From the IMG/VR virus record IMGVR_UViG_2778261631_000002: a stretch of DNA of 64,000 nucleotides; one strand, written 5' to 3'. A program made the translations under genes and the position numbers. The notes below the pieces were generated by a model. It had not been told where the DNA came from and did not search any database. It saw only the letters and a program-made list of their open reading frames with translations. The DNA is from a virus (taxonomy: Duplodnaviria > Heunggongvirae > Uroviricota > Caudoviricetes). This document shows positions 1 through 64,000 of the stretch, piece by piece; positions within the stretch are counted from its first letter, which is position 1; the number at the start of each line of letters is the position of its first letter.

Positions 1-100
1 GCCGCATCAGTTACGCGCAGCCGTAAAACTAAGAAGGGGCAGCCAGTAAACAGCAACCCCGAAAGCGCGCAATAGTTTTCCATCCGGCATGGTCAAATTG

Positions 101-1585
101 TTATTCATTAAGCCATGCCAGAGCTTCATCAACCTGCGCTTCGTCTTCGACGCTAAGCACTTCATCTTGGGGAACATAGTTCGCCAACATAGCGAAACAA
201 TATGTATCCCAATGGTCCGGTGAGTGCAGGTTGAGTTTTTTCTTCATATCTTCCTTTGACATCACCTTCCATTGACCTGCGGAATTTATCCCTACCGGTA
301 TCTTTGATGCTTCCTCTATAGTCGCAGCCCCCTTATCAAGCCGCATACGCCCTGATTTTACAGCTTCTGCCGCCTGAATATTCGCGAAAGCGCGCATATC
401 GAAATAAAGGCTTTTATCTTCACGGCTGTGCATCTTTTTACCCCAGCGGATACGCTGGACGGTAATGCCATAGCGTTCGTACATTAGATCAGCCGTCGAT
501 TTCCCCAAGCCATCGCCATCAATAGCTATGGTTATGTTCGGGAACCGTTCTGGGTTACATTCTGCGAAAATCTTGGCGGCTAACTGCGTTTCTGTAACGT
601 CTGTGTATTCCAGCATACGATAGTTGATTACACGGCGTTTATTTCGCTGGCCGGACACCATCATGATATTAATAACGGACTTATCTCGTCCTGTGCCACC
701 AGCAACGTCAACACATGCAACCCAGCCCCATCCTTTGGCAATCTTGACCTTTCGCCGCGTCGCCCGCTCAACCTCATCACGACCAAGAAGAAAGCCATCT
801 TGAGATTTGGGAAATTCACCACGTACTTTGATCATGTACATGGGGTTATCACGACCGCCATACTCCGCAAGTTTTGCTCGTATAAATTTTGCATCTACAA
901 GCGGAGATTCTTCACTATTCAGTATTATCGCAGTAAACAATCCATCAGGATTTCCCGGGCGAATAGCTAGTCTGTGGTGTGAATCGTAGAAATAGCCTGA
1001 AGGTCGCGTAGGCTGGGAAAGAAGCAGAATACGGTTATCCTTACCGGTCAGCGCACCTGTTATCACACTGAATGCTTTATCACTCACACCCGACGCTTCG
1101 TCGATGATATACAAGAGATGATCGGCGTGTTCACCAGCCAACGCCTCCTCATTTCCGGGGCGACAGGACTTTATCAATATTGTCCAAACACCCTTGCCAG
1201 TCACCTCAAAAAAAGACGTTTCTGTAAGAATGAAATACTTCGACAACCACGGGAATCTGCTAACAGCAGTAGCCCAATTGCTCTTTATGTATTTGAAAAT
1301 ACCATCAAGGACTTGCTGTCTTTTGTTAGCGACCAGAATGACGCGAGCGCCGGGGAAAAACATGATGAAGAGTATTGCAATGATACTCGTCATATCCGAT
1401 TTACCAGTACCATGGCCGGAGGTCACACTTGTCCAACTGCCGTCCTGCTGCGTGGACTCAATGATCTCATCCTGCTGCCAGGTTGGTGTCTTCCCAAACA
1501 ACACATCAGCGGCCGCAATCCAGTCATAACGATATAGCGCCACAAGCTCGCGCCAACGTGGGTCCGTTACGCAACTTCTGGCCAT
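101..1585 (-). CDS. pacB: Terminase large subunit, P1 PacB-like
   Basis: 494-aa ORF directly downstream of pacA with a 1-nt overlap; size and position match P1 PacB. Confidence 0.85.
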
Positions 1586-2778
1586 TAATCATCATCCCCG
1601 TACAGTTTGCGGGTAACTTCTTCGTCTTCCTCCTCGTCTTCGTCCAGATCCTGTTCAAGCCATGCTTCGTTTGATATGCCTTCCGCATCGACATCACCAT
1701 AACCACCTGTATCGACGATATCGGCAATTTCTTCTCTACGATGCTCAATCCACAATGCCGCATCAGCGCGGCGGCTGGCGGCCCGTTCTCGCGCGATTTT
1801 ATCCAGATCTTCAAGTGATGGAGCGCCAGATGCTGTTTGGTTTTCCTCATCATCGGTATTGGTCTTAGGAGCACGCAGATCGGCTTTGATTTGCTCCAGC
1901 ATCAGGGGCGGCACTTTTCCTCCATGCGCCTCGATGAATTCAGCCGCTTCCAGCACTGACCAGTTATTTTCACGCTTTCGTTCGTATGCCAGCTTAACAA
2001 TGCCAGCTTGCCCCATAGACAAAGCGTGCTTTTCCGCCTCCCGGCTTTCTTTTCGATAGTTATTCCGGATGCTGTAAATGGTGTTGATCAGACTGCTTAT
2101 CTGCGCGGAACAGCTGTTTAGCATGCTCGCGATACGGTATTCAGGCGGAGTACCTTCATCATCGTCTTTTTGCTGATCGCGCATTTCCTGCACCAGGCGA
2201 ATACACGTATCCCTGGCGTTCTCCAGCATAAGGAGATGAGAAAGAGACTTTTCAAGAAGAGTGGTTTCCAGAACATCGGCCCCGGACCGACGCAACATAG
2301 CGCGCGCGGCCTTCCGCGCTTCAACGTTATCTATCAGGTAATCGCCAGCTTCGAATTCAAAGCGTTCACCATCATCATCCAGGGTGTCGCGTTCCAGGCG
2401 ATCACGTAAGGTCCGGTGGGCGCGGTTGATCACGTCATGATCATCCGAACGATCATTTATGCGCTTATTTTGGCGCTTCGCATTCTCGACTGCGGCACTG
2501 ACAACGGCATTAACTCTCTGTTTTTCCGCTATTTCAGCCGCAATATGATCACCTGCATGTTGATCATTAGAGTGATCAATGATCATGCTTTTTAGTGGCT
2601 TCCTGACTGGCTTATTTGGCTTGCGGCTGTCCGCAGTCCTGGTGTCTTCTTTGAAGGCACGGAGATAACGACGTGCGGTATTAGGGTTAAGATTAAACTC
2701 GGCGGCATACTGTGCGATGGTGTAACCACCATCTCGCGCCAGGCGAGCAAAATTCTTCTTGTGATCGTCCCAGGTCAC
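1585..2778 (-). CDS. pacA: pac-recognition terminase subunit, P1 PacA-like
   Basis: 397-aa ORF starting [28 protein letters not shown], recognised as PacA; pac hexamer cluster lies inside its 5' third; acidic C-terminus. Confidence 0.9.
2427..2585. promoter_or_regulatory. pac packaging site: seven TGATCA-type hexamers in a 3 + 4 arrangement, each carrying a GATC Dam site
   Basis: Hexamers at 2427, 2438, 2450 and 2546, 2561, 2573, 2580, inside pacA; matches the known P1 pac architecture. Confidence 0.75.
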
Positions 2779-2821
2779 TTATGCTTCCTTTCGTAAAAAC
2801 TCTTTTTGACGCGAGGGTAAC

Positions 2822-2830
2822 GAAAGTCAC
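2822..2830 (-). promoter_or_regulatory. Candidate late-promoter element GTGACTTTC upstream of pacA
   Basis: Minus strand reads CATGTGACTTTCG about 44 nt upstream of the pacA start; same 9-mer recurs upstream of the major head gene. Confidence 0.3.
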
Positions 2831-2863
2831 ATGTCAAAAGGCCCGGAACGGGCAAGTAATCAA

Positions 2864-3316
2864 TCAGATACGTGCGGATGTGGCATTACCGTAATGACGG
2901 TGCTGACGGGCCACCTTATTGAAAAGTTGACGCGCCATTACCCAAGGCTGGTGCTCCCGGCGTTCCTTTTCGTCCTGCGTCATATAGAGTTCATTCTGGA
3001 GTTTTTCATCAAACCGGCGCGGAGCGCGGCTACGGCGAAAGAATTCAGGATTCAGAGAGTGGATCTGAAATCTACGTGGGCGTGTACTGTCATCAATCAA
3101 AACAGACGAATACTTAGACACAGCGATAGCCTTTAAGCGCAGATAAACATCGCGCTTATCGACATCCAGATGCGGGTATTCCTTTTCAAGAATTGCTGCG
3201 AGTTCTTTCGCTGATAGAAGAGATTTAGTGCGGATCATGTAATCCGCAATCTCGTACGATGTTATTCGTGAGTGATTTATTTCCATGAAGTGGCGTCCCT
3301 GCCAGTTAAGTAACAT
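2864..3316 (-). CDS. Putative late promoter activator (Lpa/gp10-like), positional inference
   Basis: 150-aa basic ORF immediately upstream of pacA with a C1-operator-like site and sigma70-like promoter in front; no motif-level confirmation. Confidence 0.4.
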   Translation of the reverse strand: MLLNWQGRHFMEINHSRITSYEIADYMIRTKSLLSAKELAAILEKEYPHLDVDKRDVYLRLKAIAVSKYSSVLIDDSTRPRRFQIHSLNPEFFRRSRAPRRFDEKLQNELYMTQDEKERREHQPWVMARQLFNKVARQHRHYGNATSARI

Positions 3317-3386
3317 CCTGTCACCTACTGATTAGCCCATGTCAACTAATCAACGTGGAATATAATACCCTCGACTAAAGAAATAG

Positions 3387-3403
3387 CAATACATTAGAGC
3401 AAT
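3387..3403 (-). promoter_or_regulatory. C1 repressor operator-like 17-mer (14/17 to ATTGCTCTAATAAATTT)
   Basis: Plus strand CAATACATTAGAGCAAT; followed on minus strand by TTGCTA-N17-TATTAT promoter-like hexamers. Confidence 0.5.
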
Positions 3404-3404
3404 T

Positions 3405-4448
3405 TTATCTAACACTCGACGAATGACTTGTGATAACGCCAACTCCAAGCGCGTAATCAAAGAACAATCGTTGATGCATCGCCAACCTACCGTGCGTCTT
3501 CTCCCAATTATCGCGGTCACGCTCAATATCACGCTGGCATGACTGGCACAGAGGAATTGCGTAAATGTCATGCGCGCATAATCGACTATGACGAACGATA
3601 TAAGGCGTAATGTGAGCGCCAGCTCCCGCAGCTCCACACCCACAGCATGGACGGGAAGCAACAAAGTCCATGTACTCAGGTAATTTTAGCGATTGCAGTT
3701 TTGGTATTTTGAAATGCGCCATGCCAGGGTCGGAGTCAACATCCACAGGGCATACTTTTGCACGCATCGGCGCGGCGCGTTCTTCCATCATCTGAACATA
3801 TGCTGTAGCGCGATCGTCATACGGGCGAATATCCGCCTCTTTCAGAGGTCCGCTATCCTGCGGAGTAGCCTTCATCTTATTTATTGATATGCGGCAGACT
3901 TCTTCCGGCATCAGGTGCATCATGTTGCGCATGAAAGCCCACCAGCACAGCTCCTGAATACTTAAATCATGGCTATTTGAAAGGCCCATTTCCTGACGGG
4001 CGACATCCAGTATCCAGTTAACGCGATTATTGTGCAGCGTTTCTTTCAGCTCATTAAAACCACGCATCCGATAATGGTTATCGTGATGCCAGCACAACAA
4101 CACCGCGCTATTGTCTCGTTCAGCGTGGACAATATGGTTGTCACACCAACTACGATCTGCGGCCTGGCATTGACCCTCTTTCCTACGCAACCACGCCACC
4201 AGCGCGTCAATTCCACCAATACGGCGAAACAGTTCATCGCTGTTAAAAAACGGCTGCAACGCCTCATTTGTTGCCATGGTTTGCTCGGTAACAACGAGGC
4301 CGTCTTCCATGTGCTCGATTAACTCACGCGGCACCGGCTCCATAATAAATTTACGGCCAGCCTCCACCAGCTTTCTGACCTCCTGATCCACTTTGAATGT
4401 GGCGACGCCAAGCTCTTTCTGTACAAAGGGAGTAATTACGGCTTTCAC
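3405..4448 (-). CDS. Hypothetical protein with Cys-rich C-terminal region
   Basis: 347-aa ORF; CCGCG...CQSCQ cysteine cluster suggests a zinc-binding domain. Confidence 0.5.
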
Positions 4449-4475
4449 ATCACACCTTTCATCACTGATTGGGCT

Positions 4476-4676
4476 TTATCTGCTGCCCGGCATTCTCTGT
4501 TTAAGCGCAACCATTTCCTGACGGCATAACACAGCAATAGCGGTCCTGACTCCAATTTGCTTACCAACCAGGTATTGCTTTACCTTGCGGCGACTCACGC
4601 CATCAAGAAGCATCTTTAACGCTTCACGGGACAATTTGTTGTATTTGCGTGCCATTAATCTACTCCGCAGAACCAT
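4476..4676 (-). CDS. Small basic hypothetical protein
   Basis: 66-aa ORF overlapping the 3' end of doc; true start may be the internal Met (MARKYNK). Confidence 0.3.
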
Positions 4677-5040
4677 ACAATCTACGTAACGTGTCGGCGA
4701 CAGAAGATACAGATATCTCGCCAGTCGCAGCGCCTACAGTAAGGTCTGCCAGTTCAGGTGAATCAAATACCTGCACCCCGTTACGGCGTAGAAATAACAG
4801 CGCACTGTTTAGCGCGGTACGCTTATTGGCATCATTGAATATATGCCCTCTCGCTGTAGCCACCAGGTAGGTGGCGGAGACTTCGAAAAGGTCGGTGATC
4901 TCTTCGTAGGCAACTCTGGCCTGAACTCTCCCGATAATGGCCTCTGCCCTACCCGGATCTGACATTCCCGGCAGGCCGCCGTAGCGGTTTATATTCGCAT
5001 CATGAAGCGCAATAAGTTCTTCCGGTGATATATGCCTCAT
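4660..5040 (-). CDS. doc: Doc toxin (death on curing), Fic-fold kinase
   Basis: 126-aa [28 protein letters not shown]... recognised as P1 Doc; 1-nt overlap with phd. Confidence 0.95.
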
Positions 5041-5261
5041 TATCGGTTAACCAGTTCCTTGTTGGTGGAGTCCAGGGTGTCAAACAGGGATGCAAATTCA
5101 GCATCCAGCGCCGCTTTTTTGTAGGCTTCGAAAGTAGCCTTGCTGACAATTACTGCTGGCTCACGGCCTCTGCGGGTGATTTCAACCTCTTCCCCGGCTT
5201 CAACATTGTTGAGCACTTCAGAAAGGTTGCCGCGCGCGGTACGGAAGTTAATGGATTGCAT
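5040..5261 (-). CDS. phd: Phd antitoxin (prevents host death)
   Basis: 73-aa reading from [32 protein letters not shown]; the ORF track adds two upstream codons. Confidence 0.95.
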
Positions 5262-5333
5262 AAACACCTCGTGTACTCGTTATGTGTACATAATTATAAA
5301 CTTCACAGGCATAAAGCACCAGCACTTTGCAGC

Positions 5334-5723
5334 TTAAATGACCGGACAATCATCAAACTCCCCACTCCGGGCATCATTGATGACATGAGTGATCACACCA
5401 AAAACAGCATTACTACCCGTGTAACCATCGTCATCTACTGGTAACGCCTCTTTCTTCCCGGTGCTTAAATCCTCCAGGTGCTGGCGCGGATACTTTCGGT
5501 ATCTCTTTATGCGATATTCACCCTCCATAGCGCACACAAGCAGAGAACCATCAACCGGAGTAAGCGAGGAATCAACCACCAGCAAAGCACCCTGCAATAT
5601 TCCCTCACGGTGATGGCTATCAGCTGCCCGCATGAAGTAGGTTGCTGATGGATGCCTGATTAGTTGCTGATCAAGAGAAATTCGGCTTTCAACATAATCC
5701 GCCGCAGGAGAAGGGAAGCCCAT
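5334..5723 (-). CDS. humD: UmuD'-like protein HumD (LexA/S24 peptidase fold)
   Basis: 129-aa ORF, size and position as P1 humD; perfect LexA box 20 nt upstream of its start. Confidence 0.8.
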   Translation of the reverse strand: MGFPSPAADYVESRISLDQQLIRHPSATYFMRAADSHHREGILQGALLVVDSSLTPVDGSLLVCAMEGEYRIKRYRKYPRQHLEDLSTGKKEALPVDDDGYTGSNAVFGVITHVINDARSGEFDDCPVI

Positions 5724-5742
5724 AGCGTTTTTACCTCAATAA

Positions 5743-5762
5743 TACTGTTCATTTATACAGTA
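5743..5762. promoter_or_regulatory. LexA (SOS) box TACTGTTCATTTATACAGTA
   Basis: CTGT-N8-ACAG with near-perfect dyad symmetry in the divergent humD / 5898 intergenic region. Confidence 0.8.
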
Positions 5763-5897
5763 TACATTAAAGAGACACCTTTGGTGCAAACGCGTTACGT
5801 ACATCAACCACCGCTGATGATTTTGTGCTCTTTGCTACTATTCATCACCGCGGGATCAGCGTAACCTCGTTGCCAATCAGTTAATAAGGAATTAGCT

Positions 5898-6482
5898 ATG
5901 CCTAATCGCATTCCTCTCGATCCTGTATTGCCCAAAAATTTTGACTGCACTCCTAACGAGAAACGCTCTAAAGCTCAGCTGGACGCCTGGTGGGACCATC
6001 CATATGGGGTTACACAACCTGACGGGAAAATTGTAGTTTATTGTCTGAATGGTGGGGCGTGGGACCGTCCATCCGTGCTTTGTTTGGCAGATAACTATGA
6101 TGAAGCCTGTGAACTTGCCGAAAGACAGCAGGCAAGCTGGGTAAAAACACGGTCTGAACCGACATTCATGTTTTCAAAAGAACCGCCATTTATACTGGCG
6201 AGGATGCCGCAGCGACCGGATCATCAACAAGAAATTGTTGCTGAATTTTCCTCAAGGGATGAGATGAATCTCTTCTCATTAAAGCAGGAAGAAAGGGATC
6301 GCGTCGAAGTGTCTCCAACTCTCGACCACAACCGGATGAACCTAGCCCAGCTCGCCTGGTACAGCAAAGAATTAGAGATGTCTATTGCCCGGCTTGAAAA
6401 CGAAAAAGCCGCTATCCAAGTCCAGCACGAAGTAGTTCTGAACCGGATTAGAGAAATGCAAAACGATAACAGGGGATTTTGA
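5898..6482 (+). CDS. Hypothetical protein, first gene of an operon divergent from humD (possibly LexA-regulated)
   Basis: 194-aa ORF 136 nt from the LexA box; C-terminal coiled-coil-like segment; no recognisable domain. Confidence 0.55.
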   Translation: MPNRIPLDPVLPKNFDCTPNEKRSKAQLDAWWDHPYGVTQPDGKIVVYCLNGGAWDRPSVLCLADNYDEACELAERQQASWVKTRSEPTFMFSKEPPFILARMPQRPDHQQEIVAEFSSRDEMNLFSLKQEERDRVEVSPTLDHNRMNLAQLAWYSKELEMSIARLENEKAAIQVQHEVVLNRIREMQNDNRGF

Positions 6483-6839
6483 ATGGCTAAAATCGAGTAC
6501 CATCGCGATCGCGGTAATTACCTGGAAATATACGATCATGAATCTCTTAACGATATCAACGATGCGTTATATGAATACTGTGAAAAAACGAGCATCACAG
6601 ATGCACCTGATGCATTTGTCGAGATGCCGGTATATCTCCGCGACATCTATGCAATACGAACACCGCCCGTATCGGTGATTCACATTGGCTATGTCCGCCT
6701 GTCCATCGAAGAAGATGAAGATCGTTATATCGTGCGCCACTATACATTGGACAGAAAAGAACTTCCTAATGAATGGAACATGAGTAATTTCTACAACGGT
6801 GAATATGGCTTAAAATCCGCTAATAATTTACGGTCATAA
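6483..6839 (+). CDS. Hypothetical protein, translationally coupled to the upstream gene
   Basis: 118-aa ORF starting at the TGAATG junction; does not resemble theta/Hot. Confidence 0.55.
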   Translation: MAKIEYHRDRGNYLEIYDHESLNDINDALYEYCEKTSITDAPDAFVEMPVYLRDIYAIRTPPVSVIHIGYVRLSIEEDEDRYIVRHYTLDRKELPNEWNMSNFYNGEYGLKSANNLRS

Positions 6840-6928
6840 TCTATACAGGCATGTATAACAACAACGAGCCTATTAGCTGTCAACAACGTTATTTCCTCAA
6901 ATAAGAAAAAGCAGAAAAAAAATTGTTT

Positions 6929-6949
6929 AAGGTCACAAATTGTGGCCTT
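6929..6949 (-). terminator. Candidate minus-strand intrinsic terminator
   Basis: Near-palindrome AAGGTCACAAATTGTGGCCTT; minus-strand hairpin is followed by an AAACAATTTTTTTTCTGCTTTTT T-rich run. Confidence 0.35.
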
Positions 6950-7694
6950 GATGGAGGAGGGAGGCTTATTGGCTATGGCTAAAAATCAAATTAGACACTT
7001 CATGTTGCTGTAGCTCATCAAGATCCGAGGCCACAAAACCTTTTCCGAAAAACTTCACAAGTAACTCACTAGCCGCATCATTGTCACCTATTACACGAAA
7101 GTCATACGGCAACGTCGCAAGTTGACGATGTAATCCTGCTGAGAAAGTCGAATCTAACAGCGCCCAGAATTCCCACCGCAGGATAATACTCGCCTCTTAA
7201 TACTGTATATATGTTGTTACGATATGTTTTTCTGTCTCTAAAAAAAGATGTTAATAGAATGCTAACCATTGAAGGGGATAAAAATATACAATTCCAACAA
7301 ACGTTATTTTTAACAATTTTTTTCTTTGCGTTGACTTTCCCGGACACCTTGTCTGACCGAAGGTGCGCGAAAGCCACTTTTTCCTTCCTGAGTTATCCAC
7401 AAAGTTATGCACTTGCAAGAGGGCCATTTTCTACATATTGTGGTGGCTAACAGATGAAATGAATGTAGATTAATTGAAGATAAGGAGAAAATTTGAGATG
7501 CAATCATGACGTTAATAGATAGGGTCTGCATTACAGACCCCACCCGCATCAAGGAATTAGCCGTTCCCTGATGTTTTTCCGAAAACATGTGCCGTAAGCT
7601 CACGTTAACGACTTTCATTCACCGAATCCAACTATATAGGGGTTGGGTTTCTACGTCAACGTGAGCAAGTGCACCTTTACATTTGACAAGGAAC

Positions 7695-7832
7695 CACCTG
7701 AATGAACGCTTTTTTTCAGTTCCTGAGTGCATTTTTAGATGCGCCTATTATTAGCCAGATTCTGGCTATTATCCTCATCATCGTTTTGATTTTGCTTTTA
7801 AGGTCAGTAAAAAATGGAATTATGCACTGGCT
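7695..7832 (+). CDS. Small hydrophobic peptide (45 aa), candidate membrane peptide or type I toxin
   Basis: ATG preceded by AAGGAACC; MNAFFQFLSAFLDAPIISQILAIILIIVLILLLRSVKNGIMHWLT; sits in an AT-rich palindrome-dense noncoding region. Confidence 0.25.
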
Positions 7833-7914
7833 TACTTAATGTTTCAGTGAAACATTAAAATCTCCTTGATGTGGAAACAATCATTTTCTGTATGTGCTGG
7901 TGGGCACCTGTAGT

Positions 7915-8277
7915 TCAGCTTTCGTTGGCATTTAACTTCGTCTTTGCTTTCTCCACCAGCAACTTCCAGATGCCTATTTCATTAGCAGCCGCCTTGATGG
8001 CGGCATAAAAAGCATCTTGCTGATCGTAACGCTGGATCTGTTTTTTCAGTTTTGCCTCCACCAATTTAATTTCATTACGTGCTTTCTGAAGCCGCATCAC
8101 CGCCCGGTTACATCTGTTCTTGTATAGCGTGTTAATCTCTGACAATTGCTTTAATTTACCAGCCTGACTGCGGATTATCGCCTCCCTGGCTTCTGCCGTG
8201 CGTCTCATCTGATCTCTTAAGAGTTCACCGTTTTCGATAATTCTTTCAAGGTGTTTGATGTGATCTGCAACTCTCAT
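7915..8277 (-). CDS. Hypothetical coiled-coil protein
   Basis: 120-aa ORF, last gene of the minus-strand operon; start overlaps the upstream stop. Confidence 0.5.
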   Translation of the reverse strand: MRVADHIKHLERIIENGELLRDQMRRTAEAREAIIRSQAGKLKQLSEINTLYKNRCNRAVMRLQKARNEIKLVEAKLKKQIQRYDQQDAFYAAIKAAANEIGIWKLLVEKAKTKLNANES

Positions 8278-9572
8278 ACTTCACCCTCGCTTGTATCACC
8301 AGCGTCCACCAACGACAATAAAGCCCTGGCCATCTTATGAACCAACAGTGCATCAATAATGCCAAGCGTATGCCCCGGCTTAATGTTTAATGCTGCCTCA
8401 AGATGACACCTTTCCAGACCGCTTTTCTCGGCTTGTTTATGATGATATGGCGTAATAACGTCGCCCAAAACACGGCTAATTCTTTCTCGTAATTGCTGGG
8501 TGCCAGCACACTTGATCGCTGTATCGTGGAGACGGTTAACCAGTTCGCGATAAACATGCGGCTTAATGCGGATACGTTCACCGGTGACGCCCTTTCCTGG
8601 CGCTGGCACCGAACTATCCGGAATATCCGGATAGTTGCCAGCCTCGTAAGCTACCCGCAGCCAGTGCATGAATGTTTCAGTGGACACACAACCACAGTCC
8701 ACATCGATTTTCCCGCGTTGCTGTTCCAGCCATTGCCCAAAATCCAACCTGTAAGTCTTACTTTGGCTTACAGGTTGGCTACCCTGAAGCATGGCAGCGT
8801 GGCAGGCATACTCAACGCCCTTAACTGCATCTGCGCAGTAGTTATAGCGATTGCATTCCACTAATTTCCGTTTGAGTTTTTCAATTGCCTGCGCGACATC
8901 AGCCTGTATTACAGGAACTGGCGGAACGGCTGTTTGCTCTCGAACGTCATTAGTCGCTATCGGTTCTGCTGCCAACTGACTGGCATATTTGTTAATGGTA
9001 ACGATAAGCTCTTGCTCAGCCTCATCCAGACAATCACCGATACCTCGCCTGTCACCGTCAAAATCATCGAAATCGGCACGAATCTTGGCAACCTTCAGGA
9101 TTGCGGACAACACCTCACTAGGAATTACCGGATAGTTGGTTGACGTTTCCGCGATTTCCCGAAAATTATTGGTTGACGAATTCTTGTTTTCCCGAAAGTT
9201 TCCGGACTGAAGCATGGCGGCGCGGCAGGCGTTCCAGCCATCTGCGTAACAATCTCTGTGTGTCTTGAAATATGTCACCGCCCTTGGTACATCGTTTACG
9301 TCTATTTCATCCGGCACAACCGGCGCAGGTGAGTCAGCATAAACAGGAATAACGTCCGGTTGCTCTTTATTGCTTTCATCCGTTAAAGCCCAGAATAATT
9401 TCCCGGCCGGATGTTTGAAAATATAAGCAACTGGTTCTGCTTCCAGCGATGCCAGAGCAATTCGTGCCAGTTCTTCCGCTTCTTCTGCTGGCAGTACAAC
9501 GTTGCTACCAGGTCCGTATGTTTCGCGCCACTGCTTGATTGTCAGTAGTCGCTCTTTGGTAATAGTGATCAT
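8274..9572 (-). CDS. Hypothetical protein with an internal duplicated Cys motif
   Basis: 432-aa ORF; repeated C-x-A-D-x(4-6)-C-x-A-A-M-L-Q segments. Confidence 0.6.
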   Translation of the reverse strand: MITITKERLLTIKQWRETYGPGSNVVLPAEEAEELARIALASLEAEPVAYIFKHPAGKLFWALTDESNKEQPDVIPVYADSPAPVVPDEIDVNDVPRAVTYFKTHRDCYADGWNACRAAMLQSGNFRENKNSSTNNFREIAETSTNYPVIPSEVLSAILKVAKIRADFDDFDGDRRGIGDCLDEAEQELIVTINKYASQLAAEPIATNDVREQTAVPPVPVIQADVAQAIEKLKRKLVECNRYNYCADAVKGVEYACHAAMLQGSQPVSQSKTYRLDFGQWLEQQRGKIDVDCGCVSTETFMHWLRVAYEAGNYPDIPDSSVPAPGKGVTGERIRIKPHVYRELVNRLHDTAIKCAGTQQLRERISRVLGDVITPYHHKQAEKSGLERCHLEAALNIKPGHTLGIIDALLVHKMARALLSLVDAGDTSEGEV

Positions 9573-10084
9573 GCCGCGTTTCCTTCTTTCTTATTAACAA
9601 TTACACCGTCATATATTTCATTAAGGTGCCCTCTCAACTCCATGCGCCTTAATGCAGATAACATGTAATCGCATTCAACCTGCTTATTTCCAGTAAATGG
9701 CTTATCGTCAGGATTACCCCAACAGCAATTACCCTTGGGCCACCCATGTACTTTCCGTACTCTTCCGTTAACAACGTGAAGTAATCCCCAGCCAGGTGGT
9801 AAATCCTCAATTGAAATAATTCCCGGCTCACTAATAAAGAATCGCCAGTCGCCCATTCCAAGAGACGGATTTTTACGAAAACGCTTTTTTCTATCTGCCA
9901 ACAAGTCAGCACGAGAACACTTCGCCTCTATCAGGCATGATGCTGAATTTCTGAATCCCATAGCATCTGGCTGTTCTCCGGTACTGGTTACAGCTATAAA
10001 GCGGTCATGAAAACAAACCTTGAACCCGTTGCGCTTAAGGAACTTGTACGCAATCTGACAGAGTTCGCGGTGTGTTAACGCCAT
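9569..10084 (-). CDS. Putative PD-(D/E)xK-type nuclease-fold protein
   Basis: 171-aa ORF with QPD ... IEAK spacing typical of restriction-endonuclease-like folds; motif-level only. Confidence 0.4.
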   Translation of the reverse strand: MALTHRELCQIAYKFLKRNGFKVCFHDRFIAVTSTGEQPDAMGFRNSASCLIEAKCSRADLLADRKKRFRKNPSLGMGDWRFFISEPGIISIEDLPPGWGLLHVVNGRVRKVHGWPKGNCCWGNPDDKPFTGNKQVECDYMLSALRRMELRGHLNEIYDGVIVNKKEGNAA

Positions 10085-10085
10085 A

Positions 10086-31866: not shown

Positions 31867-32151
31867 GTGGCAAGTATTGCAACAAAAGACAGCATTTGTT
31901 CGGGGCACGGAGGATTCCCATCCAGGCCTCCTGTAGAGAGTGAACCACTACTTAAAGTCAACGGAGTCGAAGTGTTAGTTGATGGTAAGCAATATGCACA
32001 GCATACCGATGGAAACAGTACGCACGGTGGGCAAGCTATATCAACCAGGGCATGGTTTACCGTCAATGGTAAAGGGATCGTATGCGTTGGTGACCCTGTT
32101 TCATGCGGATCTACCGTAGCGTCCGGAGACGGCCTGGTTCAGGTAAGTTAG
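31867..32151 (+). CDS. PAAR-like domain protein
   Basis: 94-aa ORF (GTG start); CSGHGG and GDPVSCGSTVASG motifs resembling PAAR repeats. Confidence 0.5.
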   Translation: MASIATKDSICSGHGGFPSRPPVESEPLLKVNGVEVLVDGKQYAQHTDGNSTHGGQAISTRAWFTVNGKGIVCVGDPVSCGSTVASGDGLVQVS

Positions 32152-32159
32152 GAGATATC

Positions 32160-32948
32160 ATGCTGGAAAAAGACTACCAGTTATCCGCATATAAAAAATT
32201 GGCCGCAGCCGGTGGGATGAAAACACCTGGTGCCATAACATCGGCACGAAACAGTGCTAACACGGCAAAACAGCTTGCAGAAGAATTGATCGGATTAATT
32301 TTGGATACAATTGTCTATCCCGACACTATTACCAGTTATGTTTCAACGATCAGAACAACCACAACAGGCTTAACGAACATTGTCGAACTGGCAACTAAGC
32401 ACGCGGACCTGTTGGCTGGTTATGCAGATCTGTCAATGCTGCTTCAACTCGATATTGGTTGGGATGTTTACTGCCGTGCTAATGAGCGAGAAGTTTCAGA
32501 ACTGCCGATCTCTATTGCCATTGGTGATGTGACTATTACTAAATCGCTTGAGGACGCTGTTAACGCGCTTAATACATCAAGTTTAGTCGCTGCTATGGGG
32601 GAGATTAACCAGACCCTTAACACTGGCTCAGGAAGCTCGTCAGGCTCTGGTTCAGGCGGCGGCACTGCCACTCCCCCACCAGCACTAACAGAAGAGCAAA
32701 TTGAATCTCTGAAAGTAGCAACTGAACAGTTTGGGGTTGTTTTCAACCAGACAACAGCGCCCACAACTGCGTTACAACAGCAGTATGAACGAGCGAATGA
32801 AAGCGCCAACGTAGCCATAACTGCTTATAACCATGCTATCGGTACCGCGCTTGCGGAAGCATCAGCAAATAAGGCCAGCACAGCCAGCGCAGTTGCCGCT
32901 TTGGTTCCTGATTCTGTTCTTGATGAATTAAACAAAGCGGCACAGTAA
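32160..32948 (+). CDS. Hypothetical protein with Gly/Ser-rich linker
   Basis: About 262 aa from the Met with TAGGAG SD; the ORF track extends it upstream. Confidence 0.5.
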   Translation: MLEKDYQLSAYKKLAAAGGMKTPGAITSARNSANTAKQLAEELIGLILDTIVYPDTITSYVSTIRTTTTGLTNIVELATKHADLLAGYADLSMLLQLDIGWDVYCRANEREVSELPISIAIGDVTITKSLEDAVNALNTSSLVAAMGEINQTLNTGSGSSSGSGSGGGTATPPPALTEEQIESLKVATEQFGVVFNQTTAPTTALQQQYERANESANVAITAYNHAIGTALAEASANKASTASAVAALVPDSVLDELNKAAQ

Positions 32949-32987
32949 CAAAGGACTTCATTGATAATTTTTCTTCAGGAGGAAGAC

Positions 32988-33410
32988 ATGTCATTCTTTT
33001 CTACGTTAAAAACAGCTTTGTCTTTGAAGGAGAAACTTGCTGCTACTGGTGTTCTTGTTCTGATTTGCGCACTTGTTGGTGCTGGGTTTGCATGGGAACG
33101 TCATCAGCTAAAGCAAGCCATGGAGAAAATTGGCAGTCTTGATCAGGCTGTTAAGGAACGTGATAAGTCAATAATGGATCTTAACCAGACCATTGAGACG
33201 ATGAACAAAGCAGAGCAACATTTTCACAGCCAGGAAGTGAAAAATGAATCAGAACAAGCCAAATATGCTGACAGGCAAATGGAACGAAAAGCTGAAGTTC
33301 AGAAACAACTGGTTGCGGCGGGTAATGTTCGCCAGCGTATTCCTGCTGACACTCAGCGGTTGCTCCGGGAGTCGATCAGCGAATTTAACGCCGACGCCGA
33401 CAAAGGTTAA
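32988..33410 (+). CDS. i-spanin-like protein (N-terminal transmembrane helix plus coiled coil)
   Basis: AGGAGG SD then MSFFSTLK; TM segment LAATGVLVLICALVGAGFAW followed by a charged helical region; 3' end overlaps the downstream lipoprotein gene. Confidence 0.45.
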   Translation: MSFFSTLKTALSLKEKLAATGVLVLICALVGAGFAWERHQLKQAMEKIGSLDQAVKERDKSIMDLNQTIETMNKAEQHFHSQEVKNESEQAKYADRQMERKAEVQKQLVAAGNVRQRIPADTQRLLRESISEFNADADKG

Positions 33411-33576
33411 CCACCCTGACCCAAAAAGTGCATTTATGTGCAGGATGCCAGAGTTTAGCAGTGAATATTTTGATGATCTGCCAGCGTATATCCTCGATAC
33501 AGAAACGATGCTGATGGGGATTAACAGGAAGAATCGCAACGTTAATGATTACAACCGAGCTATTAGCGGTAACTAA
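33325..33576 (+). CDS. o-spanin-like outer-membrane lipoprotein
   Basis: Signal peptide with lipobox LSGC, Pro-rich mature part; begins inside the 3' end of the preceding gene in another frame; possible longer start at 33244. Confidence 0.45.
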   Translation: MFASVFLLTLSGCSGSRSANLTPTPTKVNHPDPKSAFMCRMPEFSSEYFDDLPAYILDTETMLMGINRKNRNVNDYNRAISGN

Positions 33577-33587
33577 AAGGGATTTTT

Positions 33588-33980
33588 ATGTCTGATAAAG
33601 TAACAGTAAAGCAAACTATCAACAAAGCGACTTCAATCTACAAAATTGAGCAAATCACTGTTGGCAAGCCAGGATCTGAACAATACCGTCGTGCTTTCGA
33701 GCTTGCCGATCAGCTTGGTTTAAAACACCCGGATTGCATTGAGCATGTATTTCCGACCTATGCTGATGAGCAATGTACTCATGTTCTTACCGAAGAGGAT
33801 TTTTTCAGCACTGAAGAACGAGAAGGCGTTGATCGCTGTATTGGTGTGATTTGCTCTTCAGTGAGTTATGAGTTATTCCCTAATGTCCATGAAGATGGTG
33901 GTATTGGATACCAATTCCTGTACGAAGGCGATGAGCTTAAATGTTATGAACATGGTCTTCTCATCGAAAGCATAGAATAA
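33588..33980 (+). CDS. Hypothetical protein
   Basis: 130-aa ORF immediately upstream of the replication origin. Confidence 0.5.
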   Translation: MSDKVTVKQTINKATSIYKIEQITVGKPGSEQYRRAFELADQLGLKHPDCIEHVFPTYADEQCTHVLTEEDFFSTEEREGVDRCIGVICSSVSYELFPNVHEDGGIGYQFLYEGDELKCYEHGLLIESIE

Positions 33981-34021
33981 TACAGCTTCCTTCCAACCGG
34001 CTTTGTTGGCCGGTTTTTCAC

Positions 34022-34039
34022 TTATCCACATTATCCACT
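34022..34039 (+). promoter_or_regulatory. Tandem DnaA boxes TTATCCACA / TTATCCACT
   Basis: Two consensus 9-mers head to tail at the left edge of the origin; a third (CTATCCACA) at 34272..34280. Confidence 0.75.
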
Positions 34040-34044
34040 GGATA

Positions 34045-34099
34045 GATCCAATAATTAGGTCCATACAGATCCCAATTAGATCCATATAGATCCCTGATC
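34045..34099. promoter_or_regulatory. Cluster of five GATC (Dam) sites in the origin
   Basis: GATC at 34045, 34068, 34079, 34089, 34096 within 55 bp, as in P1 oriR. Confidence 0.75.
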
Positions 34100-34138
34100 G
34101 TTGCAGGCCGCGCCACGTCTGGCCTAGAAGTGTATCGC

Positions 34139-34242
34139 GATGTGTGCTGGAGGGAAAACGATGTGTGCTGGCGGGATAAAAATGTGTGCTGACGGGTTGC
34201 TAATGTGTGCTGGCGGGATATAGGATGTGTGCTGACGGGAAA
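34139..34242 (+). repeat. incC: five 19-bp RepA iterons (direct repeats, about 21-bp spacing)
   Basis: GATGTGTGCTGGAGGGAAA and four variants at 34139, 34160, 34181, 34202, 34224. Confidence 0.9.
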
Positions 34243-34298
34243 GCCTGGGTAGTTATCATCACTTATAAAAACTATCCACATAATTCGGAAAAAGTAAT

Positions 34299-35159
34299 AT
34301 GAATCAATCATTTATCTCCGATATTCTTTACGCAGACATTGAAAGTAAGGCAAAAGAACTAACAGTTAATTCAAACAACACTGTGCAGCCTGTAGCGTTG
34401 ATGCGCTTGGGGGTATTCGTTCCGAAGCCATCAAAGAGCAAAGGAGAAAGTAAAGAGATTGATGCCACCAAAGCGTTTTCCCAGCTGGAGATAGCTAAAG
34501 CCGAGGGTTACGATGATATTAAAATCACCGGTCCTCGACTCGATATGGATACTGATTTCAAAACGTGGATCGGTGTCATCTACGCGTTCAGCAAATACGG
34601 CTTGTCTTCAAACACCATCCAGTTATCGTTTCAGGAGTTCGCTAAAGCCTGTGGTTTCCCCTCAAAACGTCTGGATGCGAAACTGCGTTTAACCATTCAT
34701 GAATCACTTGGACGCTTGCGTAACAAGGGTATCGCTTTTAAGCGCGGAAAAGATGCTAAAGGCGGCTATCAGACTGGTCTGCTGAAGGTCGGGCGTTTTG
34801 ATGCTGACCTTGATCTGATAGAGCTGGAGGCCGATTCGAAGCTCTGGGAGCTGTTCCAGCTTGATTATCGCGTTCTGTTGCAACACCACGCCTTGCGTGC
34901 CCTTCCGAAGAAAGAAGCTGCACAAGCCATTTACACTTTCATCGAAAGCCTTCCGCAGAACCCGTTGCCGCTATCGTTCGCGCGAATCCGTGAGCGCCTG
35001 GCTTTGCAGTCAGCTGTTGGCGAGCAAAACCGTATCATTAAGAAAGCGATAGAACAGCTTAAAACAATCGGCTATCTCGACTGTTCAATTGAGAAGAAAG
35101 GCCGGGAAAGTTTTGTAATCGTCCATTCTCGCAATCCAAAGCTGAAACTTCCCGAATAA
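34299..35159 (+). CDS. repA: Plasmid replication initiator RepA (P1 R-replicon)
   Basis: 286-aa ORF MNQSFISDILYADIESKAK... recognised as P1 RepA; flanked by iteron arrays. Confidence 0.9.
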   Translation: MNQSFISDILYADIESKAKELTVNSNNTVQPVALMRLGVFVPKPSKSKGESKEIDATKAFSQLEIAKAEGYDDIKITGPRLDMDTDFKTWIGVIYAFSKYGLSSNTIQLSFQEFAKACGFPSKRLDAKLRLTIHESLGRLRNKGIAFKRGKDAKGGYQTGLLKVGRFDADLDLIELEADSKLWELFQLDYRVLLQHHALRALPKKEAAQAIYTFIESLPQNPLPLSFARIRERLALQSAVGEQNRIIKKAIEQLKTIGYLDCSIEKKGRESFVIVHSRNPKLKLPE

Positions 35160-35443
35160 GTGTGTGCTGGAGGGCAGCTGCATTTGAAAAATGTGCGCTG
35201 CCGGGAATGCCTGCCCATTTTCCTGTTTTTGGTGTGCGCTGGAGGGTTGCGCCACGCAGTTTGCCCAGACATTCCCTCCAGCACACATCTAACCATCCAA
35301 GTTTCCCTCCAGCGCACATCTAATCTTCTATCTTTCCCTTCAGCGCACATATTTGATACCAGCGATCCCTCCACAACACATAATTCAATGCGACTTCCCT
35401 CTATCGCACATTCTGGTCCTGCATCATCCCTCCAGCACACATC
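35159..35443. repeat. incA: nine RepA iterons (three direct, six inverted) downstream of repA
   Basis: TGTG(T/C)GCTGG(A/C)GGG cores at 35159, 35190, 35231 and inverted copies at 35271, 35302, 35333, 35364, 35394, 35425. Confidence 0.85.
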
Positions 35444-35552
35444 TAATAGCCTCATCGCCATTTCTTTACGTGCAATAATTTGCGCACGAATCAAAATAAG
35501 TTGCACGTAGCAGAATCAAACGTACAATTCACTCATACGAAATGATAAGGAG

Positions 35553-36764
35553 ATGATGATGAAACGCGATTACGGCGGTGTCGGCACCATAGCTCTTCGT
35601 GCAAGCGCATTACTTAAGGCCATGAGTCAGGATATTGAAGATCAGCGCAAAGAGTTCAATCAGACCGAGTATTATCAGACGTTCACTCGTAACGCTGTGG
35701 CAAAGTTGCCGAAGCTGAGCCGCCGCATTGTGGAGCAGGCCATCAAAGAGATGGAAGATGATGGGTACCAGTTCAACAAGAAACAGGTCGGTAACGTTGA
35801 ACAGTACGCGCTGACCATCCAGAACGTCATTGATATCTATGCCCACCGTAAGATCCCAAAATATCGCGACATTCACAAATCGCCTTACGTTATTTTTGTC
35901 GTAAACCTGAAGGGTGGCGTATCCAAAACGGTTTCCACAGTCACGTTGGCGCACGCTCTGCGTGTGCATCAGGATTTACTGCGTCACGATCTGCGCATTC
36001 TGGTAATTGACCTTGACCCTCAGGCATCCAGCACAATGTTCCTCGACCATACTCACAGTATTGGTTCCATCCTGGAAACCGCCGCGCAGGCGATGCTGAA
36101 CGACCTGGACGCGGAGACGCTACGCAAAGAGGTGATTCGTCCGACCATCGTTCCTGGCGTAGACGTGATTCCAGCCTCTATCGACGATGGCTTTGTTGCC
36201 AGCCAATGGAAAGAGCTGGTTGAAGAGCATCTTCCCGGACAAAATCAGTACGAAATCCTTCGACGCAATATCATTGATCGTGTTGCGGATGATTATGACT
36301 TTATCTTTATTGATACCGGTCCACACCTGGATCCGTTCCTGCTCAACGGTCTGGCGGCCAGCGATTTGCTGCTTACCCCTACCCCACCAGCCCAGGTTGA
36401 CTTCCACTCAACACTGAAATATCTCACCCGTCTGCCAGAAATGCTGGAGCAACTGGAGGAGGAAGGCGTAGAACCGCGTTTAAGCGCCAGCATTGGTTTT
36501 ATGTCGAAGATGACCGGCAAGCGCGATCACGAGACATCACACAGCCTTGCGCGTGAGGTTTACGCCAGCAACATTCTGGACTCTTCTCTGCCTCGTCTGG
36601 ATGGATTTGAGCGATGCGGCGAGTCTTTCGACACCGTAATCAGTGCCAACCCGCAATCGTATCCAGGCAGTGCAGAGGCGCTGAAGAAGGCACGAACCGA
36701 GGCCGAGCGTTTCACTAAGGCTGTGTTTGATCGAATTGAGTTTGTTAGGGGTGAGGCGGCATGA
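35553..36764 (+). CDS. parA: Partition ATPase ParA (type Ia)
   Basis: 403-aa ORF; deviant Walker A KGGVSKT; N-terminal extension typical of P1/P7 ParA. Confidence 0.9.
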   Translation: MMMKRDYGGVGTIALRASALLKAMSQDIEDQRKEFNQTEYYQTFTRNAVAKLPKLSRRIVEQAIKEMEDDGYQFNKKQVGNVEQYALTIQNVIDIYAHRKIPKYRDIHKSPYVIFVVNLKGGVSKTVSTVTLAHALRVHQDLLRHDLRILVIDLDPQASSTMFLDHTHSIGSILETAAQAMLNDLDAETLRKEVIRPTIVPGVDVIPASIDDGFVASQWKELVEEHLPGQNQYEILRRNIIDRVADDYDFIFIDTGPHLDPFLLNGLAASDLLLTPTPPAQVDFHSTLKYLTRLPEMLEQLEEEGVEPRLSASIGFMSKMTGKRDHETSHSLAREVYASNILDSSLPRLDGFERCGESFDTVISANPQSYPGSAEALKKARTEAERFTKAVFDRIEFVRGEAA

Positions 36765-37726
36765 AAAAAATAGTTTCCCGTGGACGAGTGCTGGGCAAGA
36801 ATAGCTCCGAGTTTGCTCGCATGCTTGAAGGCAGTGAAGGCACCAAAACCTTTACCCTAAAATCTGGCCGCCAGGCTAAATTTTTGCTTACCGTTGTGCT
36901 GAGTGGTGAGATTGAGTCGCGCACGTTCGTTGACCCGGCAGTTAACGGCCGCGATCAGTCTCTGCTCACCCCTGAGTCGGTAAGCGATATTTCCCGCACC
37001 ATTAAATTGCAACAGTTCTTCCCGGCTATCGGTCGTATGGTTGGGGAGCGCATTGAGGTATTGGACGGATCACGTCGCCGCGCTGCGTGTATCTTCAATG
37101 AAACGAAATTTGAGATTCTGGTGACGAAAGATGAGATCAGCCTGGCGGATGCACGCCAGCTGGCCATTGATATCCAGACAGCCCGCGAACACACCCTGCG
37201 CGAACTGGGTAAACGCTTCGAGGTTATGTATGGTAAGAGCATGACCAAAGAAGAGATCGCCCGCGCTGAGAACATTTCAAAGGCTAAAGTTACGCGCGCG
37301 TTCCAGGCGGCAGCGGTGCCGGATGAGATGATTGCTGTCTTCCCTGTTGCCAGCGATCTCGCCCTGCCAGATTACCAGTTACTGCTCCAGATCTCCGAGG
37401 ATGCCAACGCTAAAAGCGTGCCTATTGAAGAGCTGGTTGATACGGTGCGCGAACGAATTGCAGAGACTGAGGGCGCGAAAGAGGATAAAGCGAAGATACT
37501 GGCTATCTTCAAAGCGGAAAGCAAAAGCCTGAAGCCCGCGCCGGTTAAATCTGTGGTGGTTGAGAAGCTGCGAGACTTCTCTGACCGTCGCCAATATGCT
37601 CGAAAGAAGTCCGATCCGAAAAAACGGGTTGTCGCCTACGAGTTCTCCAGACTCCCGTCTGAAGTGCAAACTGAAATTGACGAAGCAATAAAAAAAATCA
37701 TTGGGAAAATGTCTGCTGGGGAATAA
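36761..37726 (+). CDS. parB: Partition centromere-binding protein ParB
   Basis: 321-aa ORF overlapping the parA stop; ParB-like organisation. Confidence 0.85.
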   Translation: MKKIVSRGRVLGKNSSEFARMLEGSEGTKTFTLKSGRQAKFLLTVVLSGEIESRTFVDPAVNGRDQSLLTPESVSDISRTIKLQQFFPAIGRMVGERIEVLDGSRRRAACIFNETKFEILVTKDEISLADARQLAIDIQTAREHTLRELGKRFEVMYGKSMTKEEIARAENISKAKVTRAFQAAAVPDEMIAVFPVASDLALPDYQLLLQISEDANAKSVPIEELVDTVRERIAETEGAKEDKAKILAIFKAESKSLKPAPVKSVVVEKLRDFSDRRQYARKKSDPKKRVVAYEFSRLPSEVQTEIDEAIKKIIGKMSAGE

Positions 37727-37780
37727 TCCCGCTGGTGGGAGGTGGTGTTAGCCCCTCCCCTTCCTAAAATGTCCCGCACC

Positions 37781-37869
37781 AATTTCATTGCTAACATTAT
37801 GATTTGCATGTGTTTTTTAGGAGAATTTCAGACTGAAATTCCCACGATTTAACGCCTGCATTCACCGTC
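37781..37869. promoter_or_regulatory. parS-like centromere
   Basis: Heptamer ATTTCA(T/G) boxes, 19-bp perfect palindrome GAATTTCAGACTGAAATTC (37823..37841), CCCACGATTT box and AT-rich bend region just after parB. Confidence 0.5.
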
Positions 37870-37910
37870 CACTTCCCCGCACAAAAAATTTAAAAAATTA
37901 CTTTTCGCGA

Positions 37911-37939
37911 GAAAGTCAACAAGTGACTTTCAATAAAAT
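37911..37939 (+). promoter_or_regulatory. Candidate late promoter: GAAAGTCAAC/AAGTGACTTTC dyad followed by AATAAAAT
   Basis: GTGACTTTC 9-mer (also upstream of pacA) about 60 nt before the head gene start. Confidence 0.35.
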
Positions 37940-37990
37940 CTCTTCCGAAAAGGGATTCACACAAGTGCCTTGTGTTTAAGGAAGAGTAAC

Positions 37991-39697
37991 TTGAGTAACT
38001 TACGCGAATACCAGAATCGTATTGCAGATATCGCAAAACGCTCTAAAGCCGTTCTTGGCTGGGCAAGTACAGCACAGTTCGGTACTGATAACCAATTCAT
38101 CAAAGATGATGCCGCGCGTGCCGCATCTATCCTTGAAGCTGCACGTAAAGACCCAATTTTTGCGGGTATCTCTGATAATGCCACCGCTCAAATTGCTACC
38201 GCGTGGGCAAGTGCACTGGCTGACTACGCCGCAGCACATAAATCTATGCCGCGTCCGGAAATTCTGGCCTCCTGCCACCAGACGCTGGAAAACTGCCTGA
38301 TTGAGTCCACCCGCAATAGCATGGATGCCACTAATAAAGCGATGCTGGAATCCGTCGCAGCAGAGATGATGAGCGTTTCTGACGGTGTTATGCGTCTGCC
38401 TTTATTCCTCGCGATGATCCTGCCTGTTCAGTTGGGGGCAGCTACCGCTGATGCGTGTACCTTCATTCCGGTTACGCGTGACCAGTCCGACATCTATGAA
38501 GTCTTTAACGTGGCAGGTTCCTCTTTTGGTTCTTATGCTGCTGGTGATGTTCTGGACATGCAATCCGTCGGTGTGTACAGCCAGTTACGCCGCCGCTATG
38601 TGCTGGTGGCAAGCTCCGATGGCACCAGCAAAACCGCAACCTTCAAGATGGAAGACTTCGAAGGCCAGAATGTACCAATCCGAAAAGGTCGCACTAACAT
38701 CTACGTTAACCGTATTAAGTCTGTTGTTGATAACGGTTCCGGCAGCCTACTTCACTCGTTTACTAATGCTGCTGGTGAGCAAATCACTGTTACCTGCTCT
38801 CTGAACTACAACATTGGTCAGATTGCCCTGTCGTTCTCCAAAGCGCCGGATAAAGGCACTGAGATCGCAATTGAGACGGAAATCAATATTGAAGCCGCTC
38901 CTGAGCTGATCCCGCTGATCAACCACGAAATGAAGAAATACACCCTGTTCCCAAGCCAGTTCGTTATCGCGGCTGAGCACACGGTACAGGCGGCGTATGA
39001 AGCACAGCGTGAATTTGGTCTGGACCTGGGTTCCCTACAGTTCCGCACCCTGAAGGAATACCTGTCTCATGAACAGGATATGCTGCGTCTTCGCATCATG
39101 ATCTGGCGTACTCTTGCGACCGACACCTTTGACATCGCTCTGCCGGTTAACCAGTCCTTTGATGTATGGGCAACCATCATTCGTGGCAAATTCCAGACTG
39201 TATATCGCGACATTATTGAGCGCGTTAAATCTTCTGGTGCGATGGGGATGTTTGCTGGTGCTGATGCAGCATCTTTCTTCAAACAGTTGCCGAAGGATTT
39301 CTTCCAGCCAGCCGAAGACTATATCCAGACTCCGTATGTTCACTACATCGGTACCCTGTTCGGTAACGTGAAAGTGTACGAAGTACCTGCTGGTATTTGT
39401 AAGAACTTAACGACAGAGAACATTCAGTTCAGCTCGATGGATGTGCTGTGCTACGTCCGTGATGAAAATCCGGGTAAAGCAGGCTTCGTGACTGGTGATG
39501 CTGTCCCGGCTATCCCGTTCCAGCATCCGACCACTCCGGCGCTGGTCAACCGTACCACACTGTGGGGTTCGGCTATCAACGATATGCACCCACGCAACGG
39601 CGCTGATTACTTCACTCGTGTAACGCTGACAATGGCCAAAAAAGGCGGGCTTAACTTCATAAGCGGCGACACGATTGATGCCGGTGACTCTGAGTAA
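37991..39697 (+). CDS. Putative major head protein (P1 gp23-like)
   Basis: About 568 aa from TTG with AAGGAAG SD; first large late gene after parS; size matches the P1 major head precursor. Confidence 0.5.
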   Translation: MSNLREYQNRIADIAKRSKAVLGWASTAQFGTDNQFIKDDAARAASILEAARKDPIFAGISDNATAQIATAWASALADYAAAHKSMPRPEILASCHQTLENCLIESTRNSMDATNKAMLESVAAEMMSVSDGVMRLPLFLAMILPVQLGAATADACTFIPVTRDQSDIYEVFNVAGSSFGSYAAGDVLDMQSVGVYSQLRRRYVLVASSDGTSKTATFKMEDFEGQNVPIRKGRTNIYVNRIKSVVDNGSGSLLHSFTNAAGEQITVTCSLNYNIGQIALSFSKAPDKGTEIAIETEINIEAAPELIPLINHEMKKYTLFPSQFVIAAEHTVQAAYEAQREFGLDLGSLQFRTLKEYLSHEQDMLRLRIMIWRTLATDTFDIALPVNQSFDVWATIIRGKFQTVYRDIIERVKSSGAMGMFAGADAASFFKQLPKDFFQPAEDYIQTPYVHYIGTLFGNVKVYEVPAGICKNLTTENIQFSSMDVLCYVRDENPGKAGFVTGDAVPAIPFQHPTTPALVNRTTLWGSAINDMHPRNGADYFTRVTLTMAKKGGLNFISGDTIDAGDSE

Positions 39698-39757
39698 TCA
39701 GGGGAAGTTCTCCGTTTAACATAGCGCCCCCGTGCGGGGCGCATAACAGGGAAAGTT

Positions 39758-41347
39758 ATGTCTCAATATTCAATTCAACAGTCATTAGGTAATGCATCCG
39801 GCGTCGCGGTTAGCCCGATCAATGCCGATGCTACGTTATCTACCGGTGTTGCATTAAATAGCAGCTTGTGGGCTGGTATTGGCGTATTTGCGCGTGGCAA
39901 GCCGTTTACTGTTCTTGCGGTTACTGAGTCCAATTACGAAGATGTTCTCGGCGAACCGCTGAAGCCGTCTTCCGGCTCACAGTTCGAACCAATTCGCCAT
40001 GTGTACGAAGCTATTCAGCAAACGTCTGGTTATGTTGTCCGTGCTGTTCCGGATGATGCGAAGTTCCCGATTATTATGTTCGATGAATCAGGCGAACCGG
40101 CTTACAGTGCGTTGCCATATGGTTCTGAAATTGAACTTGATAGCGGCGAAGCCTTTGCTATCTACGTTGATGATGGTGATCCGTGTATTTCACCTACCCG
40201 TGAGTTAACCATCGAAACGGCAACAGCGGACAGCGCGGGTAATGAACGCTTCCTCTTAAAACTGACCCAGACGACTTCGCTCGGTGTGGTAACGACCCTG
40301 GAGACACACACTGTGTCTTTGGCGGAAGAAGCGAAAGATGACATGGGCCGCTTGTGTTATCTGCCTACGGCTCTGGAAGCCCGTTCTAAATATCTGCGCG
40401 CGGTTGTTAATGAAGATCTGATTTCTACAGCGAAAGTAACAAACAAAAAATCGTTGGCGTTCACTGGTGGTACCAACGGTGATCAGTCGAAAATCTCAAC
40501 CGCTGCGTACCTGCGTGCGGTGAAAGTGCTGAACAATGCGCCGTACATGTACACCGCTGTTCTTGGCTTGGGCTGCTATGACAATGCGGCTATCACCGCA
40601 TTAGGTAAAATCTGTGCAGATCGCCTGATTGATGGCTTCTTTGATGTCAAACCGACATTGACGTACACGGAAGCGATCTCTGCTGTTGAAGATACCGGTT
40701 TACTTGGTACCGATTATGTAAGCTGTGCTGTCTATCACTTCCCGTTCTCCTGCAAAGACAAATGGACCCAATCCCGTGTGGTCTTCGGTCTGTCTGGCTC
40801 GGCGTATGCGGCGAAAGCTCGTGGCGTCAAGAAAAACTCTGATGTCGGCGGTTGGCATTACTCACCGGCTGGTGAAGAACGTGCCGTCATTGCTCGTGCG
40901 TCAATTCAACCGCTGTATCCGGAAGATACCCCGGACGAAGAAGCAATGGTCAAGGGCCGTCTCAATAAAGTATCTGTTGGCACCTCTGGCCAGATGATCA
41001 TCGACGATGCTTTAACTTGCTGCACGCAGGATAACTATCTGCACTTCCAGCACGTCCCATCCCTGATGAATGCAATCAGCCGTTTCTTTGTCCAGTTAGC
41101 CCGACAGATGAAGCATAGCCCGGACGGTATTACTGCGGCTGGTCTGACTAAAGGGATGACCAAACTTTTAGATCGCTTTGTCGCCTCCGGCGCTCTGGTG
41201 GCTCCTCGTGATCCTGATGCTGACGGTACAGAACCGTATGTGCTGAAAGTTACGCAGGCGGAATTCGATAAATGGGAAGCAGTCTGGGCCTGCTGCCCGA
41301 CTGGCGTAGCCCGTCGTATCCAGGGCGTACCGCTGCTTATTAAGTAA
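39758..41347 (+). CDS. Putative contractile tail sheath protein (P1 gp22-like)
   Basis: 529-aa ORF (about 57 kDa) following the head gene; size and position fit P1 sheath protein. Confidence 0.5.
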   Translation: MSQYSIQQSLGNASGVAVSPINADATLSTGVALNSSLWAGIGVFARGKPFTVLAVTESNYEDVLGEPLKPSSGSQFEPIRHVYEAIQQTSGYVVRAVPDDAKFPIIMFDESGEPAYSALPYGSEIELDSGEAFAIYVDDGDPCISPTRELTIETATADSAGNERFLLKLTQTTSLGVVTTLETHTVSLAEEAKDDMGRLCYLPTALEARSKYLRAVVNEDLISTAKVTNKKSLAFTGGTNGDQSKISTAAYLRAVKVLNNAPYMYTAVLGLGCYDNAAITALGKICADRLIDGFFDVKPTLTYTEAISAVEDTGLLGTDYVSCAVYHFPFSCKDKWTQSRVVFGLSGSAYAAKARGVKKNSDVGGWHYSPAGEERAVIARASIQPLYPEDTPDEEAMVKGRLNKVSVGTSGQMIIDDALTCCTQDNYLHFQHVPSLMNAISRFFVQLARQMKHSPDGITAAGLTKGMTKLLDRFVASGALVAPRDPDADGTEPYVLKVTQAEFDKWEAVWACCPTGVARRIQGVPLLIK

Positions 41348-41356
41348 GGGAATACA

Positions 41357-42172
41357 ATGAGCAAAAACTTTTTTCAATCCGGGGCATTTTTGGGGAATGG
41401 ACTGTCCCGTTTCGCTTTGAACTCTGATCCTGTGCAGCTGATGGAGTCTGCCCGAGCAAGCGCCGAACCGCCAACAGATCCGGTTATTAATAATAATCCG
41501 GAACCGGCGGCACAGACTAACGATAACGTTCCATCTGATCCGGCTCCTGAGCAAATCCTGGAAGAGAAAGACGGTAAAGAATGGACCGTTGAACAGGCGC
41601 ACCAGATGATTCTGGAAGCTGCAAATCGAAGTGCGATGCAGAATGCGTTGAGTGATGCGGCCGACGCCGTTTTCGCCTGGGCTGATAGCGGTGATCTGAC
41701 TTTCGACTCCCTTGATGGTTTCATTCAGGCTATCGCTGGTATCTCTGATGACGACGACTCCGAAGTTACAGAAGAACAGGACGATGCCTATAACGAAGCA
41801 TGGGCAAATGTTGCTGACTTCCTCGCAGCATGCGGTGTAGATGATGACATGATCGAAGCACTGGCTGACGATGAAGACGACGACGCTGCTGCTGATGTTG
41901 GTGCCTCTATCGCTGGTTTAGATAGCGACGACCGCGACGAACTGGAAGCGGCGTTTGTTGTTGCTGGCACTTCTGATGAAATGCTGACTGAAGCATTTAA
42001 GAAGGTTGTTCGTAACGGTGAGATCAAACTCATCCGTAAACGCCTGCGGAAAAAACGTCTGACTGCGGCTCAAAAATCGGCGCTGAAAAAAGCGCGTCGA
42101 AAAGCCCAGACCGGCGCGGCAAAACTTGCCCGCAAAAAGTCAATGAAACTGCGCAGTAAGCGCCTTGGCTAA
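41357..42172 (+). CDS. Hypothetical structural protein with acidic core and very basic C-terminus
   Basis: 271-aa ORF; poly-Asp/Glu region then KKRLTAAQKSALKKARRKAQ tail. Confidence 0.5.
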   Translation: MSKNFFQSGAFLGNGLSRFALNSDPVQLMESARASAEPPTDPVINNNPEPAAQTNDNVPSDPAPEQILEEKDGKEWTVEQAHQMILEAANRSAMQNALSDAADAVFAWADSGDLTFDSLDGFIQAIAGISDDDDSEVTEEQDDAYNEAWANVADFLAACGVDDDMIEALADDEDDDAAADVGASIAGLDSDDRDELEAAFVVAGTSDEMLTEAFKKVVRNGEIKLIRKRLRKKRLTAAQKSALKKARRKAQTGAAKLARKKSMKLRSKRLG

Positions 42173-42207
42173 AGGAGGAGGCCGGAGAACTCCGGCCTTT
42201 AACTTGA

Positions 42208-42789
42208 ATGGCACCTATACCTTATGGGGTTTACAGCCAGGCTGATGGTGTATCGCCATTTCTGAAAGTTACTTTAACGAACTCTCAGTACCAGGTTACC
42301 GGATATATCAGCCAGGGGGCAGCAATGAACATGGCCCAGAATTGGGAAGCGCCGTTTACCGGTATGTCCATGGGGTCTGTTGCTGGTGCTTTCAGTGGTT
42401 TTGCGCAGGTTGGTACTGAAACAACGTCGGTGGCCCGTTGGAACAGCTTAATGGTTTGGGAGGGGGGAACACCGCCGACTTTCACGCTGCCAGTAACTTT
42501 CATCGCTTTGTTTGACCCATTCACGGAGGTTTCAGGAGCTATCGCCGCATTGTCAGCGATGATTAGCCCGGAACTTAAAGATGCCAGTATTGGTGGTCGA
42601 ATCCCGGAGCGTGTGACGCTAAACATTGGTCGCCGGATCAACATCATTGATGTCGCTATCCAGGACATAAGTTTCGATCTCGATGCACCCAGGGACAGCA
42701 ATGGGCATTTCCTGAAAAACACCGTCAACCTCCAGTTGACCGGTTCTTCGATATATAACAGCTCCGATATTGTTCGGGCGTTCCAGTAA
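42208..42789 (+). CDS. Hypothetical structural protein
   Basis: 193-aa ORF in the late operon. Confidence 0.5.
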   Translation: MAPIPYGVYSQADGVSPFLKVTLTNSQYQVTGYISQGAAMNMAQNWEAPFTGMSMGSVAGAFSGFAQVGTETTSVARWNSLMVWEGGTPPTFTLPVTFIALFDPFTEVSGAIAALSAMISPELKDASIGGRIPERVTLNIGRRINIIDVAIQDISFDLDAPRDSNGHFLKNTVNLQLTGSSIYNSSDIVRAFQ

Positions 42790-42800
42790 AAGGATTTTAT

Positions 42801-43310
42801 ATGGGGCACAATAACACTAAGGGAAACCGTAAATTTATTAAGGGCCGCTATACTGCCAACGCGGCCAAAGGCGAACGACTGGTATCTTCTGAATTCCAGC
42901 TCACTTTTGCAGGCCATGAAGATATCAGCGTACTGGTTCGCACGTCGCAAATTCCTGAAATGACCCGCGAGGATGTGGAGGACTATGGTCCGAATGGTGT
43001 GAAGTTCAACCAGCACGGTCCAATTCGAAACTCTGGGGAAATCCAGGTCCAGTGCGTGGAGACTATCGAAGGCGATATTCTTCAGTTCATTAAAGATCGC
43101 ATTGCGGCGAAGGACTATGTTGATATCACGATGGCTGCTACCCCTGAATCCAAATCTTCCGGGGTTAACGCTGTGACAAAAGCTGCTACAACAATTGAAA
43201 TGTTGGACTGCAAAATCTACAGTGATGCAATCGACTTTAGTACCGAAGATGTGACTGCCGCTGTGCGCCCGTCACTTCGTATCGTCTACAACTGGATTGA
43301 GTGGGATTAA
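42801..43310 (+). CDS. Hypothetical structural protein
   Basis: 169-aa ORF, last gene before the AT-rich island. Confidence 0.5.
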   Translation: MGHNNTKGNRKFIKGRYTANAAKGERLVSSEFQLTFAGHEDISVLVRTSQIPEMTREDVEDYGPNGVKFNQHGPIRNSGEIQVQCVETIEGDILQFIKDRIAAKDYVDITMAATPESKSSGVNAVTKAATTIEMLDCKIYSDAIDFSTEDVTAAVRPSLRIVYNWIEWD

Positions 43311-43607
43311 GTGTTATCCCTTGTACTTTTAATCTTCTTCGGGGGAGGTTTACCTCCCCTTGATACAACCGCATTCCACCGCCTAGCGAATAGAGTAAAA
43401 TAACATCTTGTAAATACTCTGGTATGAAGTGAGTGTAAACTAACAGTTACCTATTAATAAATACTCCTATACTTTTCTACCTTAAATATTTAGTATGCAC
43501 ATGGTTAAATTTATGTAGCGTCAAAGTTTGTGAAGGCAAGATGTCCGTTAATCTTTGTCGAAGCATATATGGTTCTAGGAAGTATTGGCTTATTTAAGAG
43601 GAATGTC

Positions 43608-44600
43608 ATGTTACGTATCAATGATATGAGCAATATTATTGTAGGTATTTACAGCAAAAAAAATGAAGAAAAATCATTTGAGTATATGTACTCTTATCTG
43701 ACAAGGAAAACAGCTTATTTAACACGTGAGTTTATTCGTGATGGTAATCAGGATAAAGAATTATTAAAAAATACCTATATAGAAGCATTGTCTTGGCTTT
43801 TTGCAATCTGTGATAAACTTGAAATACAACCACAGGAAGCATTTTATAAAAAATTTCCTAGTTGCTGTCCTTATTGCTTAGGGGCGCCTTGTTCCTGTTC
43901 TCAAACACACAGAAAGCCAGAGAAAATAAGAAGCGCAAAAGGAATTAAAGATGAGCTTTTCAATAAATATAACGCTATTAAACCTATGCAATTTCCGCCT
44001 TATGCGCCACGAATGATTAATGACATCTATCCGTCGAATAGAACCATTTGGTCTACTTTTGGTGGGTTTTATCATTCATCCAGGTTATTCGAAGAGTTGG
44101 GTGAGTTGCAAGAGGCTTATGCTAAATCAATTGAAGATAAAAATTACAACAAAGAAAATCTTCATGAAGAGTGTGCTGATATATATGCTTGGTTGTTTTC
44201 TTTATGGGGGATTATTTTTAAAGATGATGATCTTGGCGAGGCGTTTGAAAGTTATTATCTAAATGGTTGTCCTGTCTGCAATAAAAGAGAATGTGTTTGT
44301 GTCAGTTATTCAGGGAAGATTAGTAAAACTGATGAGAAAAGAGCATCATTGGAAAAACTTAAACAAGAGTTAGAACTTCTCTTGAAGGATGAGACGACAG
44401 GTGAGTTTAAGGAGAATTTAGAGTCTGCTATATCTGCAATTAAAGATGCGATAGACTCAGGAAAAGATGCAGATAGCAGAAGAACTTTATCGGAAGTCGA
44501 AAGTGTTCTTGACTCAATCGAAAAAAATTCAGCCAAGATGTCTAGTGTGGCAAGTAACGCCCTTAATGTTTTTAATGTAATCAGTAAGTTATTCCAATAA
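43608..44600 (+). CDS. MazG/HisE-like NTP-pyrophosphohydrolase-motif protein with two zinc-ribbon-like Cys clusters
   Basis: About 330 aa from the Met with AAGAGG SD; FEELGELQEAY ... HEECADIYAWL (EExxE ... EExxD); CCPYCLGAPCSCS and CPVCNKRECVC; low-GC gene in an AT-rich island. Confidence 0.6.
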   Translation: MLRINDMSNIIVGIYSKKNEEKSFEYMYSYLTRKTAYLTREFIRDGNQDKELLKNTYIEALSWLFAICDKLEIQPQEAFYKKFPSCCPYCLGAPCSCSQTHRKPEKIRSAKGIKDELFNKYNAIKPMQFPPYAPRMINDIYPSNRTIWSTFGGFYHSSRLFEELGELQEAYAKSIEDKNYNKENLHEECADIYAWLFSLWGIIFKDDDLGEAFESYYLNGCPVCNKRECVCVSYSGKISKTDEKRASLEKLKQELELLLKDETTGEFKENLESAISAIKDAIDSGKDADSRRTLSEVESVLDSIEKNSAKMSSVASNALNVFNVISKLFQ

Positions 44601-44607
44601 TGGTGCC

Positions 44608-44650
44608 CACCGGTTTGTTAGAAAATGAACCGGTGTTGTATTATTTATTA
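44608..44650 (+). terminator. Intrinsic terminator after the MazG-like gene
   Basis: CACCGGTT-12 nt loop-AACCGGTG followed by TTGTATTATTTATT. Confidence 0.65.
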
Positions 44651-44954
44651 TTAAATTAATTTTAATCCTAATAGATGGATGTTTGTTGTGGATATAATTT
44701 GTTTAAGTTTTAGGTGTATTTTTCCATATATAATCTAGGTGGTATTAGCGAAGCAAGTATGGAATTTTGTTAACAGCTAGATATTTCTGAAAGTCATCAT
44801 GTCGCGAAGGCTATTGGGAGATATGGTCTGAATCTTTGCATGATGTGAAATAACTCCTTCTACTTCATTGTGTTTTACACTATTGGGGAGAAAAGGGTGC
44901 ATTGAGGTTACCAGACACACGAAGAGTGGCGGGGATCACTCCCCGCCAGGTCTC

Positions 44955-45110
44955 TTACCTTTCAGATTCGTAGGCTGTGAAGACAGTGACCTCCGTCTGG
45001 CCGGTTCGGATTCGTACCTCGCAGAGGTCTTTCCTCGTTACCAGTGCCGTCACAATGACGGTTAAACAGATGACGATCAGAGCGATTAACATCGCTTTTT
45101 GCTGCTTCAT
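44955..45110 (-). CDS. hok: Hok/Gef-family type I toxin
   Basis: 51-aa ORF MKQQKAMLIALIVICLTVIVTALVTRKDLCEVRIRTGQTEVTVFTAYESER with AAGGAG SD; hallmark Hok sequence. Confidence 0.8.
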   Translation of the reverse strand: MKQQKAMLIALIVICLTVIVTALVTRKDLCEVRIRTGQTEVTVFTAYESER

Positions 45111-45168
45111 AGCCTGCTTCTCCTTGACCTTTTGGTCGGTAAGAGGCTAATCTACGTATGCTAAGCAT
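44962..45168 (-). CDS. mok: Mok-like overlapping reading frame
   Basis: 68-aa ORF covering hok in another frame and starting upstream of it, as in hok/mok/sok loci. Confidence 0.4.
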   Translation of the reverse strand: MLSIRRLASYRPKGQGEAGYEAAKSDVNRSDRHLFNRHCDGTGNEERPLRGTNPNRPDGGHCLHSLRI

Positions 45169-45291
45169 AGATATGGCCTCAGATTAATGTTAAGCGTCTT
45201 GCAGGACGCGTAATGTTATCTGGGGCTTTCTTCTATCTGCTTTTCGGGTCATGCCTGAAGCAGATAGCCTCAAGCACCCGCAACGATTGTA

Positions 45292-45618
45292 TCAATGTCT
45301 GGCTTTTTTTCTATAGAAATCACCTGGAAGGGTGAATATCCACATCAGAAGAAATGTTGCAGCAAACATGATCCCTAATGGCCAGACCGCGCCAAAGAAA
45401 ATCCATACTAAGATCTCCTCTGCTCGTTCTTTGCGGTCGATATCGACAAGCATTTTTCGGCTGATCATGTATACACAGAAGCCAATACAAACATATCCTG
45501 CAAAAGCGATCGCTAACTGTAAAAAATCAGATTGCATCTCCGACCTCAAACTGAAAACGCCAGGTGACTCCAGATTAGAGCAATCTATCACCCCCTGAAT
45601 CCTGCCGGTATACCCCAT
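45292..45618 (-). CDS. Small membrane protein
   Basis: Two predicted transmembrane helices; true start probably internal (MQSDFLQLAIAFAGY), since the ORF track start overlaps repL. Confidence 0.4.
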   Translation of the reverse strand: MGYTGRIQGVIDCSNLESPGVFSLRSEMQSDFLQLAIAFAGYVCIGFCVYMISRKMLVDIDRKERAEEILVWIFFGAVWPLGIMFAATFLLMWIFTLPGDFYRKKARH

Positions 45619-46433
45619 TTTTCGTTATCTTTATTTTTGGCTAAAACCGCATTAAGAGCTTCGTTTACCGTCATGCAATGCGGTAGATTATCGAAGTTTG
45701 ATATCCCGCCAATATCAGGCGAACGCTTGTTCTTCAGGTAAGCATATTTCCGCGCAGCCGCCTCTACTTTCTGCTTGAACTCATGTTTTTGAGCGCGTTT
45801 TTTGGATAACCGCAGATTGTCAGCCTTTGCTTTTGCCTCAGCGATCCATGAAGTCAATTTTTTGAGTCTTGTCGTTCCGGCACCGCCGGAAACTGATCTT
45901 TTTGTTTTTTTAACTTGTGACTTCTTATTCTTTATTGCCACGTCATCCTGACAGGGGGAGGGGGTATCATTTTGACATGGGGGTGTGGATAAAAAATCAA
46001 ATAAAGCCAATGTCTTAGCGAGAACAGCTTTAACCTTGGTTGCGGCTGAAGAGATCTTTAATTTGCTTTCAATCAGCGCGTTTTTAGCGTGTTGTGCGAA
46101 GGCCAAAAAGGATGGTGTAAACCGGTACAGGTTAGCGCGGCGTTCACGGTGATCGCCGATAACAATCTCTACCGACAGGATTCCTTTGTTTACAGCTTCA
46201 CGGAATGCGCGAACGACGGTTGATTGGCTATAACCAGTTTCTGCCGCGATCATGCGGTGAGGCTTGTGAATGAAGTATTCACTGGTTGTTGCCGCGAGAT
46301 TTGCACATTGCGACAGGATATGCCCGGCGCTACGGGATAGACCGGAGTGTGTTACAAAGCAGGCCAATTCATAGCCAGAAAAAGTAAAATCGCTCATCGT
46401 TATACAGCTCAGGAAAGTGACTTTAGCCAGCAT
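45588..46433 (-). CDS. repL: Lytic-replicon initiator RepL-like protein
   Basis: 281-aa ORF downstream of kilA in a C1-controlled operon; size and position as P1 RepL. Confidence 0.55.
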   Translation of the reverse strand: MLAKVTFLSCITMSDFTFSGYELACFVTHSGLSRSAGHILSQCANLAATTSEYFIHKPHRMIAAETGYSQSTVVRAFREAVNKGILSVEIVIGDHRERRANLYRFTPSFLAFAQHAKNALIESKLKISSAATKVKAVLAKTLALFDFLSTPPCQNDTPSPCQDDVAIKNKKSQVKKTKRSVSGGAGTTRLKKLTSWIAEAKAKADNLRLSKKRAQKHEFKQKVEAAARKYAYLKNKRSPDIGGISNFDNLPHCMTVNEALNAVLAKNKDNEKWGIPAGFRG

Positions 46434-46462
46434 TACAATGCTGGTGGTTCTTACTACGTCTG

Positions 46463-47263
46463 TTAGCGCGTAGCCGCGACATGTACCAGCACACCAGCAT
46501 CAAGCAATCGCTTCATTAGCCACTGCTGACCTTTGCCGGTTATACGAGTCGTGAAAGAAATCCTGCTTCCGTTGCTTGTATCGATCACGGTTTCTTTGAG
46601 GGTGAAGTACCCACGGGATATGTATTCTTGTTTGGGGACGTTCCTGCGTTCACCGGTTGCGATCAGAATTCCGTTATCACGCAACCAGGTGAAGAGATAG
46701 TTTTGGCCCAGGCCGAGCACTTTGGCATAGTTGCCGATTAGAACCCCGCTGGCGGTAGCAACGCGTTCGGCGAATTCGACTTTAGGCGCATCCATAAGCA
46801 TTTTTTGCTCCAGCCGTTGCTTTTGCTCTGCCAGGTCGGCAGCCAAACGGAGAGCTTCAGGGAGACTCTGCGGAATAGCAGGTTGCAATCTTCCGGCTCG
46901 ATAGTCGATAAATGTCTGGTTTACCTTCAGCCGAAACGCGGGAGAAATCCAGCCTGCGTACTCCACAGCGAGCAATTCATGGGCAAACGTACCGCCGCCA
47001 CGGCCTTCGAACGAAACTATGCAATTCTGCATAGTTTCTTTTTCAAGCTCTTCGATGAGCTGTTTGGCTGACAGCGTTCTTAGCCATTGAGCTGGCGCTT
47101 TATGGGCACCGAGTCCGCTCGCTCTGTGTAGAGCATTAAGGTTGTAACGGCCAGCGCGGTCGGTCGTAATTTCAACACCACAAATAACAGGCAGAGTGGT
47201 TGAAGGATCGACATTTTGATGAAGGTTTGATATATTCATATCCGCATTGAATGTTTGTTGCAT
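46463..47263 (-). CDS. kilA: KilA-N domain protein with antirepressor-like C-terminal domain
   Basis: 266-aa ORF; C-terminal 120 aa paralogous to the C-terminus of the ant product. Confidence 0.6.
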   Translation of the reverse strand: MQQTFNADMNISNLHQNVDPSTTLPVICGVEITTDRAGRYNLNALHRASGLGAHKAPAQWLRTLSAKQLIEELEKETMQNCIVSFEGRGGGTFAHELLAVEYAGWISPAFRLKVNQTFIDYRAGRLQPAIPQSLPEALRLAADLAEQKQRLEQKMLMDAPKVEFAERVATASGVLIGNYAKVLGLGQNYLFTWLRDNGILIATGERRNVPKQEYISRGYFTLKETVIDTSNGSRISFTTRITGKGQQWLMKRLLDAGVLVHVAATR

Positions 47264-47332
47264 TTTTTCTCCAAATTTGCATCAACCTTCAATCACCAGC
47301 TCGAAATGGTGATTCTTTGCACTTAGAAAACG

Positions 47333-47349
47333 AAATTTATTAGAGCAAA
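47333..47349 (-). promoter_or_regulatory. C1 operator-like 17-mer (16/17) upstream of kilA-repL
   Basis: Plus strand AAATTTATTAGAGCAAA, about 70 nt upstream of the kilA start. Confidence 0.6.
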
Positions 47350-47426
47350 TTTTTCTGACTCGATCCAGATCGGGTTGGTCGATCTGCTCAGAAACCTGCC
47401 AGTTTGCTGGCAGGTTTTTTCTTTTG

Positions 47427-48470
47427 TTAACCTATTGCTACTGGTTTTAACAAACCAGCATCAAGTAGCTTGCGAGTTAACCACTGCTGGCCTTTACCCG
47501 TTAATTGGGGCGTCAGCCGTATCTGGTAGCCATTTTCATCATCCAGCACCACTTCTTTCACCGTGAAATACCCGGCGTTAATGTACTGCTGGCGCGGTAC
47601 GTTTTTGCGCGCACCAAAAGCCATGAGAATGCCGTTCTGGCGCAACCATGAGAAAAGGGCGTTTTGCTTAAGTCCAACGACCTTTGCAAAGTTCCCGATC
47701 AGGATTCCATTAGCCGCTGATACCCGGTCGGCAAAATCGACTTTAGGGGCTGCGGCCACCAGCTGTTGTTCCAACTGCATTTTCTGTTCTGCCAACTCGG
47801 CAGCCAGGCGTAGAGCGTCTGGTAATGTTTGGGGGATCGATGGGGCAGGGGAGTTTGCCTGCTGCAATTCTTCCAGTTTGTCGATCAGCGAACGGCGGAC
47901 TGCTTTTGACTCGCGCGCGGCGACTCGCAGGGCTTGTTTGTAGGTCATGGTTATGACAACCATAGGCGTACCGCCACCTGGCGGCACGGTTGCACTTTTT
48001 GTGTAACCGTCCTCACCTTCTAATTCGTCGAGTATTTTTTTGATGAATTTGTTGTTCCGAACCTCTGGTTCCCCACATAACTTACGCGCTTCATTGACCA
48101 TCTTTAACAGCGTCTGGCTGTCGATTGTGTCTCCAGTGTTGGAGATAACATTCACAGCTGGTGATGGCGTAGCTGAAGCAAAAGATGCTGGTTTTTTAAC
48201 ATTCAAATTATTACTGGTCATTCTATGTGCCTCCTTTCTCATTTCTGCTGCCACCGTTGCGTAACGTAGACGTCCTTGTTCAATCAAATAATCCCTGATC
48301 TCGGCTATCAGTAGCCTGTTGATCACAGCCTTATCTGTTCGGGTATAAAAACGTCTGGTTATCATGAAATAGTTGGCAATTGCGCCGGGGATCTCCCGTG
48401 TCGGCATACAGGCAGTATGCAGGGCGATCGCTTCGGCTATGTCATTACGGGTGACGAGAGGTTTTTTCAT
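47427..48470 (-). CDS. ant: Antirepressor Ant
   Basis: 347-aa ORF downstream of icd and the c4 RNA; shares its C-terminal domain with KilA. Confidence 0.6.
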   Translation of the reverse strand: MKKPLVTRNDIAEAIALHTACMPTREIPGAIANYFMITRRFYTRTDKAVINRLLIAEIRDYLIEQGRLRYATVAAEMRKEAHRMTSNNLNVKKPASFASATPSPAVNVISNTGDTIDSQTLLKMVNEARKLCGEPEVRNNKFIKKILDELEGEDGYTKSATVPPGGGTPMVVITMTYKQALRVAARESKAVRRSLIDKLEELQQANSPAPSIPQTLPDALRLAAELAEQKMQLEQQLVAAAPKVDFADRVSAANGILIGNFAKVVGLKQNALFSWLRQNGILMAFGARKNVPRQQYINAGYFTVKEVVLDDENGYQIRLTPQLTGKGQQWLTRKLLDAGLLKPVAIG

Positions 48471-48688
48471 AAAACCCCCTGAACGTCGGAAGAGAAGGGG
48501 AGGTTCCAGTAACTAAGTGAATTGCGCGAGTTAGTTGAAAAACGGGCAGTAAAAATGCAGGGGCCATCAGGCAATTGAGAGCGTGCTTCGTCTTCTGTTG
48601 CTGCGATGACGAAGTGATAGTGGTGTTTTTTGCAGGAATAGAAACGCCAGATGAATTCTTGGCGTGCGCAAGGATTGGCATTAACCAT
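48467..48688 (-). CDS. icd: Icd-like small protein (interference with cell division)
   Basis: 73-aa ORF overlapping the ant start, between the c4 RNA and ant. Confidence 0.5.
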   Translation of the reverse strand: MVNANPCARQEFIWRFYSCKKHHYHFVIAATEDEARSQLPDGPCIFTARFSTNSRNSLSYWNLPFSSDVQGVL

Positions 48689-48738
48689 AGTTACGGCCTC
48701 ACAATCAGGTTTAACAACCTGCTACCCGCTGCTAAACA

Positions 48739-48815
48739 GGTGGCAGGACGTGACGGGGTTAGCAGACTGGCGATTGTGAAACCAGCAGGCCGAAGCCTCC
48801 CCATCACGCCCCACC
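48739..48815 (-). ncRNA. c4: c4-like antisense repressor RNA (77 nt)
   Basis: Minus-strand GGTGGGGCG...CCTGCCACC with paired termini; contains CTGCTAA complementary to two GTTTAGCAG target motifs in the same transcript. Confidence 0.5.
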
Positions 48816-48935
48816 ATAATTTGGGCGTAACGCGGTTTTACGGACACAAAAATACCGCAATATCGGATATCTGCGGCTGTCCGCACAATCATTCAGGCTG
48901 CTAAACCCGGTCGCAGAATTTGCTACGACGGCGAA

Positions 48936-48964
48936 ACTATAAGCCTGAACGATTAAAAGGTCAA
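48936..48964 (-). promoter_or_regulatory. Sigma70 promoter of the c4-icd-ant operon
   Basis: Minus strand TTGACC - 17 nt - TATAGT. Confidence 0.6.
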
Positions 48965-49002
48965 TATGATGCAAAAAGATAGCATTCGCGACTTAAAAAT
49001 AC

Positions 49003-49019
49003 AAATTTATTAGAGCAGA
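49003..49019 (-). promoter_or_regulatory. C1 operator-like 17-mer (15/17) upstream of the immI operon
   Basis: Plus strand AAATTTATTAGAGCAGA. Confidence 0.5.
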
Positions 49020-49300
49020 TTAGCGTCGTGCAATAGATATATTATTTGTGATGAAAAATAATGCAGAGGGATATTGTAACTTTAAGATGGATATCAATAG
49101 TCGATACATAAATTAAGTTAGCAATAAACTATTAACTTAAGAAATAATGCAGATGGTGAACTTGTCTCTGACTTTTCAGCTATACACAATAAGTTAGGGA
49201 TAGCTTATAAAAAGTTGATTAATTGATATAAGTCAATGGGAGTATTCTTGTTTACTTTCCGTTCTCGTGGTAACTTCTCGCCGGTTTTTGTTTTTCTGGG

Positions 49301-49822
49301 ATGATTCTTATGTCTAAAAAGTATACTTTATGCGCTCTTGTTGTATCTGCAATTCTTCTTTCTGGGTGTCAATCTAGCGGTGCTGATTATGCTGCCGATG
49401 TTTATGATACCGCTCAATTGAATTCGAAGCAGGAAACAAAGACAGTCAATATTATCTCTGTGCTTCCAGCTAAAGTGAAAGTTGATAATAAAGCTAATAA
49501 AGAAGCGGCACAGACATTTGGTGCGGTACTGGGAGCTGTTGCTGGGGGCGTTGCCGGTTATAATGTTAAAGGCACATCGACACTGGGTGCTGTAGCTGGC
49601 GGTACTGGTGGTGCGGCTCTTGGTGCAGCGGCTGGTTCTTTGGTTAGTGATAAAACAATTGTTGAAGGTGTTTCACTGACTTATAAAGAAGGAACTAAGG
49701 TGTTCACTTCAACTCAAGTTGGTAAAGCATGCCAGTTTACAACGGGGCTTGCTGTGCTTATTTCAACTAAAGATAATGAAACTCGAATTCAGCCAAATGC
49801 TACTTGTCCAGAAAAGAAATAA
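49301..49822 (+). CDS. Lipoprotein with Gly/Ala-rich region
   Basis: Signal peptide with lipobox LSGC; AT-rich gene. Confidence 0.55.
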   Translation: MILMSKKYTLCALVVSAILLSGCQSSGADYAADVYDTAQLNSKQETKTVNIISVLPAKVKVDNKANKEAAQTFGAVLGAVAGGVAGYNVKGTSTLGAVAGGTGGAALGAAAGSLVSDKTIVEGVSLTYKEGTKVFTSTQVGKACQFTTGLAVLISTKDNETRIQPNATCPEKK

Positions 49823-49825
49823 TTT

Positions 49826-50365
49826 ATGAATAAAATTATTTTATTTCTAATCTTTTCTACGTTTAGTGTAGGCACTGCCTTGGCTAACTCGTTGCAAAGT
49901 CAAATTGCTGCTATTGCTCAAGCGGAAAATGAAGGGCGAGCTAAAGAGCAGCAAGCTGAGGATGCCAGAAAAGAACTTATTCGCCAACAAGCACAAGCTG
50001 AACGTATTAGAAGAGAAAAAGCAGCATCTGCCGCTGCTGCACGCGAAAAACAGCGTGTTGCTGCAGAAAATGAACGTAGAGCGAAACGAGAAGCCGAGCT
50101 AGCAAATGACAAGAAGCGAGATCAAGCTTATGAGGATGAGCTTCGCAAGCTGCAACTCGAAAGCATGAAACTCGAACTGCAAGCAAAAGCGGCTCGTGTC
50201 CAGCGAGAAAACGATTTTATAGAGCAGGAGTTGAAGGAGAGAGCAGCTAAGACAGATGTAATTCAGTCTGAGGCTGATGCAAATAGAAATATTTCTACAG
50301 GAAGTAAAGATTTACTGCAAAGCGAAGGAAAAGCTAGAGAGAAGAAAGCTAGCAGTTGGTGGTAG
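49826..50365 (+). CDS. Secreted coiled-coil protein
   Basis: Cleavable signal peptide then Ala/Arg/Glu-rich heptad repeats. Confidence 0.55.
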   Translation: MNKIILFLIFSTFSVGTALANSLQSQIAAIAQAENEGRAKEQQAEDARKELIRQQAQAERIRREKAASAAAAREKQRVAAENERRAKREAELANDKKRDQAYEDELRKLQLESMKLELQAKAARVQRENDFIEQELKERAAKTDVIQSEADANRNISTGSKDLLQSEGKAREKKASSWW

Positions 50366-50421
50366 TAATCACTACGATTGCGAGCATACTGTCACAAATG
50401 ACAACTCGTAGAATCTGTTAA

Positions 50422-51012
<591 letters not shown>

Positions 51013-51022
51013 GGGGGCTGAT

Positions 51023-51634
51023 ATGGGGCTTAATGTTGCTTCAGTAAAGTCTTATGTATCTTCAGCATTAACGACGACATTATTTGGCTCCGGCGTTGGT
51101 GAACGGGAAGTTGGTAAGCTGACGTCAATCATCATGAACAAAATGCTGTTCGCGCAAGGATGGCAGTTCTCTGTCGAAGTTGATGGACTGGAGGGGGCAG
51201 ACTTCTTTGCCAAAGATATTACCTACCACGATTACAGCATCGAATATGAAACGATTAAAATCGGCGGAGGGAATATCCTTCAGCCAACGGAGCGTTCGCC
51301 TGGGCAGATAACCATGATGGTCAGGGATACCGTTGATGGCCTCGTTTTGGACTGGTTTAAGACGGCAAAAAGTCGGGTGATCAATCCGGACGGTACCGGG
51401 AATATACCGTCTAAATATTTGCTCAATGTGCGTATTTATCGGTTGCTGTCCTCCGGTTTAACCAAACTGGAAAATGAGATGACGGTATTCCCGGTCACTA
51501 CCGGCGATGTCACCTATGCGCGGGATCAGGTTACGGAATTTAAGTCATTCCCAATGACCTTCGCATTGCACAGCACGTTTAACCAATCCTCAAGTTCTTT
51601 GGCTTCCCTTCTGGGCTTTAGTTTTTCTCTTTGA
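51023..51634 (+). CDS. Putative tail tube protein
   Basis: 203-aa ORF upstream of the tape-measure-like sit gene. Confidence 0.45.
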   Translation: MGLNVASVKSYVSSALTTTLFGSGVGEREVGKLTSIIMNKMLFAQGWQFSVEVDGLEGADFFAKDITYHDYSIEYETIKIGGGNILQPTERSPGQITMMVRDTVDGLVLDWFKTAKSRVINPDGTGNIPSKYLLNVRIYRLLSSGLTKLENEMTVFPVTTGDVTYARDQVTEFKSFPMTFALHSTFNQSSSSLASLLGFSFSL

Positions 51635-51648
51635 ATTAAGGAGCAAGG

Positions 51649-52530
51649 ATGCTTTTACCCCTTTTCCCGCTACCATCGCGGCCAACTGAATTGATCCAGT
51701 TCCGTCAGCCAAATATTGCTGATGCGATGCGTTTCAACTCGATAACACCGGAGGAACAAGAACAACAGACAACGGCATATTTAAAAGCCTTGCTGGTTGA
51801 ACCCGCGAAACATGATCCCCTGACATGGACGGCGCAGGACCGGATTACCGCGTTATGGTGGATATTTACCGGCTCCCGTGAAACACCGGTCGAGACATTC
51901 ACCTACACCTGTAAACATTGCGGTAAAGAGCATTATTACGATTGCGATATGAATGCTCTGGCTGAAGATATCCAGGTCCTGGAAGTGGAACCGTTCATTG
52001 ACGATATTGAGGTGTCTGTAGAGGGAGTGCCTTATCAATGGCGTATCGTGCCGCTTGATGGTTGGGCAATGGAAATGCTGGAGATGCGCCGTGCAGCATT
52101 GCCACCTGAAGACGACGCGGAATTCAAAGAAGCGATCGTTGATTTGCGTTTTTGGGAATTCGCTTATCAGTGTGAGCTTTATAACGATGTTAGCGGTACT
52201 CGTGAAGATCAGGCTGAGCGTCGTTATGAAACGATTAAACGGATGGCCATTGATACTGAATTTATGAAGCTGGCGGCACACATCCGACTGGCTCATGAAA
52301 AGCTCGAACATGGTTTACCGTGCTACATCGATAAAGGTGAAATGCGTCTTCGTCTCCCGCCGCATAAATGCCCAAATCAGGATAAAAAGGAGTCCACAGA
52401 GGGTGCGTATACCCGTCTGTGGGTGCCCTTTCGGGCTACCGACTTCATTCCACAGGTGGGGATTGAAAAGCTATCAGACCTTAGTGTCCAACCTGGTTTT
52501 GTATGGGGGTATACCGATTCAGGACGCTGA
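51649..52530 (+). CDS. Hypothetical tail-assembly protein
   Basis: 293-aa acidic ORF between tube and tape-measure genes. Confidence 0.5.
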   Translation: MLLPLFPLPSRPTELIQFRQPNIADAMRFNSITPEEQEQQTTAYLKALLVEPAKHDPLTWTAQDRITALWWIFTGSRETPVETFTYTCKHCGKEHYYDCDMNALAEDIQVLEVEPFIDDIEVSVEGVPYQWRIVPLDGWAMEMLEMRRAALPPEDDAEFKEAIVDLRFWEFAYQCELYNDVSGTREDQAERRYETIKRMAIDTEFMKLAAHIRLAHEKLEHGLPCYIDKGEMRLRLPPHKCPNQDKKESTEGAYTRLWVPFRATDFIPQVGIEKLSDLSVQPGFVWGYTDSGR

Positions 52531-52611
52531 AAGGCTTACTGAATCCTATGCGTTTTTCCTGTTGGAGAAACTGGAAGAAAAACTTAAACCGAAACGGTAG
52601 GCGATAAGATC

Positions 52612-55600
52612 ATGGAAAGAAAAAACGCCAACATTGACGATGTTATAAGGACAGTTGAAACCGCCAGCGCAAAAGAGCTGGAAGAGCTTGCAGGTATCCG
52701 GGAAGCTGTTGAAGATTTGAAAGGGGGACGCGTTGCAACTGTTGATCCTGTCTCTCGCAGTGTGTCGGCATTAAATCGCACAATCGAAAATTCACGTCCT
52801 GACTTTGTGACCAATGCGCCATCAGTGGACCCTATTGTTGACGCAATGAAACGGCTTAATTTAGGGGACGTTTCTCGTGTAGTTCAGGAGGGCATTGCTC
52901 AACAGGAACAGCAGGACAAATCAACTACACCAAAGGGTAAAAAACGACGCAGGAAGGCTATACCAGAGGATATAAAGGCACAACGGACCGAAGCAGCCGA
53001 ACACGCTCGCGAAATGTTCGATCAAAAAGGCGGTGCGCAAAAAAGCCAAAACCAACGCGATGCGCGTGGTCGTTTTATTGGAAAGTCAGGGAGTAAGGCC
53101 GCAGCGGAAGATGCCCGTGCTGAACGTGCTGAAAAGGCCAGGCGCAAAGAGGATGATGAGCGTCTAAATGTTGAATCAGGTTTATTAAAAAAACTGTCAA
53201 AAGTAGCTGAAGGCATAGGTAACTCTTCAGAGACTCGTGCCGTCGATGCGTTAGGTTATGCCGTTGCTGGTCCATTGTGGGCAGCAGGGAAGGAGCTTGG
53301 CGGGATATCAAAAGAAGTTGGTGGATCGCTTAATGGTGCCAGAAAGTCTATTGCCGATGTGATTCGTGGCAATGACGATAACAGCCGTAGAAAAGGTTTT
53401 TTTAGGCGTAAATCGCAAAATAGTGCCGATGTCGTTCAGGTTAACACCCAAAAACGGACGGTTCAGGAACTTCAGGAGCAGACCAGCGAAATTAAAGAGG
53501 GCAATGACAAGATTCTCAGCGCCCTTGATCAGATAGCCAAAAACACCGGGAAAAAGAAGGGCGGCTTGCTGTCCAAACTATTTAGCCTGTTAGGGAAGGG
53601 GGCCGGTGGCGTCGCGTCGTTGTTAATGGGGCATGGCATGCTGAAAAAAGCTGGAGCACTCGCTTTTGGCGCTCTGGGGGCAAAGAAACTTGTAGGAATG
53701 CTACGCGGTGGTGGCAAGAAGACTCTCGCCCATGAAGGTGGAGATTTGGCTGCCCGGGCAGCAGGTAAACTTGGATTAAAGGCAGTTGGTAAAGGGGCGT
53801 TACGCGCAATTCCCCTAGTCGGCACAGTGGCTGGAGGTATTTATGATGCGGTAACCGGTTGGAATGATACAGAAGCGCAACGTCGAGCGTTTGGGCTTAA
53901 ATCAGGACAAGATCCATCATTCCAGCAAAAAGCCGCTTATACGTTAGCCAATGTTCTTGATATGGGGGGACTGGTATCTGGTATTAGCAGCGCCATTGGT
54001 GAGGTTCTCAAATCACTTGGATTTGAGGATATCGGCAATATGTTGCAATCATTTTCGACGGAAAGTATTGCCCAGGCCATTGATAGTGGGATTACCAACT
54101 TAGAAACATATATTTCTAACCTTGGCGACACCATTTCTACCAAGTTCGAAGATTACACAGCAAAGATTGGTGATGCTGTTTCAGCATGGTTTAGCGATAC
54201 ATCTAATAAGCTGCTTGAAAAGCTGGATGCCATCAAAGACTTCTTTACTGTTGATAACCTGAAACAGGTTTTCAGTGATGCAATTGATAGTGCAATTGAT
54301 TTCATTAAGAACCCAGGGAAACACATTAAAGAGGCGGCTGGTAATATTTGGGATGGGGTTAAAAATTTACCTGGTAAAGCATTAGATGCAGCGGTTGATG
54401 CCGTTAAAAATACCCCTGCGGCAATGATTGTATCAAAAATACCCAATCCGATCGGCGAGGCTAATGCGAAAGAAATCACTCCAGAGTTAAAAGCTCCGGT
54501 TAATAGCCACCAGGAGACATCTGATTCTAAAACTGAATCCGATGCCAAACAGACTAATATTGTTACCCGCGTGATAAATGCGGCACTGGACACGGCGAAA
54601 GATAGCAATAAAACAGTTAAAGAAACTGCTAATCAGATTATCAATGCAAATGCCGTAGAAACGGGCAATAGCGCGTTGCAGAAAATTGATAATGCTATTG
54701 GACAAAATAGCTCGTCATCATCGTCGCTTAATACCACTGGCACCAGGAATGACATTCAGAAAGCAGCGGATACCTACAACAATGGCAACTTGGATGTAAA
54801 AGTCGGAAATCTTGGTGCTGAAGGTAAGGCAAATCTAGATAAGTTGGCACCGTATTTTGCTGAACTAGAGAATAAATATGGCCTTCCAGAAGGCACTCTT
54901 TACTCGATTGCTGCAACTGAATCAGGAGGGGATCCTAACGCAAAGTCTCCGCTTACAAGATCACCAGATGGAAAGTTAAGTGGTGGCGCACTCGGGATGT
55001 TCCAGTTCACGAGTATTGCTCGTAAAGAGACTGGGATATCGGAACCGGATGCATTTGATCCTGTGAAATCGGCAGAAGCTGCGGCTCTTCTCATGAGCAA
55101 GTATCTGAAGCAAGCCAATGGAGATTTAAACGAGGCCATAACTGCATATAACGCTGGGTTTGGCACTATTAATAAGTGGAAAAAAGGCACCGGTGACTTA
55201 TCGAAAGAAAACCGTGAGTACGCGATCAAGGTCAATACTCATCGTGCTCGCTATTTAGGTGGTGACATCTATACACCTGGAGCAGGAGCACAGGGTGGGG
55301 CGCAATATGGAGTGAGGGGACCACTGCCTGATAACGCTGTTATCGATCAGTCTACTGGCCTGGCGTTTACCCCTGGTGATAGCCCGTTTGAGAAAGGCGG
55401 TCTGGTAGACAAAATAGGTAATGCTGTTGGCGTTAACGATCTGGTCAACAAATTCATGAATGGCCGGGGTATGCGTCGGGAAGTCGTTCAGGGAACGCTC
55501 GAAGAACGTGCACGAGGGAAGGGGACCGCAACAGCAGCTGGCAATGTGTATGTTGATACTCCGATGCCAGTTGAAGAGGCGCGTCCGGTGGCCAGCAACT

Positions 55601-56034
55601 CAAGTTACTTTGACCAACTCGGCGCACAAATGGGGATTGATGGACTATTCGATAAACTCCGCAATTCGCCGGGGATGCGGAAAAATAATGCGCCTGAACC
55701 AGCCTCCACGTCCCAAGTGACGACTGCCACCAACGATTTGCAGCAACCAACCGGTCGTATGCAGATAGACGGGCAGGTTATTAGTGACCTTGGCGGTTCT
55801 GGTGCCAAGCCGACAATGCAGTTGGCTGATAATACCGTTTCACTTGATGGTGAAACGAAGCGGCTGTTTGCGCAGATGACCTCATTGCTTGCCAGGATTG
55901 AAGAGCACACCAAAGACTCGGCGAAAGGCCAGGGAACTGTCGTAAAGGTCAGCACGCCTCAGCCGGGCGTTATGCGCACGGTACCACTGTCAATTGATGA
56001 TCCGTTGATGAATGACTACGCGAGAGTTGATTGA
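52612..56034 (+). CDS. sit: Tape-measure-like structural protein Sit with C-terminal lytic transglycosylase (SLT) domain
   Basis: 1140-aa ORF (same length as P1 Sit); Gly/Ala-rich middle; SLT motifs ATESGG ... GMFQF ... AYNAG at about 54890..55210. Confidence 0.8.
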   Translation: MERKNANIDDVIRTVETASAKELEELAGIREAVEDLKGGRVATVDPVSRSVSALNRTIENSRPDFVTNAPSVDPIVDAMKRLNLGDVSRVVQEGIAQQEQQDKSTTPKGKKRRRKAIPEDIKAQRTEAAEHAREMFDQKGGAQKSQNQRDARGRFIGKSGSKAAAEDARAERAEKARRKEDDERLNVESGLLKKLSKVAEGIGNSSETRAVDALGYAVAGPLWAAGKELGGISKEVGGSLNGARKSIADVIRGNDDNSRRKGFFRRKSQNSADVVQVNTQKRTVQELQEQTSEIKEGNDKILSALDQIAKNTGKKKGGLLSKLFSLLGKGAGGVASLLMGHGMLKKAGALAFGALGAKKLVGMLRGGGKKTLAHEGGDLAARAAGKLGLKAVGKGALRAIPLVGTVAGGIYDAVTGWNDTEAQRRAFGLKSGQDPSFQQKAAYTLANVLDMGGLVSGISSAIGEVLKSLGFEDIGNMLQSFSTESIAQAIDSGITNLETYISNLGDTISTKFEDYTAKIGDAVSAWFSDTSNKLLEKLDAIKDFFTVDNLKQVFSDAIDSAIDFIKNPGKHIKEAAGNIWDGVKNLPGKALDAAVDAVKNTPAAMIVSKIPNPIGEANAKEITPELKAPVNSHQETSDSKTESDAKQTNIVTRVINAALDTAKDSNKTVKETANQIINANAVETGNSALQKIDNAIGQNSSSSSSLNTTGTRNDIQKAADTYNNGNLDVKVGNLGAEGKANLDKLAPYFAELENKYGLPEGTLYSIAATESGGDPNAKSPLTRSPDGKLSGGALGMFQFTSIARKETGISEPDAFDPVKSAEAAALLMSKYLKQANGDLNEAITAYNAGFGTINKWKKGTGDLSKENREYAIKVNTHRARYLGGDIYTPGAGAQGGAQYGVRGPLPDNAVIDQSTGLAFTPGDSPFEKGGLVDKIGNAVGVNDLVNKFMNGRGMRREVVQGTLEERARGKGTATAAGNVYVDTPMPVEEARPVASNSSYFDQLGAQMGIDGLFDKLRNSPGMRKNNAPEPASTSQVTTATNDLQQPTGRMQIDGQVISDLGGSGAKPTMQLADNTVSLDGETKRLFAQMTSLLARIEEHTKDSAKGQGTVVKVSTPQPGVMRTVPLSIDDPLMNDYARVD

Positions 56035-56390
56035 TGGCCAACAATAACGAAATTGATCCTTTGCTGACGCTGGAGTTATCCGGCGTAAAAACGTATGAGT
56101 CCCAGGAGGAGGCCTGGGGCGCTCGTTTATATGAGTGGCTAAACACTTATCAGGGTGAGGTATACGGGGATCCGTCATGGGGCAATGTTTTACCGCAGTT
56201 TAAACACGAACCGACCAACTTGTCGCATGTTCAAATTGCGGTTGAGGCAATGCTGTTGCAAAAACTGACGGTAGATTTACCTGACATACCTATTTCTGGC
56301 TTGTCAGTTGCCGAGGGAGATGCTTTTGATAAGTTGAAAATATCCATTCGTATCAGGGATATAACTATCACACAGGACGTGGTGCTATGA
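56031..56390 (+). CDS. Baseplate wedge protein (gpW/gp25-like)
   Basis: 119-aa ORF overlapping the sit stop. Confidence 0.5.
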   Translation: MMANNNEIDPLLTLELSGVKTYESQEEAWGARLYEWLNTYQGEVYGDPSWGNVLPQFKHEPTNLSHVQIAVEAMLLQKLTVDLPDIPISGLSVAEGDAFDKLKISIRIRDITITQDVVL

Positions 56391-57820
56391 GTAAAACAAC
56401 ACCGACTAAAGACAGTATTCGTGCAGAGTTTGAAGAGCTTGTCGAGAAAGATTCATTCTGGTCGAAGTTTGTCGGCTCTCAATTTGTCTCGATGCTGACA
56501 TTGTTTATTACCCAGATTGTCTACAGGTGCTTTCAGTATGCCGATGCGGCGCTGGCTGAAGGCTTTATATCGACCGCGACGCGGCGTTCCTCTATCCTGG
56601 CAGCGGCAGAAACGAATAGTTACGTTGGTACCAAGCCAACACCGTCATCGGGGATGATTGAGATCACTGCCACAAGTGAAGATGCCCCAGCGGTAATCCC
56701 CAAAAACATGCCTTTAATATCTGACGACCAGTACCCTTACATGACTATGGATGTATGCAGGTTGGTTGACGGCACCGGTACGGTAGAAGTGGCACAGTTG
56801 GAAATCCAGGAGGTGACATATACCGTTACGGCAGCCAAAGAATTTCTGGAAGTCGTGTTATCAAAGGCTCTCACTGCTGTCTGCTATAAGCTGGAAGTAT
56901 TCGTGACGACCGATGGTAAGACCACGCAGTGGTCTTCCAGCACTATGTTCCGGTTAGCCGGTAGTAAAAGCCAGGTCTACGTTGAGTTTTATAAACCATC
57001 CGAGCAGTTGGGGGTTCGATTCGGCGATGGGCTAATTGGGCAAATACCGCCAGAAGGCTCGACAATTACGCTTAAGGTATGGTGCACCAGCGGCGATATA
57101 ACCCTGGTTGCTGGCCAAAACCTGACGCCTGTCGATTCTGCGACTAATTTAGCTAATTTGATTTCAGTTAAGACAACTACACCTATAACCGCAGGTACTG
57201 ATGCTGAAACAACGGAGATCACACGTAACCGTGCACAATATTACCTTGCCTATGATGATCAGGTCGTATGGGGCGGGGACTATACGTATTTTCTGGTTCG
57301 TAACATCCCGGGGCTGTCCTGGGTAAAGGCATGGGGCGAAGGCCAGCAAGAGAAATTAGATGGTGCTTATAATGTTCAGAATATCAATAAGATATTTATT
57401 TCAGGATGGCATCCCAATAAAAGCCAGTCAGAGCTTGAAGAAATGATCCTAGCTGCCTTTAAGAAGGTACCGAATGAACTGAACAAGAAATTCTCGTATA
57501 AAGAGGTCAGAAAACTACCATTTAAGATAACTATCACCGGACGGATATCGGCAAGCCTGACCATTGAGAATGTAACCGATGAGCTGAAGTCGGCACTGGA
57601 AACAAAATTTGGGCGCGACTCAACTTTCTTTGATCCGAACCGCGTCGGCAAGTACATCCTAATCAAGAAAAAAGACGTTTGGGCTTTTATCGAAACGCTG
57701 GGTTATTTCCGCGACTTTTATCTGGAATTTGTCGAGTGGAATGAGTCCAACGGCTTTTACGATTTCGTTTATCTGGATACAGAAAACTCCACCTTTAATA
57801 TTTCGTATGAGGAGGAGTGA
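56387..57820 (+). CDS. Baseplate protein (gpJ-like)
   Basis: 477-aa ORF between the gpW-like gene and the tail-fibre genes. Confidence 0.55.
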   Translation: MSKTTPTKDSIRAEFEELVEKDSFWSKFVGSQFVSMLTLFITQIVYRCFQYADAALAEGFISTATRRSSILAAAETNSYVGTKPTPSSGMIEITATSEDAPAVIPKNMPLISDDQYPYMTMDVCRLVDGTGTVEVAQLEIQEVTYTVTAAKEFLEVVLSKALTAVCYKLEVFVTTDGKTTQWSSSTMFRLAGSKSQVYVEFYKPSEQLGVRFGDGLIGQIPPEGSTITLKVWCTSGDITLVAGQNLTPVDSATNLANLISVKTTTPITAGTDAETTEITRNRAQYYLAYDDQVVWGGDYTYFLVRNIPGLSWVKAWGEGQQEKLDGAYNVQNINKIFISGWHPNKSQSELEEMILAAFKKVPNELNKKFSYKEVRKLPFKITITGRISASLTIENVTDELKSALETKFGRDSTFFDPNRVGKYILIKKKDVWAFIETLGYFRDFYLEFVEWNESNGFYDFVYLDTENSTFNISYEEE

Positions 57821-58656
57821 TGCAGCGTTCCTGGTTTAATAACCGGCTTACATCAGCTAAGCAAAAGTCATTGCTCTATAAATCATTGGCTGATTTGGTT
57901 CAGTCAATGATGGATACCTTTGTTGACCCATGGTTGGAGCGAATTACCAACCGGAAGTCTATTTTTTCCATGAGCAAGGAGGATCTGGAGACCAGGACAA
58001 ATGAACTTGGCCAGTTCTTTACTATCAGAACGTCGAACTCATCTTCCGTTCCGATGTTGTTACAACAGCGTCTTGATGAGATTCACTTTAAGGGGACTGA
58101 ACGCCCTATAAACCAGACAATTTACCGCGAATTTAACGGTATTTCTGTTTTATGGGATCCGATATATGCACCGGTGGACCTTGAGCGTCATCCCTATGGC
58201 ACGGTTCTAATACCTGAAAGCACACTGGAGACTACCGGCGGCACATTCGGCGAGATGTTTCTGACTTCCAGAGGGATGATCAGTATTCCCATAAACGACC
58301 TGGCCCGGACAATGGGGATTACTGGCACGATAGATCAGTCCGCAATTACAGAAGAAATTCTCAGAAAGTTTAATCAGTTCGTAAAGCCTCTACTGCCACT
58401 GCATATAGTGTTTGATGGGCTTACGCTCTATTTGTCGGTTGTTGTAAATGAACACGCCGACATGATCACTTTGAACGAGATTTCTGATACCGAAAAAGCG
58501 TACTGCTGGTTTGAAACTTCGGATACAACTTCGCTTACTGGAGTTACGTCGATTAGCGCTCCGATCACTGCAACGCCGGGCGGCACTATTGTGAAAGCAA
58601 CGCCTACGTTTGATCGCACCCGCGCAGATGATTTGCTGCTGGATAGTGATGCCTGA
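57817..58656 (+). CDS. Baseplate or tail-fibre attachment protein (gpI-like)
   Basis: 279-aa ORF overlapping the preceding stop. Confidence 0.5.
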   Translation: MMQRSWFNNRLTSAKQKSLLYKSLADLVQSMMDTFVDPWLERITNRKSIFSMSKEDLETRTNELGQFFTIRTSNSSSVPMLLQQRLDEIHFKGTERPINQTIYREFNGISVLWDPIYAPVDLERHPYGTVLIPESTLETTGGTFGEMFLTSRGMISIPINDLARTMGITGTIDQSAITEEILRKFNQFVKPLLPLHIVFDGLTLYLSVVVNEHADMITLNEISDTEKAYCWFETSDTTSLTGVTSISAPITATPGGTIVKATPTFDRTRADDLLLDSDA

Positions 58657-58734
58657 TAATCACCCCGTCCGCAGGGCGGGGTGACAAGTTACTTATCTTA
58701 CAATGAGGCTTCACAACATTGATTAGGGAAAATC

Positions 58735-59169
58735 ATGTCTGACGTCTCAACAAACCTCTATAAGAGTCAGTTGTTGGACTATTACTATCAGCGGCGCGCT
58801 GAATCGTCCATTAACAAAGGCTCTCGATTTTTAATCAGCAAGGCCGTTTTCGGTACCAGTTCGCTGGTTACTAAGAAAGGAGATGGCACTTATGAGATTG
58901 GAGAACTGCCAAAGGCTTTCGAACTGGCAGAACTGACCAGTCAATTTTGCACCATCAACCTCGTCCCAACCTACTCAGGCGGGATAATTACTGTCCGAAT
59001 GGACCTTGATCAAAGCCAGTTGCAGGAAGGGAAAAACTACCCATTCAACACTCTGGTTGTTCTGGATAACGAGAACAAGCCAATCGCCATTATTTGTGTC
59101 CAGGAAGACTCGCTGTATGTGGGCAAAACATATACCGCAGTTATGGCCATAAACACGACTACAGCATAA
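58735..59169 (+). CDS. Tail-fibre-associated structural protein (P1 R-like)
   Basis: 144-aa ORF immediately upstream of the tail-fibre gene. Confidence 0.5.
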   Translation: MSDVSTNLYKSQLLDYYYQRRAESSINKGSRFLISKAVFGTSSLVTKKGDGTYEIGELPKAFELAELTSQFCTINLVPTYSGGIITVRMDLDQSQLQEGKNYPFNTLVVLDNENKPIAIICVQEDSLYVGKTYTAVMAINTTTA

Positions 59170-59180
59170 GGATATGCTTG

Positions 59181-62100
59181 ATGAATGACGTTACAGTTGT
59201 TACATCGGTTACTTACCCATCATCCGAGTCGTTGGCTCTGGTGGCCGATGTGCAATACCACGAACCATATCTGTCAGCCGCGCTAAACCGAAAATTCAGG
59301 GGGATTGTTGACCCGGGATTTTATGCCGGTTTCTTACCTAAGCCAGGCGGTGGGATGAACCTGTTAATTACCTCAGTGGATGGTGATAAAACCGCAGGCG
59401 CGGCGTCGGTGGATATTGGTGAATTTTACCAGGTAACTATTCAGCAACGTAAGGATATTTCTCTTGCACTTAGTGCAGGCAAGAAATATGCAATTGTGCT
59501 GAAGGGAAGATACCTCCTTGGAGAAGATACCTACCAGGTGAATACCGCGTCACATATTCATGCGGCTGAATTTGTTGCCAGAACCTATACCGATTCATAT
59601 CAGTTAGGAGATGGGGAGCTGCTTGTTTGTACGGTGAATATCCCTGCTAGTGTATCTGCCATTACCCAGGAGATGATTGATACATCCGAGCGTATCAACC
59701 GCTCGATCGGCATTGATATTTCAGACTCTGTAACCAGTACCAGAAGTGATGTTGCTGCAAGTTCGCTGGCAGTTAAAAAAGCCTACGATCTGGCGAAAAG
59801 CAAGTATACGGCACAGGATGCAAGCACAACGCAAAAGGGATTAGTTCAGCTCAGTAGCGCAACTAACAGCGACAGCGAAACAATGGCGGCTACCCCTAAA
59901 GCTGTTAAGTCTATAAAAGATCTGGCTGATACCAAAGCGCCAATAGAAAGCCCGAGTCTGACAGGAACGCCAACCGCGCCGACGGCAGCGCAAGGTACAA
60001 ATAGCACGCAGATCGCAAATACAGCCTTTGTTAAGGCAGCTATAACGGCACTTATCAACGGTGCACCTGGCACACTGGATACGCTTAAAGAAATAGCTGC
60101 TGCGATCAATAACGACCCGAATTTCAGCACAACTATCAACAATGCTCTGGCTCTTAAAGCTCCTTTAGCAAGTCCTGCATTAACGGGAATACCTACTGCG
60201 CCTACCGCTGCACAGGGTACGAATAACACGCAGATTGCTACGACCGCTTATGTAAGAGCTGCCATATCCGCATTGGTTGGTTCATCACCAGAAGCTCTTG
60301 ATACCCTGAATGAGCTTGCCGCAGCACTTGGCAATGACCCGAACTTTGCGACAACAATGACAAATGCGCTGGCAGGCAAACAGCCTCTGGATGCAACTTT
60401 AACCGCTCTCGCTGCCCTTGCGACTGGTGCAAACAAACTGCCTTATTTCACTGGTAAGGATACGGTAGCTCAGACTGATTTAACGTCAGTCGGTCGCGAT
60501 ATTCTGGCTAAAACAAGCACACTGGCCGTTATCCAATACCTTGGTTTAAGAGAACTCGGTACCAGCGGTGAAAAGATCCCCCTGTTGAGCACGGCTAACA
60601 CATGGAGTGCGCGCCAGACTTTCAACGGCGGGATCACCGGGGCGCTGACAGGGAACGCCGACACCGCGACGAAATTAAAAACAGCCATAAACATTAATGG
60701 CGTCAGGTTCGATGGTTCGGCTGACATTACGTTGACTCCTAAAGATCTGGACGTTTACAGCAAAAGCGAAATAGACAATAAAAAAGGGATGCGAAAATAC
60801 ACTTTTTCAGCGCCTGCAAATGCAGTAAGCGGTAAGTGGTATCCTATAGTCTTTCGCCGATCTGGAGGCAGTACCGATGAATTAGCCTCACGAGTTGTGA
60901 TAACTACTTATTCCTCAGCTGGCGGATACGCCATGAATAATTGTGAATTTAATGGGTTTGTTATGCCTGGCGGTTGGTCTGATCGCGGTTCATATGCGGC
61001 TGGTTTTTTCTCAATATATTCTACTGCTGAGCGAGCTATACACTCGATTATTTCAAGTGTGAAAGATGACGATTTGTGTAGTGTATTTTACGTTGAAGCC
61101 AGAGCATTTCCTATCAAGATATTTGCTGAGGAGGGCTTGAACGTAATTGTTCCAACTACTGACTATACCGTTGGTCAAGCCACCTATAAGTGGGGGGCCA
61201 CAGATCCAGTAGCAGAAAGTACAAATACTCAAACCATTCTGGATTTTAAAAATGGACGTGGTTATTACTGCTCACATCAGTTTGTTTCAAGCCTTTCAGG
61301 AAATGCAGCAACAGCAACGAAATTAGCAAGTTCAATAAACATAGGTGGTGTATCCTTTGATGGTTCAGCCGATATAGATTTGCCTGGTGTGAATACAAAA
61401 GGTAATCAAGACACTACCGGTAATGCAGCGACAGCGACCAAGTTGCAGACAGCATGTACTATCAACGGCGTCTCGTTTGATGGTTCTAAAGATATTGAAC
61501 TTAACCCACGGTCTATAGGCACGATCAACTCCACAACAATGTCTTTTAGTGGTGGTGCTGGATGGTTCAAGCTGGCAACTGTAACCATGCCACAGGCCAG
61601 TTCCGTGGTTTACATAAGCCTGATTGGTGGTGCAGGGTATAACGTTGGCTCCCCGCATCAAGCAGGCATCTCTGAGCTGGTTCTGCGTGCCGGAAATGGA
61701 AATCCAAAGGGTATTACTGGTGCATTATGGCGACGGACCTCGATTGGATTTACTAATTTTGCATGGGAGAATACATCTGGTGATACCTATGATGTTTATG
61801 TTGAAATAGGTAATTACGCCACAGGTGTTAATATTCAGTGGGATTATACCAGTAACGCCAGCGTAACGATTCATACATCACCAATTTATACAGAGAATAA
61901 ACCAACAGGCCTGACAGATGGAACTGTATATGTAATTTACAGTTCGCACATTAAACCGACTGCTGCTGATGTTGGGGCGTTGTCATTATCTGGTGGTCAA
62001 TTGAATGGTGCACTGGGTATCGGAACATCCAGTGCTCTTGGCGGTAACTCGATTGTTTTGGGTGATAATGACACGGGCTTTAAACAAAATGGCGACGGTA

Positions 62101-62438
62101 ATCTGGACGTTTATGCTAATAACGTCCATGTTATGCGCTTTGTCTCCGGCAGCATTCAAAGTAATAAAACCATAAATATTACAGGGCGTGTTAACCCCTC
62201 GGATTACGGTAACTTTGATTCTCGTTATGTAAGAGACATGCGACTTGGTGGAGCATCTACATATAAACCAGCAAATAACACCTCGACATGGACGCATCAG
62301 GCACCATCAGGCTGCGTTTATACTGGCATTATAGTCCAGGATACCGGCTCGAATTCTGCCGATAATATTGGAGGTGTATATTACAGGCCGGTTCAGAAAC
62401 AGATTAATGGAACATGGTATAACGTGGCACAGGTTTAA
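59181..62438 (+). CDS. S: Tail fibre protein S (constant part plus currently joined variable part)
   Basis: About 1085 aa from the Met with AAGGA SD; collagen-like repeats; cix site at codon about 450; C-terminus ends INGTWYNV like the alternative Sv' segment. Confidence 0.8.
60529..60554. promoter_or_regulatory. cix crossover site of the Cin/Gin/Hin invertase family
   Basis: TTATCCAATACCTTGGTTTAAGAGAA; its reverse complement closely matches hix/gix consensus. Confidence 0.7.
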
Positions 62439-62442
62439 ATTT

Positions 62443-62970
62443 ATGCAGCATTTGATCAATATAACAGCGGGTAATCCAAAAACAGTTGAGCAATACCAGC
62501 TGACGAAACATTTTGATGTCATCTGGTTTTTTACAGAAGACGGTAAAAACTGGTATGAGGAACAAAAGAACTTCCAGGATGGCACGATAAAATTAGCGTA
62601 TGACAAAGATAACATCATCCGCTATGTGGAAAAGGATGTAACAGCTATCAGACCGGATGGATTAAGTGTTGTTGAAGTGCCGGATATTACTGCTAACCGA
62701 CGTGCCGACATTTCTGGTAACTGGATGTTTAAGGATGGCGCAGTTATTAAACGTATTTATACGGCAGAGGAATTACAGCAGCAGGTAGAAAATCAGAAAG
62801 CCAGACTTCTTGCTGATGCTGAATCAGTCATTCAACTACTAGAGCGTGCAGTAAGGCTGAATATGGCAACGGATGAGGACCACAGCCGACTGGAAGCATG
62901 GGAACGCTACAGCGTTCTTGTAAGCCGCGTGGATACGGCAAAGCCAGAATGGCCACAAAAACCTGAGTAA
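62443..62970 (+). CDS. U: Tail fibre assembly protein U
   Basis: 175 aa from [10 protein letters not shown]; paralogous to the convergent U'. Confidence 0.75.
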
Positions 62971-62974
62971 AAAT

Positions 62975-62998
62975 AAGGCCCGATAACGGGCCTTTTCT
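62975..62998. terminator. Bidirectional intrinsic terminator between U and U'
   Basis: AAGGCCCG-ataa-CGGGCCTT followed by TTTTCTC. Confidence 0.7.
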
Positions 62999-63531
62999 CA
63001 TTCTGGTTGTTCGGGAAACGTTACTGGCAGGATGGAGGTATCTGTAGATTCTACTTTCTGCGCATATAGCATCCACGCGGTTAATTTCTGTTTATTCTCA
63101 TCGGAAATGATGCCCAGCCGTAGCTGTGAGTCCCACAGTTGGGTTTTATCCCTGACAAGTTGCAATAGGCTTTGCTTTTCATTTTCAGCTTGTTGCCTCT
63201 GTTCTTCCTCGGTATAAGTTCGCTTTATCACTACGCCATCTTTGAACATCCATTTACCAGAAATGTCAGCACGGCGATTTGCAGTAATGTCAGCAACCTC
63301 AACCACACTTAAACCTTCTGGATTTATTGTAGATACGTCTTTATTTATAGCCACAATAACTCCATCTGATGTGTAAGCAATTTTTATAGTGTCATCCTGG
63401 AAGTTCTTTTGTTCCTCATACCAGTTTTTACCGTCTTCAGAATACAACCAGACAACACCAAATTGTCGCGTCAATTCATATTGTTCAACAGTTTTTGGAT
63501 TACCTGATCTGATGTTTTTTAAATGCTGCAT
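62998..63531 (-). CDS. Alternative tail fibre assembly protein U'
   Basis: 177-aa ORF, paralogue of U with a conserved N-terminal half. Confidence 0.75.
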
Positions 63532-63533
63532 AA

Positions 63534-64000
63534 TTAAATACTTCCCGCGTTATACCATGTACCATTGATACAATACTGCACCGGCCTTGCCTGAGTTGTA
63601 TCAATAAGTTCGTCCTTATTTGAGTTAATTGAGGCAGTAACAACATAACCAGATTTATCGTTCCATCCAGGACCATTCCATGTTTGCACAGACGATTTTG
63701 TACCTAATCGAATACCTGTAATAAATCGTGAATTACATTCTGCTTTGGTATATGCCCCAACATCTCCCGCAGATGGTTTACGTGTTGTAGTATAAAATTC
63801 CGACCAGTCGGCTTCAAAACCATAACCGTCACGCGCAGAACGATAATAAATACCGCCGTTCTTATAATTCACGCGGAACTGAACAGCCGGACAACTACCA
63901 GCTCCCATATAAAAATGGAGAATCAACGTAGATGCTCCACCAATATTAGCGTTATAAACCCCGCTAATCGAGTTCCATCCAACAGCTTTGTCATTTCCAA
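63534..64000 (-). CDS. Alternative tail-fibre variable segment Sv' (partial; lacks its own start, continues past the window end)
   Basis: Open frame ending [11 protein letters not shown] like the S C-terminus; expressed only after inversion. Confidence 0.6.

Follow-up and report, generated by a model that had tools for sequence, protein, structure and literature searches.

A LexA box upstream of humD in a P7-like phage-plasmid probably serves humD and not the divergent lxr and upf93.6 genes

The 64-kb stretch of DNA analyzed here (the window) belongs to a P7-like member of the P1 phage-plasmid family in which a LexA (SOS) box lies between humD, the gene for a UmuD′-like protein, and a pair of divergently oriented genes, lxr and upf93.6. 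Across related elements the box tracks humD and not lxr, and the best minus-strand promoter candidate overlaps the box. On the basis of these comparisons we conclude that the box is probably the operator of humD, and we find no support for control of lxr by LexA. We further consider it fairly probable that both parts of a joint picture hold, namely that the box is the humD operator and that lxr and upf93.6 constitute an accessory cassette that is modular, separate, and expressed independently.

Identity and layout of the locus

Positions 5300 to 7000 of the window shared 99.9% identity with Enterobacteria phage P7 (AF503408) and 97.5 to 98.8% with P1-family records, and positions 5300 to 9000 matched E. 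coli plasmids such as NZ_CP117721.1 at 100% identity. The P7 reference record carries an IS903 downstream of this region, whereas the window is without that IS903. The absence of this IS903 and the complete match to the E. coli plasmids from 5300 to 9000 set the window apart from the P7 reference. In this region the P7 record annotates phd-doc, humD, a LexA protein_bind feature, upf94.2, and upf93.6, and the site is labeled "LexA: regulation of humD expression." An identical box in P1 (NC_005856) carries the label "LexA binding site in the regulatory region of lxr and humD." The first gene on the plus strand is there called lxr, "LexA regulated function" (humD and lxr being P1_gp103 and P1_gp102). 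The label "LexA regulated function" has since spread into annotations and screens, and the name lxr already embodies the guess of an SOS operon made in the original prediction for this DNA. The P1 and P7 records already contain the LexA site, humD, and both plus-strand open reading frames (ORFs); the locus is an ordinary, known one, and its identity is established.

The phd-doc addiction module (4660..5261, minus strand; ORFs together with the P7/P1 annotation) lies downstream of humD (5334..5723, minus strand), and lxr, named upf94.2 in P7 (5898..6482, plus strand), is followed by upf93.6 (6483..6839, plus strand). Homology between P1 and the window stops about 50 nt before the lxr stop codon. 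Beyond that point P1 has hot, a theta homolog, on the opposite strand and convergent with lxr, whereas P7-type elements have upf93.6 in that place. The second plus-strand ORF had been predicted not to be the theta homolog expected from P1, and this was borne out: Upf93.6 gave no match to PF06440 in Pfam, and hot-bearing relatives carry the PF06440 domain on the opposite strand. There is no theta homolog here because the window is P7-like and not P1. The variable region from pap to lxr, to which the two plus-strand genes would belong, is a recombination hot spot of P1-like elements (PMC6906374, PMC9603915), and a CRISPRi screen found both lxr and humD to be dispensable for P1 lytic growth (PMC10695390).

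The LexA box and the putative humD promoter

The box, TACTGTTCATTTATACAGTA (5743..5762), matches the E. coli LexA consensus TACTGT(AT)4ACAGTA at 17 of 20 positions. Both arms, TACTGT and ACAGTA, are perfect, so that the 20-bp palindrome retains an intact CTGT-N8-ACAG. No other site in the window came within three mismatches of the consensus, and 100 shuffles produced none. The looser pattern CTGT-N8-ACAG was found twice against 0.72 expected, and thus only the full 20-mer is significant. The site had been described beforehand as a perfect, textbook SOS box; its arms and its uniqueness agree with that description, but "perfect" is slightly generous because the central AT-rich spacer holds three mismatches. 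The box had also been placed 20 nt upstream of humD, and the adjacency is as predicted, with a gap of 19 nt to the start codon (5721-5723, minus strand). That a LexA box stands in front of humD is corroborated by the P1 and P7 records, both of which annotate the site as LexA, and the box is kept next to the gene start at orthologous loci.

The product of humD is a UmuD′-like protein of 129 residues with an S24-peptidase fold. It matched PF00717 at 36.1 bits (cutoff, 23.3) and the UmuD-like PHROG 811 at an E value of 4e-55, and its identity was 100% to P7 HumD and 99% to P1 HumD.

The top minus-strand promoter candidate between 5650 and 6300 in a PWM scan was TTGCAC-N19-TATACT (5759..5789, minus strand), with a putative −35 element at 5789-5784 and a putative −10 element at 5764-5759. 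It scored 8.35 against a median best score of 6.9 over 311-nt segments of the window; the PWM was made from general consensus frequencies, and its scores are relative to this window background. The margin over background is modest, the 19-nt spacer is suboptimal, and a stricter consensus scanner reported no promoter close to the box on either strand. The promoter that the P1 record annotates as PhumD, inside lxr (window positions 6201-6227, TTGATG...CATCCT), was weaker than the candidate at the box. Conservation likewise points to the latter candidate, the −10 element of which overlaps the distal arm of the LexA box. When seven humD upstream regions were aligned (P1, P7, L023, D6, RCS47, CMS-2020a, and Cyrano), TATACT and the box arms were invariant in all seven, even with the flanks in Cyrano fully diverged. 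In six of these regions TATACT was preceded, at a distance of 19 nt, by TTGCAC or TTTCAC, to which Cyrano had no clear counterpart. With its −10 element at the box, a transcript would start within the box, as is usual where LexA represses. We infer that the invariant TATACT over the box fits a humD promoter that LexA would occlude.

In an uninduced lysogen, a LexA dimer bound at 5743-5762 would cover the −10 element of a weak humD promoter together with its start region. Upon DNA damage, RecA-stimulated self-cleavage of LexA would free the promoter, and HumD, which is UmuD′-like and needs no processing, would then be made and would join host UmuC in translesion synthesis. This role of HumD follows the P1 literature that the two phage records and PMC4713147 cite. 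The layout resembles that of the E. coli umuDC operator, in which a LexA box with perfect CTGT/ACAG arms likewise stands directly upstream of a UmuD-family gene, and that of a plasmid-borne umuDC operon (L022), in which the box is 20 nt upstream of umuD. It differs from E. coli umuDC in that humD encodes the already processed UmuD′ form and is a single gene with no umuC partner, and in that its promoter is a predicted one.

Distribution of the box with respect to humD and lxr

The presence of genes across related loci was determined by tblastn. A box stood 13 to 19 nt upstream of the humD ATG at every humD locus, namely, in P1, P7, elements with an lxr variant of 81% identity (L023-25), D6, RCS47, Cyrano, and CMS-2020a. 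The lxr gene is present and divergent in P1 and P7, which have the box TACTGTTCATTTATACAGTA, and in the elements with the variant lxr, which have TACTGTTTATTTATACAGTA. It is absent from the remaining humD loci: D6 and RCS47 have the box TACTGTTTATTCATACAGTA, with hot lying upstream on the same strand as humD, and the boxes of Cyrano and CMS-2020a are TACTGTATACACATACAGTA and TACTGTTCATTTACACAGTA, respectively.

Conversely, lxr loci that are without humD are also without a nearby box. Full-length lxr homologs in the Salmonella P1-like element L015 and in L028, neither of which has humD, showed no LexA-like box across the fetched locus. In L026/27, which have lxr and no humD, the sole box was about 1.8 kb downstream of lxr, before another gene. 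At loci that encode only the N-terminal domain of Lxr, no box was found near the lxr homolog on a Klebsiella phage-plasmid (L003-6), Pseudomonas plasmids (L007-10), an IncHI1B plasmid (L021), metagenomic plasmids (L029-32), or alphaproteobacterial conjugative plasmids (L033-35). In L022, the sole box was that of the umuDC operon, 5.8 kb from the lxr homolog. The box thus did not co-occur with lxr across relatives. The original prediction had held that the box probably controls the divergent operon as well, and the comparison speaks against this, as the box follows humD where lxr is missing and is itself missing at lxr where there is no humD.

Promoter candidates on the plus strand were also considered. 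All of those that overlap the box scored between 4.5 and 4.9, below the median best score of the window; among them were the hexamer pairs TTTACC-18-TATACA and TTACCT-19-TACAGT, at 4.5 to 4.8. The top plus-strand candidate was a putative extended −10 element, TGcTACTAT (5833..5841), which lies 71 nt downstream of the box and does not overlap it. The original prediction had raised the matter of a separate promoter for the operon between 5763 and 5897; a candidate is indeed present in that interval, but its score of 6.99 is about the background median, and the element is weak and speculative. No late promoter element of the P1 (Lpa) type was seen by eye upstream of lxr, with LPpac and LPhot from the P1 record as models. 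Expression of lxr and upf93.6 would most likely be driven by a weak promoter of their own downstream of the box, and the two genes would therefore not be directly repressed by LexA.

One alternative is that the box is a shared operator, such that a single LexA box represses both divergent units and lxr-upf93.6 is an SOS-induced accessory operon. The P1 annotators made this assignment when they attributed the box to both lxr and humD and named the gene accordingly, and the box does sit in a divergent intergenic region of only 174 bp, with weak plus-strand hexamer pairs overlapping it. Moreover, neither the PWM nor the consensus scan produced a convincing alternative promoter for lxr, and there is precedent in E. 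coli, where the divergent genes uvrA and ssb share one LexA box. The likeness to uvrA-ssb consists in the single box within a divergent intergenic region, but here there is no above-background promoter for the second gene over the box, the overlapping plus-strand candidates scoring as low as they do, and the box does not covary with lxr. In addition, 135 nt separate the box from the start codon of lxr, versus 19 nt for humD, and it is kept with humD when lxr is absent but is absent from every lxr context without humD. We therefore regard a shared operator as unlikely, though plausible, and favor the box as the operator of humD. LexA control of lxr is probably lacking. The comparative data tie the SOS box to humD alone, and lxr is thus probably misnamed as a "LexA regulated function."

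The lxr and upf93.6 genes and the families of their products

The two plus-strand ORFs exist as originally predicted, and the TGA of lxr (6480-6482) directly abuts the ATG of upf93.6 (6483). Shine-Dalgarno sequences were found 7 nt upstream of the lxr ATG (AAGGA) and 6 nt upstream of the upf93.6 ATG (AGGGGA). In P7-type elements, lxr/upf94.2 and upf93.6 would be cotranscribed and probably translationally coupled. The products are proteins of 194 residues for lxr, with an N-terminal domain (residues 1-130, here Lxr-N) and a C-terminal helix (residues 149-192), and of 118 residues for upf93.6, the latter acidic (pI 4.8). In agreement with the expectation that they have no recognizable domains, neither protein scored above threshold against Pfam, NCBIfam, PADLOC, or PDB sequences; both single-sequence and profile searches returned sub-threshold noise only, in which DUF7491, PKK, DUF7588, an oligosaccharyltransferase fragment, and FasL were discarded. 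Both belong to PHROGs of unassigned function, Lxr to 6164 (E value of 1.3e-135 over residues 1-194) and Upf93.6 to 5797 (E value of 5.9e-77). A match of these genes to well-known, conserved P1 proteins with defined roles would have weighed against the original prediction; the first is a well-known and conserved P1 gene, but it has no defined role. A literature search, with the primary P1 papers outside its scope, turned up no work on the function of lxr, upf94.2, or upf93.6.

The lxr and upf93.6 genes are independent of each other. P1 and L023-25 have lxr without upf93.6 and continue into the convergent hot; L026/27 also lack upf93.6 and continue into a gene for a 70-residue protein; and L028 and all of the loci with homologs of only the N-terminal domain are likewise without it. 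In L015 both genes are present, 15 nt apart, and are followed by the same 70-residue gene as in L026/27. Because lxr loci differ in having it, upf93.6 is a cassette that is either present or absent. Relatives of upf93.6 were in turn found without lxr on Salmonella ccdAB plasmids (L011-14) and on an IncN plasmid (L020).

This independence bears on the suggestion that lxr and upf93.6 form a toxin-antitoxin or toxin-immunity module. The two genes are small, adjacent, and apparently translationally coupled, and they lie close to the phd-doc addiction module. However, Lxr-N was found on 897 plasmids versus 186 for Upf93.6, and each occurs widely without the other, as in P1 on one side and on the IncN and Salmonella plasmids on the other. 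Moreover, no toxin, antitoxin, or defense-system profile was matched in Pfam, NCBIfam, or PADLOC. The toxin-immunity pair of the original prediction is thus contradicted by the occurrence of each gene without the other. As the two genes show no obligate co-occurrence, the toxin-antitoxin reading was dropped as already largely refuted by their distribution, and we consider it extremely improbable.

Lxr was 99.5% identical to P7 Upf94.2 and 93.7% identical to P1 Lxr over 189 residues, and its membership in the P1 Lxr family extends over the full length, including the C-terminal helix. A database search with Lxr returned 124 clusters. Residues 1 to about 130 recur at 50 to 65% identity as stand-alone proteins of 130 to 140 residues in Salmonella, Klebsiella, Enterobacter, Pseudomonas, Burkholderia, Xanthomonas, Bradyrhizobium, and Mesorhizobium, and the domain is thus spread over alpha-, beta-, and gammaproteobacterial plasmids. 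Of the 897 plasmids that carry Lxr-N by tblastn, 564 were conjugative. The family alignment showed invariant motifs WWD.P, CLNGG..DR, and RPD, that is, residues W31, W32, D33, P35, C49-L-N-G-G53, D56, R57, and R106-P-D108. A profile search of 1.84 billion representative proteins retrieved 472 clusters, many of which have an additional N-terminal helical module of about 55 residues and some of which have long unannotated extensions. Ten long members (304 to 408 residues) contained no informative Pfam domain, the sole match being a weak one to the N terminus of Glyoxalase_8. A confident AlphaFold2 model of Lxr based on the family alignment (pLDDT of 88) predicts a globular domain that begins beta-beta-beta-alpha-beta, followed by the C-terminal helix of 44 residues, which is restricted to the P1-like subgroup. 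Foldseek searches of PDB and BFVD with this model returned nothing at an E value of ≤0.001.

The Upf93.6 protein was 100% identical to P7 Upf93.6. Its family, with 18 clusters, was found only in Enterobacteriaceae, and its AF2 model is unreliable (pLDDT of 51) and too poor for a structure search. On the Salmonella ccdAB plasmids the relative of Upf93.6 is encoded after unrelated genes for proteins of 81 and 320 residues, the latter of which was considered as an Lxr relative and rejected. On the IncN plasmid, the gene for a relative of 38% identity follows a TrfB/ArdK-like regulator gene at a distance of 14 nt and has ssb and a DUF932 gene as neighbors, in a region that corresponds to the CUP-controlled leading-region regulon (the ardK operon; PMC5371602). 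The likeness of our locus to that regulon consists in this relative following the TrfB/ArdK-like gene. The P7 gene, by contrast, lies in an accessory region of a phage-plasmid, follows lxr and not a regulator, and has no CUP repeat.

The likeliest role for lxr and upf93.6, argued from guilt by association with the establishment and leading-region neighborhoods of plasmids, would be a nonessential function in modulating the host or in establishment. On alphaproteobacterial plasmids, traC-traD-traG and a gene for an SNase-like nuclease are followed by the Lxr-N gene and then by ParE/RelB and ArdC genes; on Pseudomonas plasmids, Lxr-N is encoded near RepA, SNase, and ArdC and near a translationally overlapping resolvase gene; and on IncHI1B plasmids, it stands beside restriction-modification and HNH genes. 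Relatives of Lxr-N also occur in strings of small unannotated genes with a MazE/PIN module. The anti-defense or accessory function of the original prediction is possible in light of these neighborhoods. A broader proposal would make Lxr-N a new and structurally unprecedented family of host-modulating proteins of mobile elements, acting in anti-defense, in modulation of SOS or repair, or in establishment through a highly conserved host target, with SOS timing in P1 and P7 conferred through the humD control region and with Upf93.6 as a second factor; taken as a whole, we consider this quite unlikely.

Another explanation is that Lxr acts in maintenance of the plasmid or prophage, and not on the host, as a regulator that binds specific DNA sequences or as a partition-like protein. 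The family is named "DNA-binding protein" in NCBI and UniRef, and the globular domain with its 44-residue helix could represent a DNA-binding head joined to a coiled-coil dimerization helix. The overlap of the Lxr-N gene with the start of the resolvase gene on Pseudomonas plasmids is also in keeping with this explanation. However, no basis for the family name was found, and the name fits poorly because the N-terminal domain is acidic (pI 4.95). Furthermore, Lxr matched no DNA-binding profile or fold, HTH and RHH included, and the C-terminal helix is absent from most members of the family. We therefore consider a DNA-binding role very unlikely and retain a host-modulating or establishment function as the likeliest one.

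The idea of an SOS-controlled divergent operon is weakened by the comparison, and the interest that remains is in the widespread Lxr-N domain. Lxr-N defines a large and highly conserved protein family of plasmids and phage-plasmids, has no detectable structural relatives, and is a reasonable candidate for functional screens for anti-defense and establishment. If Lxr-N is a true host-targeting factor, it would bear on the ways in which P1-like phage-plasmids and large resistance plasmids become established.

The interval downstream of upf93.6

Comparison with the P7 reference record (L001) indicated that its IS903 copy is absent from the window (window 7100-8280 versus L001 4804-5860), and the distance from upf93.6 to the upf90.8 homologue is 1066 bp shorter in the window than in that record. 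Two E. coli plasmids, NZ_CP117721.1 and NZ_CP074369.1, are 100% identical to window 5300-9000. An imperfect hairpin, AAGGTCAC-AAATT-GTGGCCTT, was located 3′ of upf93.6 (window 6927-6947). Because an A-run precedes it on the plus strand, the hairpin reads as a putative T-run terminator for transcripts from the minus strand. It went unflagged in the terminator scan of the window, and no intrinsic terminator on the plus strand was found 3′ of upf93.6.

Candidate regulatory sites in Salmonella P1-like elements

Salmonella P1-like elements that carry an lxr homologue and lack humD (L015, L026, and L027) share a perfect 8+8 palindrome, TTGTTTGTCAACACAAACAA (L015 3303-3322; identical in L026 and L027). 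It overlaps a −35-like hexamer, TTGTCA, and the lxr homologue starts approximately 90 nt downstream. The palindrome looks like an operator for a repressor other than LexA, and the repressor acting there is possibly the product of a divergent 93-aa gene. L026 and L027 also contain a strong LexA box, TACTGTGTTTTCATACAGTA, that differs in sequence (4832-4851) and that precedes, with a gap of 15 nt, an 88-aa minus-strand gene lacking annotation (4550-4816). The 88-aa gene could be another SOS-controlled gene in that lineage.

Architecture and gene context of Lxr-N proteins

Many members of the Lxr-N family (P0140, P0146, P0148, P0153, P0154, and P0172) have an additional helical module of ~55 aa at the N terminus, with the motif …LKR.AK……THS.ALE..AR.AGY.SWH.L…. 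The module matched the N terminus of Pfam Glyoxalase_8 only weakly, below the cut-off (E values of 1.6e-4 to 4e-3). In place of the module, Pseudomonas plasmids have an unrelated gene of 66 aa ahead of the Lxr-N domain. On the IncFIB/IncHI1B Klebsiella plasmid L021 (6001-6571), a region 40% identical to Lxr aa 136-190, corresponding to the C-terminal helix, directly follows the N-domain in a different frame, which suggests that full-length lxr is frameshifted or split on large plasmids of this type.

In the Pseudomonas RepA_C-type plasmids L007-L010 (6001-7040), the Lxr-N gene and the start of a serine resolvase gene have 4 nt in common, and thus the two genes are apparently translationally coupled. 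The overlap and apparent coupling hint that Lxr-N is connected with multimer resolution or site-specific recombination in this Pseudomonas plasmid lineage.

Follow-up and report, generated by a model that had tools for sequence, protein, structure and literature searches.

The right half of the gap at 6840-7915, from about 7297 to 7860, is an organised plus-strand unit, and we read it, with a probability of about 0.5, as a self-contained type I toxin-antitoxin-like cassette of many phage-plasmids of the P1/P7 family. The window, i.e., the whole 64-kb stretch of DNA analyzed here, belongs to the phage P1 family and is P7-like (99.9% identity to P7, without the IS903 of the latter). A preliminary description had treated the gap as one AT-rich block resembling a structured-mRNA or small-RNA locus, with a type I toxin as an example. 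The block is indeed AT-rich (39.2% GC against 47.3% in the whole window), yet it is not a single unit and consists of two unrelated halves of different origin (Table 1). The type I idea is partly supported, because the architecture of the right half is closest to those of ldr/rdl and hok/sok, but no known toxin or antitoxin family matches it.

The module is found in approximately 4% of the complete E. coli genomes and is missing from approximately 40% of the replicons with a P1-type repA (216 versus 359 genomes). Its neighbours are phd/doc, 2 kb away, the adjoining humD and hot, and, in P1, lxr. We found no C1 operator within 6840-7915, while 11 operator-like sites occur elsewhere in the window. 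The block thus differs from the C1-controlled operons of P1, which have a C1 operator at the promoter, and expression of the cassette would be possible in the plasmid-prophage state.

Table 1. Features of the gap and their positions in the window.
Feature	Position	Strand	Evidence or remark
Decayed remnant, 3' end of a gene	6885..7177	-	about 90% DNA identity to PhiR41_1 and CMS-2020a
Terminator-like hairpin (6929-6949) and T-run of the remnant gene	6915..6949	-	seen in the sequence
Remnant of an SSU5-type humD upstream region, with degenerate LexA box TACTGTATATATGTTG	7184..7216	.	alignment to Cyrano
Homologous to the regulatory region upstream of E. coli nrdA	7297..7431	+	annotated ypaB in RefSeq
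DnaA box TTATCCACA (perfect)	7393-7401	+	sequence match
DnaA box TTATGCACT	7405-7413	+	sequence match
Predicted sigma-70 promoter: -35 TTGCAA (7413-7418), 17-nt spacer, -10 TATTGT (7436-7441)	7413..7441	+	positional homology to nrdA
Strong upstream SD AAGGAG (7482-7487) and mini-ORF AUG-CAA-UCA-UGA (7498-7509)	7479..7509	+	kept in four clades
Predicted cis-antisense RNA, about 110 nt	7514..7623	-	promoter and terminator-like end
Hairpin H1, GGGUCUG/CAGACCC	7522..7540	+	two covarying pairs: G-C/A-U, U-A/C-G
Hairpin H2, CAUCA-A-GGAAU / GUUCC-C-UGAUG	7547..7573	+	stem invariant, loop variable between clades
Long bipartite hairpin H3: outer arms 7598-7610 / 7654-7666, inner stem 7624-7633 / 7641-7650	7598..7666	+	
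Antisense sigma-70 promoter TTGACG-17-TATAGT	7631..7659	-	10/12 positions; same site as P1 'PupfN'
SD of the 45-aa ORF, AAGGA	7688..7692	+	GAGG or AAGGAG in other clades
45-aa hydrophobic ORF MNAFFQFLSAFLDAPIISQILAIILIIVLILLLRSVKNGIMHWLT	7702..7839	+	single predicted TM segment, basic C-terminal tail
Pyrimidine-rich segment in the ORF, predicted long-range helix with the upstream SD region 7479-7489	7769..7779	+	RNAalifold
Hairpin over the stop codon, UUAAUGUUUCA-G-UGAAACAUUAA	7836..7858	+	two covarying pairs across clades

Promoters, leader and predicted antisense RNA

The unit begins with DNA shared with the E. coli chromosome. The 92 bp at 7340-7431 match the chromosome with 97-99% identity in every complete E. 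coli genome (5426/5426), and the alignment to the nrdA upstream region extends to about 7297, for a total of approximately 135 bp. The P1 record M95666 labels this region 'nrdA-like promoter', with a 'dnaA box'. The homology covers both DnaA boxes and the -35 element. The first box is unchanged in clades A-C and in E. coli, with one change in its flanking sequence in clade D and in Cyrano, and the second is unchanged in every clade and in E. coli. The predicted promoter scores only 8/12, which equals the score of nrdA itself (TTGCAA-17-TATCTT), with the -35 and -10 of the two aligned in exact register. The putative start of nrdA lies about 105 nt before the nrdA ATG, and the mRNA of the peptide would start at about 7449. 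The likeness to the nrdAB promoter thus comprises the upstream AT-rich region, both DnaA boxes, the -35 and the spacer, all in exact register. The peptide mRNA may be under DnaA control. In contrast with nrdAB, the homology stops between the -35 and the -10, the downstream transcript is unrelated to nrdA, and the search for NrdR boxes overlapping or downstream of the -10 gave only a match with three mismatches at 7429-7442, which is at chance level. The module also has no homology with the cassette that lies downstream of the same promoter in Cyrano.

The predicted leader, approximately 250 nt from its putative 5' end, is the best-conserved segment of the unit: its identity between clades is 90.5%, against 76% for the ORF and 57-63% for the adjacent non-coding DNA. 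The conserved block (7479-7666) is bounded by the upstream SD and the -35 of the antisense promoter. The folded leader proposed in the preliminary description is supported, since substitutions affect 5 of the 113 paired positions and 21 of the 99 unpaired ones (Fisher p=2e-4), and the folding z-scores range from -3.1 to -4.1 (-3.1 to -3.7 for the leader). The predicted leader is long and structured, as expected of a type I toxin mRNA, with stems depleted of substitutions and with covarying pairs. Six base pairs are altered on both sides and still paired, a covariation that is based on four clades only and in which most pairs are invariant. The individual hairpins described earlier are all there, namely GGGTCTG/CAGACCC, ATGTTTT-TCCG-AAAACAT (7571-7588) and the 13-nt inverted repeat now assigned to the outer arms of H3, which are separated by 43 nt. 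H3 is nearly invariant across the four clades, with one mismatch in clade D. What the earlier reading had missed in and around the fold are the SD with its mini-ORF, the antisense promoter with its terminator, and the nrdA-derived promoter with its DnaA boxes.

A purine-rich upstream SD and a start codon are retained in 4/4 clades, and the mini-ORF reads AUG-UAA or GUG-UAA in clades other than that of the window. A TTG-initiated frame of 9 codons (7493-7522) is open in every clade. The predicted helix between the upstream SD region and the ORF is retained in clade D, where four A-to-G changes convert pairs to G.U. Sequestration of the SD by codons 6-7, seen in the MFE fold of the window, was rejected as it is not conserved.

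The antisense promoter is one of only four sites with at least 10/12 matching positions in the 2 x 64 kb scanned, and both its hexamers and its spacer length are invariant in the four clades. Transcription from it would start at about 7623. The predicted RNA has full complementarity to the leader (5' arm of H3, H2 and H1), does not overlap the SD or the AUG of the peptide, and folds with an energy of -44.5 kcal/mol (z = -4.1); its gene, promoter included (7514-7659), falls within the most conserved block. Seen from the minus strand, H1 is a terminator-like hairpin followed by UAUCUAUU (7521-7514). A terminator scan of clade D reported the H1 hairpin plus TATCTTTTAA on the minus strand, and the terminator is weak in clades A-C, which have UAUCUAUU. 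Modelled binding of the antisense RNA caused no consistent change in the unpaired probability of the peptide SD, and we dropped the idea of a translational switch for this reason. Another minus-strand promoter, a weak one at 7847..7819 (P1 'P1upfM'), was discarded because its hexamers are not conserved in clade C.

The 45-residue peptide

The small hydrophobic ORF with an SD is present as described, at a corrected position (it had been placed at 7695..7832; the coordinates in Table 1 include the stop codon). Its product is a conserved hydrophobic peptide of less than 60 aa predicted to span the membrane, with a maximum Kyte-Doolittle 19-residue mean of 3.1, as in type I toxins. The preliminary description had made its proposal depend, among other things, on the conservation of this frame in related genomes, and the proposal survives this check: the start, the stop and the length of 45 aa are the same in the four clades. 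Indels occur in the flanks, while the ORF has none over 24% nucleotide divergence, down to approximately 58% amino-acid identity. It is intact in 61/61 fetched loci of clades A-C and in 4/4 loci of clade D, and in 216 plasmids a match extends over 80% or more of the peptide. When the observed substitutions were placed at random, the ORF was kept in 8% of the cases, and both the ORF and its hydrophobicity in 2.9%. The dN/dS is 0.41, a value that is not frame-specific at such length. The hairpin over the stop codon lacks a U-tract, and no intrinsic terminator follows the ORF. PGAP calls the ORF as a hypothetical protein (WP_000123562.1). Recurrent disruptions of the ORF by IS were also seen; they fit a costly gene and are anecdotal only.

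The peptide has no family in Pfam, NCBIfam or PADLOC, and its matches in PHROG are at chance level (E=0.058 and 0.11). Searches with HMMER against 1.84 billion representative proteins, and word-indexed searches of 5.8 billion with the single sequence and with a profile, retrieved only the peptide's own family. We found no relatives in the GTDB representative genomes, either by the peptide pattern or by the leader DNA pattern, and a scan of metagenomes with the H3 arms gave only the known clades and unrelated matches. A literature search on the locus, the peptide sequence and P1 transcriptomes returned nothing specific.

This lack of similarity to any toxin family is what one would also see if the locus were the gene of a non-toxic small membrane protein (an accessory 'moron', or a protein that modulates lysogeny or lysis), with an nrdA-like promoter and a 5' UTR that is structured and regulatory, where the antisense promoter is silent or serves for fine-tuning and there is no toxin-antitoxin relationship. 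We regard this as possible, if doubtful. The coding ORF, the conserved leader and the promoter evidence fit it equally well, and E. coli and its phages have many small membrane proteins without toxicity. In addition, the region is not needed for plaque formation, which is neutral for a toxin-antitoxin module (PMC10695390, PMC9024508). Against it, the top-conserved block holds the whole predicted antisense gene and not the ORF or its RBS, and the known loci that combine a hydrophobic peptide of up to 60 aa with a long leader and a cis-antisense RNA belong nearly all to type I toxin-antitoxin systems (PMC4147584).

The integrity of the ORF weighs instead against the idea of a gene for a small RNA only, i.e., the ~110-nt minus-strand RNA or a plus-strand leader RNA acting in trans on host or phage targets, with an incidental ORF. 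The better conservation of the leader/antisense block relative to the ORF would fit such a gene, as would the good promoter and terminator and the stability of the predicted fold. However, the frame keeps its SD, start and stop and has no indels, unlike the flanking DNA, it is intact in all the loci counted above, and an Rfam scan of 5000-10000 at E<=1 gave no match. We consider this reading improbable.

The left half of the gap and the annotated minus-strand genes

The left half (6840-7363) is a recombination scar, made of the 3' end of a lost gene with its terminator, a degenerate LexA box and AT-rich DNA. The gene remnant includes a 48-aa ORF (6966..7112) that corresponds to the C-terminal portion of a hypothetical protein (174 aa) encoded by phage PhiR41_1 and matches phrog_17952 (E=2e-26). 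The near-palindrome AAGGTCACAAATTGTGGCCTT that had been listed among the structures of the gap is present, but it belongs to this decayed gene and not to the right-half unit: in PhiR41_1 the same hairpin follows the full-length gene. The T-run noted on the minus strand is confirmed as well (A8 at 6915-6922, 6 nt past the stem). The IS903 of P7 sits in the remnant, with a target duplication at 7094-7102. The remnant is not part of the right-half module. The LexA box next to it has lost its second half-site, whereas Cyrano has the intact box (TACTGTATACACATACAGTA), and because this nearby box is degenerate the locus has no functional LexA box. Finally, the two GTGACTTTC-like 9-mers pointed out earlier turned out to be of no consequence, having only TGACTTTC in common, which is at chance level for an AT-rich stretch of 1 kb. 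They are not part of the right-half unit; one lies in the stretch that is homologous to the DNA upstream of E. coli nrdA, and the other partly overlaps the IS903 target site of P7.

That the left half is a real mosaic of remnants raises the question of whether the right half is a non-functional scar too, with a similarity between clades due to recent exchange and motifs arisen by chance. The gap lies in one of the eight hypervariable regions of P1-like plasmids (PMC9603915), and some of the nrdA-like DNA of the P7 clade seems to result from a recent conversion by E. coli sequence. A scar is nevertheless very improbable. The conservation is graded and structured rather than a block of identity, and the changes specific to a clade are either compensatory or confined to loops and linkers. 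All four clades retain the ORF, the antisense hexamers and both SDs, and matches as good as the antisense promoter are rare. Hardly credible is the view that the real content of the gap is the minus-strand genes annotated in the reference genomes of P1 (upfM/upfN/upfO) and P7 (Upf91.3/91.4/91.6/91.7), as their lengths already differ between P1 and P7, their frames are not conserved in relatives and are broken by indels and stops in a 78%-identical clade, where, in agreement with the earlier remark that no convincing long ORF occupies the gap, the longest minus-strand stop-free stretch drops from 59 to 31 codons. Moreover, none of these genes has a significant family match, and Upf91.6 overlaps the stretch annotated in E. 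coli as the dubious ORF ypaB.

Proposed mechanism and comparison with known type I systems

A type I cassette could work as follows. A host-type sigma-70 promoter, derived with both DnaA boxes from the E. coli nrdA region, would start a plus-strand mRNA at about 7449. This mRNA would carry the structured leader, with the strong SD and the mini-ORF followed by H1, H2 and H3, and would encode the single-pass membrane peptide. In the opposite direction, the strong invariant promoter within H3 would produce the antisense RNA, which would end at the H1 hairpin and its U-rich tail at about 7514. By pairing with the leader rather than with the ribosome-binding site of the peptide, this RNA would keep the synthesis of a putatively toxic peptide off, either because pairing triggers cleavage of the duplex or because it blocks an upstream ribosome-entry or leader-ORF element. 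These mechanisms are established in hok/Sok and tisB/IstR-1 and have been put forward for ldrD/RdlD. In the plasmid-prophage state, the cassette may then function beside phd/doc, as a module for addiction or stress.

P1 is among the most studied phages and a model plasmid-prophage, and its stable inheritance is usually credited to par, to the plasmid replication controls and to the type II system phd/doc. If P1 had a second, RNA-controlled killer or stress module, new families of toxin and antisense RNA would be added, and a mobile element would be reusing a DnaA-regulated host promoter to time a membrane peptide. The reference annotation would be corrected, as upfM/N/O appear to be artefacts on the wrong strand, and the module would be relevant to those P1-like plasmids by which resistance genes spread. 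A bolder reading, which we think unlikely, is that the locus is an unrecognised type I system of P1/P7 whose toxin family and antisense RNA are both new, and in which a captured nrdA promoter with its DnaA boxes wires the toxin to the replication-initiation or dNTP-stress status of the host. If true, this would be a 'replication-sensing' addiction or stress module adjoining phd/doc, humD and hot.

Among the known type I families, Fst, TisB, ShoB, Ibs, DinQ and ZorO gave no match in the scans of Pfam, NCBIfam and Rfam, and neither did Ldr with its Rdl RNA. The antitoxins of tisB/istR-1, zorO/orzO, shoB/ohsC and dinQ/agrB pair with a distant upstream part of the 5' UTR that serves as a standby or entry site, and the antisense RNA predicted here would likewise pair far upstream; the module also adjoins SOS genes (humD, and lxr in P1). 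However, these antitoxins are divergently transcribed and only partly complementary, whereas here the RNA is fully cis-antisense, and the module lacks a functional LexA box.

The likeness to hok/mok/sok of plasmid R1 and its homologues would include a plasmid-borne mRNA of about 400 nt, highly structured and with long-range pairing between its 5' and 3' parts, a hydrophobic peptide of about 50 aa and a short RNA, cis-antisense to the leader. Further parallels may be that an upstream reading frame exerts control and that the locus takes part in post-segregational killing. In contrast, there is no match to HOK_GEF (PF01848) at E<=10 nor to Sok in Rfam at E<=1, the mini-ORF has only 1-3 codons (9 if TTG-initiated), and the antisense RNA misses the SD of the mini-ORF if it stops at H1. 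The mini-ORF ends about 180 nt before the peptide ORF, hence a translational coupling of the mok type is impossible.

The chromosomal ldrD/rdlD of E. coli differs from the module in several respects: we found no match to Ldr in Pfam at E<=10 (hhalign probability of 2%) nor to RdlD in Rfam, the loci cannot be aligned at the DNA level and ldrD is GC-rich, LdrD has 35 aa against 45 aa here, and the module is on a phage-plasmid with an nrdA-derived promoter. The peptides share 7/15 identical residues at an equal distance from the N-terminus (LDAPIISQILAIILI versus LAAPVIAGILASMIV), a resemblance with a shuffle p of 0.005-0.03 that is lost after correction for the number of families considered. We keep the relationship as a lead only, and the peptide would be at most a very distant relative of Ldr. 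The organization is closer. Both loci have a small toxin or putative toxin with a single TM segment, and an mRNA, predicted in the case of the module, with a long 5' UTR. [quoted passage not shown] Overall, the published architectures of ldr/rdl, hok/sok and tisB/istR match that of the module (PMC4147584).

Two halves of the gap

Between 6700 and 8000 the sequence has 99.9% identity to phage P7 (AF503408), apart from an IS903 present in P7; SJ46 and several 'P1' isolates match it at 99.7-99.8%. P1 itself shows 96% identity from 7363 rightwards. The IS903 target site (CACGAAAGT, 7094-7102) is unoccupied in the window and in most relatives; hence the window is a P7-type genome and not P7 itself. 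The equivalent gap of P1 is occupied by lxr, hot, and the minus-strand ORFs upfO/upfN/upfM; an older P1 record (M95666) marks a 'dnaA box' there and, on the plus strand, an 'nrdA-like promoter'. As expected in P1-family genomes, tRNA genes for Met, Thr, and Asn are found on the minus strand (25712-25787, 27428-27503, 27506-27581).

Nearly all features that the preliminary description listed for 6840-7915 are present, including the AT-richness (GC 39.2% vs 47.3% for the whole window), and the supposed single block divides into two separate entities. The left half (6840-7363) is a scar. Positions 6885-7177 are about 90% identical to the SSU5-like phage-plasmids PhiR41_1 and CMS-2020a and match the 3'-terminal part of a hypothetical gene of 174 aa, whose C-terminus survives as a 48-aa minus-strand ORF (6966-7112; phrog_17952, E=2e-26). 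The IS903 of P7 lies within this remnant. Since the palindrome with its T-run belongs to the same remnant, the terminator and the two 9-mers, which have only an 8-mer in common and are unremarkable, are unconnected with the small ORF and sit outside its unit. Further right, 7184-7216 is a leftover of an SSU5-type humD upstream region whose LexA box lacks its second half-site; the box is intact at the counterpart in phage Cyrano. The right half (about 7297-7860) carries the module discussed below. In plasmid pYLPM7a (1-5528) the module has a hot homologue on one side and the hsdM/hsdS operon for type I restriction-modification on the other, in a region adjoining metG and apbC, a context showing that the humD-hot-module block moves among differing phage-plasmid backbones.

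Features of the gap and its flanks (window coordinates)
Feature	Position	Strand	Remark
humD	5334-5723	minus	flanking gene
Upf94.2	5898-6482	plus	flanking gene
Upf93.6	6483-6839	plus	flanking gene
21-bp palindrome with minus-strand T-run	6915-6949	minus	terminator of the 174-aa gene remnant
DnaA box, perfect	7393-7401	plus	within nrdA-like region
DnaA box, second	7405-7413	plus	within nrdA-like region
-35 TTGCAA	7413-7418	plus	nrdA homology, as in nrdA
-10 TATTGT	7436-7441	plus	17-nt spacer from -35; nrdA counterpart TATCTT
Long-range helix (predicted)	7479-7489 with 7769-7779	plus	purine-rich upstream SD region with pyrimidine stretch in ORF
Hairpin H1	7522-7540	plus	two covarying pairs (RNAalifold)
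Hairpin H2	7547-7573	plus	stem invariant, loop variable (RNAalifold)
H3, long bipartite	7598-7666	plus	RNAalifold
Antisense promoter (predicted) TTGACG-17-TATAGT	7659..7631	minus	within H3; 'PupfN' in P1 annotation
Hairpin across stop codon	7836-7858	plus	two covarying pairs (RNAalifold)
PmgV homologue	7915-8277	minus	flanking gene

The nrdA-like promoter

Positions 7340-7431 are 97-99% identical to the chromosome of all complete E. coli genomes (5426/5426), directly upstream of nrdA, where RefSeq annotates ypaB; by alignment the homology reaches back to about 7297. In the same promoter register, the predicted E. coli start falls about 105 nt 5' of the nrdA ATG, in agreement with the mapped nrd start, about 110 nt before it. 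All four phage clades have identical DnaA boxes, -35, and spacer, apart from one flanking change at the boxes in clade D; farther upstream the DNA is diverged in P1 and clades C and D. This makes the capture an old one and implies a later re-conversion of the P7 clade. NrdR boxes are not retained in the phage promoter. The 'Upf91.6' of P7 (window 7251-7427, minus) overlaps the stretch called ypaB (545-688 of our E. coli nrdA region); it may be that both annotations are artefacts arising from a regulatory region.

Other perfect or near-perfect DnaA boxes occur at 34022-34039, 34272-34280, and 45984-45992, the 34-kb cluster lying immediately upstream of repA (34299-35159) and presumably being the plasmid origin oriR; the whole window has 25 matches with at most one mismatch (14.5 expected). 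No C1 operator was found within 6840-7915. The consensus ATTGCTCTAATAAATTT has 11 matches with at most three mismatches elsewhere in the window (873-49019; 0.39 expected), among them 28247-28263, 12410-12426, and 31769-31785, and these predicted sites outline the genome's C1 regulon. One of them, at 12410, probably governs the pmgT-pmgV-side operon; in lytic growth, transcripts of that operon would run antisense through the module.

The same promoter and DnaA boxes occur in the SSU5-like phage-plasmid Cyrano (OV696614, 1956-2700), downstream of the intact LexA box and followed by different cargo. A bidirectional terminator about 80 nt past the promoter may define a short RNA. Farther on lies a 27-aa hydrophobic ORF (MVNLLFKIVPPMFAIIKAIIEYVNQRP, 2602-2684), equipped with an SD and a terminator and containing short internal repeats. 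Possibly this is another type-I-like cassette, unrelated to the first, that sits behind the same captured promoter.

Leader, small ORF, and predicted antisense gene

Identity between clades A and C is 57% just 3' of the promoter, 90.5% over 7478-7666, 63% in the linker and SD, 76% in the 45-aa ORF, and 57% 3' of its stop codon; the non-coding leader is thus the most constrained part. That it is folded, as first proposed, is borne out by z-scores of -3.1 to -3.7 and by the rarity of substitutions at paired positions (5/113 vs 21/99 unpaired, p=2e-4, for a structure derived from the same sequences). In the RNAalifold consensus of the four clades most pairs are invariant, which limits the covariation signal. 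The predicted long-range helix is kept in clade D through A-to-G changes giving G.U pairs. Every clade has a strong SD (AAGGAG, 7482-7487) with a start codon after it. The frame behind it is tiny (AUG-CAA-UCA-UGA, AUG-UAA or GUG-UAA, by clade), and a 9-codon TTG-initiated frame is likewise open throughout.

The 45-aa ORF occupies 7702-7839, not 7695-7832, and is likely a real gene. Among copies gathered from P1, plasmids, 54 IMG/VR contigs, and assemblies, the frame is intact in all 61 loci of clades A (P7 type), B (P1 type, 96% amino-acid identity), and C (pYLPM7a and pESA118_2, 58%), and in four loci of clade D (protein P0006, 59%), so that its conservation as a reading frame is upheld; by tblastn, 216 plasmids match over at least 80% of the peptide. 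All clades agree on start, stop, and length, without indels, vs several indels in the non-coding flanks, and replacements are conservative (I/V, L/F, R/K). When the 33 observed substitutions were re-placed at random, the frame stayed open in 8% of trials, and frame and hydrophobicity were both kept in 2.9%; the dN/dS of 0.41 is not frame-specific at such length. PGAP calls the ORF a hypothetical protein in RefSeq plasmids, and it is unannotated in the P1 and P7 reference genomes.

The peptide has one predicted TM helix and, at its C-terminus, a basic tail. Pfam, NCBIfam, and PADLOC gave no significant match and PHROG chance-level ones only; a search of 1.84 billion representative proteins gave no relative beyond its own family. 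Over 15 residues the peptide resembles LdrD (7/15 identical), a lead and not a membership given the shuffle p of 0.005-0.03 and hhalign probability of 2%. Some further copies (proteins P0002, P0003, and P0004 among them) are disrupted: in pNord122_1 (760-1530) an IS1 lies within the 3' end of the ORF (codon 39/40, at the A-run), a copy from clade C carries an identical IS1-derived tail after codon 36, another is broken after codon 31, and a fourth is frameshifted at the C-terminus. Such recurrence could reflect counter-selection of the peptide or simply the preference of IS1 for AT-rich targets.

An antisense RNA is probably made from the minus-strand promoter within H3. Sites matching at least 10/12 promoter positions number four in the whole window, both strands, this one included; by chance, one would fall within the conserved 190-bp stretch with a probability of about 0.01. 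The hexamers and spacer length of this site are invariant across all four clades. The predicted transcript (about 110 nt, fold z = -4.1) starts at about 7623, runs through the complements of H2 and H1, and ends with the H1 hairpin and UAUCUAUU; the clade-D tail, UAUCUUUU, was reported by the terminator scan. The predicted gene (7514-7659) lies inside the best-conserved block, as expected if both strands are constrained, and the block also spans the upstream SD and mini-ORF. The minus-strand protein ORFs annotated in this region (upfM/N/O, Upf91.x) are unconserved, the longest stop-free stretch in clade C being 31 codons.

Comparison with known systems

In our judgement the best explanation is a type I toxin-antitoxin-like module, with a probability of about one half, because its anatomy matches ldrD/RdlD and hok/mok/Sok. 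The main rival, in which the gene has a regulated leader and encodes a small membrane protein that is not toxic, appears less likely. The predicted antisense RNA does not overlap the peptide SD or AUG, and blocking 7513-7623 in silico left SD accessibility unchanged. It would pair with the 5' UTR, the default options being duplex cleavage or interference with an upstream ribosome-entry element; the standby mechanism of tisB/IstR-1 is a precedent for action at a distance (PMC4147584).

The literature searched mentions neither the peptide nor the RNA, nor any type I system in P1. Knock-outs and CRISPRi of upfN and upfO gave no plaque defect (PMC10695390, PMC9024508), which is uninformative on a toxin-antitoxin module. 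Of the eight hypervariable regions described for P1-like plasmids, one takes in this locus (PMC9603915), and the module is accessory, being present in 216/5426 complete E. coli genomes vs 359 with a P1-type repA.

The reviewed anatomy of ldrD/RdlD (with the proposed ldrX) and hok/mok/Sok (PMC4147584) has its counterparts here in the small hydrophobic peptide, the long structured leader, the predicted fully complementary cis-antisense RNA, which lies in the 5' UTR at a distance from the RBS, and the tiny upstream frame behind a strong SD. Such a system would be of a kind already known, with a toxin family, an RNA family, and an nrdA-derived DnaA-box promoter that have no known precedent in this role.

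Follow-up and report, generated by a model that had tools for sequence, protein, structure and literature searches.

A P1-type operon of a P1/P7-like phage-plasmid coding for a PAAR-fold spike tip, a tripod protein and a predicted overlapped spanin pair

Background

The lysis and baseplate genes of phage P1 are dispersed over several operons, a peculiarity that has long been known (PMC9025707). One of these transcription units, upfC-upfB-ppfA-mlp-upfA (NC_005856, positions 62950-65063; upf63.8 to upf62.1 in P7), has already been described in P1; the structure of UpfC has been solved, and ppfA and mlp figure in the spanin surveys of 2007 and 2018. Cryo-EM of P1 has located UpfC on the gp5 trimer, where it forms the tip as a PAAR-fold monomer (PMC12810830; bioRxiv 2025.07.21.665459), and UpfB has been assigned, from cryo-EM density and an AF3 fit, to the tripod, which consists of three trimers that are attached to the spike tip (PMC12810830). 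An HHpred comparison of UpfC with T4 gp5.4, a deletion of the P1 upfC gene and virion MS have been published as well (PMC9024508), and upfB is known to be non-essential in P1.

The genes ppfA and mlp have been stated to be the spanin genes of P1, the spanin role being a predicted one (PMC9025707). The product of ppfA appears as gp064, an overlapped i-spanin of P1, in Kongari 2018 Table S1, and Mlp is the o-spanin gp063 of SpaninDB, with a LipoP cleavage at 39 (same table); the gp064/gp063 pair was given a 'P1' family of its own in that database (Kongari 2018).

Identity of the locus

The DNA analysed here, a stretch of 64,000 nucleotides that is referred to as the window, is a P1/P7-like phage-plasmid. 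Its region 31867-33980 corresponds to the P1 operon upfC-upfB-ppfA-mlp-upfA, with 96-98.5% nucleotide identity to the P1 and P7 records, and matches P1 and P7 both in gene order and in flanks, which are uhr-hrdC-dmt on one side and oriR-repA-parAB on the other. The features of the region are the following.

31769..31785, minus strand: C1 repressor operator (P1 Op68/Odmt), ATTGCTCTAATAAATAT, at the leftward promoter Pdmt of uhr-hrdC-dmt
31867..32151, plus strand: upfC, 94 aa, GTG start, PAAR-fold spike tip of the T4 gp5.4 type
32160..32948, plus strand: upfB, 262 aa, ATG at 32160 with Shine-Dalgarno (SD) sequence AGGAG, baseplate 'tripod' protein
32988..33410, plus strand: ppfA, 140 aa, SD AGGAGG, predicted i-spanin, type II inner-membrane protein
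33244..33576, plus strand: mlp, 110-aa precursor and 71-aa mature lipoprotein, predicted o-spanin, in the +1 frame with respect to ppfA
33588..33980, plus strand: upfA, 130 aa, acidic and beta-rich product, last gene of the operon
33995..34015, plus strand: intrinsic-terminator-like hairpin, AACCGGCTTTGTTGGCCGGTT followed by TTTC, from a terminator scan, end of the operon at the border of oriR
about 34001-34242: oriR DnaA boxes and five incC iterons, from the P1 annotation
34299..35159, plus strand: repA, given as context (ORF list, sequence and P1 annotation)

The initial annotation had singled out three open reading frames, for a 94-aa protein, a membrane protein and a lipoprotein, close to a plasmid origin. 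All three are present where it placed them, except for the start of the lipoprotein, and the vicinity of the origin is borne out by the oriR/incC iterons and repA, which lie directly 3' of the operon.

At the protein level, UpfC (98.9%), PpfA (99.3%), Mlp (98.2%) and UpfA (96.9%) are close to identical to those of reference P1, and UpfB is only 90.5% identical, with 25 substitutions. The upfB gene is the most divergent of the operon (60 of 789 nucleotides differ), and the divergence from reference P1 takes the form of a recombinant patch that covers the 3' half of upfC and most of upfB; the whole element is a P1/P7 mosaic. The virion location of UpfC and UpfB, the late transcription of the operon and its non-essentiality for plaque formation were established in P1 and are transferable at 98-99% identity. 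Taken as a whole, the region is very probably a late operon that brings together envelope devices for entry and for exit, namely a spike tip, a tripod and a predicted spanin pair, with UpfA in addition. The locus is of little weight as a discovery; it is rather a calibration point, at which a PAAR fold and an overlapped spanin pair are recognisable from raw sequence.

Spike tip and tripod

The 94-aa product of upfC had been read as PAAR-like, and this reading holds. Besides showing the Gly/His/Cys pattern of PAAR-like tips, it matches the solved and published P1 UpfC (PDB 9vyi_A, E 1.7e-60) with a single substitution, S86A, and it matches PHROG 281 'PAAR motif' over residues 1-93 (E 2e-30) as well as the NCBIfam T6SS_PAAR_dom (E 4.5e-9), while the gathering cut-off of Pfam PF05488 PAAR_motif (27 bits) is marginally missed, at 26.4 bits (E 8.5e-6). 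Among solved tips, 9f4b_BA (E 4.8e-10), T4 gp5.4 (5iv5/4ku0, E of about 1e-7) and the T6SS PAAR protein 4jiv_D (E 3.7e-4) are matched. The assignment to the T6SS PAAR equivalog NF033420 of NCBIfam was rejected in favour of a phage tip, the score of 36.3 bits being far below the cut-off of 124. The apical metal site of gp5.4 is made of three His and one Cys (PMC12407873), and H14, H46, H53 and C80 of UpfC are identical residues in gp5.4 in a phmmer alignment; a metal site of the same composition thus appears to be kept in UpfC.

UpfB matches PHROG 1559 (E 1e-137), and no match was found in Pfam, NCBIfam or PDB sequences. An older annotation of upfB gives a 281-aa form that starts at 32103.

At entry, the PAAR-fold cone of UpfC caps the trimeric beta-helical gp5 spike of the contractile tail and would sharpen it for penetration of the outer membrane, and UpfB forms the tripod of trimers hanging on the UpfC tip.

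The predicted spanin pair

Residues 17-35 of PpfA make up a single, strongly hydrophobic helix (Kyte-Doolittle 2.35), which bears out the transmembrane protein proposed at 32988..33410 as regards an N-terminal transmembrane domain (TMD). The remainder is predicted to be helical: in the AF2 model (pLDDT 72.6) the protein is made of a helix from 13 to 110, a break at 111-119 and a second helix from 120 to 138. Mlp carries the lipobox L-S-G-C at Cys40, with Ser at +2 and a further Cys, C66; Ser instead of Asp at +2 fits outer-membrane sorting, and the 39-aa signal peptide is unusually long. As had been proposed, the lipoprotein gene overlaps that of the membrane protein in a different frame: 167 nt of mlp overlap ppfA in the +1 frame, and mlp ends 166 nt past the end of ppfA. 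The description of the lipoprotein as Pro-rich is justified only modestly, the mature protein having 6 Pro among its 71 residues.

PpfA and Mlp are predicted to constitute an overlapped two-component spanin pair, a function that we infer from sequence. PpfA matches PHROG 89 'Rz-like spanin' (E 1.2e-25). By BLASTP, Mlp is 37% identical to P2 LysC over 68 aa (E 3e-7), in an alignment that covers the lipobox region and a Cys-x-Met-Pro motif, and it matches PHROG 30284 (E 2e-77) and PHROG 456 (E 1.7e-4). In two-component spanins, periplasmic Cys residues serve covalent homodimerisation. Cys66 is the one periplasmic Cys of Mlp; it is conserved in the divergent Cronobacter phage JK004 and is aligned to a Cys of P2 LysC. 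The periplasmic part of PpfA is devoid of Cys, the sole Cys of the protein being located in the TMD and not conserved.

Comparisons with curated families gave low scores. PpfA stayed below the cut-off of every curated i-spanin model tried, including TIGR03495 LysB (19 bits vs 92.75), and NF038368, one of the curated spanin models used for the pair, gave 13.3 vs a cut-off of 27. Pfam PF03245 was not matched by PpfA even at E up to 1, the profile comparison with P2 LysB (hhalign) was not significant, and nothing meaningful was found among PDB sequences. A tblastn search of the phage collection for distant relatives of PpfA rendered P1-like phages and JK004 only, and a word-indexed search rendered only ppfA proteins, 59-100% identical, among which there was no independent lysis-cassette context.

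It could also be the case that PpfA and Mlp are an envelope-spanning pair with a role other than lysis, related to entry, such as superinfection exclusion, receptor masking or envelope remodelling; this reading likens Mlp to the lipoproteins T5 Llp and lambda Bor. Consistent with it, ppfA and mlp are unlinked to lyz, lydA, lydB, lydC and lydD, share their operon with the entry proteins UpfC and UpfB, and fall under the curated spanin cut-offs; besides, both were scored non-essential by CRISPRi on plates (EOP of 1.3 for ppfA and 0.24 for mlp), whereas lambda Rz was essential in the same study. Since spanins are dispensable for lysis in shaken laboratory cultures (PMC9025707), non-essentiality is nonetheless a weak argument against spanins. 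Moreover, a type II membrane protein together with an out-of-frame overlapping outer-membrane lipoprotein is the defining signature of spanins, the PHROG 89 match (E 1e-25) and the likeness of Mlp to the P2 o-spanin LysC, conserved Cys included, point in the same direction, and strictly late expression speaks against an exclusion function that would protect the lysogen. We therefore regard a role outside lysis as very unlikely.

In a spanin pair of this kind, PpfA would be anchored in the inner membrane by its N-terminal helix, with the helical domain extending into the periplasm. Mlp, translated from its own SD-preceded ATG within ppfA in the +1 frame, would receive its lipid at Cys40, be directed to the outer membrane in keeping with the Ser at +2, and bind PpfA. 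After degradation of the murein meshwork by the SAR endolysin Lyz, lysis would end with the PpfA/Mlp complex fusing or disrupting the outer membrane.

The pair does not lie in a lysis cassette beside holin and endolysin, a location that is usual for spanins though not compulsory: its neighbours are upfB on one side and upfA/oriR on the other, and the P1 genes lyz-lydD-lydE and lydA-lydB sit in other operons. The initial annotation called this placement, away from recognised lysis or baseplate genes, unexpected, which it is not in view of the published organisation of P1 (PMC9025707).

Regulation and ends of the operon

The operon had also been taken to be repressor-controlled, a view that did not survive. 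The operator at 31769-31785 deviates from the 17-bp C1 consensus at one position and is conserved in P7, with about two changes (by eye) in JK004. In the P1 annotation (NC_005856) it is the monovalent operator Odmt, which abuts the -35 of the divergent promoter Pdmt. In RNA-seq data from P1vir, the five genes of the operon go from a logFC of 4.1-5.6 at 10 min to 10.5-11.2 at 30 min, with kinetics like those of the late genes 23, lyz and lydA, and the divergent uhr-hrdC-dmt genes are already at a logFC of 8.6-9.4 at 10 min. The kinetics of the operon are therefore late, not those of a repressor-controlled early operon.

A direct control of the upfC operon by C1 through the upstream operator, together with early or plasmid-maintenance functions in the vicinity of repA, would fit with a near-consensus operator located 82-98 bp upstream of the upfC start and with the fact that no other promoter was identifiable in the sigma-70 and Lpa scans. 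By its orientation and position, however, the operator belongs to the -35 of Pdmt, which reads leftward, the plus strand has no sigma-70-like promoter that overlaps the operator, the late kinetics are unlike those of the C1-controlled uhr-hrdC-dmt and also unlike those of repA/parAB, and the products of the operon are virion and lysis proteins. Such a control is, in our opinion, extremely unlikely.

The Lpa late-promoter motif was defined, from the annotated LPlyz and from motif enrichment, as the 9-bp inverted repeat AAGTNACTT, 4 nt and a -10 box TANNNT. The motif is enriched in the window, with 6 matches vs 0.8 expected at one mismatch or less, for instance at 37921, before gene 23. No canonical Lpa box was found upstream of upfC or ppfA in the motif scan of the window, and a sigma-70 scan detected no plus-strand promoter upstream of upfC. 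A candidate Lpa box with two mismatches at 31816-31834 was discarded as being at chance level (22 matches vs 15.9 expected) and not conserved. At its other end, the operon would stop at the hairpin terminator abutting oriR, the position of the hairpin relative to oriR being obtained by applying an offset of 28400 to the P1 annotation.

The mlp reading frame

The lipoprotein gene had been started at 33325, which corresponds to an internal Met. This Met is missing in JK004, and the ATG at 33244 is conserved there and preceded by the SD sequence AGGAAG, for which reasons 33244 is most likely the start of mlp.

The mlp ORF is more than a product of chance, since the part of mlp not shared with ppfA shows 19 synonymous vs 14 non-synonymous codon changes between the window and JK004, and since JK004, whose PpfA is 59% identical, keeps the lipobox (LSA|C-S) and the second Cys; purifying selection acts on this mlp-only part, and the comparison with JK004 points to selection on both reading frames. 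That mlp is a fortuitous out-of-frame ORF in and after ppfA and not a gene, as could be thought from several GenBank records that omit it or annotate only a 44-46-aa fragment, has a negligible probability, being refuted by this conservation pattern (ORF, start ATG, lipobox, Ser at +2 and second Cys), by the own SD of mlp and by the resemblance of its product to P2 LysC.

UpfA

UpfA belongs to a small family, and its structure model, although confident, matched no known fold. Seven unrelated prophage contexts of UpfA homologues were examined. In four of them the homologue lies no more than one gene downstream of a spanin pair, the same location as in P1, and the spanin pairs concerned share no homology with one another; in two, the homologue lies beside Tad2-like or Acb2/Tad1-like genes. 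UpfA is probably a co-transcribed accessory protein. A more specific assignment, either to the spanin step, for instance as a regulator or partner of spanins, or to anti-defence as an accessory function carried on late lysis transcripts, is tentative and seems unlikely.

Comparison with known systems

The tips of T4 gp5.4 and of the T6SS PAAR proteins (4ku0, 5iv5, 4jiv) are, like UpfC, single domains of about 95 aa with a His/Cys metal site, and as monomers form the cone that tops a trimeric beta-helical spike (PMC12407873; PMC12810830). UpfC is only about 30% identical to T4 gp5.4. Unlike the T4 gp5.4 and T6SS tips, that of P1 also bears the UpfB tripod, and the P1 spike gp5 lacks a lysozyme domain (PMC12810830); the upfC gene does not adjoin the spike gene, unlike in these systems.

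Lambda Rz/Rz1 (PF03245) has no sequence relation to PpfA/Mlp, for which the same topology and mechanism are predicted, that is, a type II inner-membrane protein and an outer-membrane lipoprotein acting across the periplasm. Rz1 has a single periplasmic Cys, as does Mlp, and PpfA has none in its periplasmic part. The lambda genes are embedded, whereas ppfA and mlp are overlapped, and mature Mlp (71 aa) is longer and less Pro-rich than lambda Rz1.

The P2 pair LysB/LysC is the prototype of overlapped spanins. It is located in a lysis cassette, after Y-K-lysA, whereas the P1 pair is unlinked to holin and endolysin; LysB has no detectable likeness to PpfA, and both PpfA and Mlp fall below the NCBIfam cut-offs of the P2 proteins. 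LysC and Mlp, on the other hand, align also at a Pro-Thr-Pro stretch and at the signal/lipobox region, and the gene architecture is the same in both phages, the o-spanin gene having its start within the i-spanin gene, in the +1 frame, and its end beyond it.

The operon and its genetic background

The ORFs around the operon, which encode the Dmt methyltransferase (754 aa), HrdC (RdgC-like), ParA, ParB and an iteron-flanked RepA, mark the element unmistakably as a P1-type phage-plasmid. A megablast search of the databases with positions 31400-34400 rendered full-length matches to P1 OP279344 (98.5%), P7 (96.6%) and the reference P1 NC_005856 (96.3%). The left 25 kb (1-25000) is 99.1% identical to P7, and the right 25 kb (39001-64000) shows ca. 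97% identity to several P1-like elements with a coverage of only 79-84%, so that segments of it are missing from each listed relative. Since the left, operon and right regions differ in their closest relative, the element is a P1/P7 mosaic.

The three ORFs described in the initial annotation are all present in the window. The region corresponds to upfC, upfB, ppfA, mlp and upfA of P1 and P7, flanked in both records by the divergent uhr-hrdC-dmt genes and by oriR/repA, and labels such as 'PAAR motif', 'Rz-like spanin', 'outer membrane lytic protein Rz' and 'outer membrane lipoprotein Rz1' are found in existing records; all that had been described is the already known P1 operon. The interval from the ORF at 24061-25431 to dmt contains three tRNA genes.

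Genes of the operon and tRNA genes
31867-32151, plus strand, upfC, spike tip
32160-32948, plus strand, upfB, tripod protein
32988-33410, plus strand, ppfA, predicted i-spanin
33244-33576, plus strand, mlp, predicted o-spanin lipoprotein
33588-33980, plus strand, upfA
25712-25787, minus strand, tRNA-Met (CAT)
27428-27503, minus strand, tRNA-Thr (TGT)
27506-27581, minus strand, tRNA-Asn (GTT)

UpfC and UpfB

The proposed 94-aa PAAR-like protein was recovered as UpfC (31867-32151), which has a GTG start and the Gly/His/Cys pattern of PAAR tips. It scores 26.4 bits against Pfam PAAR_motif (gathering score, 27 bits) and matches PHROG 281 (E 2e-30). Among solved structures, it differs from 9vyi chain A, named UpfC, only by S86A; further matches are T4 gp5.4 (E about 1e-7) and the T6SS PAAR protein 4jiv (E 3.7e-4). 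Residues H14, H46, H53 and C80 are aligned with identical residues in gp5.4, whose metal site is made up of three His and one Cys (PMC12407873). P1 UpfC has been reported to match gp5.4 in HHpred, to be dispensable for viability and to be undetected by MS (PMC9024508), and cryo-EM has located monomeric UpfC on the gp5 trimer and UpfB in three trimeric 'tripods' anchored at the tip (PMC12810830; bioRxiv 2025.07.21.665459). The function of UpfC as spike tip is settled by published work. Assignment as a T6SS PAAR protein was rejected, the NCBIfam equivalog score being 36 bits against a cut-off of 124.

Divergence from the reference P1 is concentrated at 32000-32800, comprising the 3' half of upfC and most of upfB. 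In upfB, 60 of 789 nt are changed (25 non-synonymous and 26 synonymous codons), compared with 2 of 423 in ppfA. The pattern suggests a recombinant allele patch affecting the spike's distal 'tripod' protein.

Expression of the operon

The operon had been taken to be repressor-controlled, which did not hold: the C1 operator (one mismatch; 31769-31785, minus strand) is positioned, according to the P1 annotation, at the -35 of Pdmt, a promoter that reads leftward, and the kinetics of expression are late. In P1vir RNA-seq data (PMC8201110, Table S1), upfC, upfB, ppfA, mlp and upfA show logFC of 4.1-5.6 after 10 min, which climbs to 10.5-11.2 by 30 min. This matches the late genes 23 (5.4 to 12.1), lyz (6.1 to 11.3) and lydA (5.2 to 11.8), unlike uhr, hrdC and dmt, which reach 8.6-9.4 by 10 min, and the operon is therefore late. 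It ends at a hairpin terminator (33995-34015) at the oriR edge.

An Lpa late-promoter box, AAGTNACTT-N4-TANNNT, was derived from the annotated LPlyz and motif enrichment. With at most one mismatch it occurs six times in the window (0.8 expected), including two exact matches, one ahead of gene 23 (ORF start 37970) and one ahead of the ORF that begins at 58735. No such box was found upstream of upfC (31700-31866) or ppfA (32949-32987), and scans for plus-strand sigma-70-like sites found none ahead of upfC or at 32949-32987. A two-mismatch candidate at 31816-31834 was discarded, as such matches are at chance level (22 versus 15.9 expected) and this one is weaker in P1 and absent from JK004, a divergent Cronobacter P1-like phage. 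More near-consensus C1 operators lie elsewhere in the window, among them an exact match and an overlapping two-mismatch site on the opposite strand just 3' of dmt.

Late-promoter motif matches
2814-2832, minus strand
19921-19939, plus strand
37921-37939, plus strand
37983-38001, minus strand
46415-46433, plus strand
58686-58704, plus strand

Near-consensus C1 operators
12410-12426, minus strand
28247-28263, minus strand
28236-28252, plus strand
47333-47349, minus strand
49003-49019, minus strand
18175-18191, plus strand

UpfA

The upfA gene falls within the region of the initial annotation but was passed over there. None of the profile libraries searched assigned a function to UpfA. An exhaustive HMMER search rendered only 42 cluster representatives, and a subsequent profile search gave diverse full-length homologues. 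The AF2 model is beta-rich and confident (pLDDT 89.7, pTM 0.82) and matches no known fold.

UpfA in the window and in related loci (own coordinates)
Window, 33588-33980
L013, 6001-6390
L016, 4001-4393
L018, 1476-1868
L007, 6001-6378
L015, 4001-4378

Gene order around UpfA homologues
Symbiopectobacterium prophage: Q, holin, lysozyme, embedded Rz/Rz1-like pair, UpfA homologue, terminase
Providencia prophage: holin, M15 endolysin, DUF2570 i-spanin with overlapped LysC-type o-spanin, UpfA homologue
Metagenomic phage: PF03245 Rz with embedded Rz1, 97-aa gene, UpfA homologue
Pasteurella prophages: holin, lysozyme, DUF2570 and lipoprotein, Tad2-like gene, UpfA homologue
Salmonella prophage: lysozyme, small lipoprotein, Acb2/Tad1-like gene, UpfA homologue, Nu1

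In four of the seven non-P1 prophage contexts the homologue lies 0-1 gene downstream of a spanin pair, these pairs being mutually non-homologous, and this recurrent position might point to a role linked to lysis. An equally good reading is the accessory-gene slot between lysis cassette and terminase, well known in lambdoid phages. The homologue adjoins a Tad2-like or Acb2/Tad1-like gene in two contexts, and in two others (Acinetobacter prophages and a JGI contig) it adjoins terminase genes with lysis genes absent nearby.

The ppfA and mlp genes

PpfA (140 aa, 32988-33410; SD AGGAGG) has a single strongly hydrophobic segment, residues 17-35. Its AF2 model, from an alignment of ten orthologues, consists of helices 13-110 and 120-138 separated by a break at 111-119 (pLDDT 72.6). 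The mlp ORF, in the +1 frame, starts within ppfA and ends 166 nt past it, and Mlp has the lipobox LSG-C, Ser at +2 and one additional Cys. The mlp start previously placed at 33325 is probably wrong, the equivalent Met being absent from JK004, which shares the synteny and retains the long ORF with its ATG; in the window this ATG (33244) has AGGAAG just upstream. The 110-aa form is also the one listed in the spanin catalogue (Kongari et al. 2018), which remarks on a 'too long signal sequence' and gives residue 39 as the LipoP site.

Between the window and JK004, mlp outside the overlap has 21 identical, 19 synonymous and 14 non-synonymous codons; within the overlap, changes are 2 synonymous and 25 non-synonymous in the mlp frame and 12 and 18 in the ppfA frame. 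The mostly non-synonymous mlp-frame changes fit a loosely constrained signal-peptide n-region. The mlp ORF is a real gene. The JK004 orthologue has the lipobox LSAC and overlaps the ppfA orthologue. Where this full 110-aa protein sits (4260-4592 of locus L005), a 44-aa ORF (4458-4592) is all that the JK004 record shows; the o-spanin is likewise under-annotated in MH422554 (46-aa fragment).

Assignment as predicted spanins

The overlapped i-/o-spanin-like pair seen in the initial annotation stands on its architecture, namely TMD, lipobox and +1-frame overlap. PpfA matches PHROG 89 'Rz-like spanin' (E 1.2e-25), and Mlp matches PHROG 30284 (E 2e-77) and PHROG 456 (E 1.7e-4). A Pfam search found no PF03245 match, and curated models were not reached (TIGR03495 LysB, 19 bits versus cut-off 92.75; NF038368 LysC, 13.3 versus 27). 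P1 gp064/gp063 are listed as an overlapped i-/o-spanin pair, the o-spanin having one periplasmic Cys and the i-spanin none (Kongari et al. 2018). The putative P1 spanin genes, recognised by Summer et al. 2007 from predicted features (per PMC9025707), are ppfA and mlp, in an operon unlinked to other lysis genes (Bednarek et al. 2022, PMC9025707); the location regarded as unexpected is a documented trait of P1, whose lysis genes are dispersed. The introduction of PMC9025707 labels ppfA as o-spanin and mlp as i-spanin, but the TMD in PpfA and the lipobox in Mlp show that it is the other way round. In genome-wide CRISPRi both genes scored as non-essential (EOP 1.3 for ppfA, 0.24 for mlp); lambda Rz scored as essential. 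The predicted spanin function of PpfA and Mlp is well founded on their architecture.

Relation to known systems

UpfC belongs to the tip family of the gp5.4 type and works in the same way. PpfA/Mlp resemble P2 LysB/LysC and lambda Rz/Rz1 in architecture and form a sequence family of their own: PpfA shows no significant similarity to LysB, and the only detectable sequence link is that of Mlp to P2 LysC (37% over 68 residues, E 3e-7), which spans the lipobox region, the Pro-Thr-Pro stretch and the Cys-x-Met-Pro motif.

Follow-up and report, generated by a model that had tools for sequence, protein, structure and literature searches.

[quoted passage not shown] MazG domains have been predicted in bacterial immunity, and none was validated according to a 2026 survey (PMC13092281). 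MazG-like domains were also proposed to be NTP-targeting effectors, sometimes substituting for Calcineurin-CE in PUA-Calcineurin-CE-HAD immunity (bioRxiv 10.64898/2026.01.15.699771). Anti-phage enzymes that deplete nucleotides are represented by the dGTPase and dCTP deaminase systems (bioRxiv 10.1101/2021.04.26.441389). On the phage side, cells are rescued from TIR effectors by Atd1 of Pectobacterium phage PcCB7V, a MazG-like pyrophosphatase that depletes (p)ppGpp (bioRxiv 10.1101/2022.06.09.495361; PMC10419184). Finally, P2-like phages possess a cos-adjacent hotspot of cargo ("moron") defence genes (bioRxiv 10.1101/2021.01.21.427644).

We report here a gene found in a 64-kb stretch of a P1-like phage-plasmid (the window), whose product can be compared with each of these systems. 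It shares an all-helical fold and the ExxE...ExxD motif with the small MazG proteins of PF03819, namely SSO3215 (1vmg), AF0060 (2p06) and the integron protein iMazG (2q73). However, the window protein consists of two MazG-like units in one chain, of which the second alone is predicted to be catalytic, and it adds a knuckle to each unit, outside the Pfam MazG model, as well as a four-helix tail. Dimeric dUTPases of a Staphylococcus aureus phage (5myd) and of Campylobacter jejuni (1w2y) are 7-8% identical to it, a value which places the likeness at the level of the fold only, and they have neither cysteine knuckles nor a tail. The logic proposed for the gene, that of a mobile-element enzyme attacking the nucleotides on which an invading phage draws, is the same as that of the nucleotide-depleting defences, but its fold differs from those of HD dGTPases and deaminases, and it has no PUA or HAD partners. 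Atd1 and the window protein are both phage-encoded with a MazG-like catalytic domain, and Atd1 acts in phage-host conflict. Nevertheless, Atd1 is by its description a bare MazG catalytic domain, whereas the window protein is duplicated and carries putative zinc knuckles; TIR, which Atd1 opposes, is fused to the core in relatives of the window protein. As in prophage moron slots, one AT-rich gene that brings its own terminator lies at an operon boundary of temperate phages and is swapped between unrelated backbones. The slots observed here, bplB-repL in P1-like elements, P2 orf30 (gpS-gpV), lambdoid ant-Q and an inovirus cargo slot, differ from the published hotspots.

The gene lies in an AT-rich island with the following features:

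43342..43359, plus strand: left-junction hairpin GGGGAGG-TTTA-CCTCCCC, 3' of bplB (-15.6 kcal/mol, z -3.3)
43344..44882, no strand assigned: AT-rich cargo island of 1,539 bp, inserted after the bplB terminator and before the hok/sok locus
44608..44650, plus strand: intrinsic-terminator-like hairpin with T-rich tail, from the terminator scan, directly 3' of the stop codon
44651..44882, no strand assigned: island right arm, about 230 bp, AT-rich, devoid of ORFs and of RNA-family matches

The boundaries of the island were given by comparison with the P1-like phage Ro157c2YLVW, where backbone homology ends at 43343 and restarts at 44883, these points being separated there by about 11 bp. The first-pass annotation had described the region as sharply AT-rich, and its GC content (0.340) is indeed the minimum among 1,250 sliding segments of 1,539 bp over the 64 kb (mean 0.474, sd 0.030); GC is 0.31-0.37 over 43350-44850 and about 0.50 in the flanks. 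It contains a single gene flanked by two stable hairpins, both present where they had been placed. The left one, whose stability was equalled in 0 of 200 shuffles, stands in place of the GCTCC-TTCG-GGAGC-T6 terminator of relatives lacking the island, and for the stem at 44608-44635 with its T-rich tail the folding energy is -19.4 kcal/mol (z -4.6). A Rfam search of the island returned no RNA family, and no record of the phage collection was matched by it in a megablast search. The location assigned to the gene by that annotation, between the late structural operon and repL and near a toxin locus, agrees with our data, as the bplB late genes are upstream and hok/sok-repL downstream. This bplB-repL region is variable among P1-like phage-plasmids, being occupied by pmgF-rlfB-rlfA in P1 and P7 and by other cargo in SJ46 and 673R5. 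The island is thus a self-contained cargo gene, or moron, with its own RBS, one ORF and its own terminator, put into the variable bplB-repL slot.

43596..43602, plus strand: Shine-Dalgarno AAGAGGA, read from the sequence, 5 nt upstream of the ATG
43608..44600, plus strand: CDS (stop codon included) of the 330-aa MazG-like protein with two putative zinc knuckles, from the ORF list and 28 full-length homologues

The open reading frame initially proposed was retained, with this Shine-Dalgarno sequence and a start methionine that is also that of the homologues. DNA homology with the P2-like copy begins at 43596. For the copies without a partner gene (those of the window, L008 and L042), dN/dS was about 0.05 at dS of at least 1.3, which denotes strong purifying selection. 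A chance ORF in AT-rich DNA was ruled out by this value and by the 28 full-length homologues.

Assignment of the protein to a fold was based on profile, motif and model data, with these features in its two halves:

43608..43856, plus strand: degenerate N-terminal MazG-like half, residues 1-83, with conserved Y15, N19, R40, W63 and K82
44088..44117, plus strand: first predicted metal-binding motif FEELGELQEA, residues 161-170, with E162, E163, E166 and E169, invariant in the 25 aligned homologues
44163..44186, plus strand: second predicted metal-binding motif HEECADIY, residues 186-193, with E188 and D191 invariant in the same alignment

The family profile matched the MazG-type structures 1vmg (E 1e-4) and 2p06 over residues 149-218, and a match to PHROG 2245, a family of NTP pyrophosphohydrolases, was obtained at E 3.5e-6. 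With Pfam MazG PF03819 (cut-off 22 bits), the window protein scored 14.7 bits, below the gathering score, but relatives joined to it by full-length homology exceeded the cut-off (L032, 28.2; L018, 27.0; L028, 24.9; P0164, 27.1; P0180, 29.1). The MazG-like fold suspected from the letters alone was therefore recovered by these profile matches, while a Foldseek search of the whole chain against PDB and BFVD gave nothing significant. The AlphaFold model (mean pLDDT 83.5) is an all-helical bundle, as in the MazG / dimeric dUTPase / HisE superfamily.

The EExxE...EExxD pair already noticed in the protein corresponds to FEELGELQEA (161-170) and HEECAD (186-191), both invariant in the alignment of 25 homologues. 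It follows the superfamily pattern ExxE-(12-28)-ExxD, with E163-x2-E166 separated by 21 residues from E188-x2-D191, and its ExxE part aligns with the same motif of 1vmg and 2p06. A second set of 46 diverse relatives retained E163 in 44, E166 in 42, E188 in 41 (with Asp in 3 others) and D191 in 43 (with Glu in 2 others). The tetrad and eight cysteines are thus nearly invariant at 20-48% identity.

An internal duplication, which had escaped the first-pass annotation together with its single catalytic half, was revealed by hhalign between residues 43-99 and 175-233 (probability 94%, E 1e-7). In this alignment, T56 and E59 of the N-terminal half occupy the positions of E188 and D191. Judged from its sequence, the protein is an internally duplicated all-alpha NTP pyrophosphohydrolase, MazG- or dimeric-dUTPase-like, with putative catalytic activity. 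The predicted metal-binding tetrad E163, E166, E188 and D191 is retained by the C-terminal half alone, the N-terminal half being degenerate.

Each half is closed by a CPxC-x4-CxC knuckle, and a tail follows the second:

43857..43904, plus strand: first knuckle P84-x2-C87-P-Y-C90-x4-C95-x-C97, residues 84-99, invariant in 25 sequences
44262..44306, plus strand: second knuckle C221-P-x-C224-x4-C229-x-C231, residues 219-233, invariant in the same alignment
44316..44597, plus strand: four-helix C-terminal tail, residues 237-330, poorly conserved

Among the 46 diverse sequences, the first-knuckle cysteines C87, C90, C95 and C97 were present in 46, 46, 43 and 45, and C221, C224, C229 and C231 of the second in 46, 46, 46 and 45. 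The four-cysteine knuckles probably bind zinc. The two Cys4-like clusters reported earlier were thus found again, but not the "zinc ribbon" that they were thought to form. Each cluster is a contiguous stretch of 11 residues, short and modelled as coil without strands, and the two beta-hairpin knuckles jointly binding one zinc that define a ribbon were not seen in the AlphaFold model. The long helical C-terminal tail, also predicted before, appears in the model as four helices by DSSP (237-259, 262-284, 287-307 and 312-329; pLDDT 61-83). In relatives, this tail is replaced by CHAT or GGDEF, absent, or kept beside an added TIR or deaminase domain.

In the 5,426 complete E. coli genomes, 19 carry the gene, always on plasmids, and 688 carry bplB. 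These 19 carriers belong to about 690 P1-like elements, about 97% of which are without the gene. This comparison with P1 makes the island a rare cargo and not a common P1 protein, and the frequency (19 against 688 bplB genomes) rules out a conserved P1 morphogenetic or replication protein. General plasmid cargo was also ruled out, as P1-like plasmids are the sole carriers among 72,556 plasmid records. Across 17 plasmids the protein is 99.7-100% identical.

The rarity of the gene also bears on a role in nucleotide-pool housekeeping, in which a dimeric-dUTPase-like or "house-cleaning" enzyme would clear dUTP or damaged dNTPs while the element replicates lytically from the nearby oriL. The slot does adjoin the lytic replicon repL, and one distant homologue is encoded immediately downstream of nrdAB. 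However, so rare a gene in P1-like elements, and an identity to dUTPases restricted to 7-8% with a match at fold level only, speak against such a role, which would moreover leave the knuckles, the tail, the immune-domain fusions and the two-TM partner described below unexplained. dUTPase and MazG genes are common in virulent phages, from which this family is absent. We therefore consider housekeeping improbable.

Homologues were found as cargo in other temperate phages. The P2-like copies occupy the orf30 slot between the gpS terminator and pV (gpV), with further copies at the ends of P2-like prophages, where they are in convergent orientation. Lambdoid copies are inserted between replication/methylase genes and ant-Q, and an 8-kb Vibrio inovirus has a homologue in its cargo slot. 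All these cargo copies have a GC content of 0.32-0.35 in hosts of 0.42-0.58, and the ORF is the only part common to the different phage contexts. The IMG/VR matches compared (P1-like, P2-like and lambdoid) were temperate-type contigs throughout. A tblastn search of 50,697 phage records gave no relative in a tailed or virulent phage, and one inovirus only.

The wider family comprises 994 clusters at 50% identity, from bacteria and some archaea, of which about 100 cluster representatives have the stand-alone length of about 330 aa. Chromosomal relatives occur in bacteria and archaea, and many distant ones are located in ordinary chromosomal neighbourhoods and not in defence islands. Other relatives carry, fused to the core, a TIR, dCMP/cytidine deaminase, Ser/Thr kinase (PD-T4-6/mad6-like), GGDEF or CHAT domain. 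Two of the CHAT fusions lie beside defence-type genes, either an integrase and Abi_alpha (PDC-S47) or AIPR, and the cytidine deaminase domain of some relatives weakly matches the PADLOC dCTP deaminase model. Four temperate-phage slots, immune-domain fusions and the Abi_alpha and AIPR neighbours thus associate the family with mobile-element cargo and with defence. For the window protein itself, the only PADLOC hit was to LmuB, at chance level (E 0.015) and within the coiled tail, and the NCBIfam search yielded no meaningful match. The literature examined, including the DefensePredictor supplements searched with WP_ accessions of the family and the modularity-screen preprint, contained no direct characterisation of it.

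According to a second explanation, the enzyme would serve counter-defence by degrading an alarmone or immune signal ((p)ppGpp, cyclic or TIR-derived) and so blunting host abortive infection during establishment or lytic growth. Atd1 is a precedent, as a MazG-like phage pyrophosphatase opposing TIR effectors. Also, in P1-like, P2-like and lambdoid settings the gene reads in the same direction as the late or early phage operon that precedes it, and no consensus sigma-70 site was found upstream of it, nor any strong promoter of its own, so that it could be expressed in lytic growth to the benefit of the phage itself. Anti-defence genes are usually common in tailed or virulent phages, yet the tblastn search revealed no such relatives, which argues against a lytic-cycle or anti-defence function. 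Fusions in one chain with TIR, CHAT, kinase or deaminase domains, together with the Abi_alpha and AIPR neighbours, are a defence architecture, and copies at prophage ends, in an inovirus cargo slot and on bacterial and archaeal chromosomes also fit poorly with counter-defence. On balance, we find this explanation rather unlikely, although less so than housekeeping.

Some homologues are followed by a second gene. A two-TM coiled-coil protein of 245-252 aa is encoded 3' of the homologue at seven loci, conserved in a clade (Pantoea/Pectobacterium) of 50-55% identity. It had no match in PADLOC, and no kinship to it was detectable for the genes that follow the homologues in Pseudomonas and Aliivibrio. 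The window protein might then be the nucleotide sensor left over from a two-gene system that has lost its membrane effector, the island being functionless by itself. This would agree with the conservation of the two-TM gene in that clade, with its lack in the window and the P2-like copies, where tblastn detected no remnant of it, and with the 230 bp of unexplained non-coding right arm. Against this stand the strong purifying selection on the partner-less copies, the near-identity of the protein in 17 plasmids and the stand-alone length of so many cluster representatives. A sensor remnant seems to us as improbable as a housekeeping enzyme.

The best reading of these data, to which we give a probability of about one half, is that of a prophage-borne anti-phage defence gene acting through nucleotide hydrolysis or nucleotide sensing, with a defence phenotype and a catalytic activity that we infer. 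The first-pass annotation had proposed a defence or counter-defence candidate; the cargo slots in several temperate phages and the TIR, deaminase, kinase and CHAT fusions shift the balance towards defence. The reading is weakened by the negative PADLOC and Foldseek results, the Pfam score below the cut-off, the missing consensus promoter and the co-orientation with phage operons, the ordinary surroundings of many distant relatives and the opposite, anti-defence role of Atd1. We hypothesize that the gene serves the lysogen against superinfecting phages. Its product would be a single-chain pseudo-dimer of the all-alpha NTP pyrophosphohydrolase fold, in which the N-terminal half, having lost its acidic residues, probably aids substrate binding, and the C-terminal half has a predicted intact Mg2+-binding tetrad. 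A four-cysteine, probably zinc-binding knuckle would pin each half before the four-helix tail. This core would bind and hydrolyse a nucleoside triphosphate, either one of the (d)NTP pool or a non-canonical nucleotide that the invader produces, and hydrolysis would starve or stall replication of the invading phage.

In relatives, the same presumed nucleotide-binding core appears wired to TIR, a deaminase, a kinase, a CHAT protease, GGDEF or the separate two-TM protein, which suggests that it may double as a nucleotide-gated sensor. The fusions can be read equally well with the core as sensor or as effector, so that the stand-alone E. coli protein may or may not be its own effector. More tentatively, the duplicated MazG core with its knuckles could be a widespread unrecognised immune module, a nucleotide-gated switch turning on interchangeable effectors. 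The core would then bind and hydrolyse a nucleotide indicative of infection, such as a modified dNTP of phage origin or a (d)NTP pool out of balance, in a manner that recalls the signalling role put forward for dimeric dUTPases of phages. The effectors would be TIR, a deaminase, a kinase, a CHAT protease, GGDEF or a membrane protein, and the stand-alone E. coli form would combine sensor and effector in one.

The family offers a compact, single-gene and E. coli-native test case for MazG immunity. Four acidic residues and eight cysteines constitute a ready set of point mutants, and the natural fusions hint at the wiring. If the gene is instead an anti-defence factor, temperate elements would carry Atd1-like functions. 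If it does act in defence, it would extend the nucleotide-targeting defences by a catalytic fold new to them, and bplB-repL would be a new immunity cargo slot of P1-like phage-plasmids, elements carried by about one in eight complete E. coli genomes. Should the substrate be a phage-specific non-canonical nucleotide, a defence that neither kills nor harms the host would be possible.

The window is a P1-like (IncY) phage-plasmid, in which the genes run in the order tail sheath 22, gene 21, pmgG, bplB, the AT-rich island, hok/sok, a small ORF, repL and kilA. This confirms the position between the late genes and repL, beside a toxin locus, that was proposed in the first-pass annotation. Backbone homology with the P1-like phage Ro157c2YLVW ends at 43343 and restarts at 44883; in Ro157c2YLVW these two points are just about 11 bp apart, and the island is thus a clean 1.54-kb insertion. 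The AT-rich character and the two bounding hairpins noted at the outset were also borne out. Positions 43344-44882 (1,539 bp) form the lowest-GC stretch of such length in the window (0.340, vs a mean of 0.474 and an sd of 0.030 for the whole 64 kb); GC is 0.31-0.37 over about 43350-44850 and about 0.50 on either side. Folding showed both hairpins to be far more stable than shuffled sequence, and a promoter scan found no consensus promoter upstream of the MazG-like gene. The features of the island and its right-hand neighbours are as follows.

43342-43359, plus strand: left hairpin (-15.6 kcal/mol, z -3.3 vs shuffled sequence)
5 nt upstream of the MazG-like ORF, plus strand: ribosome-binding site AAGAGGA, read from the sequence
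43608..44600, plus strand: MazG-like CDS (ORF call, 330 aa)
44608-44635, plus strand: right hairpin with a T-rich tail (-19.4 kcal/mol, z -4.6 vs shuffled sequence), scored as terminator-like
44955-45279, minus strand: full hok/sok type I toxin-antitoxin locus, immediately to the right of the island
44955-45110, minus strand: hok ORF
44962-45168, minus strand: mok-like ORF overlapping hok
45105-45279, minus strand: sok RNA (Rfam RF01794, 113.9 bits)
45292-45618, minus strand: ORF of 108 aa, hydrophobic in its core, lying between hok/sok and repL (annotated in relatives as a shorter hypothetical protein of 81 aa)

The left junction (window 43335-43366, compared with 2520-2550 of locus L015) falls within the terminator after bplB. 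Relatives that lack the island have GCTCC-TTCG-GGAGC and then T6 at this point, whereas the window has GGGGAGG-TTTA-CCTCCCC with a poor T-run, and the insertion therefore replaced the backbone terminator. The right arm of the island (44651-44882, about 230 bp) is AT-rich; it has no plus-strand ORF of at least 40 aa and no Rfam match, and nothing similar lies downstream of the P2-like copies described below. In some otherwise identical plasmids (L001 7625-8961, CP063732.1; L045), IS421 (IS4-like) lies between the MazG-like gene and hok, with the 12 bp at window 44932-44943 duplicated on either side.

The interval between bplB and repL holds pmgF-rlfB-rlfA in P1 and P7 (rapB/rapA in P7), a 210-aa ORF, an 83-aa ORF and a Lom-like gene in SJ46, and another ORF in 673R5, a difference in content which marks it as a variable cargo site. 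The hok/sok locus is backbone in some P1-like phages, such as Ro157c2YLVW; P1 and P7 have rlfA/rlfB there instead. At least five gene sets were seen in this interval among P1-like elements (L002, L049, L050 and L051 being P1, P7, SJ46 and 673R5): pmgF-rlfB-rlfA, in which rlfA encodes a DUF3800 protein; a set with the Lom-like outer-membrane protein; other hypothetical ORFs; hok only; and the MazG-like gene with hok. This interval could be a hotspot for cargo in P1-like elements.

The island is at least 99.8% identical in 17 PLSDB plasmids, all of them E. coli P1-like, and occurs in 19 of 5,426 complete E. coli genomes, every time on a plasmid. Since 688 of these genomes have bplB, about 3% of P1-like elements carry the island, and the gene is not conserved across P1-like genomes. 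The island was not found in the deposited P1-like phage genomes, P1 included, and a conserved role in P1 morphogenesis or replication is thereby ruled out.

Family searches with the window protein were weak but consistent: PHROG 2245 'NTP pyrophosphohydrolase' matched at 3.5e-6, and Pfam MazG scored 14.7 bits, under its 22-bit cut-off. The suspected MazG-like fold was upheld by a profile built from 25 homologues at 31-79% identity: over residues 149-218 it matched the MazG-type structures 1vmg (E 1e-4) and 2p06, with the motifs in register. The two acidic motifs, two cysteine clusters and helical tail read from the sequence are likewise all present. Invariant in this alignment are F161-E-E-L-G-E166, E188 and D191, with E169 kept in at least 90%, and both C-P-x-C-x4-C-x-C knuckles (C87, C90, C95, C97; C221, C224, C229, C231). 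Fold and motif thus support placing the protein in the all-alpha NTP pyrophosphohydrolase superfamily, with a putative activity to match. Profile-profile comparison aligned residues 43-99 with 175-233 (94% probability, E 1e-7), which indicates an internal duplication of a unit made of a helix pair and a knuckle. The N-terminal copy has T56 and E59 at the positions of E188 and D191, so that only the second copy is predicted to be catalytic; the first has conserved residues of its own (Y15, N19, R40, W63, K82). A dUTPase-like housekeeping role would agree with the fold match, but the rarity of the gene and its extra parts are at odds with it.

Full-length homologues (n = 28), which RefSeq names only 'MazG-like family protein', come from Enterobacterales wherever the source names an organism (E. 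coli, Enterobacter, Providencia, Pantoea, Pectobacterium). Two P2-like phages have copies of 76-79% identity between gpS and gpV, an inter-operon slot that in P2 holds the non-essential orf30 and is bounded by the terminator of the O operon and the promoter of pV. Others lie at P2-like prophage ends, beside tail-fibre genes (Providencia) or, at another locus, the integrase; in four lambdoid prophages, between replication, ParB or methylase genes and ant, DUF968 and Q; and in a small Pectobacterium chromosomal islet. Every copy has a GC of 0.32-0.35, vs 0.42-0.58 for the host loci, and across contexts DNA similarity is limited to the ORF. The sole match among 50,697 phage records was a full-length homologue (29% identity) in an 8-kb filamentous Vibrio phage. 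This phage (Tubulavirales; L053, PQ189347.1, 6649-7641) gives about 12% of its genome to the gene, placed after a gene-I/Zot-like gene, the position at which CTXphi carries its toxin genes. Also, a distant homologue (35% identity; L014 3155-9697) lies immediately downstream of nrdA/nrdB (ribonucleotide reductase); this link to nucleotide metabolism is a single instance and may be due to chance. It is followed by a 177-aa ORF, presumably resembling a REP-associated tyrosine transposase.

In the Pantoea/Pectobacterium clade, the gene that immediately follows the homologue is conserved and codes for a protein of 245-252 aa, with two predicted TM segments and a central coiled coil. Its positions are as follows.

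L011 and L013, 9069-9806: two-TM gene
L012, 1568-2326: two-TM gene
L006, 9080-9826: two-TM gene
L007, 2714-3460: two-TM gene
L010, 9077-9823: two-TM gene
L005, 9068-9805: two-TM gene (called shorter, 174 aa; the tblastn match is full-length)

This protein has no credible Pfam match (one weak 7TM, below cut-off) and no PADLOC match, and may be an effector partner of the MazG-like homologue. Its gene is absent from the window, which could be read as an orphaned sensor whose membrane partner was lost; this is contradicted by strong purifying selection on the partner-less copies, dN/dS being about 0.05 for close homologues.

An exhaustive profile search gave 994 family clusters at 50% identity, 449 of them at E <= 1e-10. 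With one genome per species scanned, members were found in Pseudomonas, Aliivibrio, Burkholderia, Acidobacteria, Methylocapsa, Patescibacteria, Anaerolineales and one Woesearchaeote. Among 46 diverse members each of the eight cysteines is found in 43-46, E163 in 44, E166 in 42, E188 in 41 (Asp in 3 more) and D191 in 43 (Glu in 2 more). The core (residues 1-233) occurs alone (about 220-255 aa), with the tail (about 330 aa), or as a single unit of 115 aa ending CPRCGGTPCTC. It is also fused to TIR (N- or C-terminal), dCMP/cytidine deaminase, Ser/Thr kinase, GGDEF or CHAT domains. The fused kinases match the PADLOC models PD-T4-6 and mad6, and the fused TIR domains match those for ThsB and PDC-S66. 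An integrase and an Abi_alpha (PDC-S47) gene flank one CHAT fusion, and a second CHAT fusion adjoins an AIPR gene.

Prokaryotic immune proteins are usually built in this way, with a constant core, here one that would bind and hydrolyse nucleotides, linked to exchangeable TIR, deaminase, kinase, CHAT or membrane partners. Together with the occurrence of the family as AT-rich cargo of one gene in four unrelated types of temperate phage and its absence from virulent phages, this leads us to favour a defence gene protecting the lysogen, at roughly even odds (about 0.5). The stand-alone protein would most simply act by hydrolysing nucleoside triphosphates needed by the invader, be it the (d)NTP pool or a non-canonical nucleotide specific to the phage, and the fusion pattern suggests that the core may also sense nucleotides and gate other effectors. 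A counter-defence enzyme like Atd1, the MazG-like protein of Pectobacterium phage PcCB7V, has a direct precedent (bioRxiv 10.1101/2022.06.09.495361) but agrees badly with the fusions to TIR, CHAT and kinase domains and with the lack of family members in tailed lytic phages among the records searched.

MazG domains have been described as predicted defence domains, none of them validated (PMC13092281), and as occasionally replacing the Calcineurin-CE effector in PUA-HAD systems (bioRxiv 10.64898/2026.01.15.699771). No PADLOC model matches the window protein, and a literature search found no paper on the MazG-like double-knuckle family. The duplicated architecture with its putative zinc knuckles and its fusions appears to be undescribed so far, and we rate the family as candidate nucleotide-targeting immune enzymes of the MazG superfamily.

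Follow-up and report, generated by a model that had tools for sequence, protein, structure and literature searches.

The minus strand of the window, from 45291 to 44895, carries what we take, at a probability of roughly 80%, to be a type I toxin-antitoxin cassette, hok/mok/sok, that is intact and belongs to the prophage hokD/hokW lineage, present as cargo in a variable region 3' of repL in a P1-like phage-plasmid; by the window we mean the whole stretch of 64,000 nucleotides that was analysed. The identity of the locus was settled from the list of open reading frames (ORFs), matches to Pfam, PHROG and Rfam, RNA folding, alignments and BLAST. The sequence elements, their homology and their predicted pairings are established directly for this copy, and their coordinates are collected in Table 1. 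The cassette is an ordinary copy of a well-known system and holds nothing biologically new. Both the system and the variable region are known, and the label hokD assigned by the NCBI pipeline (PGAP) already stands in public records.

Table 1. Coordinates of the elements of the hok/mok/sok cassette and of neighbouring genes in the window
Feature	Position	Strand	Basis or remark
Candidate hok promoter (-35 TAGAAA 45313..45308; 16-nt spacer with TG; -10 TACAAT 45291..45286)	45286..45313	-	Consensus scan
Predicted full-length hok mRNA	44885..45279	-	5' end ~45279 (Rfam start, R1 alignment); 3' end uncertain
tac box GGGUGCUUGAGG	45268..45279	-	mRNA 5' end; pairs with fbi
5' tac stem hairpin	45222..45278	-	Part of hok mRNA
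ucb box AAAGCCCC	45222..45229	-	Alternative tac partner in processed mRNA; Rfam consensus structure
mok Shine-Dalgarno GAGG	45180..45177	-	Sequence; invariant in alignments
mok frame, 68 aa	44962..45168	-	ORF list; ATG at 45168; +1 frame relative to hok
hok Shine-Dalgarno AAGGAG	45125..45120	-	Sequence
hok toxin ORF, 51 aa	44955..45110	-	ORF list, Pfam PF01848, PHROG 251; ATG at 45110
UACG motif at Tyr47 codon, candidate TadA A-to-I editing site (Tyr to Cys)	44969..44972	-	Alignment
3' hairpin	44927..44948	-	Part of hok mRNA
3' stem-loop GGCGGGGAGUGAUCCCCGCC	44928..44947	-	Inverted repeat I4, 100% complementary; expected 3' end of processed mRNA
fbi box CCUCAAUGCACCC, fold-back inhibition element	44895..44907	-	Pairs with tac
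Sok promoter (-35 TTGACC 45124..45129; 18-nt spacer; -10 TAATCT 45148..45153)	45124..45153	+	Positional homology
Predicted Sok antisense RNA, ~71 nt	45160..45230	+	Maps onto annotated SokW misc_RNA of 933W
ORF81, two predicted membrane helices, phrog_3772	45292..45537	-	Between repL and hok
RepL	45588..46433	-	Annotation; with Ant and KilA upstream of hok, same orientation
C4 antisense RNA	48736..48821		Rfam scan
MazG-like gene, 356 aa	43530..44600	+	Converges on hok; weak match to phage NTP pyrophosphohydrolases

A sequence-only reading of the window had called a 51-aa Hok-family peptide together with an overlapping mok-like frame, and the coordinates of both agree with the ORF list. The peptide matches Pfam HOK_GEF (PF01848) at 78.7 bits (cut-off 22; E 2.4e-22) over profile positions 1-42 of 42, and PHROG 251, 'MokW-like host killing', with an E value of 4.9e-32; against the NCBIfam Hok subfamily HMM it scores 49.5, under the curated cut-off of 73. 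At the protein level, it is 94% identical to K-12 HokD and 92% identical to HokW, while its identity to R1-type Hok is merely 43%. To place the module among known loci, we aligned it with an R1-type IncFII locus, hokW of phage 933W, a lambdoid prophage copy and an intact hokC-type locus. The mok Shine-Dalgarno sequence GAGG and the mok ATG are invariant across these five loci, the R1 type included, and the offset between the mok and hok starts in the window copy is 58 nt. In R1, the offset is presumably 58 nt as well, with mok likewise in the +1 frame. The hexamer TACGAA around the Tyr47 codon of hok is also invariant in all five loci, and TadA editing from Tyr to Cys has been reported for the corresponding codon in hokC, hokD and hokE (PMC5630033). 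Since folding of the region around the UACG motif in this copy gave no convincing tRNA-like hairpin and the prediction is weak, editing of this hok remains a lead from the literature.

The alignment with the R1-type and 933W loci bears out the assignment beyond the toxin frame, in that every hok/mok/sok element is present and alignable. The conserved blocks are GCUUGAGGCU, AGCCCC, GAGGC-N-AUG, AGCCUCUUACC, CAAGGAGAAG, the hok ORF, the 3' hairpin and fbi. When the whole window was scanned with Rfam, RF01794 matched at 45105..45279 on the minus strand with 113.9 bits (gathering score 59; E 3.8e-25) over the full model, 1-157, and the match runs on the toxin strand from the 5' end of hok mRNA, at tac, to the hok AUG. 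This family, named 'sok', is modelled in the hok sense, so the match certifies the structured leader, which contains the Sok complement, and not the expression of Sok. At its predicted 5' end, the mRNA lines up with GGCGCUUGAGG, the 5' end of R1. The candidate hok promoter ahead of it has 9 of 12 consensus matches in a sigma-70 scan, and its -10 box aligns with the TAGAAT/TATAAT of hokW and hokC-type loci.

Folding of the full-length hok transcript is consistent with the regulatory scheme of the family. A transcript of 400 nt folds at -156 kcal/mol, with a z-score of -7.5 against shuffles, and tac and fbi pair in the ensemble with a probability of 0.90-1.00, forming 12 pairs with one bulge and a duplex energy of -20.4 kcal/mol. 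The two boxes also covary, the R1 type being GGCGCUU/AAGCGCC as against GGGUGCUU/AAnGCACCC in the window type. In the predicted full-length fold, the mok Shine-Dalgarno sequence would be paired with ucb and that of hok with a downstream segment. This is the same arrangement as the translationally inert fold of R1 hok mRNA, as reportedly described by Franch and Gerdes. When the last ~40 nt were removed, a fold constrained to pair tac with ucb reached -135 kcal/mol against a minimum of -137, the two being 2 kcal/mol apart. The unconstrained minimum-energy fold of the truncated mRNA has another local hairpin, not the textbook tac-ucb pairing, whereas the tac-ucb hairpin is included in the Rfam consensus structure of RF01794. 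Hairpins had also been proposed to flank the locus on both sides. Two hairpins do exist, the 5' tac stem and the 3' hairpin, but both are internal to hok mRNA instead of flanking it. A hairpin equivalent to the 3' stem-loop is kept in all aligned loci.

On the plus strand, the letters of the TTGACC and TAATCT hexamers proposed as an antisense promoter are confirmed, 18 nt apart. A generic sigma-70 scan did not flag this promoter, because only 3 of the 6 letters of its -10 box agree with the consensus. Support for it comes instead from positional homology with R1 and 933W: the promoter sits at the position homologous to TTGCGC/TATCCT of R1 and TTGCCT/TAACCT of hokW, and in the alignment TAATCT is no worse than the -10 box of the functional sokW promoter. 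The Sok-like RNA that had been suggested for this strand falls on the same interval as the 71-nt SokW annotated in 933W. It is predicted to have a single-stranded 5' tail over the mok start and its Shine-Dalgarno sequence, a stem-loop at 45181..45221 and then the U-rich GGGGCUUUCUUCU; its fold energy is -32.9 kcal/mol (z -6.0). From these homologous positions, a Sok gene is predicted that has a promoter and a terminator of its own and is complementary to the region where mok translation begins. Between the window and 933W, 7 of 22 positions differ in the Sok 5' tail over the mok start (45160..45182), against 3 of 53 over the remainder of Sok. The clustering of substitutions in this tail may limit cross-talk among co-resident hok/sok copies.

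The hokW/mokW/sokW locus of 933W and Sp5 (VT2-Sakai) has 87% nucleotide identity to the module over 45291..44895 (BLAST against 933W). The homology spans from the promoter -10 box (45291) to the last base of fbi (44895) and therefore defines the limits of a mobile cassette. In addition to the similarity of the Hok proteins, the Sok RNAs can be aligned base for base, and both loci are borne by temperate phages; those with hokW/sokW are Stx2 phages, integrated and lambdoid, in contrast with the plasmid-prophage described here. As annotated in 933W (L002, 1616..1828), mokW is in frame with hokW, whereas mok of the window is in the +1 frame, and the difference is due to a single base upstream of the hok Shine-Dalgarno sequence. 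The in-frame mokW of 933W would be an N-terminally extended Hok. E. coli K-12 hokD (relF), next to relBE, shares its PGAP name and nearly all of its protein sequence with the window hok. However, the match of the K-12 locus is confined to module positions 168..397, beginning a little 5' of hok and ending at fbi, and the locus is devoid of tac, mok and Sok, whereas the window copy is complete. The R1/IncF hok/mok/sok locus (parB) has the same order of tac, ucb, Sok target, mok, hok, 3' hairpin and fbi. In contrast with R1, where the Hok protein is distant in sequence, the Sok stem-loop of the window copy is ~20 nt longer, and the terminator hairpin that directly follows fbi in the R1 type is missing. 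The hosts differ as well, R1 being a conjugative plasmid and the window a phage-plasmid.

The window belongs to a P1-like IncY phage-plasmid, and its region 41000..49000 is 99.98% identical to E. coli plasmid NZ_CP074369.1, in which the hok gene is annotated as 'type I toxin-antitoxin system toxin HokD'. The P1-type backbone is confirmed by the tRNA genes, the C4 region and the C1 operators. Three tRNA genes lie at 25715..25787 and 27431..27581, the P1 immI region with C4 and its a1/b1 targets lies at 48736..48942, and the C1 operator consensus has 11 matches across the window compared with 0.4 expected by chance. In BLAST against reference P1 (NC_005856), homology ends at 45574 and restarts at 43343, and rlfA-rlfB-pmgF has therefore been replaced (43344..45573) by ORF81, hok/sok and the MazG-like gene. 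The break at 45574 lies within the C1 operator Op55, of which the conserved half ATTGCTCTAAT (45574..45584) is retained and the remainder is replaced. As the sequence-only reading had suggested, P1 itself has no hok/sok; reference P1 has rlfA-rlfB-pmgF at that position. This segment is one of eight highly variable regions of P1-like phage-plasmids (PMC9603915). Our literature search for hok/sok in P1-like phage-plasmids found no paper on the subject, and only the variable region is described (PMC9603915). The stop codon of ORF81 abuts the hok -10 box, and ORF81 travels with hok in P1-like elements. Searches of NCBIfam and Pfam returned no convincing match to ORF81, to RepL or to the MazG-like protein.

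To see how common this arrangement is, we searched PLSDB (72,556 plasmids) and a set of 5426 complete E. coli genomes. P1-type repL is found in 515 PLSDB plasmids and rlfA-rlfB in 101, and at least 285 of the 515 repL-bearing plasmids have a contiguous repL-ORF81-hok/sok arrangement. The module itself occurs at 95% identity or more in about 500 PLSDB plasmids, and almost every P1-like plasmid sampled has the ORF annotated as intact hokD. No other allele is as frequent as hok at this site in the P1-like plasmids that have been sequenced, and reference P1 is atypical there. The sequence-only reading had regarded hok/sok as an additional killing module beside phd/doc. Both modules are indeed in the window, phd/doc at 4663..5261 on the minus strand; as an unusual addition, however, the claim does not stand, given the frequency of the allele. 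Related modules are present in 4722 of the 5426 E. coli genomes, mostly on the chromosome and with a median of two per genome, in line with a report that hok is enriched in prophages (bioRxiv 10.1101/2025.08.07.668861).

For this copy, we infer transcription, 3' processing, toxicity and biological role, and the mechanism is drawn by homology with plasmid R1 and hokW. A weak promoter would give a stable hok mRNA of ~390 nt, in which pairing of the 5' tac with the 3' fbi would bury the ribosome-binding sites of mok and hok, so that the full-length RNA would be neither translated nor bound by Sok. Slow trimming at the 3' end would strip off fbi, whereupon the 5' end would refold on ucb and expose the mok start together with the Sok target. 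As long as the element is present, the short-lived Sok would pair across the mok start and the duplex would be destroyed. If the plasmid-prophage were lost or transcription stopped, Sok would decay first, mok and the coupled hok would be translated, and the 51-aa Hok peptide would damage the inner membrane.

The most likely role of the module would be to stabilise the low-copy plasmid-prophage by post-segregational killing, alongside phd/doc. We place this role ahead of the others on account of the low copy number of the host plasmid, and killing of this kind is extrapolated to the module from plasmid R1. The type II phd/doc system of P1 has the same presumed pay-off, in that cells from which the plasmid-prophage has been lost are killed or arrested. 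It is protein-based, however, shows no relationship to hok/sok and lies 40 kb from hok. It belongs to the conserved P1 core, not to a variable region (PMC9603915). Two killing modules that are unrelated to each other, phd/doc and hok/sok, are thus combined in the P1-like element described here; as P1-like elements increasingly carry resistance genes, a second addiction module may aid their persistence. Beyond correct annotation, the finding matters little, being an expected property of a well-studied family. HokW is toxic and is counteracted by SokW made from its own promoter, partly through RNase III and Hfq (PMC8621323), and the assays of hokW-sokW concerned lysis, not plasmid stabilisation (PMC8621323). 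According to a preprint that cites Pedersen and Gerdes (bioRxiv 10.1101/2025.08.07.668861), those chromosomal E. coli hok loci that had been tested earlier did not mediate post-segregational killing.

Those lysis assays bear on another role, which we regard as possible but rather unlikely: the same intact module could be mainly lytic, with Hok damaging the membrane and thereby speeding lysis and phage release. The trigger would be the loss of Sok on induction, or its being overridden by read-through from the C1-controlled kilA-repL operon, and such a role could coexist with post-segregational killing. For hokW-sokW in Sp5, SokW vanishes after mitomycin C, HokW precedes the endolysin, and phage release is about halved when the locus is absent (PMC8621323). 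In the window, the module is co-oriented with repL and ORF81 and lies directly 3' of them, with a weak terminator of a 5-bp hairpin in between (45335..45320). Upstream, there is a C1 operator with one mismatch (47333..47349), taken as Op53 of the kilA-repL operon. The lysis-helper alternative is live because the cassette follows a C1-controlled lytic replicon directly, behind this weak hairpin only. On the other hand, its support comes from hokW-sokW and not from P1-like elements, and reference P1 lyses efficiently without the module. Furthermore, a read-through transcript extended at its 5' end would not have tac at that end, so its behaviour is not predictable, which counts against the lytic role.

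We consider it improbable that the module is wired to the lytic switch itself, at the 3' end of a C1-repressed kilA-repL-ORF81 unit, with Hok serving as an early membrane-damaging lysis helper instead of, or beside, addiction. If it were, transcription could run through into hok on induction, or the convergent Sok promoter could be shut off, and the small membrane protein ORF81 might take part.

A role in abortive infection seems quite unlikely; here an invading lytic phage would stop transcription in the host, and the resulting decay of Sok would let Hok kill the cell ahead of phage maturation. Such protection is what was classically claimed for R1 hok/sok against T4 (summarised in PMC13047441), and other exclusion cargo is found in variable regions of P1-like elements. 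However, in a 2026 re-test, R1 hok/sok gave no protection against T4 in two strains and two vectors (PMC13047441), and this failure to replicate makes phage exclusion less likely. In addition, hok was not enriched near defence systems in a survey (bioRxiv 10.1101/2025.08.07.668861), and a PADLOC search returned no match for Hok or for its neighbours, ORF81 and the MazG-like protein.

Some evidence against an undisturbed module comes from the segment downstream of fbi. An insert at 43344..44882 (1.54 kb, 30-37% GC), which contains the MazG-like gene, sets the window apart from typical P1-like phages with hok, for instance MH422554. The insert begins 12 nt past fbi, so that the terminator found behind fbi in ordinary P1-like copies is displaced. 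Since no minus-strand intrinsic terminator was found 3' of hok before ~43340, about 1.5 kb away, the 3' end of the primary hok transcript is uncertain. The window copy could accordingly be functionally inert or misregulated, either as a passive passenger or because the MazG-like insertion disturbs it, and relatives do decay at this site, by an IS186-like element in NZ_CP122597.1 and down to a 147-nt remnant in NZ_CP148411.1. Several chromosomal hok loci would be parallel passive passengers, and K-12 hokD keeps the hok-to-fbi part only. We nevertheless find an inert copy doubtful, as every regulatory element is intact in the window and the module is 100% identical to that of NZ_CP122597.1 up to the insertion point of the IS186-like element. 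Six differences separate it from MH422554, including one in the 5' stem and two in the 3' stem-loop, and none affects tac, fbi, the promoter, the Shine-Dalgarno or the coding elements. The insert is found in only 17 PLSDB plasmids, which share it at 99.7% identity or more. Moreover, all 10 plasmid records that match the entire 701-bp stretch across the insert junction and hok annotate a protein-coding gene under it, which is called hokD in 9 of them. A decayed remnant of the K-12 hokD kind was rejected, because all upstream elements are present in the window copy.

The two kinds of disrupted relatives differ in what they keep. In NZ_CP122597.1 (L009, 3361..4700), the IS186-like element, identified by its terminal repeats CATAAGCGCTAACTTAAGGGTTG and a 426-aa ORF, interrupts the 3' stem-loop of hok, so that fbi is cut off from the body of the mRNA. 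Such an element in the hok stem-loop is seen in a sizeable group of P1-like plasmids and is similar to the IS186 insertions at hokC and hokE in K-12. In NZ_CP148411.1 (L010, 2501..2647), the first 147 nt of the module remain, comprising tac, the Sok body and the Sok -10 box. The hok ORF and the Sok -35 box are replaced there by another gene, and decayed remnants of this type occur in some P1-like plasmids.

Follow-up and report, generated by a model that had tools for sequence, protein, structure and literature searches.

A c4 antisense RNA control region of P7 type upstream of icd and ant in a P1/P7-like phage-plasmid sequence

The closest described systems are the immI regions of the phages P1 and P7. 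c4 is annotated in the P1 record (AF234172) at 48343..48419, together with the sites a1, b1, a2 and b2, and in that of P7 (GenBank AF503408) as a misc_RNA at 51057..51133. The P1/P7 mechanism is summarised in passages of PMC5320573, PMC8198154 and PMC12197685, which cite Citron & Schuster 1990, Hartmann et al. 1995 and Riedel et al. 1993; the passage in PMC5320573 states, after Hartmann et al. 1995, that the c4 RNA of both phages is released from a precursor, with RNase P generating the 5′ end and the 3′ end being processed as well. The established way in which c4 acts in P1/P7 is to block translation at the icd ribosome-binding site, whereas the CI RNA of P4 and the CB RNA of N15 are described as acting by premature transcription termination (PMC4825925). 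Those two are also small RNAs processed from the transcript that carries their targets, and complementary sites lie on either side of each RNA (PMC4825925 and the sequence records). A further related arrangement is the isrK-orf45-anrP region of Gifsy-1 (Rfam RF01394), with lambdoid relatives such as mEp460. There the leader forms a pair of hairpins at its 5′ end and then a terminator hairpin, and downstream of it come an RNA of the C4 family, a small open reading frame (ORF) and a translationally coupled antirepressor gene. The C4 match was verified in mEp460, and we infer that STnc1160 of Gifsy-1 is a C4 homologue. Only for Gifsy-1 have a short released leader RNA and activation by it in trans been shown (PMC4825925).

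The window analysed here is a stretch of 64,000 nucleotides, and all features given below lie on its minus strand. Positions 49019..48467 hold a complete immI control region, made up of a C1 operator, two promoters, a1/b1, c4 and a2/b2, followed by icd and ant1/ant2. It is very probably a P7-specific immI immunity operon, belonging to a P1/P7-like phage-plasmid, and nothing in the sequence speaks against this reading. The anatomy, the fold of c4, its complementarity to the targets, the identity to P7 and the covariation were observed directly. A first-pass annotation had proposed immI-type control by a c4 antisense RNA upstream of icd-ant, in an arrangement like that of P1 immI. The proposal was borne out by matches to the Rfam C4 and c4-a1b1 families, by a 1101-bp alignment, 98.8% identical, with the curated immI of P7, whose annotation includes c4, icd, ant1, ant2 and Op(c4), and by perfect covariation of c4 with its targets among relatives; the gene order, the ATGA overlap, the targets and the operator were all present. 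The control region is real and intact and has already been described. It holds no new biology, as it is a re-identification of the textbook antisense-RNA immunity switch. That switch is credited to Citron & Schuster 1990.

The C1 operator, Op(c4) or Op51 (TCTGCTCTAATAAATTT, 49003..49019), is identical to the annotated monovalent operator of P7 and differs from the C1 consensus word ATTGCTCTAATAAATTT by two mismatches; the window has 11 such sites where 0.39 would be expected. P2c4 (formerly P51a) was positioned at 48976..49005 from the annotated promoter of P1, with which it aligns; its −35 hexamer is at 49005..48999 and its −10 hexamer, TATCTT, at 48981..48976. P1c4 (formerly P51b), a TTGACC-N17-TATAGT promoter at 48936..48964, matches the consensus at 10/12 positions in a scan and lines up with the sigma-70 promoter of that name in the P1 annotation. 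The hexamers of both promoters are the same in the window, P1 and P7. According to the alignment with the P1 annotation, it is the −35 of P2c4, the upstream promoter, that the operator overlaps, whereas P1c4, which begins 39 nt further downstream, is free of operator overlap. C1 is predicted to bind there and to govern the operon promoter, judging from the identity of the 17-mer to Op(c4) of P7 and its overlap with the P2c4 −35. Both the TTGACC-N17-TATAGT promoter (48964..48936) and the C1-operator-like site (49019..49003) had been picked out at first pass. Two substitutions relative to P7 lie close to the promoters, at 48934 (2 nt after the P1c4 −10) and 48973 (3 nt after the P2c4 −10), and either could alter promoter strength.

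The c4 antisense RNA, 77 nt at 48739..48815, was assigned with P7 specificity from Rfam RF01695, from 100% identity to P7 c4 and from its fold. The RF01695 match (48821..48736) scored 69.6 bits against a gathering threshold of 45 (E = 1.7e-11), spanned model positions 1-87 in full and contained no non-canonical pair. When aligned with the curated 77-nt c4 misc_RNA of both P1 and P7, the segment 48815..48739 had the same edges, as first proposed; it was identical to P7 at 77/77 nt and differed from P1 at five bases, which are the changes matching those in the targets plus a C-to-T change in the stem. The minimum free energy was −44.9 kcal/mol (z = −5.73), and none of 200 shuffled sequences folded equally well. 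The termini pair, as anticipated, in a long terminal stem that encloses two internal hairpins, giving the C4 shape with the two recognition segments unpaired: b′ (CACAAUC, c4 nt 38-44, 48778..48772) in a 9-nt hairpin loop and a′ (CUGCUAA, c4 nt 51-57, 48765..48759) as a single-stranded 7-nt junction. The RNA begins with 5′ GGU, and beyond the stem its 3′ ACC is unpaired; both features are consistent with processing from a precursor.

Target sites for both segments were located by alignment to the annotated P1 sites. Upstream of c4 are a1 (TTAGCAG, 48898..48904), which is complementary to and covaries with a′, and b1 (GATTGTGC, 48883..48890), which is complementary to b′ and covaries with it across four sequence types. 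Downstream, in the icd-ant mRNA, a2 (TTAGCAG, 48729..48735) covaries with a′, and b2 (GATTGTGA, 48706..48699), which covaries with b′, occupies 48697..48706 together with the icd Shine-Dalgarno sequence GAGG (48700..48697). GAGG thus lies within or abuts b2, 9 nt before the icd ATG, and the target overlaps the ribosome-binding site as in immI. Sequence and folds placed a spacer hairpin, CAGGUU-GUUA-AACCUG (48706..48721), between a2 and b2; it is not kept in SJ46 or D6. CTGCTAA in c4 (48765..48759) had been described as complementary to two copies of a longer motif, one upstream and one just before icd. Both copies of GTTTAGCAG exist, at 48906..48898 and 48737..48729, but only 7/9 bases of each pair with c4, these being TTAGCAG, the exact complement of CTGCTAA. 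The downstream copy does lie upstream of icd, but its a2 site is 41 nt from the ATG, and it is b2, not a2, whose sequence overlaps the ribosome-binding site. The second pairing, of b′ with b1 and b2 (GAUUGUG, an exact 7-nt complement), had been missed; recognition of targets by c4 is bipartite, through a′ and b′ and not through a′ alone.

TTAGCAG by itself occurs 11 times in the window against 7.3 expected, which is not beyond chance. The 7-mer was therefore replaced as a test of significance by the composite TTAGCAG-N(5-25)-GATTGTG, which has three occurrences in 64 kb against 0.00 expected, so that the significance of the pairing comes from the composite pattern, the covariance-model scores and covariation. 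Short-duplex energies, computed for the unpaired segments a′ and b′ only, were −15.1 and −18.5 kcal/mol for the cognate targets and −6.5 and −13.5 kcal/mol for the C4 of the window on P1 targets. In full-length cofolding the two RNAs stayed folded (ddG about 0), and duplexfold opened C4 completely; these algorithms are limited in that neither recovered the pairing between loop and target.

The genes downstream follow the P1/P7 order, icd and then ant1/ant2, and the icd stop overlaps the ant1 start (ATGA). icd (48467..48688, ATG at 48688) was taken from the ORF list and encodes a cell-division inhibitor of 73 amino acids; 71/73 residues (97%) are identical to P7 Icd, the changes being A67S and G72V, and in an identical plasmid PGAP names the product 'Icd-like'; NZ_CP074369 is one identical plasmid. 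ant1 (47427..48470), identified from the ORF list and the P7 and P1 annotation, encodes an antirepressor of 347 amino acids, with ant2 as an in-frame internal start at 48221. Ant1 is one residue shorter than its P7 counterpart and 89.7% identical to it, against 92.2% identity to P1 Ant1. The one site reported by a terminator scan, weak and unrelated, lies where icd meets ant1 (48492..48475).

Processing of c4, the translational block, icd-ant coupling and heteroimmunity are carried over to this locus from the published P1/P7 work by sequence identity. Transcription of the minus strand would start from the operator-overlapping P2c4/P51a and from P1c4/P51b downstream of the operator, and would yield a single transcript with the a1/b1 leader, c4, a2/b2, icd and ant1/ant2 in that order. 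The 77-nt c4 RNA would be excised from this precursor and would pair further downstream on the same transcript, a′ with a2 (UUAGCAG) and b′ with b2 (GAUUGUG). Because b2 overlaps the icd Shine-Dalgarno sequence, pairing there would block translation of icd. As expression of ant would require icd translation, to which ant1 is coupled through ATGA, no antirepressor would be made, and repression by C1 would persist, maintaining lysogeny and immunity. The a and b words would determine the specificity of this immunity. Since the words of the window are those of P7, the element should repress a superinfecting immI of P7 type and not one of P1 type.

The comparison with P7 supports this assignment. 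c4, a1, b1, a2, b2, Op(c4) and the hexamers of both promoters are identical in the window and P7, and the gene order and ATGA overlap are the same. Over 601 bp (49040..48440), seven point differences separate the two, none of them in c4, a target or another functional word. The upstream neighbours are also shared, the upf50.5 and upf50.0 lipoprotein genes, whereas P1 has sim genes at that place. P1 has the same architecture, promoters, C4 fold and Icd and Ant genes and is 95.5% identical in nucleotides over the shared 818 bp, but its a word is TTGACAG instead of TTAGCAG and its b word GTTAGTG instead of GATTGTG, so that two bases differ in each of a1, b1, a2 and b2. The first-pass annotation had named these sequences as the determinants of a specificity that differs between P1 and P7; the window carries the P7 words and differs from P1 at every specificity position. 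On these identities the predicted immunity specificity is of P7 type, and because the words differ, P1 and the element in the window should be heteroimmune at immI. Covariation was followed in eight phages, comprising two a-types and four b-types. The a′/b′ segments paired with a2/b2 in 112/112 cells and with a1/b1 in 112/112 cells, against 24-55% in slid controls. Of the 14 pairs, eight had changed, each time on both sides, while no pair had a one-sided change, and every change in a′/b′ was matched in both target copies among the eight relatives. Six combinations of a and b words occurred among nine elements.

Two other readings of this stretch were weighed against the P7-type antisense RNA. 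That the module might instead be that of P1, or bear a new specificity, draws on the incomplete identity to P7 (98.8% over the 1101 bp), on an Ant1 slightly nearer to that of P1, and on hybrid specificities such as that of JL22, which has the a word of P1 and the b word of P7. We consider it very improbable, given that a1, b1, b′, a′, a2 and b2 each equal P7 and are each two bases off P1, and that 0/7 of the differences from P7 fall within c4 or a target. The probability of the other reading, a small c4 repressor protein encoded where we place the RNA, is negligible. ORFs do overlap c4 (48892..48722, 56 aa; 48807..48691, 38 aa; 48974..48804, 56 aa), and a CDS is given at this place in early records and in some recent ones: record X15639 lists 'c4: CDS', and a hypothetical protein is annotated over c4 in the JL22 record and an 'Icd' extended across it in that of 813R1. 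Such a protein would leave unexplained why the relatives differ in sequence solely within the a/b words, with the changes echoed at three separate places in such a way that Watson-Crick pairing is kept. Together with this mirrored covariation, the covariance-model score of 69.6 bits with every pair canonical, the fold (z of −5.7) and the misc_RNA at c4 in the curated P1 and P7 records effectively refute c4 as a protein-coding gene.

In the leader upstream of c4, the c4-a1b1 motif (48890..48942; Rfam RF03163, 54.6 bits against a gathering threshold of 46.7) marks the upstream duplicate target pair and forms two hairpins in the leader MFE fold, the second of which holds a1 in its loop or on its 3′ side. 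Between b1 and c4 lies a terminator-like hairpin, GCCGCAGAUAU-CCG-AUAUUGCGGU followed by AUUUUUG (48847..48877), which has its counterpart in the terminator hairpin modelled for isrK in Rfam and is a putative terminator; its energy is −8.9 kcal/mol (z = −1.9). A competing hairpin, UGCGG-ACAG-CCGCA (48885..48872), overlaps the 3′ end of b1. The simple terminator scan did not report the terminator-like hairpin, whose loop and bulge lie outside the limits of the scan. The isrK match itself (RF01394, 48929..48848) scored 43.7 bits, below the gathering threshold of 50. Elsewhere isrK scored 35.1 in P1 and 46.5 in D6, both under the threshold, and 67 in mEp460, which passes. The leader has an architecture homologous to isrK and is not a curated member of the family. 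As in the window, the isrK leaders of Gifsy-1 and mEp460 bear a1/b1-type words complementary to the C4 loops, but their specificity words are unrelated to those found here. A match to mir-1231 (20.6 bits) was noise.

Two roles for this leader, either of which would act besides or upon repression at a2/b2, were considered. C4 bound to nascent b1 might remove the competing hairpin and let the terminator-like hairpin form before c4, giving negative feedback on the whole operon of the kind described for P4 CI RNA and N15 CB RNA. a1/b1 covary with a′/b′ as strictly as a2/b2 do, so their pairing is under selection, and a hairpin with a U-tract does stand between b1 and c4. In the modelled nascent leader the pair probability of the terminator rose from 0.17 in the free state to 0.96 once b1 was masked, and the same behaviour was modelled in seven of eight relatives (P7, JL22, SJ46, 813R1, 673R5, D6 and the divergent mEp460 isrK element, 0.22 to 0.96); P1 was without the modelled switch (0.92 to 0.99). 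The N15 and phiKO2 records have an annotated Rho-independent terminator at the homologous place, while termination at a1/b1 is modelled here, and the IsrK paper raises the same attenuation idea for Gifsy-1 (PMC4825925). The argument is nevertheless thermodynamic modelling throughout, with energy gaps of about 2 kcal/mol; masking any arm of the competing hairpin yields a switch by construction, and the terminator-like hairpin is weak and unannotated in the P1 and P7 records. We regard such attenuation as rather doubtful. It is unlikely that a leader terminated before c4 serves as an IsrK-like small RNA that titrates C4 and thereby turns on icd/ant translation. The likeness to isrK points that way, as does mEp460, whose bona fide isrK match lies 24 nt upstream of a C4 match of 83.6 bits and bears a1-/b1-type words that are complementary to its C4 and recur beside a downstream Shine-Dalgarno sequence and ATG. 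In Gifsy-1, a short IsrK ending at its terminator activates orf45 and the coupled antirepressor anrP in trans, and a processed RNA of about 80 nt complementary to IsrK is also made (PMC4825925). Against this stand the isrK scores under gathering in the window, D6 and P1, the lack of a documented short leader RNA for P1/P7 in the accessible literature, and the account of the Gifsy-1 authors, who explain activation by a cis structural switch and not by C4 titration (PMC4825925).

Tentatively, the a1/b1 leader of P1/P7 type may be the same element as lambdoid IsrK and a regulator in its own right, a leaky terminator switched by C4, whose terminated leader could possibly act as a C4 decoy. If this were true, the 'putative' a1/b1 sites would gain a function, and the literatures on P1/P7 C4, Gifsy-1 IsrK/STnc1160, P4 CI and N15 CB would be unified. 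If confirmed, this lead on IsrK, attenuation and decoy would matter more than the re-identification of immI.

The practical value of the P7-type module is in annotation and immunity typing. The same module occurred in about one-third of the matching PLSDB plasmids. In the gene tables of the P1-like plasmid records examined, no annotated feature lay under the c4/target match, but PLSDB tables omit RNA genes; some phage records carry a spurious CDS over c4. The a/b words offer a simple sequence-based immunity type, which predicts which P1-like phage-plasmids, many of them carriers of resistance genes, can superinfect or co-reside.

The window belongs to a P1/P7-like phage-plasmid. Over 1101 bp around immI it is 98.8% identical to phage P7 and, over the shared part only, 95.5% identical to P1, and the same 1101 bp are found with 100% identity in several Escherichia coli IncY plasmids (e.g., NZ_CP074369). 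Searched in full against Rfam with gathering cut-offs, the window gave the C4 antisense RNA (RF01695) at 48821..48736, minus strand (69.6 bits; threshold 45), and the c4-a1b1 motif (RF03163) at 48942..48890, same strand (54.6 bits; threshold 46.7). The first-pass annotation had read the region as immI-type control by c4. The Rfam matches, the identity to P7 and the covariation described below support that reading: this is the previously described immI antisense control by c4, here with the specificity of P7.

We placed its elements, all on the minus strand, by alignment to curated P7 (AF503408) and P1 (AF234172) and transfer of their annotations, and the sequences at the coordinates were checked directly. 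The C1 operator of the c4 operon, Op(c4) (TCTGCTCTAATAAATTT, 49019..49003), overlaps the -35 of promoter P2c4/P51a (-35 at 49005..48999, -10 at 48981..48976), and promoter P1c4/P51b follows at 48964..48936 (TTGACC-N17-TATAGT, 10/12); this operator and the second promoter had both been recognized beforehand. Then come the upstream targets a1 (TTAGCAG, 48904..48898) and b1 (GATTGTGC, 48890..48883), the 77-nt c4 (48815..48739) and the downstream targets a2 (TTAGCAG, 48735..48729) and b2 (GATTGTGA, 48706..48699), the last overlapping the icd Shine-Dalgarno (SD) sequence GAGG. The cell-division inhibitor gene icd (48688..48467, 73 aa) overlaps the antirepressor gene ant1 (48470..47427) by ATGA, and ant2 has an internal, in-frame start at 48221. 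By this alignment, the positions originally assigned to c4 and the region limits (48467-49019) were exact. A partial extra P7-type a word, TAGCAG, lies at 48724..48719, 4 nt 3′ of a2 and partly within the spacer hairpin; P1 has it too, and there the off-target duplex of a P7-type a′ with the mRNA amounts to -8.5 kcal/mol.

Seven positions between 49040 and 48440 (49024, 48989, 48973, 48934, 48632, 48490 and 48474) separate the window from P7, none within the operator, promoter hexamers, a1, b1, c4, a2 or b2. P1, in contrast, departs at 2 bases in every target word (a1, b1, a2, b2) and at 5 in c4, in line with the initial remark that immunity specificity, set by the c4/target sequences, is not the same in P1 and P7. 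Because the specificity words are those of P7 and P1's differ, the immI of the window is, judged by its sequence, of the P7 type. Duplex energies, computed on the unpaired segments only, were -15.1 (a1b1) and -18.5 kcal/mol (a2b2) for the cognate targets versus -6.5 and -13.5 kcal/mol for the window C4 on P1 targets. At 48934 and 48973, just 3′ of the P1c4 and P2c4 -10 hexamers, respectively, the minus strand has T where P7 and P1 have C; either substitution could affect promoter strength or the start site. RCS47 and phi456 match the window 100% over 48970..48690 and hence share the 48934 substitution. Ant1 (47427..48470, minus) is mosaic relative to the control region, with 89.7% identity to P7 Ant1 and 92.2% to P1 Ant1, whereas c4 and its targets are purely P7 type.

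The paired termini first proposed for the 77-nt RNA were recovered as a 17-bp terminal stem, which the predicted fold combines with two hairpins (-44.9 kcal/mol versus a shuffle mean of -27.7; z = -5.73; none of 200 shuffles as stable). Recognition segment b′ (CACAAUC, nt 38-44) occupies the loop of the second hairpin, and a′ (CUGCUAA, nt 51-57) is an unpaired junction. The 7-mer TTAGCAG by itself is not enriched in the window (11 copies versus 7.3 expected); the composite TTAGCAG-N(5-25)-GATTGTG occurs exactly three times versus 0.00 expected, as a1-b1, as a2-b2 and as b′-a′, the last within c4 on the opposite strand. This count and the fold confirm the earlier observation that a′ is complementary to two target motifs. 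Recognition is bipartite, however, and its other half, the b′/b1/b2 pair, had been missed.

As relayed by PMC5320573 and PMC12197685 (Citron & Schuster 1990, Hartmann et al. 1995), P1/P7 c4 is cotranscribed with its target and matures to 77 ± 1 nt, RNase P generating the 5′ end; a′ and b′ then base-pair with the mRNA surrounding the ribosome-binding site. When icd translation is blocked, the coupled ant genes are unexpressed; Ant otherwise inactivates the repressor C1 (PMC8198154, PMC8201110). Given the identity to P7, this mechanism should transfer to the window: c4 would be cut from its own precursor transcript and bind a2/b2 at the icd ribosome-binding site, stopping icd translation so that ant is unexpressed and C1 is not inactivated, and heteroimmunity would be expected likewise. 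Biere, Citron and Schuster reportedly found in 1992 that the untranslated icd region permits premature transcription termination.

The C1 operator 17-mer, with at most 3 mismatches, occurs 11 times in the window versus 0.39 expected, including 28247..28263, 12410..12426, 31769..31785 and 47333..47349. Two of the sites overlap in inverted orientation (28236..28263), and an Op(rep) equivalent lies ahead of kilA at 47349..47333; the C1 regulon appears intact. A sok antitoxin RNA (RF01794, 113.9 bits) lies at 45105..45279, minus strand, downstream of kilA-repL; at this place the record of the identical plasmid NZ_CP074369 has a hokD toxin gene. This hok/sok-type addiction module adjoins the lytic replicon. 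Three minus-strand tRNA genes (25715..25787, 27431..27503 and 27509..27581; Rfam tRNA, 66-75 bits) were also found, as expected in P1-like genomes.

Of 575 PLSDB plasmids that match the 117-nt module from c4 to b2 (48815..48699), 189 have it at 99% identity or more, chiefly in Escherichia and also in some Salmonella and Klebsiella. The gene tables of the matching plasmid records, which in PLSDB omit RNA genes, list no feature under c4. The JL22 record has a "hypothetical protein" over c4 and that of 813R1 an over-long "Icd," and records of the lambdoid phage mEp460 and of Stx phages run an over-long Rha/antirepressor coding sequence across isrK and C4. The c4 annotation gap is systematic.

We aligned the control regions of eight phages (the window, P7, P1, JL22, SJ46, 813R1, 673R5 and D6). 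Two a types (TTAGCAG and TTGACAG) and four b types (GATTGTG, GTTAGTG, ACTTACG and ACGAATG) occur in six combinations, the a word and the b word each acting as a module of its own. In all eight phages the c4 word complements both target copies exactly, with 112/112 cells paired for a′/a2 with b′/b2 and 112/112 for a1/a′ with b1/b′. Both partners had changed in 8 of the 14 pairs, no pair had changed on a single side, and 24-55% of cells paired when the partner was slid by 1-3 columns as a control. This constitutes strong evidence for selection on the a/b pairings, and shows that selection on a1/b1 is no less strict than on a2/b2, the functionally characterised pair.

The leader (48929..48848, minus) matched Rfam isrK, a small RNA of Salmonella prophage Gifsy-1, at 43.7 bits under permissive thresholds, below the gathering value of 50. 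The terminator hairpin of the model aligns to GCCGCAGAUAU-CCG-AUAUUGCGGU followed by AUUUUUG (48877..48847, minus), 5′ of c4. In mEp460 (1437-1700 of the examined sequence), an isrK match above threshold (67 bits) precedes a C4 match (83.6 bits) by 24 nt. The isrK element contains GTGGAAA and TCACCAAAG, which are perfectly complementary to a′ and b′ of the C4 that follows it; each of the two words appears again further downstream, adjoining SD and ATG. This complementarity to the adjacent C4 would make IsrK-family RNAs the a1/b1 leaders of C4 operons. In Gifsy-1, short IsrK stops at its own terminator, and read-through yields an inactive isrK-orf45-anrP mRNA and the ~80-nt processed STnc1160, complementary to IsrK; in trans, IsrK turns on orf45 and the coupled antirepressor (Hershko-Shalev et al., PMC4825925). 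That paper leaves the C4 work uncited, and our literature search found no paper connecting IsrK with C4/a1b1.

Two mutually exclusive hairpins compete in the leader, UGCGG-ACAG-CCGCA (48885..48872, minus) and the terminator-like one (48877..48854, minus). The former, which draws on both b1 (its 3′ end) and the terminator (its 5′ arm), is favoured in the free nascent leader. In thermodynamic modelling, where energy gaps were small, terminator pair probability rose from 0.17 to 0.96 when b1 was masked as by C4 pairing, and from 0.00-0.46 to 0.92-0.99 in P7, JL22, SJ46, 813R1, 673R5, D6 and mEp460. The P1 leader showed no such switch (0.92 to 0.99), which was thus modelled in 8/9 elements. The terminator-like hairpin has little stability (-8.9 kcal/mol, z = -1.9); a Rho-independent terminator is annotated at the homologous place in the records of N15 and phiKO2. 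The effect of b1 masking suggests that a1/b1 could act as an attenuator or decoy. Within the literature searched, only the IsrK/a1b1 equivalence and the possible attenuator go beyond what is known, and we regard the two jointly as a tentative, rather doubtful proposal.

JL22 combines the a word of P1 with the b word of P7, and D6 that of P1 with the b word of SJ46. These combinations imply that the a and b recognition modules have recombined, and that immI immunity comes in more types than the two classical ones of P1 and P7.

Follow-up and report, generated by a model that had tools for sequence, protein, structure and literature searches.

A probable two-state C-segment inversion switch for tail-fibre specificity in a P1-like plasmid prophage

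The region between position 60529 and the end of the analysed DNA (a stretch of 64,000 nucleotides from IMG/VR record IMGVR_UViG_2778261631_000002, hereafter the window) is very probably a C segment, with which a P1-like (Punavirus) plasmid prophage would switch its tail-fibre specificity between two states by DNA inversion. The window as a whole is a P1-like IncY plasmid prophage, and the region is colinear with R-S-U-U'-Sv' of P1. Since the early 1980s, the C segment of P1 has served as a textbook case both of host-range switching in phages and of site-specific DNA inversion. For P1, the segment, its invertase Cin and the host ranges associated with S and with S' have been published (PMC6906374; bioRxiv 10.1101/2022.07.24.501295), and the statements on P1 made here rest on these papers and on the P1 GenBank annotation. 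The inversion system is already known; the locus is its P1 orthologue in a close relative and is ordinary except for one differing tip. A sequence-only reading had proposed an invertible tail-fibre segment with a cix site and alternative U' and Sv' genes, which is supported by the crossover site, the gene order, the partner site, cin and the occurrence of both orientations.

The window is 99.98% identical to the E. coli plasmid CP056895.1 (locus L002), with nine mismatches in 62.7 kb and one IS difference. By full-length comparison, the latter is a 1.2-kb insertion of the IS3 family present in CP056895.1 and absent from the window. We therefore rejected the idea that the window is CP056895.1 itself; its extra insertion makes the plasmid a 99.98% relative. 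The invertase gene and the second cix site were read from this near-identical relative, a molecule different from the window. A 41-mer taken from the end of the window had no exact match in genome_contigs and matched five loci of IMG/VR, none of them identical to the window.

Within the S reading frame, the 26-bp sequence TTATCCAATACCTTGGTTTAAGAGAA occurs at 60529-60554 (plus strand) and nowhere else in the window. The claim that it matches the crossover sites of such systems was confirmed by comparison with P1, since it is identical to the annotated cixR in 26 of 26 bases. When up to three mismatches were allowed, none of 100 shuffled sequences contained the 26-mer, and zero occurrences are expected by chance. 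In the site, a 2-bp core separates two 12-bp half-sites of imperfect symmetry (TTATCCAATACC|TT|GGTTTAAGAGAA); the outer half of the site is part of Sc, the constant portion of S, and the inner half belongs to the invertible segment. According to the crossover position annotated in P1, the point of exchange is 60541/60542, between the 13th and 14th base. No second copy of its Din-type core, AWACCNNGGTWT, is present in the 64-kb window.

The partner site cixL (TTCTCTTAAACCAAGGTATTGGATTG) was found in inverted orientation at L002 10680-10705, equivalent to window positions 65079-65104 and thus 1,079 bp beyond the window end in CP056895.1. The sequence-only reading had placed cin and a second cix site just past this end; both exist in the 99.98% relative, though the second site is not immediately adjacent but about 1.1 kb away. 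cixL has the same inner half-site as cixR and the complementary core, AA on the plus strand, which corresponds to an inverted TT. As the two sites are inverted and share the same non-palindromic core, recombination between them would invert the intervening DNA rather than delete it. The outer half of cixL in L002 differs from that of P1 at two bases (CAATCCAATACC versus CAATCCTAAACC).

The cin gene overlaps cixL and lies outside the window at L002 10685-11257 (minus strand). Its full-length product of 190 amino acids is 98.9% identical to P1 Cin, exhibits the Pfam domains Resolvase (E=6e-50) and HTH_7 (E=2e-18) and carries the Ser9 motif MLIGYVRVSTNEQ. The best solved relative is the 193-aa DNA-invertase 3uj3 (E=7e-88 over 182 aa), which we take to be Mu Gin. 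L002 Cin is four amino acids longer than P1 Cin because the changed outer half of cixL removes the P1 stop codon, and the stop codon of L002 cin now resides inside the invertible DNA. In the 5'-part of cin, at L002 11168-11239, all 72 bases of the element annotated in P1 as "enhancer of Cin-mediated C-segment inversion" are retained; judged by its sequence, this stretch is the recombinational enhancer (sis in P1), and it is predicted to bind Fis. The two cin promoters of L002 each show two mismatches to those of P1.

Upstream of the crossover site, a sequence identical in 19 of 19 bases to the P1 "late promoter LPs" was identified at 58686-58704 (plus strand). By analogy with P1, it would drive an R-S-U operon. 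Gene R (58735-59169, plus strand) is colinear with its P1 counterpart, and its product, a structural or assembly protein of the tail fibre with 144 amino acids, matches phrog_2032 (tail fiber assembly protein, E=1e-84). It is followed on the same strand by Sc, the constant N-terminal part of S (59181-60541), comprising codons 1-453 plus two nucleotides and ending at the crossover, with the P1-annotated crossover position again taken as the boundary. Sc contains Pfam Phage_fiber_2 repeats (E=7e-30). The variable C-terminal part Sv (60542-62438, plus strand; 632 codons) continues in frame, so that Sc and Sv together make up an S protein of 1085 amino acids as found; Sv is the variable part that would be expressed in the window orientation.

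The first 518 amino acids of S are 97.9% identical to P1 S, and beyond this point identity amounts to only about 28%. On the DNA level, colinearity with P1 stops at 60730 and resumes at 62384, which delimits a replaced Sv core of 1.65 kb (60730-62383). Over its last approximately 167 amino acids, Sv shares about 91% identity with the tail-fibre tips of many P2-like phages (Peduovirus), and the last approximately 315 amino acids of S are about 80% identical to the tips of Yersinia P2-like phages. Matches of the S C-terminus to solved structures comprise the Mu tail-fibre protein S (5yvq) and a short tail fibre (9cuy). Sv also holds three copies of a repeated motif, GNA(A/D)TATKL...ING(V)xFDGSxDI. 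In the public relatives, automatic annotation gives the two parts of S as genes of their own, one called "tail fiber protein" and the other "phage tail protein", and leaves the segment unmarked as invertible.

Downstream of Sv, gene U (62443-62970, plus strand) encodes the tail-fibre assembly chaperone paired with it (175 aa; Pfam Caudo_TAP, E=4e-33; phrog_136), which is 76.6% identical to P1 U. The alternative chaperone U' (62998-63531, minus strand; 177 aa; Caudo_TAP, E=7e-36) is 83.6% identical to P1 U'. That U and U' are paralogues in opposite orientation, as had been claimed, is borne out by their 58% amino-acid identity, by their common Caudo_TAP domain and by inverted-repeat blocks in their DNA (160 nt at 82% and 167 nt at 72%); the two genes are convergent. 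Between them, at 62975-62994, lies a hairpin with an 8-bp stem including six G-C pairs and a 4-nt loop (AAGGCCCG-ATAA-CGGGCCTT), which has an A-run on one side, a T-run on the other and T-rich tails on both strands. It scored as an intrinsic terminator on either strand, in agreement with the bidirectional terminator postulated at this place, and P1 carries the same hairpin at the same position.

The 3'-end of Sv', its last approximately 155 codons and the stop codon, occupies 63534-64000 (minus strand) and is cut by the window end; in CP056895.1 the frame runs on to the second crossover, equivalent to window position 65091. Sv' matches Pfam gp37_C, and both Sv' and U' are intact open reading frames that in the window orientation would be silent, if the situation is as in P1. 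The suggested paralogy of the S C-terminus and Sv' is only partly borne out: inside the window it is confined to the last 54 nt (74%) and to short patches, it is strong only in a terminal repeat, and the middle parts are largely unrelated. The left arm of this repeat (60531-60729) is 199 nt long, encodes the first approximately 63 amino acids of Sv, which are common to Sv', and is 98% complementary to the right arm, which lies past the window end and was read from L002 (equivalent to 64904-65102). In P1 the repeats measure 636 nt. Sv and Sv' also share an internal block of 119 nt with 78% complementarity. The invertible segment has a size of 4,550 bp and extends from window position 60542 to the equivalent of 65091.

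Inversion of this segment in silico joined Sc to Sv' in frame and without stops, yielding an S' protein of 972 amino acids with 96% identity to P1 S'. The same arrangement was encountered in existing DNA. At least nine relatives of about 99% identity contain the flipped segment, with Sv adjoining cin and Sv' fused to Sc (plasmids H28-H32, the E. coli genome records H53 and H54, L003, and L007 from IMG/VR), and the window orientation was seen in H26, H27, L008 and L009. Hence, the possibility raised beforehand that a single orientation might ever be observed does not apply to these relatives, which are different isolates. Both orientations occur in nature, among isolates rather than within one population.

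On the basis of these data and of what is known from P1, the switch may operate as follows. Transcription from LPs would cover R, S and U and stop at the hairpin after U, S being composed of the fixed 5'-part Sc and of whichever variable 3'-part adjoins it. Cin, whose gene lies just beyond the distal end of the segment, would pair the two inverted 26-bp cix sites with the assistance of the enhancer inside cin, bound by Fis if this dependence is the same as in P1. The invertase would then cut at the central TT, the core dinucleotide at which catalysis presumably takes place as in P1, and exchange the ends, whereby the 4,550-bp block from 60542 to the equivalent of 65091 flips. In the window orientation, Sc-Sv would be joined and U co-transcribed, and after inversion Sc-Sv' would be in frame and U' co-transcribed. 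Virions released after switching would carry the other receptor-binding tip and, by analogy with P1, adsorb to other hosts. We infer from P1 that Cin-catalysed inversion changes the host range of this element as well.

It could be argued that the locus is a frozen relic, which has kept the architecture of a C segment but does not invert in this element, so that only the Sv/U set is used. P1-like plasmids with a truncated cin or a damaged C segment have been published (PMC6906374), the terminal repeats are cut to 199 nt, the outer half of cixL deviates from P1 at two bases, and a premature stop in the neighbouring lydC of the relative points to some decay in the lineage. We nevertheless regard this as very unlikely, as Cin is of full length, nearly identical to P1 Cin and equipped with the catalytic serine, the enhancer and cixR are completely conserved, the inner half-sites and the core are intact, and neither the Sv' nor the U' reading frame is damaged. 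Moreover, both orientations exist among relatives of about 99% identity.

As another alternative, the flips among relatives might have been brought about by general homologous recombination, dependent on RecA, between the two 199-nt repeat arms and not by Cin acting at cix. The arms are 98% identical over their whole length. A comparison of L002 with the flipped L003 revealed that the outer half-sites remained with Sc and cin, while polymorphisms at arm positions 134-160 moved with Sv. Since these polymorphisms travel with Sv, exchange took place within the first approximately 130 nt of the arm, which is compatible with the cix core, but the polymorphisms confine the exchange no further and homologous recombination in this part of the arm would fit equally. 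In addition, positions 134-160 of the Sv' arm of L003 have a mosaic composition, pointing to gene conversion between the two arms. On the other hand, a complete and conserved set of Cin, cix and enhancer is situated exactly at the repeat boundary, and the cix site falls on the outer boundary of the repeat. Inversion in P1 has been found experimentally to depend on Cin (PMC6906374; bioRxiv 10.1101/2022.07.24.501295). Homologous recombination as the cause of the flips thus appears even slightly less probable than a frozen relic, and we prefer Cin-mediated inversion at the cix sites.

Exactly two crossover sites were found in the 15.6-kb locus of the relative and one in the whole window; no additional site was detected in either of them by searches for the 26-mer with up to eight substitutions and for the core AWACCNNGGTWT. 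With only two sites, the system is a simple two-state switch. Min of p15B, in contrast, has six crossover sites and generates many isomers. Multi-site shuffling of this kind, in which more than two crossover sites would give rise to many isomeric tail-fibre genes, might be suspected from the three motif copies in Sv, the 119-nt block shared by Sv and Sv' and the existence of P1 relatives with Min-type invertases (PMC6906374), but its probability is negligible given the number of sites and a recombinase that is Cin at 98.9% identity.

The preferred reading, a Cin-operated two-state switch, places the locus next to the C segments of P1 and P7, with which it shares the gene order R-S(Sc|Sv)-U-terminator-U'-Sv'-cix-cin. 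cixR, the enhancer and LPs are identical to P1, and Cin (98.9%), Sc (98%) and S' (96%) are closely similar; U (77%) and U' (84%) are less conserved. The locus differs from P1 in the Sv core, in which 1,654 bp replace 1,360 bp of P1. Due to this replacement, S is longer than its P1 counterpart (1085 versus 987 aa), and so is the whole segment (4,550 versus 4,256 bp). Further differences from P1 are the shorter repeats (199 versus 636 nt) and the outer half of cixL (CAATCCAATACC instead of CAATCCTAAACC).

Like the G segment of Mu with Gin and gix, the locus combines a constant Sc, two opposed sets of Sv and U, an adjoining serine invertase and an enhancer inside the invertase gene, and the P1 record notes that parts of the C segment are 92-94% identical to Mu DNA. 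Mu, however, is a transposable phage and not a plasmid prophage, the constant part of its S is unrelated in length, and the invertase described here is a paralogue of Gin and not its orthologue. With p15B the element has in common that a P1-related plasmid possesses an invertase of the Din family acting on tail-fibre gene segments (P1 record; PMC6906374), whereas only two crossover sites were found here. The similarity to the tail fibre H and assembly protein G of P2-like phages (Peduovirus) concerns the presumably expressed S tip, with its last approximately 167 amino acids about 91% identical. In the P2-like matches examined, this tip belongs to a tail-fibre gene on another backbone, while here the backbone is that of P1 and the tip constitutes one arm of an invertible cassette. 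It is conceivable, albeit unlikely, that by pairing a P2-like Sv tip with the S' of P1 this allele toggles between specificities not combined in P1, and that the shorter repeats and the longer Cin, whose stop codon lies in the invertible DNA, change the rate or regulation of switching.

The locus adds little new knowledge, and its value is mainly practical. In P1-like phage-plasmids that circulate in E. coli of livestock, wastewater and human origin, the receptor-binding core of one arm is exchanged while the switch machinery stays intact. Such a swap is relevant to the engineering of P1-based delivery vectors, and it matters for predicting the hosts that these elements, which often carry resistance genes, can transduce.

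The 26-mer TTATCCAATACCTTGGTTTAAGAGAA, taken in the sequence-only reading for a crossover site, occurs only once in the window (60529-60554), within the long ORF of the tail-fibre gene S, and gave no match with up to three mismatches in 100 shuffles. It is the same sequence as the P1 stretch that holds the annotated cixR, where the crossover is placed between bases 13 and 14, corresponding to 60541/60542. S itself (59181-62438, 1085 aa; start ATG at 59181 as annotated in the near-identical plasmid CP056895.1) is preceded by the late promoter LPs (58686-58704), which has 19 of 19 bases as in P1, and by R (58735-59169), a 144-aa ORF colinear with P1 R. Downstream of S follow the 175-aa ORF U (62443-62970) and, on the complementary strand, U' (62998-63531, 177 aa), which is convergent with U, and the end of Sv' (from 63534), an ORF cut by the window end. 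U and U' had been regarded as paralogues in opposite orientation; both indeed contain the Pfam domain Caudo_TAP, they share 58% amino acid identity, and at the DNA level they give rise to two inverted-repeat blocks, one of 160 nt (82%), the other of 167 nt (72%). The bidirectional terminator postulated between them was recovered as an intrinsic hairpin (62975-62994), which scored on both strands. Only the paralogy of the S C-terminus and Sv' had been overstated, as their resemblance within the window is limited to the terminal 54 nt (74%) and some short patches.

The sequence past position 64000 was read from CP056895.1 (E. coli plasmid pRHBSTW-00046_2, IncY, 98,203 bp), which served as a proxy for the window's own downstream DNA. 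Among plasmids, it matched window 60400-64000 by 100%. Over the whole window we counted nine mismatches in 62.7 kb, and the plasmid contains an insertion of a ~1.2-kb IS3-family transposase (5631-6859 of its locus L004) that the window does not carry (site ~6860); CP056895.1 is thus a very close relative. In its cix/cin locus (L002) Sv' runs on to an inverted partner site, TTCTCTTAAACCAAGGTATTGGATTG (L002 10680-10705; window-equivalent 65079-65104), whose inner half-site is that of cixR and whose core, read on the same strand, is AA (TT in inverted orientation). This site is overlapped by cin, which encodes on the complementary strand a 190-aa recombinase with Resolvase and HTH_7 domains. The protein starts MLIGYVRVSTNEQ, including the nucleophilic serine, and is 98.9% identical to P1 Cin; its closest solved structure is 3uj3, a 193-aa DNA-invertase (E=7e-88). 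The inversion enhancer annotated in P1 cin is kept in 72 of 72 bases, and the two predicted cin promoters show two mismatches each to P1. An invertase and a second cix had been expected just beyond the window end; both are present in the relative, but with the cix at a distance of 1,079 bp. Beside cin, a homologue of the holin gene lydC (L002 11385-11570) exhibits an in-frame TAG at codon 62 (P1 LydC has 93 aa). It is absent from the gene table of CP056895.1, which is incomplete and omits pseudogenes.

The segment between both crossover points comprises 4,550 bp and is bounded by 199-nt inverted repeats (arms), 98% identical, that start at the cix sites. Upon inversion in silico, Sc (59181-60541), the constant part of S, was joined to the reverse-complemented far end, giving an uninterrupted S' of 972 aa, which is 96% identical to P1 S'.

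Relatives were searched for more than one orientation, and both were found. With 60400-64000 as query, two plasmids (H26, H27) matched from the first base and therefore have the window's orientation; five others (H28-H32) matched with ~99% only from query base 132 (window 60531), where the repeat at cix begins, and a recombinase gene underlies the cix end of these matches. Among complete E. coli genomes, one was unflipped (H51) and four were flipped (H52-H55), two of the latter (H52, H55) being the same records as H31 and H32, so that the counts overlap. One IMG/VR locus was flipped (L007) and two were unflipped (L008, L009). In CP063732.1 (L003) the flipped order is cin, Sv with U, U', and then Sv' fused to Sc, the fusion yielding an S gene of 1046 aa. 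Comparison of L002 with L003 revealed that the outer half-sites remained with Sc and with cin, while four polymorphisms at arm positions 134-160 moved with Sv, which places the exchange within the initial ~130 nt of the arm. This mapping is compatible with an exchange at the cix core as well as with homologous recombination somewhere within the same ~130 nt; on the whole, the latter origin of the flips is highly improbable. The number of sites was determined by use of the 26-mer with up to eight substitutions and of the Din-type core AWACCNNGGTWT. Exactly two crossover sites were detected in the locus of CP056895.1 and one in the whole window, with no additional ones in either, indicating a two-state switch; a Min-like multi-site system was rejected on these counts. 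A metagenome contig of 5293 nt (IMGVR_UViG_3300012281_000016) contains a P1-type C segment flanked on both sides by cix and cin, the second cin being inverted. This is expected if reads of both orientations were co-assembled, but an artefact of the assembler is an alternative.

By megablast against phage records, the region was assigned to P1 and its relatives P7, RCS47, D6, SJ46 and JL22. The colinear stretch of the P1 record contains R, S (Sc and Sv), U, U', Sv', cixL and cin and is labelled as an invertible segment of P1 DNA, whose inversion is catalysed by the site-specific recombinase Cin. Further P1-like traits of the window are the IncY replicon, phd/doc, three tRNA genes on the complementary strand for Met (CAT; 25712-25787), Thr (TGT; 27428-27503) and Asn (GTT; 27506-27581), and, on the same strand upstream of icd/antirepressor genes, a C4 antisense RNA (48736-48821) with its a1/b1 target element (48890-48942), which together (48736-48942) are the P1 ImmI immunity region. 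A sok antitoxin RNA was also identified (45105-45279, complementary strand; Rfam 113.9 bits); since the hokD toxin is annotated directly beside it in CP056895.1, a hok/sok module resides on this P1-like backbone in addition to phd/doc.

Colinearity with P1 DNA is 98% up to 60729. Between 60730 and 62383 it is absent apart from an island of 119 nt, and it returns with ~91% over the Sv end, U, U', Sv' and cin. Thus, only the Sv core has been replaced. The new core (1,654 bp versus 1,360 bp in P1) is ~28% identical to P1 Sv, and its acquisition shortened the terminal repeat to 199 nt (P1, 636 nt) and lengthened S to 1085 aa (P1, 987 aa). Over its last ~167 aa, S shares ~91% identity with the tail-fibre tips of numerous P2-like (Peduovirus) phages; over longer stretches the identity is 65-87%, here to fibres from other coliphages and from Yersinia phages. 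The S C-terminus also matches protein S of Mu, a tail-fibre protein of solved structure. The allele is uncommon, with ten of 72,556 plasmid records and eight of 5,426 complete E. coli genomes covering at least 80% of the query. Sv harbors three copies of the motif GNA(A/D)TATKL…ING(V)xFDGSxDI (60655-60735, 61303-61383, 61423-61503), the third of which falls in a block of 119 nt with 78% complementarity to Sv' and 86% identity to the P1 repeat. The copies are probably joints for the exchange of tail-fibre modules. A further difference concerns the outer half of cixL, which reads CAATCCAATACC in CP056895.1 and CAATCCTAAACC in P1. At this end of cin (L002 10685-10705; window-equivalent 65084-65104) the P1 stop codon (TAA) is thereby lost, and the protein extends through the crossover point and gains four amino acids, with ...QSNTLV as its last residues; its stop, a TAA of the inner half-site, falls within the invertible segment. 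As the inner half-sites are identical, inversion leaves the Cin tail unchanged.

With the sites, frames, conservation and two natural orientations observed here, the invertible tail-fibre segment proposed by the sequence-only reading was supported in all essentials. The locus is almost certainly the classical C segment/Cin switch of P1, an already known inversion system, in a P1-like plasmid prophage with a mosaic Sv allele. In P1, cleavage by Cin takes place at the core dinucleotide and involves Fis and the enhancer, the Sv'/U' set is silent while inverted, and switching is rare in lytic growth and accumulates in lysogens; the two fibres lead to different host ranges, as S uses the LPS core on E. 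coli K-12 and C, and S' infects O-antigen-bearing Shigella flexneri and E. coli O3 (PMC6906374; bioRxiv 10.1101/2022.07.24.501295; P1 record). By analogy with P1, Cin of this prophage would cleave with the help of Fis, Sv'/U' would be silent, switching may follow the same pattern, and inversion would change the host range.
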